In this document: in pieces, positions 1-38,203 of the stretch
Layout: each line of letters begins with the position of its first letter
Position numbering within the stretch: the stretch's first letter is position 1
Assembly (NCBI GenBank): GCA_028278785.1
Contig: JAPYOG010000290.1
Coordinates: 1 to 38,203 of the forward strand
DNA: 38,203 nt
From: Candidatus Poriferisocius anaerobius
GTDB taxonomy: Bacteria > Actinomycetota > Acidimicrobiia > Acidimicrobiales > Bin134
Reading direction: 5' to 3'
The notes under the pieces: generated by a model
What the model was told of the DNA's origin: nothing
Database searches by the model: none
The model's input: the letters and a program-made list of their open reading frames with translations, nothing else
Position numbers and translations under genes: made by a program

Positions 1-1
1 G

Positions 2-697
<696 letters not shown>

Positions 698-1307
698 GCC
701 ACAAGAACACTCCGCAGGCTCCGCCCACCACGAATACGAGGAACGGGGCCAACACCCATTGGCGGGCGCCGAACAGCTTGTCGATGGCCTCGACCGGCCA
801 GGCAGCGGCCAGCAGGCCGATCACCACGGCCAGGACGTTCAGCGTCACATGGCGTGGCGTGGCGGGCATCTCGACTCGGCCGAAGCATCCGCAGGGTTCC
901 GCCGATCCCGACCGGACCATTGCTGCGGCCACCACGGTGAACCCGGCATAGAGCGTGGCGAGGGCAGTGGCGGGAACGATGCCGCCCACGATGAAGGCGC
1001 ATACTGCCACCATGAGTTCAACCACCCCCAGGAGCCGCACGGCCCACGGCCGGTGATAGAGATGAAGCCGGGCGAGCGCGGCCGACGCCGATTCGGGGGC
1101 AACCGTCTTTGAGGCGCCCGCAGCCCCCAACAGGACCGCGGCAATCAGATAGACCGCGGCCGCATACTCCATGGGCTATCTCGTGAAGCGGCGCAGGGCG
1201 TGCCTATGGGTGAGCACCCCTTGGGGGCAGCCGCCCGGGGTGATCCAGTTCCGGATGTTCCAGCACAGGCTCCAAGAAGCCCTCAGTCCGTTGTCCACGG
1301 TGTATGT

Positions 1308-1748
1308 CTAGCGCGCTCCCACCCCGGCTGCGGGTTCGGCAAGCGAGCAGTAGGACGCGTGGGAGCGTTGGAGGTGCGTCGGCAGCCGTCGGAGCTGGGC
1401 GTGGTTCAGCGGGGGAAGCCGGCGCCGAACCGCATAGCCGGAGTGTCCTTCAGCGGCAAGGCGGAACATCACCAGCCGGTGCAGGGTTTTGTGGATGCCG
1501 CCGCTGTTTCCCGATTTGGGGCTGATGCCGAGCTGGAGGGAGGCATCGGCCACGGGCAGCTCGAACCCCTCGGGAGAGCTGTCGAACTCGTCGGCGACGT
1601 AGCGCATGAGCCATGCGGCGGTGGGGCCGATGACCCCCAGCCAAAACCGCTCCACATACTGTGATCGGGGGTCGTGTCCGCTCTGTTCGGTGATCAAATC
1701 ACACCAGGGTTCAATCCACAGCGAAGAAGGCAGCAAGAGGGATGTCAT
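1308..1748 (-). CDS. Hypothetical protein, possible winged-helix fold
   Basis: 146-aa ORF with protein-like composition (GHDPRSQYVERFWLGVIGPTAAWLMR; ASLQLGI...LHRLVMFRLA resembles an HTH). Confidence 0.7.
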   Translation of the reverse strand: MTSLLLPSSLWIEPWCDLITEQSGHDPRSQYVERFWLGVIGPTAAWLMRYVADEFDSSPEGFELPVADASLQLGISPKSGNSGGIHKTLHRLVMFRLAAEGHSGYAVRRRLPPLNHAQLRRLPTHLQRSHASYCSLAEPAAGVGAR

Positions 1749-1946
1749 GGGAGGATCGTTTCTGCCGGCAGTTGCCGGCGATATGCTGAGGGGAAGATTT
1801 CAATGTGTTCTAGTCATGTTCATGTGCTTTGTCAATAGGATTTCGGCTGTGGGCGTCTTGGGGTTGGTGAAATCGGACTAACTCGGTAGGATTTATGGGG
1901 AATACATTCCCCATGAGACCCCAGCATTGTCGAGGTGACCGCTGCC

Positions 1947-3110
1947 ATGCCGACGTTCAGAGAGCTGCTCAGGCAAGCCAAAGCTGAGATCCGAGAGACC
2001 GATCCGGCCGGCGCCCACGCCATGCTGGCCGCGGGGGCGGTGCTTTTGGACGTGCGAGAGCCAGACGAGTTCGAGCAGGGGGCGGTTCCCGGAACGGCAC
2101 ACATTCCCCGCGGCAACCTCGAGGCCAATGTGGAGACCCGCCTGCCCGACAAGGGCGCCCCGGTGGTGGTCATGTGCGCGGGCGGGGTGCGCTCGGCGTT
2201 TGCCGCCAAGACCCTCCAGGACATGGGCTATCGCGACGTGGTGTCCATGGACGGCGGTTTCAACCGCTGGAAGGACGAGGGCCGGGACTGGTCTCTGCCG
2301 GCCATGCTCGGCCCGGAGCAGCGCAATCGCTACCACCGCCACCTGCTGTTGCCCGAGGTGGGGGAGGAGGGCCAGCTCAGGCTTTTGGAGGCCAGGGTTC
2401 TGTGCTTGGGCGCCGGCGGGCTGGGCTCTCCCGCGGCCCTGTATCTTGCCGCCGCGGGAGTGGGCACCATCGGCATCGTGGACATGGACGCGGTGGACGC
2501 CTCCAACCTCCAGCGCCAGATTCTCCACAACTTCGACCGGGTGGGCGAGCGCAAGGTCGACTCGGCCAAGAAGACGCTCAATGCCCTGAACCCGGATGTG
2601 AACGTGGTGGCCTACGACGTGCGGCTGGGCGCCGACAACATCGTCGACATCATCAAGGACTACGACGTGATCGTGGACGGGGCCGACAACTTCCCGGTGC
2701 GCTACATGCTCAACGACGCCTCGGTGAAACTGGGCATACCCGTTGTCCATGGATCGATCTTCCGATTCGAGGGCCAGGTCACGGTGTTCGATCCCCGCAA
2801 CGGCCCAACCTACCGCGACATGATCCCCGAGCCGCCTCCCGCCGAGATGGCCCCGAGCTGCGCGGAAGCCGGAGTGCTCGGAGTGCTCCCCGGCATAGTG
2901 GGCTCGATCCAGGCGCTGGAGGCCATCAAGCTCATCCTGGGCCACGGCAACACGCTGGTGGGACGGCTGCTGGCCTTTGACGCCAGCGAGATGTCGTTCC
3001 GGGAGTACAAGCTGCGGCCCGATCCCGACCAGCCCGTCACCTGGGAGAACCGCGACAAGATCCAAGTCGTCGAGCTCGACGGCCTCTGCGCCCCCGCCCC
3101 GGTCGCCTAG
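1947..3110 (+). CDS. moeB: Rhodanese + ThiF/MoeB adenylyltransferase fusion
   Basis: N-terminal rhodanese (LDVREPDEF, CAGGVRS); ThiF domain (RYHRHLLLPEVG, GAGGLGSP, SNLQRQ, SCAEAGVLG); alternative GTG start at 1935. Confidence 0.92.
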   Translation: MPTFRELLRQAKAEIRETDPAGAHAMLAAGAVLLDVREPDEFEQGAVPGTAHIPRGNLEANVETRLPDKGAPVVVMCAGGVRSAFAAKTLQDMGYRDVVSMDGGFNRWKDEGRDWSLPAMLGPEQRNRYHRHLLLPEVGEEGQLRLLEARVLCLGAGGLGSPAALYLAAAGVGTIGIVDMDAVDASNLQRQILHNFDRVGERKVDSAKKTLNALNPDVNVVAYDVRLGADNIVDIIKDYDVIVDGADNFPVRYMLNDASVKLGIPVVHGSIFRFEGQVTVFDPRNGPTYRDMIPEPPPAEMAPSCAEAGVLGVLPGIVGSIQALEAIKLILGHGNTLVGRLLAFDASEMSFREYKLRPDPDQPVTWENRDKIQVVELDGLCAPAPVA

Positions 3111-3481
3111 CCCCCGGTGTCCTCGGGCTGGGCGACCTCCTCCTGGGCCTCGAGTTCTCGGCGCAGCAGCGCCACCTCCTCCATGAGTATCTGGATTCGC
3201 TGCTCGGTGCGGCTCAGCTCTGACGAGTACTGCACCAGCACGATCAGCACGAAGCCGAGGGCGGCCATGAACACCAGCGACGGGGTGTAGTCCACCCCGA
3301 GCCAGCCGCCTGCGGTGTCGACCATGTCGGGGGCGGCGGCCAGCACCAGCATCAACGCCGAGGTGACCGTCCACAGAAGCCCGTATTTGGAGCCCATTCC
3401 CCCTCGCCGCTGGAGCTTCAAGATGACGGCCACCACCATCGCGGCCAGCAGAGCGGAGACGATTCTGGCGGTGATGCTCAT
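3107..3481 (-). CDS. DUF2304-family small membrane protein (Rv3632/GacJ-like GT2 partner)
   Basis: Three TM helices, LGVDYTPSLVF motif, C-terminal coiled coil (LMEEVALL), directly downstream of a GT2. Confidence 0.85.
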   Translation of the reverse strand: MSITARIVSALLAAMVVAVILKLQRRGGMGSKYGLLWTVTSALMLVLAAAPDMVDTAGGWLGVDYTPSLVFMAALGFVLIVLVQYSSELSRTEQRIQILMEEVALLRRELEAQEEVAQPEDTGG

Positions 3482-3524
3482 GGCCTGCCCTCAACCGGGC
3501 CGGCGGCAGATTTGGCGGCAATTG

Positions 3525-4229
3525 TCATGTTCGACCTCCGATGAAGACTGCGAGCAGGGTTCGCACATAGTGGAATGCCAAAGCCGCCCCCCGAGCGGAC
3601 GGCTCGCCTCCTTGGCGGGGCGCCATCGCCACCGGCACCTCTTCGATGCAGAGCCCGGCCCGAGCGGCCAGCGACAGACCCAGGAGGTTGTCGAGGTAGC
3701 CGGCGGGAAGCTGCTGTGAGAACAGCTCCACCCCCGGCCTCGACAGTGCCCAAAACCCCGAGGTTGGATCGGTGAGCACAACCCCGCGGCGCAATCGCAG
3801 CACTCGGCTGACAATCCCCATGGCCACCCGGCGGGTGCGCGACACGGCATAGGCGACGGGGGAGTCGGGGTGGAACCTGCTGCCCAGCACCAGATCGGCC
3901 CCCGAGCGGCAGGCGGCCAAAAGGGCGGGTATCTCGCTGGCGATGTGCTGGCCGTCGGCGTCGAGCACCACCGCGTAGTCCCACTGGCGGCTGGCCGCGT
4001 AGCGGAACCCCAGCCGCAGGGCGGCGCCGTATCCCATGTTCACCGGCAATCGCAGCACCACAGCGCCCCCCGACGCGGCTGCGCCGGCGGTGGCGTCGCT
4101 GGATCCGTCGTCCACCACCACGATCTCCACCGCCCCCGTGCAGGCCTGCTGCACTTCTGCAACCACTGCGCCCACGGTGAGTGCCTCGTTGTAGGCCGGG
4201 ATCACGACGATCAGCCCGGGGGCGTCCAC
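3525..4229 (-). CDS. Glycosyltransferase family 2, DPM1-like polyprenyl-phosphate sugar synthase
   Basis: VIPAYNEA, VVDDGSSD, NMGYGAAL, DADGQH, GSRF, DPTSGF motifs; GTG start 6 nt after a TATGCT -10. Confidence 0.92.
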   Translation of the reverse strand: MDAPGLIVVIPAYNEALTVGAVVAEVQQACTGAVEIVVVDDGSSDATAGAAASGGAVVLRLPVNMGYGAALRLGFRYAASRQWDYAVVLDADGQHIASEIPALLAACRSGADLVLGSRFHPDSPVAYAVSRTRRVAMGIVSRVLRLRRGVVLTDPTSGFWALSRPGVELFSQQLPAGYLDNLLGLSLAARAGLCIEEVPVAMAPRQGGEPSARGAALAFHYVRTLLAVFIGGRT

Positions 4230-4249
4230 CGCCAAAGCATAGTGTCAGA

Positions 4250-5638
4250 TCAGGCGGCCACACCCGCCAGGGTCGCTCCCGCTGCGGCCAGCACCACTGC
4301 GGTCGCCGCCCAGCGGACACAGCGGTTGTCGAGCACCGGCACCAGCGCGGCGGCTGCGAACGGCAAGAGCGACAGCCCGTAGCGGGGATTCGTGTCGAAG
4401 TAGACCCCCAGCGTCAGGTAGCCGGCGATCATGGTCACCACCCCGGTAGCGGTCATCGCGGCAACGGACGCCCCTGCCAGAGCCCGGTGATTCGATCCCT
4501 TGGCTGTACACACCGCGACCGCGCCCAAACCTGCCAGCACCAGCAGGTTGAGGAGGTCGCCAAGGGGTTCCAGCAGGCTGCGCGGCAGGGTGTCGGGCAC
4601 AAATGGATCCCGCAGGGGAGTGAGCGCGGAGAACAGCTCGTCGCCGAGGTTGTCCCATTGGAAGCTGTCCACCCGATAGATGGCGTTGGTGGGCAACTGC
4701 TCGGCGGGAATGTGGCCCCGGGCATCCTGCACCGCCGACCACACCAGGATTGATGCGACCGCCAATGCCAAAGCGGCCCCCACAACCGCCCACCTGCTGC
4801 GGAGTTGGCGCGTGGTCAGGTTGTCGCGCCGCTGCCAGGCCCGCAGCGCCAGGTACGCAGCGGCTGCTCCCACCGCCACCGAGTTGGTGAACTTGAGCCA
4901 TACCGCGACCAGCGACGCCAGCGGGAGCAGCCATCCCGGCGCCCGGCCGGCGTCCCATCGCAGCGCGGCGGCGAGCACCAGCGCACCTCCCAGCAAGGCG
5001 GTGGCGTCGGGGTTGATGATCGAGGACTCGTGCAGCACGGTGGGCGACACCGCCAGCGAGCCGATCAGCAGCGCCTTGACCCAGGTTGACGCCCCCAGGC
5101 CGGCGAGTGCGTGCCAGACAACGGCGGCCGCAGCCCCGAGCCAGAGCATTCCCACCAGCCGGGCCCCAGTCGCCGGGCTGCCCACGCCGGGCGCAGCCTC
5201 GATCACCATGCCGCCCACCGCAGTAGCGGTGTAGTACACCGGCGGGTGGGGCGACGCCGTGTTGAGCCCCGAGTTGGGGAATTGGCCGGGAGTCAGCTCC
5301 GGGGATTCGCAGGGGGGCAGATGAGCACGGGGGACGCTGTCCGGGTTGAGGGTTTCGATTCCCCTCTCGCCGGTCAGGTGCAGCCAGTCGCCCAAGGCGT
5401 CGATCCCCAGCCGCAGCGGATAGTCGATGCCCCGGCAGGCCGCCTCCCGCATCGCCTCTTGGCCGATGGAGTCGCCGTGGCGGGGCACATGGAACGGCGA
5501 CTTCAAGGCGTAGTCCATGTGCTGGAGCTCGTCGATGTGCGACAGCGCGGGGTGATCGCGCACATGCAGCGCCACCAGCACCGCCAATGCCACCAGCAGC
5601 GCGGCGAGGGCAACGCGGTCCCGGTTCTGAGCAAACAC
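4250..5638 (-). CDS. Polytopic membrane protein, GT-C-like glycosyltransferase (paralogue A)
   Basis: TM1 followed by IDELQH (DE motif), HPPVYY, INPDA, LKFT and C-terminal PRY motifs typical of GT-C/PMT-like proteins. Confidence 0.7.
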   Translation of the reverse strand: MFAQNRDRVALAALLVALAVLVALHVRDHPALSHIDELQHMDYALKSPFHVPRHGDSIGQEAMREAACRGIDYPLRLGIDALGDWLHLTGERGIETLNPDSVPRAHLPPCESPELTPGQFPNSGLNTASPHPPVYYTATAVGGMVIEAAPGVGSPATGARLVGMLWLGAAAAVVWHALAGLGASTWVKALLIGSLAVSPTVLHESSIINPDATALLGGALVLAAALRWDAGRAPGWLLPLASLVAVWLKFTNSVAVGAAAAYLALRAWQRRDNLTTRQLRSRWAVVGAALALAVASILVWSAVQDARGHIPAEQLPTNAIYRVDSFQWDNLGDELFSALTPLRDPFVPDTLPRSLLEPLGDLLNLLVLAGLGAVAVCTAKGSNHRALAGASVAAMTATGVVTMIAGYLTLGVYFDTNPRYGLSLLPFAAAALVPVLDNRCVRWAATAVVLAAAGATLAGVAA

Positions 5639-5682
5639 CCCCTAAGGGTAGACACAGGCCCATGTGCGTTAGCGTGCCGGTC

Positions 5683-7599
5683 GTGGATCGGACGACCATG
5701 GTGGGCGGCGTGTGGGCAAGGCTTGCCTCGGTTCCCAAGGCCGATTGGGCCGTTCTGGTCGGCGTGCTGGCGGTGGTCGTGTCCATTGTGGCTTTGCAGG
5801 TGCGGGACCATCCCCAGTTCTCTCGAGTGGACGAGCTCCAGCACTACGACTACGCGCTGAAATCGCCGTCTGCCGGTGTGCGAATAGGCGAGCAATACGG
5901 ATTGGAGGCCATGCGGGCAGTGGCCTGCCGGGGAATCGACCTGCCGGGCTGGGCGCCGGGCACACCGCGGCTGTCGGAGTGCGGCGACCCGCTGCCCGAC
6001 CCGACCCGGTCGCACTCGAATGGCTACAACACCGCGTACCTGCACACACCGGCCTATTACACGGCGACGGCCCTGGTCGGGGAGGCAGTGCTGCGGCTTC
6101 CCTGGGTGGAGAGCTCTTTGGTGGCGTATCGACTGGTGGGATCGGCCTGGCTGGCCGCCGGCCTGCTGCTGGTGTGGTATGCGCTCGGCTTGGTGAATCT
6201 GGGGGTCTGGGGTCGGGCGGCATTGGTGGGCCTGCTGGGAGTCTCGCCGGTTGTGGTCCACGCGTCGGCCCTCATGAATCCAGACGCCACCGCCATCCTG
6301 GGCGGGGCGCTGGTGTTGGTGGCGCTGATCAAATGGGAGACGGGGAAATGGCCTTGGTGGTCGATGACCGCCGCGACCGCGCTCGCAGTGTGGCTCAAGC
6401 CGACCAATGCTGCTGCGGCAGGGGTTTTGGCGGCGTACCTGGTGCTCCGGCTCTGGCAGGAACGCAGGAATCCCCTCGCAGACCAGTTACGACAAGGGGA
6501 CCAGTTCCGACAGGGGGCGGGTCAACGGGTGAAGGCGGCTCTCAGCTCCGCTCTCGTGACCTTTGCAGCGGTTTTGGGCTGGCGACTGTGGCAGAGCCAC
6601 CGCCAACTGGACGAGGAGAACGACCTTCCCATCCACGCAGACGAGCGATTCGACGATTTCCAATGGACCTCCCTTGACGACCAGCTCCGAGCTGTGGTCA
6701 CACCATTTCGAGATCAGTGGATACCCGAGGGCTTGCCCCGCAGCGTGCTGGCGCCCCTCAGCGGCATCGCCGACCTCGGGTTGCTTGCGCTTCTGGGAGC
6801 AGCGGTGGCGGTCACTGCGGCCAAGTCGGCCCACCGAGCCCTGGTGGCCGGTGTGTTTGCGGCAATGGCGGGAATGGGAGTGGTGACGATGGTCTCGTTC
6901 CACTTGGCGCTGGGGCGCGACTCGCTCGCCCCGGGGAGGTATGGCCTCGCGATCCTGCCGTTTGCCGCAGTGGCCGTCGCCCCCGTGGTGCGCCGCCACC
7001 TGCTTGCCAAGCTGGTCATAACGGCACTGGCCTGCGCTACCGCGGGCGCCATGCTCTACGGGGTGGTTTGGCACGGACCCAAGCCCGCCATCGCGGTCTC
7101 GCCCGACAGCGACACGTCTATGGGCGTCTGGTGCTCGACCACGTCCACATCTTATTTTTGGCGTTGGAACGAGGTGGAGGACGCAACCGCCTATCACGTC
7201 AGCTTCGACGGGTGGGCGTGGCAGGCCCATGAGGGCACGACTTTGAGCCTGTCCGGCCAACCGGCCGACACCGAGGCCGTGCTCTATGTGCAGGCGGGCA
7301 GCACAGACGCATGGGACAGCGGGCCCTCCGCAAGCAGAGCATGCCGCACCGCTCCGGCCGGAAAACCCGAGGCGACCTGCACTGCAACCCCGGCGTCGTT
7401 CACCTGGCAGTGGCATCCGGTGGACGACGCCACCCGGTACCGGGTCAGGTCGGATCCGGACCACCCCTGGTTCGAGGTCGACTGGCTCGCGACCACCGTC
7501 CACAGAGCCCCCGTTGCCGGTGACGTGCTGTATGTGCAGGCGGGTAACCCCGACGGGTGGAACCTCGAAGGCACGGCGGAGGCAGTCTGCCTCCCATGA
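5683..7599 (+). CDS. GT-C-like membrane protein (paralogue B) with two C-terminal FN3-like repeats
   Basis: Collinear with paralogue A (VDELQHYDYALKSP, HTPAYY, MNPDA, LKPT, PGRY); extra tail with two repeats of pattern C..T..S..W.W..V.DAT.Y.V...VLYVQAG...W...C; start inferred from TAGCGT -10 at 5670-5675. Confidence 0.7.
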   Translation: MDRTTMVGGVWARLASVPKADWAVLVGVLAVVVSIVALQVRDHPQFSRVDELQHYDYALKSPSAGVRIGEQYGLEAMRAVACRGIDLPGWAPGTPRLSECGDPLPDPTRSHSNGYNTAYLHTPAYYTATALVGEAVLRLPWVESSLVAYRLVGSAWLAAGLLLVWYALGLVNLGVWGRAALVGLLGVSPVVVHASALMNPDATAILGGALVLVALIKWETGKWPWWSMTAATALAVWLKPTNAAAAGVLAAYLVLRLWQERRNPLADQLRQGDQFRQGAGQRVKAALSSALVTFAAVLGWRLWQSHRQLDEENDLPIHADERFDDFQWTSLDDQLRAVVTPFRDQWIPEGLPRSVLAPLSGIADLGLLALLGAAVAVTAAKSAHRALVAGVFAAMAGMGVVTMVSFHLALGRDSLAPGRYGLAILPFAAVAVAPVVRRHLLAKLVITALACATAGAMLYGVVWHGPKPAIAVSPDSDTSMGVWCSTTSTSYFWRWNEVEDATAYHVSFDGWAWQAHEGTTLSLSGQPADTEAVLYVQAGSTDAWDSGPSASRACRTAPAGKPEATCTATPASFTWQWHPVDDATRYRVRSDPDHPWFEVDWLATTVHRAPVAGDVLYVQAGNPDGWNLEGTAEAVCLP

Positions 7600-7666
7600 A
7601 CCCGATCTGGGCTCTTCTGCTCGAGCAGCGTCGCCAGCCGGCAGGGGGCCGTACACTGAGGGGCGA

Positions 7667-8749
7667 ATGAAGGGGTTGATCTTGTCGGGCGGCGCGGGCA
7701 CGAGGCTGCGCCCGCTCACCCACACGCGGGCTAAGCAGCTAGTGCCAATCGCCAACAAGCCGGTGCTGTTCTACGGCATCGAGGACATGGCCGCCGCCGG
7801 GATCTCCGAAATCGCCATCGTGGTGGGCGACACCCACCAAGAGATCCGGGAGGCGGTGGGCGACGGGTCGCGCTTCGGGGTCGACGTTGACTACATACGA
7901 CAGCAGGCGCCGCTGGGATTGGCCCACTGCGTACACATCGCCTGGGACTTCCTGGGCGACGACTCCTTCGTTATGTACCTGGGCGACAACATGCTGGAGC
8001 AGGGGCTGGCCGAGTTCGTCGAGGAGTTCGAGGCGCAGCAGGAGCAGAGCCCCGATCCGAGCCGGGCGCAGATCCTGCTCGCCCCGGTGGAGAACCCGTC
8101 GGCGTTCGGGGTGGCCGAACTGGGTCCGGGCGGCGATGTGGTGAGTCTCGTGGAGAAGCCCGCCGACCCGCCCTCCAACCTGGCTCTGGCGGGGGTGTAC
8201 ATCTTCGACTCCGCCATCCACGAGGCGGTCCGGGCCATCGAGCCTTCGGCCCGGGGCGAGCTGGAGATCACCGACGCCATCGAATGGCTCATTCGCAGCG
8301 GCCATCGGGTGAGCCATCGGCTGCTGGACGGCTGGTGGATAGACACGGGCAAGAAGGATCCGCTGCTGGAGTGCAATCGGCTGGTGCTCGACACCGTGGT
8401 CCGGCGAGTGGAGGGCGCGGTGGACGGCGCATCCAGGGTCGAGGGGCGGGTGGTGGTGGCGCAAGGGGCCGAGATCGTCAACTCCACGGTGCGGGGCCCG
8501 GCGGTGATCGGCGCTAACACCCGCATCGAGAACACCTTCATCGGCCCTTACACATCCATCGGCGACGAGTGCGCGATCACTGACACCGAGCTGGACCACT
8601 CGGTGGTTCTGGAAGGCTGCCGGATCGAGGGCGCAAATCGGATAACCGACTCCCTGATCGGCCAGCACGTGCAGGTGACCCGCTCATCGGAGCGCCGCCA
8701 GGCCTCCCGGCTCATGCTGGGGGACCACTCCCATCTGGAATTGGGATAG
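7667..8749 (+). CDS. rfbA: Glucose-1-phosphate thymidylyltransferase (long form)
   Basis: MKGLILSGGAGTRLRPLT, KQLVPIANKP, YLGDN, PSARGELEITDA, hexapeptide-repeat tail. Confidence 0.95.
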   Translation: MKGLILSGGAGTRLRPLTHTRAKQLVPIANKPVLFYGIEDMAAAGISEIAIVVGDTHQEIREAVGDGSRFGVDVDYIRQQAPLGLAHCVHIAWDFLGDDSFVMYLGDNMLEQGLAEFVEEFEAQQEQSPDPSRAQILLAPVENPSAFGVAELGPGGDVVSLVEKPADPPSNLALAGVYIFDSAIHEAVRAIEPSARGELEITDAIEWLIRSGHRVSHRLLDGWWIDTGKKDPLLECNRLVLDTVVRRVEGAVDGASRVEGRVVVAQGAEIVNSTVRGPAVIGANTRIENTFIGPYTSIGDECAITDTELDHSVVLEGCRIEGANRITDSLIGQHVQVTRSSERRQASRLMLGDHSHLELG

Positions 8750-8789
8750 GGTCCATGTCGACTGGTGGCAGCTCCTTCGGCAATCGGGG

Positions 8790-9371
8790 ATGGCGACAGT
8801 GGCCGAAGTAAGACCTTGTGAGGCGATTGCCGGCGTGTTCATCGCGTCCCCCGCCATCCATGGTGACGAGCGGGGCGTCTTTGTGGAGACCTACCGGCGG
8901 GAGTGGATTCCCGGGGCGCGAGAGATGGTCCAGGCCAACCGGGGCGACCGGCGGGCGGGCTCGGTGGTGGGCCTGCACTACCACCTGCACCAGGCGGACT
9001 ACTGGTACGTGCCGGTCGGCTGTGCCCGGGTGATTCTCCACGATCTGAGGTCGGGATCGCCCACCGATGGGCGCACCGTGGCGCTGCCCCTGGGCGCCGA
9101 GCCCACAGGAGCCAACCGCCACCGGGGGGTCTACATTCCGCCAGGGGTGGCCCACGGGTTCGCGGCCTTGTCGGACATGACCATCACCTATCTCGTGGAC
9201 GGCTACTACAACCCGGACGACGAGCTCGGAGTGGCCTGGGACGACCCCCGGATAGGCGCCGACTGGGGGGTGGAGAGCCCAGTCTTGTCGGCGCGGGACC
9301 AGGCCAATCCCCGCCGCTCGGAGATCGCCGATCGGCTGATTCCCCGGTTTGGGCCATCGGACCCGACATGA
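8790..9371 (+). CDS. rfbC: dTDP-4-dehydrorhamnose 3,5-epimerase
   Basis: GDERGVFVE, GLHYH, DLRSGSPT, IPPGVAHGF, WDDP, LSARD. Confidence 0.93.
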   Translation: MATVAEVRPCEAIAGVFIASPAIHGDERGVFVETYRREWIPGAREMVQANRGDRRAGSVVGLHYHLHQADYWYVPVGCARVILHDLRSGSPTDGRTVALPLGAEPTGANRHRGVYIPPGVAHGFAALSDMTITYLVDGYYNPDDELGVAWDDPRIGADWGVESPVLSARDQANPRRSEIADRLIPRFGPSDPT

Positions 9372-9430
9372 GAGTCTCGGACGTCCCGCACCGCCTGATT
9401 CCCCGGCTCGGGTTGCCGGGTCCGACATGA
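9368..9430 (+). CDS. Putative 20-aa mini-ORF MRVSDVPHRLIPRLGLPGPT derived from a duplicated rfbC 3' end
   Basis: Its ATG overlaps the rfbC stop (ATGA 9368-9371) and its TGA overlaps the rfbB ATG (ATGA 9427-9430). Confidence 0.4.
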   Translation: MRVSDVPHRLIPRLGLPGPT

Positions 9431-10389
9431 GGATCCTGGTAACGGGGGGCGCCGGGTTCATCGGCTCCAACTACGCGCGGTGGGTGCTGTCCAACACCGA
9501 CGACTCCGTGGTTGTGTACGACGCCCTCACCTATGCCGGAAACCGCGAGAATCTGCGCGAAGTCCGCGGCTGTTCCCGACTGGCCTTCATCCAGGGCGAC
9601 GTTTGCGACCGAGACGGGTTGGCCGAGGCAATGGCGGGCTGCGATGCGGTGGTCCATTTTGCGGCGGAGAGCCATGTGGACCGCTCCATCGTCGGGCCCG
9701 ACGCCTTCGTGCGCACCAACTGCGGCGGCACCAATGTGGTGTGCGACACCGCACGGCTGCACGAGCTGGACAAGGTGGTCCACGTGTCCACCGACGAGGT
9801 GTACGGGTCTATCCAGCAGGGCTCGTTCACCGAGTCCGACCGGCTGGCGCCCCGCTCGCCCTACTCGGCGTCCAAGGCCGGGGCCGACCTGATCGCACTG
9901 GCCTATCGGGAGACCTTCGGCCTGCCGGTTGCCATCACACGAGCCACCAACAACTTCGGCCCCTACCAGCACCCGGAAAAGCTGGTCCCCCTCTTTACCA
10001 CCAACCTGTTGGACGGGCTGGCCGTGCCCTTGTACGGCGATGGCTTGAACGTGCGGGACTGGTGTCATGTGGACGACAACTGCACGGCCATCGACTTGGT
10101 CCTGCGCCGGGGGCAGCCGGGGGAGATATACAACATCGCGGGGGGAAACGAGCTCGCAAACCTGGATCTGACACTCCGCCTGCTGGCGCTGTGCGGCCGG
10201 GATGAATCGCTCATCCGCCACGTGGACGACCGATTGGGCCACGACCGGCGCTATTCGGTGGACGCGTCCAAGATCGGTGAGCTGGGGTGGTCGCCGAGCC
10301 GCTGCATGGAAGAGGCCCTGGCCGCCACCGTGGACTGGTATCGGGAGAACCGCTGGTGGTGGGAGCCCCTCAAGAAAGCCGCAGCATGA
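9427..10389 (+). CDS. rfbB: dTDP-glucose 4,6-dehydratase
   Basis: MRILVTGGAGFIGSN, HFAAESHVDRSI, STDEVYG, YSASKA, RLGHDRRY. Confidence 0.96.
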   Translation: MRILVTGGAGFIGSNYARWVLSNTDDSVVVYDALTYAGNRENLREVRGCSRLAFIQGDVCDRDGLAEAMAGCDAVVHFAAESHVDRSIVGPDAFVRTNCGGTNVVCDTARLHELDKVVHVSTDEVYGSIQQGSFTESDRLAPRSPYSASKAGADLIALAYRETFGLPVAITRATNNFGPYQHPEKLVPLFTTNLLDGLAVPLYGDGLNVRDWCHVDDNCTAIDLVLRRGQPGEIYNIAGGNELANLDLTLRLLALCGRDESLIRHVDDRLGHDRRYSVDASKIGELGWSPSRCMEEALAATVDWYRENRWWWEPLKKAAA

Positions 10390-10402
10390 GGGGCGCGGGG
10401 CT

Positions 10403-11248
10403 GTGAGGGTCTTGGTCGCCGGCGCAGCCGGGCAGCTCGGCCGAGATGTGGTGGCGCAGTTCGCGGCTTCGGGCCATGAGGTCACCGCCGCCGGCCACAG
10501 AGACCTGGATGTCTCCCGACGCGACCAGGTGCTCGGCGCTGTGGGCTCTGTGCGGCCCGACGTGCTGGTCAACTGCGCGGCCTATACCGCAGTCGATGCC
10601 TGCGAAACCGATGCCGGGCGGGCCTTCGGGGTCAACGCCTGGGCAGTGCGCCACCTAGCCGAGGCCTCCCGCAGGTTTGGCGCGCATCTGTGCCACGTCT
10701 CCACCGACTATGTGTTCTCCGGCGACAAAGGCGAGCCCTATCACGAGTGGGACCAGCCCAGCCCGCTGTCGGTGTACGGCGCCAGCAAGCTGGCCGGGGA
10801 GCGGGAGGCCGGTGAGTCGGCCACCGTGGTGCGGACCTCGTGGCTGTGCGGCAGGGGCGGCGCCAACGTGGTGGGCGCGGTGTTGCGGATGGCCGCCGAC
10901 GGCGGGCCGATGAGGTTCGTGGACGACCAGCGGGGCTCGCCGTCGTTCACCCGCGATGTGGCCGCGGTCATCGAGCGGCTGTGCGCGGACCGCCGTCCCG
11001 GCCTTTACCACGTTGCCAATCAGGGCGAGGCGACTTGGTATGGGTTCGCCCGGGAGATCATGGTCGCCGCCGGCCACGACCCCGAACGGGTGGCGCCCAT
11101 CACCACCGCTGAGCTGTCACCGCCCCGCCCGGCCCCGCGTCCGGCCAACTCGGTGCTGGAGAACCGGGCGCTGGCTTTGGCCGGCCTGGCCGTCCCGCCC
11201 GACTACCGCGAGCCCTTGGTCAGGCTGGTGGGCCAACTCTCGGCGTAG
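10403..11248 (+). CDS. rfbD: dTDP-4-dehydrorhamnose reductase
   Basis: GAAGQLG, NCAAYTAVDACE, STDYVF, YGASKLAGE, DQRGSP, APRP. Confidence 0.95.
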   Translation: MRVLVAGAAGQLGRDVVAQFAASGHEVTAAGHRDLDVSRRDQVLGAVGSVRPDVLVNCAAYTAVDACETDAGRAFGVNAWAVRHLAEASRRFGAHLCHVSTDYVFSGDKGEPYHEWDQPSPLSVYGASKLAGEREAGESATVVRTSWLCGRGGANVVGAVLRMAADGGPMRFVDDQRGSPSFTRDVAAVIERLCADRRPGLYHVANQGEATWYGFAREIMVAAGHDPERVAPITTAELSPPRPAPRPANSVLENRALALAGLAVPPDYREPLVRLVGQLSA

Positions 11249-11255
11249 AGCAGGC

Positions 11256-14200
11256 TCATATCGCCCCTGAGCGGATGTGGGGCTCACAGGCGTCCTCGGC
11301 CTCTTTTGCCGCTTCGCCGAGGGTTGCCGGCCCCGAGCGGCAGTTCAGCATGAACAGGGGCTGGTAGAGGGCCTCCAGCTTTTCAGAGGCGGTGGCAAGG
11401 TGCTCAAGGGCCCGTTGGCGGGCCACCGCGGCCCGCCGAGTGCGGGGCAGCGCGCAGATGTCGGCCACACCATCGAGGTCGCTGTCATAGGCATAGGTGA
11501 TCGGGCCTCCCAGGCTGAAGTTGACGCAGAAGTCCCGCCCGTTGATGATCCCGGAGAAGAACAGCCGCTCGTCCTCGACGTAGTGGTCTTCACCGGCGTC
11601 TGCCCTGGAAGTCTGGGCTCCGGCAGCGCCATTGGGTGAAGCCGACCCGCCTGGGGAATTGACGGGGAAGTCCCGGTACTGCTGGCACTCGTCTTCGGCC
11701 TCTTTGTCTGGTTCGCCGAAGGTGTCGGGCACAGAGCGGCATTCCTCGGCAAAGCGGGCGATGAAGATCGCCTGCTCCAGGAACGCCAGCTCCTCGATGG
11801 TCTTCTGGTGGGCCACCGCCACTCGGCGAGTGCTGCGGAGCGAGCACACGTCGGCCACTCCGTCCTTGTCGTTGTCGAGGGGGTAGGTGGCAGGCCCGCC
11901 CAAGCTGGAGTTCAAGCAGAAGTCCGGTCCGTCGACCACGCCCGAGTAGAGCCTCGCGTCGTCGGGGGCATCAGCGGGAACGGGAGGTTCTATTGCGCCG
12001 CCGGGACTCCAGGCCACAGAGGCTGCGGGGACGGTGAAGCTGAACAGCGTGGACAAGAGCACGGGCCTGCCGCTCTCACGAGCCGCAGTGTGTATTCGGG
12101 CTCGGAGCCGGCTGCCGGTGACGGTGACGGTTCGGGAGGTGCCGGTGATCCGGATCCGCGCTTTGTCCAGCCTGCCCGAAGCCCCTGCGCCGCCATCCAC
12201 CGCCATGCCGATGAGGTGGCCCACCGCGGTGTCTGGGTGGTCATTCAGCCACCCGTTGAACTCCGCTGCGGTATAAGACCTGCTCCAAGAGGCATTCGGG
12301 TTGTCTTGATGGGCGTCGAGAGGATCGGGTTTGGCGCTCAGATAGGGAAGATCGGTGGCGAACACATAGCCGCTGCGCTCGGTTTGACCGCCGTTCGACG
12401 AAGAGTAGAAGGCTCTGATGGGCGCGCCGCCGTGGAACAGCACCTGCCCGGCAGTGCTCTCCACCGCTTGGAGCCAGGTTGCAGCATCGGCGTGCTTCTC
12501 CCGGGTGTCGCCAGCGTAGGCCTGGTCCCAGGTGCTGGCATAAAGGTCGAACGGCCGCCCCCAGGAGTCGGAAGCCCGCCGCTCCCGCAGGGTGGCGGTG
12601 GCGTAGCTGCGGGCCGCGATGGCCTGGGCCTGGTGGGCTGCCAGCGGCCAGTCCATCGGGGTTTCGGCGATGCCCCGGAGGTAGCGCTCCATCGGCAGGG
12701 AGTCCACGATCACATAGAACTGGCCCGGATCTCCGCCGGTGGGCACCAGGTTGATGCGGCCGTGGGAGTAGGAGCGCCCGGTGTTGGACACCCTCACCGA
12801 CGTGCCGGTGGCGAAGTGGAGTTGGGCGGTCCGGCCGGCACAGCCGCTCCCGCACGCATCGGCGCCGTTGTACCTGACATGCCAGTGCCCCACATGGCGG
12901 ACGAAGGTGACCGGGGTGCCTGGGGCCACTCGGATCTCGCCCTGGCCGTCGATGGTGATGCGGTTGGCGCCCTGGGGGATCAGCGTGGTGCTCGTGGTGG
13001 TGGACAGGTGGATCCCGATGGAGTCCTCGGCATGTGCCGGCGCAGGAGGGACGTCGGGCGCCGGGGTCGTCGGGAGGCCTGGCGCCGCGGCGGGCAGCGC
13101 GCCGTGGGGGTCATCGAGGAATTCGGCGATTGTCAGCGAGTCGACCGTGATGTGGAACCGGCTTGGATCCCCGGCCACGGCCACGAGGTTGATGCGCCCG
13201 TGGGAGTAGGAGCGCCCGGTGCTGGACACGGCCACCGACGTGCCGGTGGCGAAGTGGAGTTGGACGGTCTCGCCGGCACAGCCGCTCCCGCACACATCGG
13301 CGCTGCCGAATTGGATCCTCCACAGGCCGTCGACCCTTGTCACTGCTATGGGGGATCCCGCCGGCGCCCGGACCAGCCCCTGTCCTGCGTGGGGGATGTC
13401 TGCGTCGTCCACGGTGATCCGGTTGAGCCCTTCGGGGGTGAGCGTGGTGGCCTGCGCGGTGGCCAGCAAGATCTGCACCGAGCCTTCAGCCGGCTCGGCG
13501 GCGCCCTGCGAGCCTCCGGGATCGTTGTGGGGGTCATCGAGGAATTTGGCGATTGTCAGCGAGTCGACCGTGATGTGGAACCGGCTTGGATCCCCGGCCA
13601 CGGCCACGAGGTTGATGCGCCCGTGGGAGTAGGAGCGCCCGGTGGTGGACACGGCCACCGCGGTGCCGGTGGCGAAGTGGAGTTGGGCGGTCTGGCCGGC
13701 GCACCCCCCGGGGCAGAGGTCGGCGCCGTTATAGCTGATATGCCAGCGGTCTTGGTGGCGGGAGAACGAGACTGGGGTTCCCGCCGGGGGACGGGCCGCG
13801 TCTTCGCTGCCGACCGGGATGTTCTGGTTCTCGACGGTGATCCGGTTGAGCCCTTCGGGGGTCAGCACGGTTGAGCCTGTGGTGGCCAGCAAAACCCGGG
13901 GCGAGCCGTCGGCCGTCGTCGGGATGGCCTCAGCGCCCGGAGTCTGCGCCGGGTTGGGGGAGGTGCTCGGAGCGGGGTCGGGGCGACCGTAGTTCTCCAC
14001 GAGGTTTGCGCCCTCGTAGTAGAAGCCCAGTATCTCCGCCGCGCTGTGCCCGGCCTCGGATCTAGCTCGGGCCCCCCACTGGCTCATTCCCACACCGTGG
14101 CCCCAGCCGCGGCCGTTGAAGGAGATTGCCGCTGCGGGATCAACTATGAGCACCGGTGAGGGGTCGGCGCTGTCTTGAGCCGACGAGGGGTCGGCGGCCA

Positions 14201-14285
14201 GCACAGCAGTCGCCGCCAACAGCGCCTGGGCGAGGAGGTGGCTTGTGCGAGGGCGGTTCAAAACCGACGACCGCTGACAGTGCAT
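11256..14285 (-). CDS. Secreted SpoIID/LytB-domain lytic transglycosylase with internal and C-terminal repeats (exact start uncertain)
   Basis: Signal peptide (..PSSAQD); GRGWGHGVGMSQWGA..ILGFYY; ERYLRGIAETP..AQAIAARSYA; DQAY; FYSSSNGGQT. Confidence 0.85.
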   Translation of the reverse strand: MHCQRSSVLNRPRTSHLLAQALLAATAVLAADPSSAQDSADPSPVLIVDPAAAISFNGRGWGHGVGMSQWGARARSEAGHSAAEILGFYYEGANLVENYGRPDPAPSTSPNPAQTPGAEAIPTTADGSPRVLLATTGSTVLTPEGLNRITVENQNIPVGSEDAARPPAGTPVSFSRHQDRWHISYNGADLCPGGCAGQTAQLHFATGTAVAVSTTGRSYSHGRINLVAVAGDPSRFHITVDSLTIAKFLDDPHNDPGGSQGAAEPAEGSVQILLATAQATTLTPEGLNRITVDDADIPHAGQGLVRAPAGSPIAVTRVDGLWRIQFGSADVCGSGCAGETVQLHFATGTSVAVSSTGRSYSHGRINLVAVAGDPSRFHITVDSLTIAEFLDDPHGALPAAAPGLPTTPAPDVPPAPAHAEDSIGIHLSTTTSTTLIPQGANRITIDGQGEIRVAPGTPVTFVRHVGHWHVRYNGADACGSGCAGRTAQLHFATGTSVRVSNTGRSYSHGRINLVPTGGDPGQFYVIVDSLPMERYLRGIAETPMDWPLAAHQAQAIAARSYATATLRERRASDSWGRPFDLYASTWDQAYAGDTREKHADAATWLQAVESTAGQVLFHGGAPIRAFYSSSNGGQTERSGYVFATDLPYLSAKPDPLDAHQDNPNASWSRSYTAAEFNGWLNDHPDTAVGHLIGMAVDGGAGASGRLDKARIRITGTSRTVTVTGSRLRARIHTAARESGRPVLLSTLFSFTVPAASVAWSPGGAIEPPVPADAPDDARLYSGVVDGPDFCLNSSLGGPATYPLDNDKDGVADVCSLRSTRRVAVAHQKTIEELAFLEQAIFIARFAEECRSVPDTFGEPDKEAEDECQQYRDFPVNSPGGSASPNGAAGAQTSRADAGEDHYVEDERLFFSGIINGRDFCVNFSLGGPITYAYDSDLDGVADICALPRTRRAAVARQRALEHLATASEKLEALYQPLFMLNCRSGPATLGEAAKEAEDACEPHIRSGAI
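11280..11955 (-). repeat. Two tandem ~110-aa Cys-containing C-terminal domains with DxDxDG motifs
   Basis: SGVVDGPDFCLNSSLGGPATYPLDNDKDGVADVCSL versus SGIINGRDFCVNFSLGGPITYAYDSDLDGVADICAL. Confidence 0.85.
12700..13900 (-). repeat. Three tandem ~120-aa modules within the SpoIID gene
   Basis: Module ..LTPEGLNRITV..CAG.T.QLHFATGT.V.VS.TGRSYSHGRINLV..ITVDSL occurs three times; DNA at ~13104-13277 and ~13527-13700 (offset 423) is nearly identical. Confidence 0.9.
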
Positions 14286-14422
14286 AGAACATCCAAAACA
14301 AGGTGGCCGCCCGCCGAGCCATTCTCCCAGCCTCCGCTGCGCTCATCAAATACCCCGCTCGACAGGGCATCTCGTGCCGCCGGGATATTTGCACTCAGGG
14401 CACTTGTGTCAAGCGCTTTCAC

Positions 14423-14451
14423 ATTGTAATATAGGCAAATAGATTGTAATA
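14423..14451. promoter_or_regulatory. ATTGTAATA direct repeat in an AT-rich divergent promoter region
   Basis: Exact 9-mer at 14423-14431 and 14443-14451 (20-bp period). Confidence 0.35.
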
Positions 14452-14514
14452 GCCACAAAATTATCGCACCCACTGCTCAGGGCGCCTTCACGAATTGAAA
14501 AGGAGAAGCACAAG

Positions 14515-14886
14515 ATGGCGTCGATTCTGATAGTGGTGCAGGTCACCGGGGTTGGGGTCTCGATGTTCTTGCTGGGTTTGCTGTACCCTCAACTGCGAAA
14601 CCGCTGGTACGGGCGGCGGCTCGCCCGTGTCAAGGCGGTCGGGCCCCAGGGCGAGGAAGTGACCAGAGACGACATCCGCCGCGAGCTTTTGCGCGATCCG
14701 GTCGCCGCCGAGTTGTTCCTCGATGACGACACTCCTGAGGATGTGCAGCGGTATCTGTACCTGGAGGCCGAGCGGCGGGCGATGCTGCGCAAGTGCAACC
14801 GGCTCGACGACGATGAAAACGACTTGTTCGCACCGCCCCGCCGGCCGGGCCCCGACCCTGGTTTCCGGGGCTGCAACGAGTTGTAG
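14515..14886 (+). CDS. Hypothetical protein with an N-terminal TM helix
   Basis: AAGGAG SD upstream; hydrophobic N-terminus followed by a charged domain. Confidence 0.65.
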   Translation: MASILIVVQVTGVGVSMFLLGLLYPQLRNRWYGRRLARVKAVGPQGEEVTRDDIRRELLRDPVAAELFLDDDTPEDVQRYLYLEAERRAMLRKCNRLDDDENDLFAPPRRPGPDPGFRGCNEL

Positions 14887-14910
14887 AAGCTCTGGCGCCC
14901 GTATGGACCG

Positions 14911-16005
14911 CTAGGTGATGGCCAGCATCCGGTCGAGGGCGATGCGGGCATCGGCGGCAACCTCGGGATCGACGGTGATGCGGTTGCGAACCTTGCCCTC
15001 CGCCAGGCCCTCCAGCGTCCAGGCCAGGTGGGCGGCGTCTATGCGGAACATCGTCGAGCACGGGCAGATGAGCGGATCTAGCGATACCACCGTCTTGTCG
15101 GGTGTCTCGCGGTTGAGCCGGTTCACCAGATGGATCTCGGTGCCCACTCCTATAACCGAGCCGGTCGGCGCAGCGGCCACGGCCTTGATGATGTGGTCGG
15201 TGGAGCCAACCTGATCGGCCAGGGTACACACCTCCCGGCTGCACTCCGGGTGTGCCACCACGATGCCGCCGGGGTACTCGGCCCGGAACGAGGCCACATG
15301 GTCGGGCTGGAACCTCTGGTGTACCGAGCAGTGCCCCCTCCACAGCAGCAGCACCGACTCCTTGCACTCGGCCTCGGTAAGGCCGCCCAGATCGAAGCGG
15401 GGGTTCCACACCGCCATGTCGCTCTCCCCGTAGCCCATGTCGAACCCCGTGTTGCGCCCCAGGTGCTGGTCGGGAAAGAACAGCACCTGCCCGCCCCGCT
15501 CCAGCGCCCAGGCGAGCACCGCCCGGGCGTTGGACGACGTACACACCGCCCCGCCGTGGCGGGCCGTGAATGCTTTCAGGCCGGCAGACGAGTTCATGTA
15601 GGTGATGGGCACCACCCGGCCGATGTCGGTCACCCGGCCCAGCTCCTCCCATGCCTCTTCCACCTGCTCGATGTCGGCCATGTCGGCCATGGAGCAGCCC
15701 GCGTTCAGGTCGGGCAGCACCACCTGCTGGTGTACGCCGGTGAGGATGTCGGCCGACTCGGCCATGAAGTGTACGCCGCAGAACACGATGAACTCGGCTT
15801 CCGGGCGCTGCTGGGCCAGCACCGACAGGCGGAACGAGTCGCCCCGGGCGTCGGCCCAGGCCATGACCTCGTCGCGCTGGTAGTGATGCCCGAGAATGAA
15901 CAGCCGGTCGCCCAGAGCCTCCTTGGCGCGGCCGATCCAGTCCGCCAGCCGCTCGGGCGATGCCGTTGTGTACCGCTCGGGGAGCGGCCGCTGAACGCGC
16001 AACAT
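14911..16005 (-). CDS. nadA: Quinolinate synthase NadA
   Basis: GHHYQ, FCGVHFMAE, AGCSMA, CSVH, HPEC, GST, CPCSTM; ATG at 16005 with GGAGG SD. Confidence 0.96.
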   Translation of the reverse strand: MLRVQRPLPERYTTASPERLADWIGRAKEALGDRLFILGHHYQRDEVMAWADARGDSFRLSVLAQQRPEAEFIVFCGVHFMAESADILTGVHQQVVLPDLNAGCSMADMADIEQVEEAWEELGRVTDIGRVVPITYMNSSAGLKAFTARHGGAVCTSSNARAVLAWALERGGQVLFFPDQHLGRNTGFDMGYGESDMAVWNPRFDLGGLTEAECKESVLLLWRGHCSVHQRFQPDHVASFRAEYPGGIVVAHPECSREVCTLADQVGSTDHIIKAVAAAPTGSVIGVGTEIHLVNRLNRETPDKTVVSLDPLICPCSTMFRIDAAHLAWTLEGLAEGKVRNRITVDPEVAADARIALDRMLAIT

Positions 16006-16131
16006 GATTTTGAGAACCTCCACGAGGTATGGGGAACTCCGATTGACGGCCGGTGGGGGCAGCCGGGTCGCCTCGCCACGGGGATGTCGGCCTCAGAGTT
16101 TGATATGTCGCTGGATACCCGGCCAGCGTGG
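16006..16131 (-). ncRNA. Structured nadA 5' leader; candidate NAD+-I (nadA motif)-like riboswitch
   Basis: TATGAT -10 at 16143-16138; nested stems AACUCUGA/UCGGAGUU and GGCCG/CGGCC, one-sided bulge ACAUCCCC, GUGG/CCAC stem; ACCUC/GAGGU hairpin covering the SD. Confidence 0.55.
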
Positions 16132-16240
16132 GCTGCAATCATACCCTGGCCGCACGGGGAATCCAAGAGGAGCACACAGCCGGTGCTGCGCCGGGCCCAG
16201 AGCAGCCCTGCCGCGGCTCGGCTCATAGGATAAAGGCGCC

Positions 16241-17945
16241 ATGCTGACCCGCCCGCCCACCGGCGCCATCCCCGACACTGCGGGCTCCTACCAGTTCAAA
16301 GACCGCCACGGGAGGATCATCTACGTGGGCAAGGCCAAGAACCTGCGGTCCCGGCTCGGAAGCTATTTTCAGAACCCGGCGCACTTGCCGGCGCGCACCG
16401 CGCAGATGGTGGCCCAGGCTGAGTCGGTGGAGTGGATCCAGGTGGACACCGAGGTCGACGCCCTGCTGTTGGAGCACAGCCTCATCCAGCAGCACCAGCC
16501 CCGGTTCAACGTCCGCTATCGGGACGACAAGAGCTATCCGTTCCTGTGCGTGACCATGGCGGACGAGTGGCCCCGCGCCATGGTCATACGCGGCCGCAAG
16601 AAGAAGGGCAACCGCTATTTCGGCCCGTACGGGCACGCCTACGCCATCCGGGAGACCCTCGACCAGCTTCTGCGCACGTTCCCCGTCCGCACTTGCAGCG
16701 ACAGCAAGTTCAACCACCATGCCCGCCTGGGACGGCCGTGCCTGCTGCTGCATATCGAGAAGTGCGCGGGGCCGTGCGTGGGCATGGTGGAGCGAGGCCG
16801 CTACAACCAGATGCTGGAGGACTTGCTGGCCTTTTTGGACGGCGACACCGATGAGGTGGTCAAGCGGCTGGAAGGCGATATGGCCGAGGCCGCAGCCGCT
16901 TTGGAGTTCGAGCAGGCCGCCCGATGCCGGGATCGGCTGGCCAGCGTCCGCAAGGCCATCGAGAGCCAAGAGATGGTGGGAGGCCGCTCGGAGGACTACG
17001 ACGTGGTCGGTCTGGCAGACGACGAGCTGGAGGCTGCCTGTCAGGTTTTCTATGTTCGCAAGGGACGAGTGATGGGACGCCGGGGGTTCATCGTGGACAA
17101 GGCCGGTCCTATCAGGCGCCCCGAGTTGCTGGGCAGGGTGTTGGAGCGGCTGTATTTCGAGGATAACCCGCTGGGCAGCCCCAAACAGGTGCTAGTGCCC
17201 GACTTGCCCGAGAACCAAGCGCTGTACGAGGAGTGGCTGCGGCACCAGCGGGGGTCGAGGGTGGCCATCTCGGTGCCCCAGCGGGGGGCAAAGCGCAAGC
17301 TCCAGGAGACGGTCGCCCGCAACGCCGCCGACGCCTTCGCCCGGCACCGCCTCAAGCGCAGCACCGACCACAACAGCCGGGCTCGGGCGCTCAACGATCT
17401 CCAGCGATACCTCGGCCTGCCCGAGGCGCCTCTGCGGATCGAGTGCTACGACATGAGCCACTTCCAGGGGTCCGACTATGTGGGCTCCATGGTGGTCATG
17501 GAGGACGGCCTGCCCCGCAAGTCGGAATACCGCCGGTTCAAGGTGCGAACCGTGGCCGGCAACGACGACGGCCGACCTGGGCCTGGACGGCGAGATCTTT
17601 CCCGCCGGGCTGGCCAAGGAGTTCGAGCTGCTGTTCGTGCCCGGCCGGCCCGACCCGGTGGAGATTCCCCGGCCCTCGGAGAGCCTGTACTTGTTGCAGC
17701 GCATCCGCGACGAGAGCCACCGCTTCGCCAACGACTACCACCGCCAGCTCCGGGGCAAGCGGATGACCCGATCCTCGCTGGACGGGATCGCGGGCCTGGG
17801 CCCCGCCCGGCGGACTCGGCTGGTGAAGGAGCTGGGAGGGGTGCGGGCGGTGGGGAAAGCGCCGCTCGAAGACCTGCTGGCGCTGGGCTGGCTTCCCGAC
17901 GCGGTGGCCCATTGCGTCTACGAGAAACTCCACGGTCCCGGGTAA
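16241..17945 (+). pseudogene. uvrC: Excinuclease ABC subunit C with internal deletion and frameshift at ~17570
   Basis: GIY-YIG N-terminus (IYVGKAKNL), RIECYDMSH and GNDD in one frame; ADLGL..GLAKEFE..LQRIRDESHRFA..HhH continues in another frame; the DGGxGQ segment is absent. Confidence 0.85.
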
Positions 17946-17965
17946 CAGCGCATTAGCCTGAAGCC

Positions 17966-18838
17966 GTGGCGGAGTTCGTGGTGATCACCGGAATGTCGGG
18001 CGCAGGCCGGTCGCAGGCTGCCAACCACTTCGAGGACTTGGGCTGGTATGTGGTGGACAACCTGCCCCCGGCTTTGCTGCCCAAGGTGCGGGAATTCGCC
18101 GACACCCCTGCCAACGGCATCTCCCGAGTGGGCTTGGTGCTCGGCCTGAACCTCTACCACGATGAGGTGGCCCCCGCGCTGGCCGCGCTCAAAGAATCAG
18201 CTGCGGGCTCGGTGCGGATACTGTTCCTGGACGCATCCACACCGGTGCTGGTGAAGCGCTTCGAGAGCACCAAGCGCCGCCACCCGTTCGCCGGCGACTC
18301 GCCGATGGGCATGTCCGACGCGATCGAGGCTGAGCGGGATGCGCTGGGCTATCTCCGCGGCGAGGCCGACGTGGTGGTGGACACCTCCGAGTACAGCATC
18401 TACCAGCTCAATCATTTCATAGACGAGGTGTTCGACCTGGACGCGGGGCCGGAGTCGGTTACCACCCGGATCATGTCGTTCGGCTTCAAGAACGGCATTC
18501 CGCTCGACGCCGACCTGGTTCTGGACTGCCGATTCCTGCCCAACCCCTACTGGGTGGAGGAGCTTCGCGCCCTCACCGGGCAAGACCAGGCCGTGAGGGA
18601 CTTCTTGCTCACCGGGCAGCCTATGGCTGAAGCCTTCCTCCAGAAGACCGAGGACCTGCTCAAGATGCTGGTGCCCGCCTATGTGACGGAGGGAAAGTCC
18701 TACTTGACCATCGCCTTCGGCTGCACAGGGGGCCGCCACCGCTCGGTCTTCGTGGCCGAGGAGATCGACCGCCGCCTGGCCCGAGATCCCGATCTCGGCG
18801 TCCACCCCTTCATCTCCCACCGCGACCTGGAGAGATAG
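17966..18838 (+). CDS. rapZ: RNase adapter RapZ/YvcJ
   Basis: ITGMSGAGRS, VDNLP, SFGFKNG, DCRFLPNP, GCTGGRHRSV, HRDL. Confidence 0.95.
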   Translation: MAEFVVITGMSGAGRSQAANHFEDLGWYVVDNLPPALLPKVREFADTPANGISRVGLVLGLNLYHDEVAPALAALKESAAGSVRILFLDASTPVLVKRFESTKRRHPFAGDSPMGMSDAIEAERDALGYLRGEADVVVDTSEYSIYQLNHFIDEVFDLDAGPESVTTRIMSFGFKNGIPLDADLVLDCRFLPNPYWVEELRALTGQDQAVRDFLLTGQPMAEAFLQKTEDLLKMLVPAYVTEGKSYLTIAFGCTGGRHRSVFVAEEIDRRLARDPDLGVHPFISHRDLER

Positions 18839-18915
18839 CTCAGCGCCATCTCCCACCGGGACCTGGAGAGATAGCTCAGCGCCATCTCCCACCGCGACCT
18901 GGAGAGGCAGCTCAG
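18811..18915 (+). repeat. 36-bp tandem repeat (~2.9 copies) of the rapZ 3' end
   Basis: catctcccaccgcgacctggagagatagctcagcgc at 18811, 18847 and 18883, with 1-2 substitutions per copy. Confidence 0.95.
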
Positions 18916-19919
18916 AGCTTGGCGCTGGTGTGAGACCGGTGGGGCTGGCCGGCGCCTTGGGGGGTTCCGTCGTGGAAAGTGCCGAGCAGCTCGTCCAGCG
19001 GCGATTCGAGTCCGCCCATGTTGTACTTGAAGAGCTTGTGGTGGATCTGGTGGTGGAAGTCGCCCAGCTCGAAGCGGGCCTGGCGCCGGCTGCTCGGCCC
19101 AAGCAGCAGAGCGTCGTAGCCGGTGTGCGACAGCGGCGCCCCGAGGCCATGGTGCATGGACATGAAATACATGTGAATCGGGTGCGAAGGCACCAAGAAC
19201 AAGAGCAGAACGTCGGAGAACAGAGCGATGTGCTCGATGGGATGCATCGAGAGCCCCGACCACGGTCCCACGTTCACGTTGCGGTGGTGCCAGGAGTGGA
19301 TGCGCCGATACGCCGGCCCCAGATGCAGCAGCCGGTGGTGGACGGAGAAGTACAGGATCGACCACCAGGGGATGATGGCCAGGAACACCGCGAACCAGAC
19401 GGGGTTGTCGCTGAAGGAGATCGACGGTGCGTGCCCGTTGGCGTAGGCCCACAGCAGCAGCGACTCGAAGCCGGTCCAGATAAGCGGGGCCGGCACCAGC
19501 GTCAGGAAGGTGTTCTCCCGAACCTGGTTCCCGAGCAGGAACACCCTCTTGCTCTGGCCGAACGGCCGGGTGTCGTAGCGCAGGGAGTCGCCCTGGCGCC
19601 GCAGCGTGTAGTACCACACATGGAGCCCCCCGGCGACGAGCGCCACCAGGACCAGGTTGCGGAGCCACACCTCGAACATCCAGCCGAGCTGGAAGCTCTT
19701 GGCGCGCTCGGGCGAGGGCATGAACCAGGCCCAGATTCCAAAGGAGACGGCCAGCATCAAAAAGCGCGGCCTCAGCGGAAGCCAGGTGCGGGCCAGGTGC
19801 TTGGCTATGGCGCCGGGGCGTGGGGGCCAGTGCAAAAACGGCGCAGAGCGCAGCGGAAGCTCCGGCGTGTAGTTCCATCTGACAGCACTGCGGCCGGTGG
19901 GCGCAGAGGACGCGCTCAT
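18912..19919 (-). CDS. Sterol desaturase / fatty acid hydroxylase superfamily protein
   Basis: His boxes HHRLLH, HSWHH, MHPIE, HHQIHH plus TM segments. Confidence 0.88.
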   Translation of the reverse strand: MSASSAPTGRSAVRWNYTPELPLRSAPFLHWPPRPGAIAKHLARTWLPLRPRFLMLAVSFGIWAWFMPSPERAKSFQLGWMFEVWLRNLVLVALVAGGLHVWYYTLRRQGDSLRYDTRPFGQSKRVFLLGNQVRENTFLTLVPAPLIWTGFESLLLWAYANGHAPSISFSDNPVWFAVFLAIIPWWSILYFSVHHRLLHLGPAYRRIHSWHHRNVNVGPWSGLSMHPIEHIALFSDVLLLFLVPSHPIHMYFMSMHHGLGAPLSHTGYDALLLGPSSRRQARFELGDFHHQIHHKLFKYNMGGLESPLDELLGTFHDGTPQGAGQPHRSHTSAKL

Positions 19920-20042
19920 ACACCGACCGCCGAGGCAGCATCCCGAAGCTGCCGGCGACTCTCCAGGCTTGCCACCGAGGGCAGCTTATGTTTGGGGAGC
20001 TATCGGGTTCAAGCATGAGAACATCTGGGCGAGCCAGTCCGG

Positions 20043-21545
20043 TCAGACCTCGGCGAGGAGTTCGCGGAGGCGGACTTTGAGGATTTTGCCGGTGGCGGTG
20101 CGAGGGAAGCCGTCCACAGCGATGAACTCGTCGGGAACCTTGACCTTGGCCAAGCGGGCACGGCACCAGTCGAGGAGCCCGTCGAGCCCCCCACCTGGGT
20201 GAAGGGCGACGAAAGCCACCGGGCGCTCGCCCCAGTCTGGGTCGGACCGCCCCACCACCGCTGCCTCCGAGACGGCCGGATGCAGGTGGAGCACGGCCTC
20301 GATCTCGCTGGGGTAGATGTTGACCCCGCCGCTGATGAGCATGTCCTTGGCTCGGCCCGCGATGTAGAGATAGCCGTCGTCGTCGAATCGCCCCAGATCC
20401 CCGGTTCGCAGCCATCCGCCGACCAGAGCCTCGGCGGTCTGGCCGGGGTCGCGCCAGTAGCAGGCCATCGCCTTCTCGCTCTTCACCCAGATCTCGCCCA
20501 CCTCTCCCGGAGCTGTGAGGGCGCCGCCCTCGTCACGGAGCTCGATGCGGACGCCGGGCACGACCCGACCGCACGAGCCGAGCAGCTCGGGGCGCCCGGC
20601 CATGGCCAGGTCGTGGTCCTCGGGCAAGAGCCCGGTGAGATTGGAAACGCACTCTGTGATGCCGTAGCTCTGGTGCATACCGCAGCCGAAGCGCTCTCGA
20701 GCCTGCCGGATGAGCGGCTCGGCTGCGGGGGCGGCCCCGTAGACGATGAGCCGGAGGCTGGAGAGGTCGGCGCCGTCGAAGCCGGGGTGGTCGAGGAGGC
20801 GGCGGATCTGCGCGGGGACGAGCACCGATACCGTCACCCGGTGCTCGGCGACCGCGGTGAAGAACGATTCGGGTGAGAATGAGCCCAACACCACGTGGGT
20901 CTGGCCGTCAGCCAGCATGGAGCACACCCGAGCGCCGGCGGCGGTGTGGTGCAACGGCGTGGTCGACAAGCACACGTCGTCGGGGCGAAACCTCTGCACC
21001 AAGGCCATGGTCATCCCGTTGAAGGCCAAACCCCGCTGGGTGAGGCACACCCCTTTCGGGCGCCCGGTGGTGCCGCTGGTGTAGAGGATCAGCGCTGTGT
21101 CGTCTTCAGCCGCGCGGTCCAGATCGGCGAACGGCGCCGACCTCAGCAGCTCCTCGTAGGCATCGGCGTCTGCGTCGACAACCGGGCCGGCAGCGCCGAT
21201 CGCCCCCAAACGCCGGGCGTATCGACCGCTTGCCACTGTGAGTCGAGGTTCGGCGCTCGACAGGATGAATGCCAGCTCGGGGTCGGTGAGCTGAGTGTTC
21301 AGAGGCACGGCCGCCGCGCCCAGGTAGGCCGCCGCCAAGTAGACGTCGAAGAAGACCAGCCCGTTGTCGGCCATGAGCGCCACCCGGTCGCCCGGGCCCA
21401 CTCCCGCGTCTTCAAGCCCGGTCGCCAACCGGCGAACCCGGTCCCTCAGCTCCGAGAACACTGCTGAGGGCCCTCCGGCGACCGCTGCCGCAGTCCTTTG
21501 GGGATAGAGCGCCGCATCACGCTCCAACAGGTCAACAACCCGCAT
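20043..21545 (-). CDS. Acyl-CoA synthetase (AMP-binding)
   Basis: YTSGTTGRPKG, YGITE, GWLRTGDLG, KDMLISGG.NIYP.EIE, TGKILK. Confidence 0.92.
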   Translation of the reverse strand: MRVVDLLERDAALYPQRTAAAVAGGPSAVFSELRDRVRRLATGLEDAGVGPGDRVALMADNGLVFFDVYLAAAYLGAAAVPLNTQLTDPELAFILSSAEPRLTVASGRYARRLGAIGAAGPVVDADADAYEELLRSAPFADLDRAAEDDTALILYTSGTTGRPKGVCLTQRGLAFNGMTMALVQRFRPDDVCLSTTPLHHTAAGARVCSMLADGQTHVVLGSFSPESFFTAVAEHRVTVSVLVPAQIRRLLDHPGFDGADLSSLRLIVYGAAPAAEPLIRQARERFGCGMHQSYGITECVSNLTGLLPEDHDLAMAGRPELLGSCGRVVPGVRIELRDEGGALTAPGEVGEIWVKSEKAMACYWRDPGQTAEALVGGWLRTGDLGRFDDDGYLYIAGRAKDMLISGGVNIYPSEIEAVLHLHPAVSEAAVVGRSDPDWGERPVAFVALHPGGGLDGLLDWCRARLAKVKVPDEFIAVDGFPRTATGKILKVRLRELLAEV

Positions 21546-21641
21546 CAGGCCAACAAGGGCTCATGGCGCCATCAGTATGGATGTGCAGAGTGGGGGCATA
21601 GATGTGCATTGCAGCCGCGGCCCTACGTTAGTCTCAGCACC

Positions 21642-22652
<1,011 letters not shown>

Positions 22653-22660
22653 GCACCGAG

Positions 22661-23773
22661 GTGCTGCCCACCCTTGAAACGCTGAGCGAGTCCCTCGGCG
22701 GGCTGGACGGTAGCCGAATACTGCTGCGGGCCGATTTCAACGTGCCGCTCGGCCCTGGGGGCGAGATTGCCGACGACTTCCGCATAAAGGCCGCTCTGCC
22801 CACCATTCGGTGGCTGACCGGCCAAGGGGCAGCGGTCACGGCATGCAGCCACTTGGGCCGCCCCGCCGGCAAGCCCGACCCCCGGTACTCGCTGGCCCGG
22901 GTGCGGGCCCGGCTGGCCGAGCTTGCGCCCGGCGTGGAACTGCGGGAGAACTTGCGCTTCGAGCCGGGGGAGACCGGCAACGACGACCGGCTGGTCCAGC
23001 AGCTTGCCGACGGCTGCCACGGCTACGTGAACGACGCTTTCGGGGCGTCGCATCGGGCCCACGCCTCCATCGTGGGGCCGCCCCTCCATCTGCCCAGCGC
23101 CGCCGGGCGCCTGTTGTCCAAAGAGGTCGAAGTGCTGCTCGGGTTGCGGGCAAATCCCAAGCGGCCGTTCGTCGCGGTGCTGGGCGGGGCCAAAGTCAGC
23201 GACAAGCTGGGGGTGATCCACGCCTTGCTGGAGACCGCCGATGAGGTGGTGATCGGCGGAGGCATGTGCTTCACGTTCCTGGCCGCATTGGGCCACAGCG
23301 TGGGCGACTCGCTCCTCGAGCCCGACCAGATCGAGGCCTGCGCCCGGCTGCTGGGCGCCGGGGCGCCCATCCGGCTCCCCTCCGACATCACCACTTTGGC
23401 CCCGGGGGAGCGGGTGGTGCAGGCCGGGGTGGATCTGCGCCCCGGCTGGCGGGGCCTGGATATAGGCCCGGGCACCGCAGCGGAGTTCAGCGACGTCATC
23501 GCCGGGGCGGGCACAGTTCTGTGGAACGGGCCCATGGGCCTGTTCGAAGATCCCCGGTTCGCTGCGGGGACCAAGGTGGTGGCCCAGGCGCTGGCCGACA
23601 GCCGGGCCTTCACCGTGGTGGGCGGAGGCGACAGCGCCGCCGCGGTGCGCCAATTCGCGCTCGATCGGGACATGAACCACGTGTCCACCGGCGGCGGGGC
23701 GTCGTTGGAGCTGATAGAGCGGGGCGACCTGCCCGGCTTGAAGGCGCTGAGGGAATCCGCCGACAACCCATGA
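22661..23773 (+). CDS. pgk: Phosphoglycerate kinase (start may be the CTG at 22649)
   Basis: RADFNVP, SHLGRP, ENLRF, NDAFGASHRAHAS, GGAKVSDK, WNGPMG, GGGDS, STGGGASL. Confidence 0.95.
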   Translation: MLPTLETLSESLGGLDGSRILLRADFNVPLGPGGEIADDFRIKAALPTIRWLTGQGAAVTACSHLGRPAGKPDPRYSLARVRARLAELAPGVELRENLRFEPGETGNDDRLVQQLADGCHGYVNDAFGASHRAHASIVGPPLHLPSAAGRLLSKEVEVLLGLRANPKRPFVAVLGGAKVSDKLGVIHALLETADEVVIGGGMCFTFLAALGHSVGDSLLEPDQIEACARLLGAGAPIRLPSDITTLAPGERVVQAGVDLRPGWRGLDIGPGTAAEFSDVIAGAGTVLWNGPMGLFEDPRFAAGTKVVAQALADSRAFTVVGGGDSAAAVRQFALDRDMNHVSTGGGASLELIERGDLPGLKALRESADNP

Positions 23774-23784
23774 GGAGCACGGCA

Positions 23785-24561
<777 letters not shown>

Positions 24562-24622
24562 AGGGCGAGCGCGGGCACACGGTTGGGTCCGCAGGGCAGC
24601 CGAGCGGGTAGGATGACTCGCT

Positions 24623-24853
24623 GTGACCATTGCTCTTGTGGTGATCGATGTGGCGTCTGCGTTGGGCCTGCTGCTTCTGGTGCTGTTGCACAGCGGGCGG
24701 GGCGGCGGCTTGTCGGACATGTTCGGAGGCGGCTTCGGAACGCAGGCCGCAGGATCGACGGTTATCGAGAAGAACCTGGACCGCCTCACGATTGTGGCCG
24801 CTCTGATCTTCTCGTTCTCCACTCTGGCACTGGCCCTGCTGCTGGACACCTAG
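24623..24853 (+). CDS. secG: Preprotein translocase subunit SecG
   Basis: LLHSGRGGGLSDMFGGG..EKNLDRLT; conserved position after tpiA. Confidence 0.93.
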   Translation: MTIALVVIDVASALGLLLLVLLHSGRGGGLSDMFGGGFGTQAAGSTVIEKNLDRLTIVAALIFSFSTLALALLLDT

Positions 24854-24860
24854 TCGTCGG

Positions 24861-25967
24861 GTGGATTTCGCGCTCACCCCCGAATTGCTGGATCTGCGCC
24901 GCCGGGCGCGGGCCGTGGCCGCCGACGGCGTGGCCCGTTTCGGACGCTCCAACGACTCCTGGATAAACGGCTATTCCAAGCAGTTCGCCAGGATCATGGC
25001 CGATGAGGGCTGGATCGGGATGGGGTGGCCCACGCGTTACGGGGGACGGGCTCGGCCTCCCATCGAGCGGCTGATCGTGGCCGAGGAGATGATCAGCGTG
25101 GGCGCTCCGGTGGCGGCCATGTGGTTCGCCGACCGACAGATGGGCCCAGCGCTGATCGCGTACGGGAGCGAGCGGCAGAAGGCCGAGTTCCTGCCCCGAA
25201 TGCTGTCGGGGGAGTCGACCTGGTGCATCGGCATGAGCGAGCCCGATGCCGGCTCGGATTTGGCCTCCGTGGGCACTCGGGCGGTTCGCGACGGCGACTG
25301 CTTCGTGATCGACGGCCAGAAGATCTGGACGAGCTTCGCCAACCTCGCCGATTACTGCTATCTCATCTGCCGCACCGACGACAAGGGCCCGCCCCATCGG
25401 GGAGTGAGCGAGATCATCGTGCCCATGGACACGCCGGGCATAGAGGTGCGCCCCATCACCGACATGATCGGCCACCGCCACTTCTGCGAGATCTACTTCA
25501 CCGGGGTGCGGGTGCCGGCCGAGAACCTGGTGGGCGCGGAGGGCGACGCCTTCAAGCAGACCATGGCCCAGCTGGCCCACGAGCGCGGCGGGATCGACCG
25601 CCTTGCGTCCAATCGGGCGCTGTTCCTCCATGCCCGGTCCGTGGCCGACTGGGACGATCCCCTGGTCCGCCAGCAAGTCGCCCGCTTGGAGGCCGAGTAC
25701 CGGGTGGGCAGGCTGCTCGTGTACCGCGAGGCGCTGGGCCAGGCGCCTGCCGGCTTCAGCGCCGCCACCAAGGCGTTCTGCACCGAGCACCAGCAGCGGG
25801 TGGCCCAATTCGCCGCCGCCAGTCTGGGCCCGGCCGCGCTGCTCCAAGACGAGTGGACCCAGGCGATCTTCTACGCCCCCGCCTACACCATCGCCGGCGG
25901 CACCTCCAACATCATGCGCAACATCCTCGGCGAGCGGGTCTTGGGACTGCCCCGCGAACCCCGCTGA
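24861..25967 (+). CDS. Acyl-CoA dehydrogenase family protein
   Basis: WP..YGG, GMSEPDAGSDLAS, GQKIWTS, TIAGGTSNIMRNILGERVLGLPRE. Confidence 0.92.
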   Translation: MDFALTPELLDLRRRARAVAADGVARFGRSNDSWINGYSKQFARIMADEGWIGMGWPTRYGGRARPPIERLIVAEEMISVGAPVAAMWFADRQMGPALIAYGSERQKAEFLPRMLSGESTWCIGMSEPDAGSDLASVGTRAVRDGDCFVIDGQKIWTSFANLADYCYLICRTDDKGPPHRGVSEIIVPMDTPGIEVRPITDMIGHRHFCEIYFTGVRVPAENLVGAEGDAFKQTMAQLAHERGGIDRLASNRALFLHARSVADWDDPLVRQQVARLEAEYRVGRLLVYREALGQAPAGFSAATKAFCTEHQQRVAQFAAASLGPAALLQDEWTQAIFYAPAYTIAGGTSNIMRNILGERVLGLPREPR

Positions 25968-25988
25968 GACAGGGGATGAGACAGGGGA
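25965..25988 (+). repeat. 12-bp tandem duplication starting at the acyl-CoA dehydrogenase stop codon
   Basis: tgagacagggga twice. Confidence 0.7.
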
Positions 25989-26027
25989 GATGGAAGCACC
26001 GAGCGCCGCCGGCGCCGCTCCGCCCGC

Positions 26028-26855
26028 TCAGGGCTGGGTGCTGTCCGCCAGAAAGCCGATCAGCGGCGCGGTGCTGCCGCCGTCCACAAGCAGATCTGTG
26101 CCGGTCACAAACGAGGCGCCTGCCGAGCACAGGAATTCGATTACGGAGGCTATCTCGTCGGGCTGGCCCACTCGCCGGAGCGGTGTCATCTCGATGATGT
26201 CCTGCATCAGCGGCTGGAGGGCAAGCTCTTGTCGGCCCATCGGCGTCTCGATGATGCCCGGCGAAAGCGACATGATTCGAGCCCCCTTGGCCCCCCACTC
26301 CGAAGCCCTTCGCAGAACCTCCTGGCGCACTGCCCATTTCGACCAGACGTAGGCGAGGTCGGGCTGATCGACTCCGGCGGCCACTGCGTCGGCCAGAAAC
26401 CCCTCGGCCAACGGCTCGGCCATCAATGCCGCTATCTCGGTCTGGCCGCCGTCTAGGAGGTGCCCGGCCTGCGATGCCACGACTACCGCAGCAGTCTCCT
26501 CGTTGGCCAGCGGGGCCAGCGCGTCGAGGAGCCGCACAGTGCCGAGGAGGTTCACCTCGAGAATGCGCGAGGCGTCGGCCATGGTCGGGCTCAGGCCCGC
26601 GGTGTGGGCCACCGCCCGCAAGCACCCCTGCTCGGCGACCGCGGCGGCAATCTGCTCGCCGCTGCGGGCATCGGCGAGATCCACCGGCACGGGCACCACT
26701 GTGCCCAGAGCACCGAGTTCCCGGGCAGCGGCCTCGGTGCGGGCGGCGCCGACGTCGGCGCAGATCACAGCATCGCCGGCGGCCAGGAAACGGGCGGCAC
26801 AGGCTGAGCCCATCCCCCCTGCTGCTCCGGTGACGACGCTTGTGGGACGGCTCAC
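26028..26855 (-). CDS. Short-chain dehydrogenase/reductase (3-alpha-HSD/carbonyl-reductase-like)
   Basis: [41 protein letters not shown]. Confidence 0.9.
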
Positions 26856-26977
26856 GACGCCGAGACTACTCAGCAGAGCACCGCGATGCGCGCCGCAGTG
26901 AGCTTTGCACAGTCCAAGCATTAGGATGGTTTTTTTGAATCAACCGCCAGCCGACCGACACATCAAAGGAGAGTCCA

Positions 26978-29161
<2,184 letters not shown>

Positions 29162-29258
29162 GCGCAGTGCGGCGGTGGACGCCGGCGGCACTCCCGCACA
29201 GAGTTGGGCGCCCGACGCGATAAGGTTCCCTCTGCGCCGGCAGGCCGTCGGCGTCCAC

Positions 29259-29343
29259 GTCGGAGTGGCGGAATTGGCAGACGCGCTAGCTTGAGGGGCT
29301 AGTGCCCAATATGGGCGTGGGGGTTCAAGTCCCCCCTCCGACA
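29259..29343 (+). tRNA. tRNA-Leu(GAG)
   Basis: Acceptor GTCGGAG/CTCCGAC, D arm GGAATTGGCAGAC, anticodon arm CTAGC-TTGAGGG-GCTAG, long variable arm, GGTTCAAGTCC T loop; CCA not encoded. Confidence 0.95.
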
Positions 29344-29419
29344 CTGACGGGGTGGTGTTCCCGCCGCACGCATGGACCGTGCCCGAACCTCGACACCGGC
29401 GTCTGTAGAATCCCCTGCC

Positions 29420-31108
29420 ATGGATGAGTTGCCAGTTTCTGGCCGTGGTTTTCGACTGCTGCTCGGCGCGGTCGTCTTGTTGGTTTTGGTGGTTGTCGTG
29501 CAGGCGGTCTTGTTGATCGTGCTGGCAGTTGGCGATTCGGAGGGGGAGGGTGGTTCGGCTTCCCCGTTGGGAGTGCCCCCTGCCGTTCCCCCCATTCCGG
29601 TCAGCGCAGCCGCGGTCGGCGGTGAAGCGGGCGCGCCTGAGGAAGCGGGGAATCCCGTTTCTGTGTTGTCGGGGGCGGTTCACTATGTCACCTATCTGGC
29701 CGAGCAGGGTTTTGTTCCTGAGCGCTTGGAGGTCGAGGTTGGGGAGACGGTGGTGTTTGTGAATGCGTCGGGCGCGGATTTCTGGCCGGCTTCAAATATT
29801 CATCCGACGCATGAGATTCTGCCCGCGTTCGATTCGCTGGGGCCGGTTCCGGCGGGGCAGGCATGGGAGTTCGTGTTCGATGAGGCGGGCCAGTGGCAAT
29901 ACCACGACCATCTGTACCCGCCCGAGGGCGGTGTGGTCATCGCTGTTGAGGCCGTTGCCGCCGAACCCGGCGCCGGAGAGGGGTTGGGAGAGGCTGTGGA
30001 TGGGGAGGCCGGCAGCGGCGATCTCGGCCCGCGGGGCGAGCTGGGGCCGCTGGTGATCGAGATGCCCGATGTTGAGTTCGCCGAGCTTGCCGGGGACGCG
30101 GCTGACCGCTATTCGGGGATCTATGCCGACGACGGTGAACTCGAGCGGGTCGTCGAGGAGTTCGGGCCGTCGAACGCTCTGAGGATTCTCAAAGCCATCG
30201 AGCTCGAGACCAGCGGAGACTGTCACAACCGTGCTCACGATGCCGGACGGATTGCCTATGAGCTGTTCGGACCCGCAGCGTTCGCGCTGGCGTCCCATGA
30301 GTGCCAGTCGGGCGGTTTCCACGGTGCGACCGAGGCGCTGTTCGCGAGCCGCGGCACCGCGAGCCTTGCCGAGGATGTGGCTGTTTTGTGCTCAGATGCC
30401 CCTAACCCGTTTATCCGCCACCAGTGCCTGCACGGGATCGGGCACGGGATCATGGCCTGGTCGAACTACGAGCTGCACCAGTCGCTGGAGTTGTGCGACG
30501 CGATTGCCGCATCGCTGGACCAGCAGTCCTGCTACTCGGGGGTGTTCATGGAGAACGTGGTCGGAGGGCTCAGCGGCCTCATGGGCCACACCACCGAGTA
30601 CCTGCGCCCCGACGACCCCGTCTATCCGTGCGACGTGGTGGCCGACCGGTACCGGGCCGACTGCTACTTCTACCAGACCTCTCACATGGTCCGAGTGCTC
30701 GATTACGACATGGCCGCGGTCGCCCAGACCTGCACCGAGGCCCCGGCGGGCTCGGCCTATCACTGCTTCGGGTCATACGGTCGAGATGCCGCATCCTTCG
30801 CCCAGAACGACCCCGCTGCCTCGATCGAGCACTGCAAGCACGCCCCGACCGCTGATCTGAACGCGGCATGCACGCGCGGGGCCGTGCAGAACGGCTTCTG
30901 GGAAAAGCCCGGAGCGCCGCGGGCGGTGCAGTACTGCGCGCTGTTGGACAGCGACCCCCAAAGTCATCCGGTGAGTCGGGAAGTCTGCTACCAGACCATC
31001 ACCGACAGAGCACGCGACGTCTTCGGAACAGCCGAGGAGTACGAGCAGTTCTGCGCTCAGCTACCAGCCGACCGCCACGCCGCTTGCCGCCAAACACTCG
31101 GCTTGTAG
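29420..31108 (+). CDS. Membrane-anchored protein: cupredoxin-like domain plus Cys/His-rich helical domain
   Basis: N-terminal TM; GFVPERLEVEVGETVVFVN..ASNIHPTH..WQYHDHL; then CHNRAHDAG, CQSGGFHG, CLHGIGHG, CYSGVFMEN, CYFYQ; TAGAAT -10 8 nt before the ATG. Confidence 0.8.
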   Translation: MDELPVSGRGFRLLLGAVVLLVLVVVVQAVLLIVLAVGDSEGEGGSASPLGVPPAVPPIPVSAAAVGGEAGAPEEAGNPVSVLSGAVHYVTYLAEQGFVPERLEVEVGETVVFVNASGADFWPASNIHPTHEILPAFDSLGPVPAGQAWEFVFDEAGQWQYHDHLYPPEGGVVIAVEAVAAEPGAGEGLGEAVDGEAGSGDLGPRGELGPLVIEMPDVEFAELAGDAADRYSGIYADDGELERVVEEFGPSNALRILKAIELETSGDCHNRAHDAGRIAYELFGPAAFALASHECQSGGFHGATEALFASRGTASLAEDVAVLCSDAPNPFIRHQCLHGIGHGIMAWSNYELHQSLELCDAIAASLDQQSCYSGVFMENVVGGLSGLMGHTTEYLRPDDPVYPCDVVADRYRADCYFYQTSHMVRVLDYDMAAVAQTCTEAPAGSAYHCFGSYGRDAASFAQNDPAASIEHCKHAPTADLNAACTRGAVQNGFWEKPGAPRAVQYCALLDSDPQSHPVSREVCYQTITDRARDVFGTAEEYEQFCAQLPADRHAACRQTLGL

Positions 31109-31167
31109 CCGATGGAGGTTTCCCGCACGGCAAGGCGGCCGTCCCTGGGCCAAGGGGGAGCCTCAGG

Positions 31168-31824
31168 TCAGGGGCCGAGGGCCGTGATGGGGGTGACCTG
31201 GACGCCGTCGGGGCGGGTATAGGCGAAGCCCAAAGCGGTGATGACCACCATGGCGACAAGCTGTTCGGCGCGGTCAGCAGCCACCTTGTCGCGCACGCGT
31301 CGCAGCGACTGGGCCGCGGCCTCGATCGCGTCGCCGCCCCCCAGCTTGACCTCTACTGCAAGCCACCTCCCGTCGGGCACCTCGACGATGGCGTCGGCTT
31401 CGGTGCCCGCAGCGTCGCGCAGCTGGAAGATGCGCCCGTCGTGGGGCTGCGCTAGGACGCGCAGATCCCTCACAACGAGTGACTCGAACAGCAGGCCGAG
31501 TGCGGACATATCGCCCATCAGCCGCTCGGCATTGGCGCCGAGAGCGGCAGCCGCTAGCGATGGATCGGCCAGATGCCACTTGGCCGACTTCCGCAACGGT
31601 GCCCGAGAACGCAGGCGGACCGACCACGCGGGCTGTTCTTCGACCACGAATATCCGCCGCAACGCGTCGAGGTAGGCGCGAACCGTGTGGCGGTGCAGCG
31701 GATCCGGCTCCGCATCCGCGCCCAGCGTGCTCATGCTGGCTTCGGTCGCAACGTTTCGCGCCAGCGACTGGAGCAACCGCTCCACACCGGCGGGACTTCG
31801 CACGGCGCCATCGCCGACGAGCAC
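31168..31824 (-). pseudogene. C-terminal fragment of an AAA-ATPase/DUF4143 protein
   Basis: TVRAYLDAL..K.HLADPSLA..GLLFESLV..EADAIVE..AVEVK; the N-terminal P-loop is absent. Confidence 0.8.
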
Positions 31825-31884
31825 GCTCGGCTTCGAGTGCTGCTACTACATGAGCCTTCGATCCGCTCGAAAGCCTCTTCGGTC

Positions 31885-32237
31885 GGCGGCGGCCCCCGTG
31901 ACCAGACAGCCATCACCATTTCCGACCCCGAGGTTGAGAATGCCTGTGTGAACCGGTGCAAGGCATGGCAGCGCACCAAGTACGACGGCGGCTGGGGCGC
32001 CATCACCTGGCCTGCCGAATACGGCGGCCGGGGACTGAGCGGCATCCACGACGGTATCTTCAAGGAGGAGGAGGCCAAGCGGGTGTCGGCCACCGGGGTG
32101 TTCGCGGTGGGCATCGGCATGACCGGCCCCACCATCATCGCCCACGGCACCGCCAGCCAAAAGGAGCGGTTCCTGCCCGCCATGCTCAAGGGCGAGGTGG
32201 TGTGGTGCCAGCTTTTCTCTGAGTCGGTGGCCGGGTC
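31885..32237 (+). pseudogene. N-terminal fragment of an acyl-CoA dehydrogenase
   Basis: AWQR..GGWGAITWPAEYGGRG..GPTIIAHGTASQKERFLP..WCQLFSE, after which similarity stops. Confidence 0.8.
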
Positions 32238-32299
32238 TTTTCTCATCCCAGCCCTCGGGTGCCTCTTCGGTGTACATGATCCCGGCGGTCAGAAGGTGT

Positions 32300-32654
32300 G
32301 CGACGCCAAGCGCCCGATGAGGATCGTCATGCGATCGGGCGTGCCCTTTGCCTTCGCCGGACTGTGGTCAGTGTGGACCGATCCCGAAGGCAACCGCATT
32401 CCGTCGCGCACCATCATCACCACCGCGGCAAACGAAGTGCTCAAGCCGATCCATCATCGGATGCCGGTTATCCTGCCGAAGAGGCGGAGGGCCTCTGGCT
32501 GGACACCCACCTCGACGACAGCGACGCGTTGGCCCAACTTCTCGAGCCATCCTCCGCCGACGCTATGGAAGCCTATGATGTATCCCGCTTGGCGAACTCG
32601 GCGTCCAACGACCTCCCCGAGGTAACCGCGCCGCTGCCTCAACTCCCCTTCTAA
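32300..32654 (+). pseudogene. C-terminal fragment of an SRAP (SOS response-associated peptidase), frameshifted at ~32477
   Basis: PFAFAGLWSVW..TIITTAANEVLKPIHHRMPVIL, then in another frame WLD..LLEP..MEAYDVSRLANSASND. Confidence 0.85.
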
Positions 32655-32671
32655 ACTGGTAGTTTGGGCCT

Positions 32672-33232
32672 ATGCGGTTGGAACGGGCTGTGGGCTATGG
32701 CGCGCTGGTCAGCACCGGCGTACTCATTGCCCACGCATTCGGCTATCTGATCGCCTATTCCAGCGCTGCCGACCGCAGCATTGCTCTGGCCGGACACGCC
32801 TACTTTGGCCCGACAGCCTGGGTGATCATCCCGCTGGCCTCGCTGCTCATCGCCGCGGTGGTGGTCCGGGCCGCAGCTCGCAGCGCGGTCGCCGGGTTCC
32901 GGCCGGGAGTGGTGTCGGCTGCTGTTATGGCCGGATTCTTCGCACTCGAGGTACTGGAGCGCGTACCCGCCGGTGAGCACCATGCCGCGTTCACCGAGCC
33001 CGGCGTGGTAGTCGGCCTGATCCTGTCGCTTCCAGTGGGATGGGTGCTGGCCAAGCTCGCCCGAAGCATCGAGCGCATTGTCGAGGCCATCGTCAACAGC
33101 TCCCGGCGCCGGTGGTCCCGCCAGGTGGTGCTGGCCGCCCTAGTCGAGGCACTGGCGGCAAACATTGGGCGGTTCTTCAGCCTGCTTCCCTCTCCCCGCG
33201 GTCCTCCCGGGCTGCGTGTTCTGACCATCTGA
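32672..33232 (+). CDS. His-containing ~4-TM membrane protein with a C-terminal RGPP motif
   Basis: AHAFGY and GHAY in TM segments; ends SLLPSPRGPPGLRVLTI; TAGTTT -10 6 nt before the ATG. Confidence 0.75.
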   Translation: MRLERAVGYGALVSTGVLIAHAFGYLIAYSSAADRSIALAGHAYFGPTAWVIIPLASLLIAAVVVRAAARSAVAGFRPGVVSAAVMAGFFALEVLERVPAGEHHAAFTEPGVVVGLILSLPVGWVLAKLARSIERIVEAIVNSSRRRWSRQVVLAALVEALAANIGRFFSLLPSPRGPPGLRVLTI

Positions 33233-33260
33233 CCTGAACACGCCCCTAAGAGAGGAGCCC
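33200..33260 (+). promoter_or_regulatory. Candidate SD-sequestering hairpin between the RGPP gene and the lipoprotein gene
   Basis: Perfect stem GCGTGTTC (33214-33221)/GAACACGC (33236-33243); GGTCCTC (33200-33206) or GGGCT (33209-33213) can pair with GAGGAGCCC (33252-33260). Confidence 0.5.
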
Positions 33261-33263
33261 AAA

Positions 33264-34115
33264 ATGAAATCAACTCGCTATGCGCGGGGGCTGGTCGGCC
33301 TGCTGGCCATTCTCGGCTTGCTGGCCGCCGCCTGCGGCAACGACGACACTGTGGGACCGGCGCCGACGACCGACCCCACAATCGCCCCCGAGACCCCGCA
33401 ACCCACTGCCAGCCATTCTGACGAAATGGCCATGGAGGAAACCGACGACGATCACGACCGCGATCGCGGACACGACCACACCACTCTGATGGAGGTGGGC
33501 TACGAACCGGTGCCCACCATCGAGCTCAAAACCCACCTCGACCCCGCATCGGGCGTCAACCTCGAGATCATTACGACTGGCTTCACCCTGGCGCCTGAAA
33601 GAGCCTCGACCGACCCGGTCGACGGAGAAGGGCACTTCCACATCTATGTGGACGGGGTGAAGCTCAGGCGGACGTACGACCATTGGGCCCACGTCGGTCT
33701 CAAGGAGCCCGGCGACTACGAAATCCGAGTGGAGATGTCGGCTAACAACCACGCCCCGCTAGCGGTGAACGGAGAAATCCTCGATGCCACCGCCGTGGTG
33801 ACCATTACCGGTGCTGCTGAGGATTCTGAACCCATGGAGATGGAGGACAGCGTGGGTACCACCATCGAGCTAGAGGTGGTTGGCGGCAAACCGGTGGACG
33901 GGGTGCAGCGCTTCGGGGTCGACGCCGGAGACGACGTCACCATCGTCGTGAACGGCGATACCACCGACGAGCTCCACTTCCACGGCTACGACTTGGTGGT
34001 GCCCTTCGCTCCGGGACAGCCCGGCACCATCACTTTCGAGGCCAACATCCCCGGCATCTTCGAGGTGGAGACCCACCACCACGGTGATCTGGTGATGGAG
34101 CTCCAAGTGGGATGA
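33264..34115 (+). CDS. His-rich lipoprotein with a GHxH domain and a C-terminal cupredoxin-like domain
   Basis: Lipobox LAAAC; DHDRDRGHDH linker; GEGHFHIYVDG, NNHAP; DELHFHGYD..GIFEVETHHH. Confidence 0.8.
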   Translation: MKSTRYARGLVGLLAILGLLAAACGNDDTVGPAPTTDPTIAPETPQPTASHSDEMAMEETDDDHDRDRGHDHTTLMEVGYEPVPTIELKTHLDPASGVNLEIITTGFTLAPERASTDPVDGEGHFHIYVDGVKLRRTYDHWAHVGLKEPGDYEIRVEMSANNHAPLAVNGEILDATAVVTITGAAEDSEPMEMEDSVGTTIELEVVGGKPVDGVQRFGVDAGDDVTIVVNGDTTDELHFHGYDLVVPFAPGQPGTITFEANIPGIFEVETHHHGDLVMELQVG

Positions 34116-34128
34116 TCCCGTTGCGACC

Positions 34129-34510
34129 ATGCTGAATGCCGTGCCAGCCCACGGGGTGGGGGCGCGGGGCGACTTACCCCTGCCGTTCTACCTGTTCGGC
34201 ATCGGCGCGGCTGCGGGCGCCTTTCTCAGGGTTGACTACCCTGACCCCCCGCATCGACCTGCTGGCCGTGCTGTTGGTGCTGCTGGGCGGCACCACTTTC
34301 GACTCGCTGGCCAGCAGCACCCTGTGGCCCGATCTGGTCGGCACCCCCCGAGGCTGGACCTCCACCGGCATCAACACCGCAGGAATGATCGTCGTCATTG
34401 CGATCATGGCCGCGCTCTACTACCTGGGGTCGCTGGCCGTGGGCTGGTTCACCGAGCAGCCAGCCTCCGAAGTAGCCCGGCGCTTCGCCCACTCCCTGGT
34501 ACCCACGACA
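34129..34510 (+). pseudogene. Internally deleted and truncated actinobacterial membrane protein of the HG..RxDLPLP type
   Basis: AHGVGARGDLPLPFYLFGIGAAA in one frame jumps to a later region (LLGGTTFDSL..RRFAHSLVP) in another frame, then stops. Confidence 0.6.
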
Positions 34511-34689
34511 ACAACCACACGCCGCCTGACTCCCGCAAACCCACTCCAACAAACAGGTGACACATCATCACCGGACGAAGTTCACAGCGAGCCGCGAGTC
34601 TCACGTCGTAACCGATCAGGCTGCGGCCCAAATGGATAAGGCAGTCGCTCTCGTTTTAGACCATCAGTGACATGTTGCGGGCTTCGCCA

Positions 34690-36093
34690 CTATCCAACCT
34701 GGTGTGTGGGGACCCGTAAACCTTCTGGGTCCGCGGTCTGGCGGGTTGTTTCGGAGGTTCTCCACTCTTCGGCCAGGGCCTCGGCGTGGAACTCGGTGAT
34801 GATGTTCGCCAAGCCCATCCCGGGGAGGGCTTCGCGGAACTCGCCGGGGGTTATGTAGAAGAACTCGCGGCGCAGGTTGACGAGGTTGACGCGCTTGTCA
34901 GCGAAGTGGCGGTGGAGCCTGGTTTCGAGATCGACGGCGTCCTCGGCGAATACGAGGGCGTGGAGGTCGTAGCCGAAGGGCACCGAGGCGTCGCCCAGCT
35001 CCTTGACGCGGTCCATCGGTTCGAGGCGTCTCGTCATGCCGATCTTGACCATCCGCTCGCCGAATGAGCCGATGTTGGAGATGACGTACACGTATCCTGC
35101 CCTGATGTTGGCCGCCCGGTAGTCCACGGTCTCGATGGCGCTGTCGAGTTCCTGGAGCTGGACTTCGAGCGCGGCGATGTCCTCGGCGCTGCCGCTGGAA
35201 GCGCGCAGTGAGGCGAGAGTCTGCTGGTAGTGGGCCTGCTCCTTGCGGAGGCGCTCGCGCTCGGCTTCGATCTCCTTGCGGGCTTTGGCCTCTTCTCTGA
35301 GCCGGGACCGTTCCTCTTTGGCCGCCTCTTTCTCCTCTTCCTTCTTGGCGAGCCAGTCGGCGACCAGTTCGAGTTCGAGGCGGCGCGTTCTGTGGTAGTC
35401 GGCCGCAATGGAGATCTCCATGGGCTGAGCGCCGAGCCGGTCGATGATGCGTCGCGACTGGTCGATCTTGTCGAGGGCGGCGTCGAGGCGGAAGGGGCGC
35501 ATCTTGTCCACGAGGGCGGCGGCCTCGCTGTTGTAGGCGCGCAGCAGCAGCTTGGATGTGTCATTTATCATCTTGCGGCCCTTGGCGGCGCTGTTGTTGA
35601 CATGCCACTCGGCGGACGTGGTCGTGACTGCCGTCTTCTCCTTGACCATCTCCTTCATGCGCGCCCGAATGGCCTTGAGCCGGTCGGCGTAAGCTGCGGC
35701 GTCCTCAAGGGCGTGCCGGTACTGGTACACGCCGACCTCCTGGAGCATGACCGTGTCCTCGGTGGCGATCACCTCCTCTCGCAGCTCTGCAAGATACTCG
35801 CCCGCCTCGACAGCCTCGGTCCGCGCTCGGGCGGCCTCTGCCTCGGCCTGTACTCTGGCGGCGTCGGCCTCGGCCTTTGCGGCAGTGAGCTGGTCGATGA
35901 GCTCGCTCATCTCGTCCACGGTGGCTTGCAGGCCCTGGGGAGTCGCCAGCTCGGCGAGCTGGGAGACGGCGGTGTGGAGCTGCTCGATGTCGGCGAGCAT
36001 CTTCTTGCGCCCGCCGAGCCGCGGGTAGTCGCGCGTCCGCACGGTGTCCAGAACATTGGCGATGCGGGGACCCCGAGGGGCAGCGTCGGTCAT
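34690..36093 (-). CDS. DUF4041 + T5orf172/GIY-YIG protein (PD-Lambda-1-like putative anti-phage nuclease)
   Basis: LQEVGVYQYRH, W.VNNSAAKGRKM..LLRAYNSE, coiled coil, AGYVYVISNIGSFGE..VKIGMTRRLEPMDRVKELGDASVPF..LE..LH..VN..REFF. Confidence 0.88.
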   Translation of the reverse strand: MTDAAPRGPRIANVLDTVRTRDYPRLGGRKKMLADIEQLHTAVSQLAELATPQGLQATVDEMSELIDQLTAAKAEADAARVQAEAEAARARTEAVEAGEYLAELREEVIATEDTVMLQEVGVYQYRHALEDAAAYADRLKAIRARMKEMVKEKTAVTTTSAEWHVNNSAAKGRKMINDTSKLLLRAYNSEAAALVDKMRPFRLDAALDKIDQSRRIIDRLGAQPMEISIAADYHRTRRLELELVADWLAKKEEEKEAAKEERSRLREEAKARKEIEAERERLRKEQAHYQQTLASLRASSGSAEDIAALEVQLQELDSAIETVDYRAANIRAGYVYVISNIGSFGERMVKIGMTRRLEPMDRVKELGDASVPFGYDLHALVFAEDAVDLETRLHRHFADKRVNLVNLRREFFYITPGEFREALPGMGLANIITEFHAEALAEEWRTSETTRQTADPEGLRVPTHQVG

Positions 36094-36339
36094 GGCCGGG
36101 TATGCTATCGCCCTCGCCGGTTTGCAGTCCATTGTCACACCCCAATTCAACGCACAGAGCTCCGCATGGGAACGCCGTGGACCATGTAGTAAACGGAGGC
36201 CAGGCTCAGTAGGTTGGGAGCTGAATGTCGAATGTGCCAACCAAGAATGTTCTAACCCAGGCTCTTTGGACCCAGGCAGGGAATCAGCGATCCACATCGT
36301 TCGTCATGTCTCTGGGTGGGCATGCGTAAATCGTCAGCC

Positions 36340-36568
36340 GTTGGATGCGAAAAGTCTCCATGGCTTCTCGGGTGCTCCGGTCGTGGTCAATTCATCGCCG
36401 TCGAACAACTGGTGGATCGTCGGGATGGTAACGGGCTACATAGACACACAAGAGAAGAAAGGAGTATCCAAGTCCCATAATCGGATCAACATTTTCTTCA
36501 ACGCGGGATTTACCGTATGCATACAAGCAAGCAGAATCGTTCAAGCCATTAGAAGCGAAACTGACTGA
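36340..36568 (+). pseudogene. Possible C-terminal remnant of a trypsin-like serine protease
   Basis: DAKSLHGFSGAPV..WWIVGMVTGY..NAGFTVC matches GxSGxP and the following strands; the upstream part is not protease-like. Confidence 0.5.
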
Positions 36569-36599
36569 TCCCACACGGCTCAAAATGCGCTTCACAGAC

Positions 36600-36691
36600 C
36601 CAATGGCCACGATGCACAACAGCCCCGCTTGTTTGCGCGGGACGGTGAGATGGGTGCATTTGCTTCTATGGAGTTTGTCAACAGGTCCTAG
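36600..36691 (+). mobile_element. Possible decayed IS5-type right end
   Basis: tttgtcaacaggtcctag resembles IS5-family termini ending at CTAG; weak likeness to a transposase tail (VHLLLW). Confidence 0.3.
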
Positions 36692-37764
36692 AGTGCAGGT
36701 TCCCCTAGGTCTGTTCCAGGCAATTCAGCCGATGTTCTGGATTTTGTTTCCCCGTCATCAGGAATGCTTATGGTCCTCACGAGCAGATCGACGATCCCTT
36801 GGCCGCGTGGGTGCTCTGACCGGATCAATGTGATGCTGAATCCGCCGACAATCAGCCCGAGGAGGACAACGACGATTGCTGTGTAGGCGGAGTAGTAGTG
36901 TATGTCGTTTTCGCGGGAAATGGACTCTATCGATTCCAAATAGAAGAGAGCGAAGATCGCCAACGCGGGAGCGGTGGCAACAAGTGTCCTGAATGAAGCG
37001 TAAGGCAAACTCAAGCTTTCGCCGGAGCTTTGCCTTATGACCTTGACCTTGCAAACCCGCTGTCCCACCGTGCCCCCGAACACAGAAGTTCCAACCGACT
37101 GATAAACAAAGCAGACCAGGGCGGCAACAATCCATGGATATAATGGCGGGCTGCCTTGATCCCCTTCAACATAGAAGGAGGCAAAGATTCCCACGGTTGC
37201 AATAGCAGCAATTGACAGGAGTATCCACATTGCAAAGTCAATTACCCAGGGAAATGCAGAAGCCCGAGGAGGATATTCGCCGCCTTGAGGGTCAAATGTA
37301 TGAGAGACAGCGTTGAGTATGGTCGTCGACGACAGCAGCCACGCCATAGACGCAAGAAGCGAAGAAACGGCCACCATAGCAGATATGTCACGAGCCGTTC
37401 CCGGCGGCAGCGCCGGCAATACAAGGGCAGAGGATGAGAATATGAGAGCCAAACCGGTAAGCACACACTTCCGCAACCCGATTTCGGCCAATGACATCTT
37501 CTTGTGAAACTTTTGCAGCATAGCTGCACACAACATGACAATTACGCTGAAAACCAATTTGTCCAATCGACCGAAGAGCGTGACATAGTCCACAAAGTCG
37601 CGATGAAGCCAAATGATATAGACGAAGAGATACGCGGACATCACGACAGCAATCACGACCGGCATGGGATGCTTCCTGAAACCCTTCCAACCCACGCCCT
37701 TAGGGTCTAGGTCGTACCGTGTCCTCTGTCGCAGACGCCAAGCCAAATCAGCTACGGCTGACAT
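36688..37764 (-). CDS. RDD-family membrane protein (lower GC)
   Basis: Multiple TM segments; RASAFPWVIDF, GGTVGQRVCKVKVI, FRTL, GQGIVDLLVRT. Confidence 0.75.
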   Translation of the reverse strand: MSAVADLAWRLRQRTRYDLDPKGVGWKGFRKHPMPVVIAVVMSAYLFVYIIWLHRDFVDYVTLFGRLDKLVFSVIVMLCAAMLQKFHKKMSLAEIGLRKCVLTGLALIFSSSALVLPALPPGTARDISAMVAVSSLLASMAWLLSSTTILNAVSHTFDPQGGEYPPRASAFPWVIDFAMWILLSIAAIATVGIFASFYVEGDQGSPPLYPWIVAALVCFVYQSVGTSVFGGTVGQRVCKVKVIRQSSGESLSLPYASFRTLVATAPALAIFALFYLESIESISRENDIHYYSAYTAIVVVLLGLIVGGFSITLIRSEHPRGQGIVDLLVRTISIPDDGETKSRTSAELPGTDLGEPAL

Positions 37765-37779
37765 CCTAGCCGAATGCCG

Positions 37780-37808
37780 GGGGGTCTGTCAAAAACTGAC
37801 AGACCCCC
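37780..37808. repeat. Perfect 12-bp inverted repeat
   Basis: gggggtctgtca-aaaac-tgacagaccccc; a related imperfect copy gggctctgtcgaagttctgacaggtc lies at 38083-38108. Confidence 0.75.
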
Positions 37809-38203
37809 TCTCACGAAAAGGGGGGAAGCTCAGGTCTGACGGCTTTCGGACTCTTCGGTCGTGCATTGGGGTTGCGACCGGTTGGATGCGGTTTACGACC
37901 GGCGCTGCGGAGGGTTGCGACCGGTCGCGGCAGGTGCCGTGGTGCATGATGGCGGGCATGAGCAAGGTTCTTGGCCATCTGCGGGCAGTGGGTTGCGGCA
38001 GTGCTGCTCGTGTTGGCGGGCCAGGGATGCGGGCTGTGATAGATGTATATTTCTCAGATCGACTCTGGCATATTTCTCATATGGGCTCTGTCGAAGTTCT
38101 GACAGGTCTGGGACCGGTGTTCTCGACCCGGGAGTTCGAGCGGGCGGCCGGGGTGCGCCCGTCTTCGGCGTCGCGCGCACTGGGGGAGTTGGCGGCCGGG
38201 GGC

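Follow-up and report, generated by a model that had tools for sequence, protein, structure and literature searches.

The closest described system to the RNA reported here is NAD+-I, the nadA motif, which consists of two tandem bulged stem-loops located 5′ of nadA in Acidobacteria, each possessing a ACANCCCC bulge (PMC7297122, PMC6859854). In domain 1, a 7-bp P1a leads into a GYG internal loop, and the two guanines of this loop pair with two cytosines of the bulge; in the crystal structure, a conserved C:G pair second from the bulge reads the adenine of the ligand, while the bulge holds Mg2+ ions that bind the ligand diphosphate (PMC7297122). The second domain has its own ACANCCC(C) bulge and carries the RBS in its P1′ (PMC7297122, PMC6859854). 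Isolated domain 1 recognizes the ADP moiety alone, and full-length NAD+-I does not discriminate against ATP (PMC7297122, PMC10702441). These properties, together with a second domain that is without a clear ligand, make NAD+-I a puzzle, and no single-domain nadA riboswitch was known as of 2023 (PMC10702441).

Two further systems are relevant for comparison. The ubiB motif, of which nine representatives were reported from Nocardia, is a variant of nadA-motif domain 1 (PMC6859854). It shares its phylum, Actinomycetota, with the leader RNA described below and consists of a single ACANCCCC-type aptamer followed by a plain RBS hairpin, an arrangement that the leader RNA may have in common with it (PMC6859854); by its description, it differs in retaining the 7-bp spacing and the internal loop, in its position upstream of ubiB rather than nadA, and in having no reported pseudoknot (PMC6859854, PMC7297122). 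NAD+-II, the pnuC motif of Streptococcus, is likewise a pseudoknot-using cis-regulatory RNA of NAD+ metabolism that exerts translational control (PMC7749635, PMC10085692), but it has another fold, recognizes the nicotinamide end of its ligand, is associated with pnuC and belongs to Firmicutes. Among the 4227 families of Rfam 15, no model matches the leader RNA, and a full-text literature search on NAD+, nadA, ubiB and Acidimicrobiia riboswitches, with most subscription journals outside its coverage, returned no description of it.

A conserved folded RNA upstream of nadA

The window, by which we refer to the whole 38,203-nucleotide stretch of DNA that was analyzed, encodes the quinolinate synthase gene nadA on its minus strand (14911..16005; Pfam PF02445 (NadA), E 8.5e-93), the gene that would be regulated, with an ATG start codon read from the sequence at 16005-16003. 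The divergent uvrC gene starts at 16241 on the plus strand, and all elements of the leader RNA fall on the minus strand in the 235-nt gap between the two genes. Every element that a preliminary description of this leader had listed was found in place; the kissing-loop pseudoknot detailed below was absent from that description. On the other side of nadA, a 625-nt gap (14286-14910) separates its stop codon from the next minus-strand gene, which encodes a 1009-aa SpoIID-domain protein (11256-14285); the small ORFs in this gap are without a Pfam match, and no Rfam family was found there.

The structured leader spans 96 nt (16130-16035, minus strand, as for all elements that follow), after which come the SD hairpin and then the nadA start. 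From the 5′ end, the fold begins with the P0 hairpin (16109..16128), in which CGCUGG and CCAGCG enclose the loop CCGGGUAU, and continues through the linker J0/1 (ACAUAUCA; 16101..16108), which contains ACAUAUC, into the 13-bp P1. The 5′ strand of P1 (16088..16100) is composed of an outer segment AACUCUGA (16100-16093), which pairs with UCGGAGUU (16042-16035), and an inner segment GGCCG (16092-16088), which pairs with CGGCC (16052-16048); on the 3′ strand (16035..16052), the two segments are separated by the one-sided bulge GUCAA. Above P1 lies the one-sided 8-nt bulge ACAUCCCC (16080..16087), which is of the ACANCCCC type and is the proposed ligand pocket. The distal stem (16053..16079) comprises the 4-bp P1a, GUGG/CCAC (16079-16076 with 16056-16053), a small asymmetric internal loop with CGA opposite C, the 3-bp P1b, GGC/GCC (16072-16070 with 16060-16058), and the 9-nt loop GACCCGGCU. 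This distal loop forms the pseudoknot: its ACCCGG (16063..16068) pairs with CCGGGU in the P0 loop (16117..16122), so that 16122-16117 face 16068-16063. The SD hairpin, ACCUC-GUG-GAGGU (16016..16028), covers the GGAGG SD at 16021-16017.

Pair counts were obtained from an alignment (A5) of 100 distinct leaders, from which it is evident that the leader is a conserved folded RNA in which all six helices covary. Overall, paired cells amount to 95.8%, and both sides have changed in 28 of the 32 pairs; covariation scores 0.404 as compared to 0.153 in shuffles, with none of 500 shuffles reaching the observed values, and slid controls of the nested helices are 25-49% paired. The nested helices were fitted by the covariance model, which biases these counts towards the structure. 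By helix, changes on both sides were recorded for 6/6 pairs of P0 (95.5% of cells paired), 8/8 pairs of the outer and 4/5 pairs of the inner segment of P1, 3/4 pairs of P1a and 3/3 pairs of P1b. Support for the pseudoknot is independent of the fitting because the pseudoknot is not part of the model. In the general form CCNGGU of the P0 loop with ACCN′GG of the distal loop, 92.6% of its cells are paired, and its covariation score of 0.203 exceeds the shuffle value of 0.065, with 0/500 reaching it and slid controls 6-50% paired. The middle pair alone takes the forms UA (68 leaders), CG (15), GC (9) and AU (2), with 3 others. The preliminary description had proposed a folded nadA leader, and both the bulge and the stems are indeed conserved in orthologous nadA leaders.

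The unpaired regions are conserved to different degrees. Linker positions are moderately conserved, at 60-87% each across the 100 leaders, and the 3′-strand bulge of P1 varies both in sequence and in length (2-5 nt), its last letter usually being A. Between P1a and P1b, a single nucleotide makes up the 3′ side of the internal loop in 89 of 100 leaders (C in 86), while the 5′ side has 1-4 nt with a G present in 97. We also observed that the linker, (CG)ACAUAUC, starts with ACAU immediately after CG, as does the main bulge, (CG)ACAUCCCC; this repeat may be the relic of a duplication, or it may provide a second contact surface.

Three divergent members replace P1a, the internal loop and P1b by an uninterrupted 8-bp helix, and two of the three form the pseudoknot with a single-stranded 5′ tail rather than with a hairpin loop. 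Since the divergent members preserve both an 8-bp helix and the pseudoknot, the constant feature of the family, as read from these sequences, is the distance of about eight helical layers from the bulge to the pseudoknot. A subtype represented by L262 and L263 (genomes G331 and G335) possesses a continuous 8-bp distal helix closed by the loop ACGGGAAC, which finds its complement in a single-stranded UUCCCG at the extreme 5′ end; in these two leaders, ~80 nt and two further hairpins lie between the aptamer and the SD sequence.

The 5′ end of the RNA can be approximated from the promoter. A -10 element, TATGAT (16138..16143), was recognized in the preliminary description from the sequence, and its position in homologous leaders bears the assignment out: among 100 leaders, 90 TANNNT hexamers end 3-7 nt 5′ of model position 1, at the first hairpin, and every other offset within the upstream 60 nt counts 0-5. 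Because the hexamers cluster 3-7 nt before the structure, the RNA should begin at the foot of P0; for the window, we infer a transcription start at ~16131-16129 and hence a leader of ~125 nt. A consensus promoter scan returned no full sigma-70 site at its threshold. Considered as a single sequence, the leader does not stand out: its minimum-free-energy z-score is -0.09, and 87 of 200 shuffles fold as well or better. At gathering thresholds, Rfam annotated only tRNA in the window and no family at the leader; at E<=10 in the 401 nt around the leader, the one match, to Virus_CITE_4 on the plus strand, was spurious.

The proposed bulge pocket and NAD+-I

We compared the leader RNA with NAD+-I element by element. 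Three likenesses are apparent: i) both RNAs lie in the 5′ UTR of nadA, and in both P1 is separated from P1a by a one-sided ACANCCCC bulge of 8 nt, ii) in both, a C:G pair stands second from the bulge and a G:C pair opens P1a, which often starts with GUGG/CCAC, and iii) in both, a helix containing the RBS follows the aptamer, with translational repression presumed. The bulge is exact to the ACANCCCC consensus in 81 of 100 leaders, and the rest are one position off with the exception of two, namely L061, which is without the bulge, and one leader with a 7-nt bulge. The variants include ACAACCCC (50 leaders), ACAUCCCC (26), ACACCCCC (5), ACAUACCC (5) and ACAUCACC (3), and the final two cytosines are conserved at 99-100%. 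Both flanking pairs are invariant in all 100 leaders, the C:G pair second from the bulge in P1 (16089 with 16051) and the G:C pair opening P1a. The bulge and flanking pairs thus match the NAD+-I pocket, in agreement with the preliminary description (PMC7297122), and at the level of sequence the pocket motif of NAD+-I domain 1 is reproduced in the leader RNA, which, as far as can be judged from this, would function at the pocket as NAD+-I does.

The exceptional leader L061 (genome G124), which also precedes nadA, has lost the ACANCCCC bulge in its entirety but retains the pseudoknot, the distal stem, P0 and P1; the switch may have decayed in this leader, or it may operate independently of a ligand.

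Genuine NAD+-I sequences were collected for comparison. The Rfam model of the motif, RF03013 (gathering threshold, 37.5 bits), gave two tandem matches of 40-62 bits in each of 8 genomes among 141 Acidobacteriota genomes, and domain 1 in these reads ...GCA-ACANCCCC-GUGG(or GUAG)NNN-G...GYG-NNNCCAC-UGC.... The preliminary description had regarded GUGG/CCAC as a compensatory departure from NAD+-I; this reading does not hold, as P1a already starts with GUGG in 6 of the 8 genuine domain 1 sequences that were fetched. The claim of a new phylum for the pocket likewise has to be narrowed: the leader RNA occurs in Actinomycetota (Acidimicrobiia) whereas NAD+-I is found in Acidobacteria, but the ubiB variant of domain 1 had been reported from Nocardia (PMC6859854).

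Progressing outward from the pocket, the correspondence is lost. The leader P1a has 4 bp, followed by the asymmetric loop and 3 bp, ~8 layers in all, as opposed to the 7 bp and then the GYG/G loop of NAD+-I. A GYG on the 3′ strand is absent from the leaders, and no substitute contact for the bulge cytosines was identified. There is no counterpart to the tandem second domain of NAD+-I, with one bulge per leader, one model match per genome and nothing but a plain SD hairpin 3′ of the aptamer. Conversely, an extra 5′ hairpin (P0), a covarying pseudoknot and an extra one-sided bulge in P1 are present in the leader RNA only; P0 and the pseudoknot are not part of NAD+-I as it is described (PMC6859854, PMC7297122).

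The profile searches are in line with this divergence. At E<=10, RF03013 had no match at the leader, in either the 401 nt around it or the whole genome, nor at 20 related leaders; above its cut-off it matched 0/151 genomes of the class, while the positive control in Acidobacteriota worked. Sub-threshold RF03013 matches in 11 genomes of the class (E 2e-4 to 0.08) were dropped, none of them lying at a nadA leader. Five of the 11 were inspected: on our reading, three fall within coding sequences (those of an ABC ATPase, a methylase-like ORF and a further ORF), a fourth lies antisense between two genes of the reverse strand, and the fifth is without a following ORF of >=80 aa. A sub-threshold RF03013 match of 24.7 bits at L318 (G333:C1:3290769-3290847), which may be due to chance, combines a ACAUCCCC bulge with a 7-bp helix and carries GUG on its 3′ strand; it sits between two opposite-strand genes and is antisense to both. 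In the reverse direction, R1 and R2, the covariance models of the leader RNA described below, gave only local alignments at E 3-9 on the genuine NAD+-I loci, centered on the bulge, at 3/8 loci.

Taken together, three defining features of NAD+-I are absent from the leader RNA, namely the 7-bp P1a with its GYG loop, the tandem second domain and a match to RF03013. In view of the pocket match and the nadA context on the one hand and of these three absences on the other, the leader would therefore represent a variant architecture and not an ordinary NAD+-I.

Distribution and inheritance of the leader RNA

In a first survey, in which nadA loci were collected by a NadA protein search of 41 related genomes and the upstream DNA was read, the same element was present at 28/30 loci. 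Four of the element-bearing loci came from other families of the order, and compensatory changes were visible by eye. An alignment of 22 distinct leaders, with 97% of cells paired and 12 of 32 pairs changed on both sides, was used to build the covariance model R1. R1 returned exactly one match per genome in 87/151 genomes of the same order, a tally that takes in two unpublished genomes (G066 and G089), and one match each in 46/151 genomes of the class Acidimicrobiia, including one false match, G412 (E 0.006), which was rejected as it is without the bulge and inside an ORF. In an even sample of the phylum, R1 matched 4/151 genomes, all four within the class Acidimicrobiia; across ~140 genomes of other Actinomycetota classes, there was no true match to the model. 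The broader covariance model R2 gave three matches in other classes (E 0.014-0.09), which were rejected as no nadA was nearby.

A pattern scan of public genomes gave a consistent distribution. Of the 80 loci listed, 70 were confirmed by the model, and their record titles name Acidimicrobiia, Acidimicrobiales, Acidimicrobiaceae, Microthrixaceae, Iamiaceae and loosely labelled Actinomycetota metagenome assemblies. The remaining 10 of the listed loci were chance matches that fail the model and are without the bulge consensus; chance pattern matches fell in Streptomyces, Streptosporangium, Sphaerisporangium, Patulibacter, Antiquaquibacter and several Proteobacteria, and the scan thus gave no evidence for the motif outside Acidimicrobiia. 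The actinobacterial origin named in the preliminary description is therefore correct, with Acidimicrobiia as the class.

The genomic context is uniform at the regulated gene and variable beyond it. For all 100 leaders, tblastn placed the nadA start 14-92 nt 3′ of the motif end (P1), so that every copy examined is located at nadA; the candidate riboswitch is class-wide in Acidimicrobiia. The ubiB/aarF association of the Nocardia motif was not encountered, all 100 leaders preceding nadA and the matching record titles being those of Acidimicrobiia. The genes 3′ of nadA differ between loci (folD, a sugar epimerase, unknowns), and no nadB or nadC was found 3′ of nadA in the nine related loci examined; the RNA element therefore appears to control nadA alone.

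Identity to the window NadA is 52-57% for NAD+-I-linked Acidobacteriota and 48-61% for other Actinomycetota classes, in which nadA genes of the same type have no such leader RNA. A quick tree of 53 rows, none dropped and with L305 left out beforehand owing to its position at a contig end, recovered three clades, Acidimicrobiia (SH-aLRT 90), Acidobacteriota (100) and other Actinomycetota (96), with the relations among clades unresolved. Since the quick tree leaves the three clades in this state, identities and tree speak neither for nor against a co-transfer of nadA and riboswitch between Acidobacteriota and Acidimicrobiia. Two motif-less Acidimicrobiia NadA are nested among motif-bearing ones, which suggests vertical inheritance with occasional loss of the motif.

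In one other Actinomycetota family, five loci (L291-L294 and L299) encode NadA of 58-61% identity with no RNA motif upstream. L291-L294 share the word (A)TGTGCGCGCGTTCACGA, which reads TGTGCATCCGTTCACGA in L299, right after a -10-like hexamer; this conserved word resembles an operator for a protein, one that would overlap the promoter.

Putative expression platform and candidate readings

In NAD+-I and the ubiB motif, an aptamer is followed by an SD hairpin (PMC6859854), and the leader RNA has this layout at nadA, with a single aptamer and then a short SD hairpin of 4-6 bp that may correspond to the one of ubiB. Minimum-free-energy folding of the tail places the SD in a helix in 65/99 leaders. 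Typical hairpins are CUCCCC-GAA-GGGGG and CCUCC...GGAGG, and in most leaders it is the pyrimidine run right after P1 that pairs with the SD. The hairpin barely exceeds its shuffle control: in 79 leaders, the SD unpaired probability is 0.209, versus 0.251 in composition-preserving shuffles, and the observed value is below that of the shuffle in 51/79 leaders, a count which is overstated as the sequences are related. Because the shuffle control is nearly as good, much of the SD pairing stems from the C-rich composition of the tail. The SD lies in a small hairpin, as the preliminary description had proposed. In thermodynamic modelling of the 79 leaders, the SD unpaired probability did not depend on whether the aptamer was enforced (0.20), left unconstrained (0.19) or excluded (0.21), and no mutually exclusive anti-anti-SD helix was found.

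From these elements, a model for a cis-acting riboswitch on the nadA mRNA, with an aptamer and an expression platform, can be proposed. Transcription would start a few bases before P0, and the RNA folds into the long bulged stem formed by P1, P1a and P1b. The distal loop, ~8 layers above the bulge, kisses the P0 loop in a 5-6-bp pseudoknot that takes the place of the GYG tie. Binding of NAD+ or another ADP-moiety metabolite in the bulge pocket would then lock P1 and the pseudoknot. With the closed aptamer ending 8-12 nt before the SD, the single-stranded landing site would be removed, and the rigid aptamer could stack on or crowd the SD hairpin such that the 30S subunit is denied access; nadA translation would presumably fall when NAD+ is plentiful.

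On balance, the nadA leader is probably an NAD+-sensing riboswitch with a new architecture built around the NAD+-I pocket, repressed by its ligand at the level of translation. A more specific proposal, which we advance tentatively and consider doubtful as it stands, is that the leader RNA stands for a third class of NAD+ riboswitch architecture, in which the kissing-loop pseudoknot would clamp a single ACANCCCC ADP pocket, P0 and the ACAUAUC linker, which has to run back past the bulge in this fold, might supply the contacts to the nicotinamide side that NAD+-I domain 1 lacks, and one domain might in this manner tell NAD+ from ATP and ADP. Were this the case, one domain would read the whole cofactor, which NAD+-I has not been shown to do.

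The alternative that survives best retains the fold and exchanges the ligand. NaAD, NaMN, quinolinate, ADP-ribose or an ATP/ADP adenylate signal might be sensed instead of NAD+, with P0 and the pseudoknot serving as a second recognition surface. NAD+-I itself lends this some credence, its domain 1 responding only to ADP and its full-length form not rejecting ATP (PMC7297122, PMC10702441), as does the leader RNA, the distal half of which is unlike NAD+-I and the linker ACAUAUC of which is conserved without explanation. We nonetheless judge a different ligand rather unlikely, given that the exclusive link to nadA (100/100), together with a pocket motif identical to that of NAD+-I, favors the end product of the pathway, as for NAD+-I, and that no other gene association hints at a different ligand.

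Less probable still is that the leader serves as a recognition site for a protein or some other factor acting in trans, or acts as an mRNA-stability element, with its resemblance to the NAD+-I bulge being convergent or coincidental. No secondary-structure switch is detectable, the RNA is missing from other Actinomycetota classes although their NadA is of the same type, and the conserved DNA word over the promoter at five loci of one family suggests a protein operator there. Against this, seven specified positions of the 8-nt bulge and two invariant pairs match a solved pocket in the same gene context, and the conserved unpaired nucleotides are framed by covarying helices and a pseudoknot, an arrangement that is typical of metabolite aptamers. 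Further, no candidate protein gene is linked to the element, as the neighbors of nadA vary.

That the leader is an ordinary NAD+-I (nadA motif, RF03013) member missed by the Rfam model is highly improbable: gene context, bulge and flanking pairs are held in common and the weak local R1/R2 alignments fall exactly on genuine aptamers at 3/8 loci, but neither the 7-bp P1a with GYG nor the tandem second bulged domain is present, RF03013 has no match where its positive control works, and P0 and the pseudoknot lie outside NAD+-I as described (PMC6859854, PMC7297122).

An NAD+-sensing riboswitch of variant architecture would constitute a natural comparison for NAD+-I, one in which the same pocket is accompanied by a pseudoknotted 5′ hairpin instead of the GYG clamp and the second domain, still at nadA. 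It raises the questions of what constitutes a minimal NAD+/ADP sensor, how specificity for the nicotinamide end is achieved, and whether the pocket has arisen once or twice. It would also give access to the control of NAD synthesis throughout Acidimicrobiia, a class for which most genomes found were metagenome-assembled; no account of the regulation of NAD synthesis in this class turned up in the literature searched.

Two observations on the window itself are recorded here. The sponge metagenome DNA runs X1 and X3 each contain at least half of the sampled words of window positions 15400-16400, as does DNA run X2, which bears a coded organism name; X1 may be the source of the DNA, and the runs listed include none of RNA. 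Elsewhere in the window, a single ORF (31573-32625) matches Acyl-CoA_dh_N (residues 138-208) as well as a SRAP peptidase domain (244-313), an odd combination that could reflect either a fusion or an artefact of the reading frame.

Follow-up and report, generated by a model that had tools for sequence, protein, structure and literature searches.

A putative RGPP translation-arrest leader with a candidate His/Glu sensor ahead of a cupredoxin-type lipoprotein gene in Candidatus Poriferisocius anaerobius

How might a small membrane protein of no recognized family control the gene that lies behind it? The question arises in a 38,203-nt stretch of DNA from Candidatus Poriferisocius anaerobius, an uncultured, sponge-associated member of the Acidimicrobiales (GCA_028278785.1, contig JAPYOG010000290.1, positions 1 to 38,203, forward strand), referred to here as the window, in which an open reading frame of 186 aa (32672-33232) ends in LLPSPRGPPGLRVLTI directly before its stop codon and is followed, after 31 nt on the same strand, by the ATG of a lipoprotein gene (Table 1). 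An earlier note on this DNA had suggested that ribosomes stall at the RGPP of the first protein and thereby expose the Shine-Dalgarno (SD) sequence of the second. Arrest-peptide leaders are a recently recognised means of coupling extracytoplasmic events to the translation of the next gene, and we consider it probable that the 186-aa protein is a sensor leader of the RAPP/RGPP arrest type that controls the lipoprotein gene in the manner proposed below.

Table 1. Features of the leader-lipoprotein locus (positions in the window)
Feature	Position	Strand	Basis
Leader/sensor gene, four hydrophobic helices, RGPP + 7 aa at the C terminus	32672..33232	+	ORF list, hydropathy, AF2
His21 codon, family-invariant, helix 1	32732..32734	+	63-sequence alignment, 24-35% identity
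His42 codon, invariant, G-H-x-Y motif before helix 2	32795..32797	+	63-sequence alignment
Glu93-x-x-Glu96 (E-V-L-E, then R), both Glu invariant, outer end of helix 3	32948..32959	+	63-sequence alignment
CCUCUC (Pro-Ser-Pro codons), alternative SD partner, also covered by a ribosome stalled at 33203	33188..33193	+	MFE fold
RGPP codons CGC GGT CCT CCC, predicted arrest site; CCT 33203-33205 = P site, CCC 33206-33208 = A site	33197..33208	+	sequence, motif conservation
UCCUC, anti-SD-like, within the Gly-Pro-Pro arrest codons	33202..33206	+	centroid fold pairing, family-wide CCU excess
Hairpin, perfect 8-bp stem, 14-nt loop with stop codon 33230-33232, no U tract 3'	33214..33243	+	sequence, fold
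Shine-Dalgarno GAGAGGAG of the lipoprotein gene, 6 nt ahead of the ATG	33250..33257	+	sequence; invariant in 8 close loci
Lipoprotein gene, 283 aa, putative regulated gene, lipobox LAAC, His-rich linker, DUF4399-like domain (GEGHFHIYVDG), C-terminal cupredoxin-like domain (HFHGYD...ETHHHG)	33264..34115	+	ORF list, AF2, Foldseek
Third module gene, remnants of a membrane protein (~440 aa in relatives)	34132..34504	+	blastn/tblastn vs related loci L012, L014, L015

The leader family and its C-terminal motif

Four helices are predicted in the leader by hydropathy and in its AF2 model (pLDDT 87.4). The protein matched no Pfam family at E<=0.1 and likewise no NCBIfam family, its model matched no PDB entry in Foldseek at E<=0.001, and its matches in the Protein Atlas were unnamed Actinomycetota clusters only. 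A profile search collected 957 representative clusters at E<=1e-3, with a typical member of about 185 aa and four helices; 0 of 63 family members matched any Pfam family at E<=0.01, and the last profile search and cluster look-up returned metagenome entries that were unnamed or called "hypothetical protein", one being labelled Acidimicrobiales. For the DNA itself, Rfam gave no match at E<=1 on 32000-34500. A sigma-70 promoter scan of 32300-34300 yielded 0 sites and, since such a scan covers actinobacterial promoters poorly, an internal promoter is neither supported nor opposed. A search for sequencing runs listed none from RNA or ribosome profiling that contains the locus; fragmentary DNA contigs from four sequencing runs, which are silent on expression, showed no listed difference across 33197-33266.

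The C-terminal PSPRGPP plus seven residues and the RGPP codons at 33197-33208 are as the earlier note had read them, the motif occupying residues 176-179 of 186 and being followed by seven residues and a TGA. Its conservation, which that note had proposed to check, proved to be high. Of 16 close homologues, 15 retain LLPSPRGPP, residues 143-168 being variable; a homologue at 34% identity, from another family of the same order, has the C terminus PAAPRGPPRRPDA; and 146 of the 148 distant representatives listed carry R(G/A/S)PP, which in 143 cases stands at 1-10 aa from the C terminus. Profile bias is no explanation for this conservation, since R(G/A/S)PP is still present in 52 of 54 matches whose alignment stops ahead of the motif. 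Across 88 loci from published genomes we counted RGPP in 44, RAPP in 39, RSPP, RDPP and RPPP in one each, and no such motif in two; RGPP or RAPP stands 1-10 aa ahead of the stop in 83 of these loci, and R-x-P-P is found in 86. The ~40 residues ahead of the motif vary freely across the divergent family, and the 1-10 residues C-terminal to it are without conservation. RGPP is also scarce in the source genome, with 5 occurrences versus 17-28 for the permuted tetrapeptides in 625,244 residues (a crude set of 1,799 ORFs), and the leader is the sole ORF of this set with RGPP near its C terminus. The conservation and rarity of the leader motif are far beyond chance.

RGPP has been described as the most excluded tetrapeptide in bacterial proteomes and as a motif that stalls ribosomes in all contexts tested, and 7 of 7 RAPP/RGPP proteins tested from S. 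lividans are reported to arrest in vitro and in vivo, the strongest core being RGPP (PMC12992588). Translation arrest at the RGPP of the leader is, in our judgment, highly probable; the assignment of its codons to the P and A sites is made by analogy with the CruR toeprints reported in the same paper.

Predicted pairing of the putative arrest codons with the Shine-Dalgarno sequence

The perfect 8-bp stem that was said to enclose the stop codon is present (GCGTGTTC at 33214-33221 with GAACACGC at 33236-33243), but the role of SD occluder that the earlier note gave to this hairpin does not hold, as the SD lies outside it and the predicted occluders are the Gly-Pro-Pro and Pro-Ser-Pro codons. Pairing of the arrest codons with the SD, which the same note had suggested, is borne out by the centroid fold, where GAGGA of the SD pairs with UCCUC 33202-33206 and GGG 33209-33211 with CCC 33244-33246; in the MFE fold the SD partner is CCUCUC 33188-33193. 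Taken alone, the 121-nt fold of the window is unexceptional (z -1.02), and its segment from motif to SD has a z of -1.7. The modelled probability that the SD of the window is unpaired is 0.11 in the free RNA; a ribosome stalled at RGPP raises it to 0.49, and with one placed farther upstream it is 0.07. Family-wide, the modelled accessibility makes a modest gain on stalling, from 0.25 to 0.35, and reaches 0.37 with a terminating ribosome.

The hairpin is kept in 8 close loci, where 91% of cells are paired and one compensatory pair occurs, but a value as high as that observed arises in 149 of 500 shuffles, and the covariation is inseparable from plain sequence conservation. In most relatives the hairpin starts ~32 nt past the P site, beyond the reach of a stalled ribosome, and usually just past the stop codon, with a family median for the downstream start of ~80 nt past the P site; the geometry of the window, with the hairpin at +11 from the P site, is atypical within the family.

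Codon usage at the arrest site was compared across the family. The P-site proline codon is CCU at 36 of 81 loci; among prolines that come first in a different Pro-Pro pair the share is 13 of 75, and among other proline codons it is 55 of 845. An anti-SD-like pentamer lies <=24 nt from the Arg codon at 49 of 81 loci versus 12 of 81 control windows. Downstream starts were picked automatically, and the exclusion of 16 of 83 loci for want of a clear start left 67. In 50 of these, pairing between the ribosome footprint and the SD is stronger than in synonymous recodings (mean z -0.98, 21 loci in the 5% tail), a signal seen at the arrest site only and absent 30-150 nt upstream; the window locus alone is not significant in this test (z -0.23). 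Cognate pairs of arrest site and SD average -16.0 kcal/mol versus -14.5 kcal/mol for swapped pairs, and 0 of 5000 permutations were as low. The p-values of these codon tests are overstated, because the loci are related and share their G+C content, and the CCU excess could have another cause, namely a tRNA preference for stalling and not RNA pairing. At the level of sequence, these comparisons point to an SD that is masked by the arrest codons themselves, and we favor somewhat the view that unmasking of the SD is the output of the leader stall.

The RNA steps of the proposed mechanism would be as follows. A ribosome stalled at Arg176-Gly-Pro-Pro179 would hold CCU (33203-33205) in its P site, have CCC next in the A site, and cover approximately 33189-33218, that is, the UCCUC and CCUCUC runs and part of the 8-bp hairpin. 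Both pyrimidine runs would otherwise pair with the SD at 33250-33257; with these partners under the stalled ribosome, the SD would become accessible for the duration of the stall alone, allowing translation of the cupredoxin-type lipoprotein. In this way the codons that lie under the stalled ribosome would be the same ones that otherwise mask the ribosome-binding site of the copper gene, and the synonymous sites of x-Pro-Pro would have been selected toward (U/A)CCUCC, which copies the 16S anti-SD.

The same stall could instead act on transcription, by blocking the loading of Rho or by hindering the hairpin as a U-less terminator or attenuator, SD masking being secondary. We judge this alternative to be improbable. 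CruR does act by Rho-dependent termination (PMC9426467), a stable hairpin between motif and SD is found family-wide (59 of 67 loci are more structured there than their dinucleotide shuffles; mean z -1.85), the usual position of the hairpin is a site fit for a terminator or pause element, and the stalled ribosome of the window would cover the 5' arm of the hairpin. The 31-nt spacer of the window, however, leaves little room for a rut site, as does the family median given above, and a transcriptional model does not predict the complementarity to the SD at the codon level. As an intrinsic terminator the hairpin was rejected because no U tract follows its stem; a terminator scan likewise made no call.

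Downstream genes and the candidate sensor

In Foldseek, the AF2 model of the lipoprotein (pLDDT 82) matches cupredoxin domains from three enzymes, namely N2O reductase, nitrite reductase and a multicopper oxidase (E ~1e-7). Pfam and NCBIfam assign the lipoprotein to no family, a single weak match being the NosZ C-terminal domain, and PF14347 or PF13473 is present in some of its homologues. The third gene of the module is intact in two related genomes (G008 and G047); the copy of the window has an internal deletion of ~600 nt and is cut off at 34505. No Pfam or NCBIfam family was found for this gene, and the automatic label "fenitrothion hydrolase" attached to it in the Protein Atlas serves as a lead only. 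Since the third gene is broken in the source genome, the leader-lipoprotein operon may be decaying there.

A gene for a metal protein behind the leader, as the earlier note had proposed for the window, is also what the relatives show. In 67 of 83 loci a same-strand gene with a settable start lies close behind the leader, and the genes behind relatives' leaders encode, among matches that pass the Pfam cut-offs, CopC-CopD, CopC, YcnI/DUF1775 and PCu(A)C; the remaining ones code for exported His-first or cupredoxin-like proteins. None of the 67 loci examined has Sec or YidC components downstream of the leader, and all have copper-handling proteins. This context flags three sorts of cargo gene as probable copper-handling genes: the DUF4399-like/cupredoxin lipoprotein, the 440-aa membrane protein and a ~220-aa exported family beginning with His.

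In 63 leader sequences of 24-35% identity, the sole invariant columns are H21, H42, E93, E96, R176, P178 and P179. The earlier statement that histidines lie in the transmembrane segments is exact only in part: it is right for His21 in helix 1, but His42 sits at the edge of helix 2 and His103/104 lie in a loop. The leader has 0 cysteines and thus no CxxC, as had been noted; together with two invariant His and two invariant Glu, this makes a His-based (His/Glu) sensor, unlike that of CruR and CutF, a fair reading. His21, His42, Glu93 and Glu96 are, to judge from the alignment, most likely the metal ligands, and copper appears the better choice for the metal. The spacing between these residues and the motif is nearly fixed, Glu96 and Arg176 being separated by a median of 80 residues (sd 2.0, 63 sequences) and Gly115 and Arg176 by 61 +/- 1.8 residues.

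We propose that the nascent 186-aa leader enters the membrane as four helices with both termini inside, which by the positive-inside rule would place His21, His42, Glu93 and Glu96 at the outer face, there to bind metal, probably copper. Since the distance between helix 4 and the arrest point is constant (61 +/- 2 residues), this helix would be in the course of insertion at arrest; metal-dependent packing of helix 4 could then alter the pull on the nascent chain and, with it, the length of the stall. As to direction, our analysis leans slightly toward metal releasing the stall and switching the lipoprotein gene off, as in CruR. The complete scheme, in which the arrest site is an RNA switch with x-Pro-Pro codons selected as an anti-SD copy, a hairpin clamp and an extracytoplasmic His2-Glu2 site read through helix 4, is put forward tentatively, its chances being a little short of even.

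The end of helix 4 lies ~48 residues ahead of the P-site proline (by hydropathy, AF2 and spacing), and force-profile studies detect a pull on the nascent chain from helices inserting at such a distance. This position would also suit a leader that monitors membrane insertion as a sensor of YidC or Sec load, with the stall released by insertion of helix 4 only and no sensing of metal. Although this is the mechanism of classical arrest peptides (PMC7897499), we hold it to be quite unlikely here, given downstream genes that are never Sec or YidC genes and encode copper-handling proteins at the 67 loci examined, and invariant residues of the metal-ligand type (His, His, Glu, Glu). Least credible of all is a structural or interaction role of RGPP in the finished protein, for instance as a cytoplasmic tail motif of a copper-module subunit with no regulatory stalling: a 186-aa protein with a confident model and invariant polar residues may have a function of its own after release, but R-x-P-P stays fixed, as does its distance to helix 4, behind a tail that is hypervariable, the residues past the motif are unconserved, the synonymous sites of the motif are under SD-related selection, and RGPP is the tetrapeptide reported to be the most excluded and to stall in every context tested (PMC12992588).

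Comparison with known systems

The kind of switch proposed here is already in print, with CruR in 2022, the CutF preprint in 2025 and Fujiwara et al. in 2025. The family described here adds a comparative data set, with invariant His/His/Glu/Glu, fixed spacing and a copper-gene context, as well as a concrete mechanism in which the arrest codons are the anti-SD, and it provides an annotation route for hundreds of "hypothetical proteins" of Acidimicrobiia and other Actinomycetota. If the arrest site is indeed an RNA switch, it would be the first sequence-based answer to how RAPP/RGPP leaders other than DUF2946 proteins control their downstream genes, and would define a new family of ~1,000 clusters that has no Pfam model.

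The closest likeness is to the transmembrane RAPP/RGPP leaders of Actinomycetota described by Fujiwara et al. (EMBO J 2025, PMC12992588), which precede YcnI, PCu(A)C and further copper genes. They are small membrane proteins (<300 aa) whose R(A/G)PP stands only a few residues short of the C terminus, and a copper-related gene follows on the same strand. The leader has the sequence features of that class, namely a C-terminal RGPP, a length of <300 aa, transmembrane segments, a close same-strand gene, and a conserved motif with a variable flank. By its description, SLIV_18480 of S. lividans is similar, with four transmembrane segments, conserved histidines and a demonstrated arrest (PMC12992588), and source-data file 6 of that paper lists a RAPP leader of 193 aa with a DUF1775 gene behind it. 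In this leader the hallmarks of the family described here (H-x3-Y, GHGY, E-x-x-E-R and EP) can be recognized by eye. The peptide strings of the window leader are absent from the supplement text of PMC12992588, as far as it was searched. In the parts of the paper available to us, leaders are grouped by the annotation of the downstream gene, a homologous family, its His2-Glu2 invariants and its fixed spacing are not defined, and the cargo of the window (the DUF4399-like and cupredoxin lipoprotein, then the 440-aa membrane protein) falls outside the groups named. The same parts demonstrate stalling of RAPP/RGPP proteins and leave open whether, and by what route, arrest acts on the gene that follows.

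CruR (Bp2923) of Bordetella pertussis is likewise encoded by an upstream ORF with R-x-P-P three to seven residues ahead of the stop, heads a copper-related operon and shows a conserved spacing between sensor residues and motif (Roy et al., mBio 2022, PMC9426467). According to that report, CruR is an exported DUF2946/PF11162 protein with a signal peptide, detects copper through CxxC and acts by Rho-dependent termination over a 162-bp spacer, whereas the leader has four membrane helices, lacks both Cys and a PF11162 match, and is followed by a 31-nt spacer with an SD that is masked in the model. CutF of Rhodobacter capsulatus resembles the leader in sensing across the membrane, and is described as a proteobacterial DUF2946 protein with Cys ligands and a copper-induced stall (Ozturk et al., bioRxiv 10.1101/2025.02.05.636593); the leader differs in family, putative ligands and phylum. 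Its fixed distance from sensor to motif is analogous, not homologous, to that of DUF2946 leaders.

A likeness also extends to SecM, MifM, VemP, ApdA, ApdP and ApcA, which combine a C-terminal arrest sequence with an N-terminal localisation signal; the arrest motifs are RAGP in SecM, RAPP in ApdA and ApdP, and RAPG in ApcA (PMC12992588). Monitoring substrates of the SecM type sense protein export and control Sec/YidC components. In the sections of PMC7897499 that we consulted, the authors report that they found no SD-sequestering hairpin in the case of ApcA, ApdA or ApdP. In SecM, as in our proposal, it is the stalled ribosome that unmasks the SD (PMC7897499).

A leader family with a conserved predicted arrest motif at the C-terminus

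The leader protein belongs to no recognised Pfam or NCBIfam family. A word-based search returned 16 close homologues, all metagenomic and about 186 aa long, and in 15 of the 16 aligned sequences LLPSPRGPP is kept behind 25 variable residues; the exception, P0016, seems to be frameshifted, its tail matching the window's +1 frame. The gene is patchily distributed, being present in 10 of the 61 relatives' genomes searched, with that of the window (G000) counted. Eight of the carriers are among the 36 other genomes of the genus, and one (G047) belongs to a different family in the order. The G047 leader is 34% identical and 180 aa long, ends in PAAPRGPPRRPDA before its stop, and has behind it a homologue of the lipoprotein gene and a gene for a ~440-aa membrane protein, an order also found in the relative G008.

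A profile of the homologues, run against 1.84 billion representatives, matched 957 proteins at E<=1e-3 and 89 at E<=1e-10, nearly all of 170 to 210 aa. R(G/A/S)PP stands near the end in 146 of the 148 listed matches outside the starting clade (RGPP 98, RAPP 46, RSPP 2), at 1 to 10 residues from the C-terminus in 143 of them. The profile itself included the motif; in a control set of 54 matches aligned only short of profile position 170, the motif was still present in 52, and of the other two one is a 118-aa fragment and one a 287-aa protein whose alignment covers the N-terminus alone. Across the phylum, 101 of 401 sampled genomes carry a family match (63-member alignment, E<=1e-5), or 93 of 393 without eight genomes flagged as unpublished, all of which have a match. 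Later locus counts leave out L018, L019 and L033 (loci of unpublished genomes) and include 60 further loci. An HMM recount of 88 loci of published genomes gave RGPP in 44, RAPP in 39, RSPP, RDPP and RPPP in one each (L037, L079 and L104, respectively) and no motif in 2; the motif lies 1 to 10 residues before the stop, and in the two motif-less loci (L045 and L071, which may be frameshifted) the frame runs on. The RGPP motif, which the earlier note had read as an arrest motif, is conserved in close homologues and, mostly as RGPP or RAPP, in listed distant ones, with R-x-P-P in 86 of the 88 loci.

Exactly seven columns are invariant among 63 members of 24-35% identity, none of which matched a Pfam family: His21, His42, Glu93, Glu96, Arg176, Pro178 and Pro179. 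The confident AF2 model of the leader (pLDDT 87.4) has helices at 2-28, 32-42, 45-69, 78-97, 110-147 and 150-171, and hydropathy together with the model puts the number of membrane helices at four. By the positive-inside rule, Arg-rich stretches found at the N-terminus and in the connection from helix 2 to helix 3 suggest an N-in/C-in topology; His21, His42, Glu93, Glu96 and the nearly conserved Glu109-Pro110 would then lie on the outer side. The linker from helix 4 to the motif is not conserved in sequence and is fixed in length (Glu96-Arg176 median 80, sd 2.0, range 76-88; Gly115-Arg176 median 61, sd 1.8), so that helix 4 would be just outside the ribosome when arrest occurs. The leader contains no cysteine at all, in line with the missing CxxC of the earlier reading.

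A crude ORF set of G000 (1,799 ORFs, 625,244 residues) contains RGPP 5 times and RAPP 6 times, permuted tetrapeptides being commoner (RGPA 21, RGAP 28, GRPP 26, PPGR 17). Of the five RGPP, four are in the first ~30 residues of probably over-extended ORFs, and only the leader ORF has RGPP near its C-terminus. On contig C78 of the same genome (4497-5652, minus strand), a 385-aa ORF, tyrosine recombinase-like by eye, ends in TRAPPC, a single residue separating RAPP from the stop; it is probably not a regulatory leader, since the crude ORF map has no same-strand gene behind it.

Predicted pairing of the arrest codons with the downstream Shine-Dalgarno sequence

The elements that had been read at the junction, namely RGPP near the leader C-terminus, an 8-bp stem around the stop, and the Shine-Dalgarno sequence (SD) and ATG of the lipoprotein gene, are all seen in the sequence and ORF list.

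Features of the leader locus and of the region downstream of it
Feature	Position	Strand	Description	Source
Leader ORF	32672-33232	+	ATG start, 186 aa, C-terminus LLPSPRGPPGLRVLTI	ORF list, sequence
RGPP codons	33197-33208	+	CGC GGT CCT CCC	sequence
Hairpin	33214-33221 with 33236-33243	+	perfect 8-bp stem, GCGTGTTC with GAACACGC	sequence
SD of lipoprotein gene	33250-33257	+	GAGAGGAG	sequence
Lipoprotein ORF	ATG at 33264	+	283 aa, lipobox LLAAAC	ORF list
Third-gene remnants	34132-34290 and 34178-34504		two fragments	
DUF4041/T5orf172 gene	34690-36297	-	GIY-YIG-like	
RDD-family gene	36688-37764	-	membrane protein	

The TGA stop of the leader (33230-33232) lies within the 14-nt loop of the hairpin. 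The proposed pairing of the RGPP region with the SD stands in the centroid fold of 33170-33290, where UCCUC (33202-33206, within the codons for Gly-Pro-Pro) and GAGGA of the SD form a helix, as do GGG (33209-33211) and CCC (33244-33246), but not in the MFE fold, where the SD partner is CCUCUC (33188-33193) instead. Both UCCUC and CCUCUC are inside the ~30-nt footprint of a ribosome with its P site on 33203. The fold energy of this stretch alone is unremarkable (z -1.02).

Across the family, the first motif Pro codon, the predicted P site, is CCU in 36 of 81 loci. Elsewhere in these ORFs, CCU makes up 13 of 75 codons for the leading proline of a Pro-Pro pair and 55 of 845 further Pro codons. 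The Gly/Ala codon ahead of the motif prolines ends in U/A far above background (Gly 25/42 vs 23%), and an anti-SD-like pentamer occurs no farther than 24 nt from the Arg codon in 49/81 loci vs 12/81 control windows. CCU may be favoured for its effect on stalling, not on pairing.

The downstream start could be set automatically (SD plus hydrophobic N-terminus) in 67 of 83 loci, the remaining 16 being left out, and the codon and pairing tests are to be read with the loci being related, sharing G+C content and having start sites picked by rule. Under a synonymous-recoding null that preserved both protein and local codon usage, the native footprint, running from 9 nt ahead of the Arg codon to 21 nt past the first base of that codon, outpairs recoded versions with the stretch directly before the next start codon in 50 of 67 loci (mean z -0.98; 21/67 in the 5% tail; Wilcoxon p 6e-7, over related loci of shared G+C); the window's own z is only -0.23. 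The effect is specific in position, with windows 30-150 nt upstream giving mean z of +0.11 to -0.27 vs -0.93 at the arrest site, and in partner, cognate footprint-SD pairs reaching -16.0 kcal/mol vs -14.5 with other loci's SD regions, a cognate mean attained by 0 of 5000 permutations. In a partition-function model, the mean unpaired probability of the SD is 0.25 in free RNA; blocking the footprint gives 0.35, a ribosome placed 45 nt upstream gives 0.27 and a terminating one 0.37. The corresponding values for the window are 0.11, 0.49, 0.07 and 0.27.

In 59 of 67 loci, the stretch from motif to SD folds more strongly than its dinucleotide-shuffled versions (mean z -1.85; window -1.7). In most loci the main hairpin begins ~32 nt downstream of the P site, past the stalled ribosome, the exceptions being the window (+11) and two lipoprotein-type relatives. 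In 8 close loci the hairpin and SD helix are kept, with 91% of cells paired and only one compensatory pair, and 149 of 500 shuffles do as well. We regard the family-wide, position-specific codon evidence for arrest codons masking the downstream SD as the most useful new point, and a limited literature search on RAPP/RGPP arrest peptides found no paper that reads the arrest codons as an anti-SD.

Downstream genes and state of the locus

Pfam matches above curated cut-offs among the 67 downstream products were CopC plus CopD (2), CopC (3), DUF1775/YcnI (3) and PCu(A)C (1), and most of the others, when read by eye, form two groups. The first and commonest cargo is an unnamed exported family of ~220 aa with weak YtkA and FixH matches, whose mature protein starts, by eye, with His at the predicted signal-peptide cleavage site (A-x-A|H); it is a candidate new His-first copper-binding family. 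This cargo carries a conserved VG(F/W)xxEPAY motif and occurs at L021, L023, L024, L029-L031, L034, L036, L038, L039, L043 and about 30 more loci. The second group comprises small cupredoxin-like proteins, or lipoproteins of the window's type followed by the 440-aa membrane protein. Some homologues of the window's lipoprotein match PF14347 (DUF4399) or PF13473, and its AF2 model (pLDDT 82) matches cupredoxin domains of N2O reductase, nitrite reductase and multicopper oxidase at E ~1e-7. Judging from these sequence and model matches, the common theme of the downstream genes is extracytoplasmic copper handling. Strains seem to differ in whether the lipoprotein has its DUF4399-like domain: two runs have contigs that lack 312 nt (104 codons, in frame) at 33456-33769, the relative G014 lacks about this part and many homologues are only 160-200 aa long.

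Leader and lipoprotein gene are both intact in G000, and four public DNA runs have contigs that span 33197-33266 with no listed difference. The third gene, behind the lipoprotein gene, encodes the ~440-aa membrane protein in relatives and is broken here, with an internal deletion of ~600 nt vs relatives; homology stops at 34505 and resumes only at 37833, with the DUF4041/T5orf172 and RDD-family genes in between. The run contigs disagree with the window at ~34205 and ~34505, where they continue differently. Upstream of the leader, 31573-32654 holds fragments of SRAP peptidase and acyl-CoA dehydrogenase genes, an N-terminal acyl-CoA dehydrogenase piece being fused in frame to SRAP-peptidase pieces with one frameshift; ~1.3 kb of a 90%-identical relative is missing here. 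Farther upstream, a 578-aa ORF (29372-31108) without a Pfam or NCBIfam match has an N-terminal membrane anchor, a Cys/His-rich C-terminal half and, by eye, a cupredoxin-like stretch (EVEVGETVVFVNASG...HPTH); it adjoins a catalase-peroxidase-type gene (26978-29161).

Relation to known arrest leaders

Motif conservation, gene context and codon evidence support the interpretation of the leader as an arrest peptide, proposed in the earlier note. The leader is not a DUF2946 member, and on present sequence evidence it is best filed with the known RAPP/RGPP arrest leaders controlling copper genes, as a putative new member from a newly delineated family. Fujiwara et al. (2025, PMC12992588) report that proteomes strongly avoid RAPP and RGPP, and that the motifs concentrate near the C-termini of small secretory and membrane proteins, upstream of TonB receptor, YcnI, PCu(A)C and PepSY genes, especially in Actinomycetota. 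Each of their seven S. lividans candidates arrests, among them SLIV_18480, a four-TM protein with conserved histidines encoded ahead of a metal gene; the paper itself leaves open whether and how arrest regulates downstream genes. Its source-data file 6 contains a 193-aa RAPP leader before a DUF1775 gene that has, by eye, the hallmarks of the window's family. For ApcA, ApdA and ApdP, the authors state that they found no SD-sequestering hairpin (PMC7897499). CutF is described as melting a stem-loop by which the ribosome-binding site behind it is shielded (preprint 10.1101/2025.02.05.636593), and CruR as blocking Rho-dependent termination (PMC9426467). The conserved CxxC-to-RAPP spacing reported for CruR in the latter work parallels the fixed spacing between helix 4 and the motif in the leader family.
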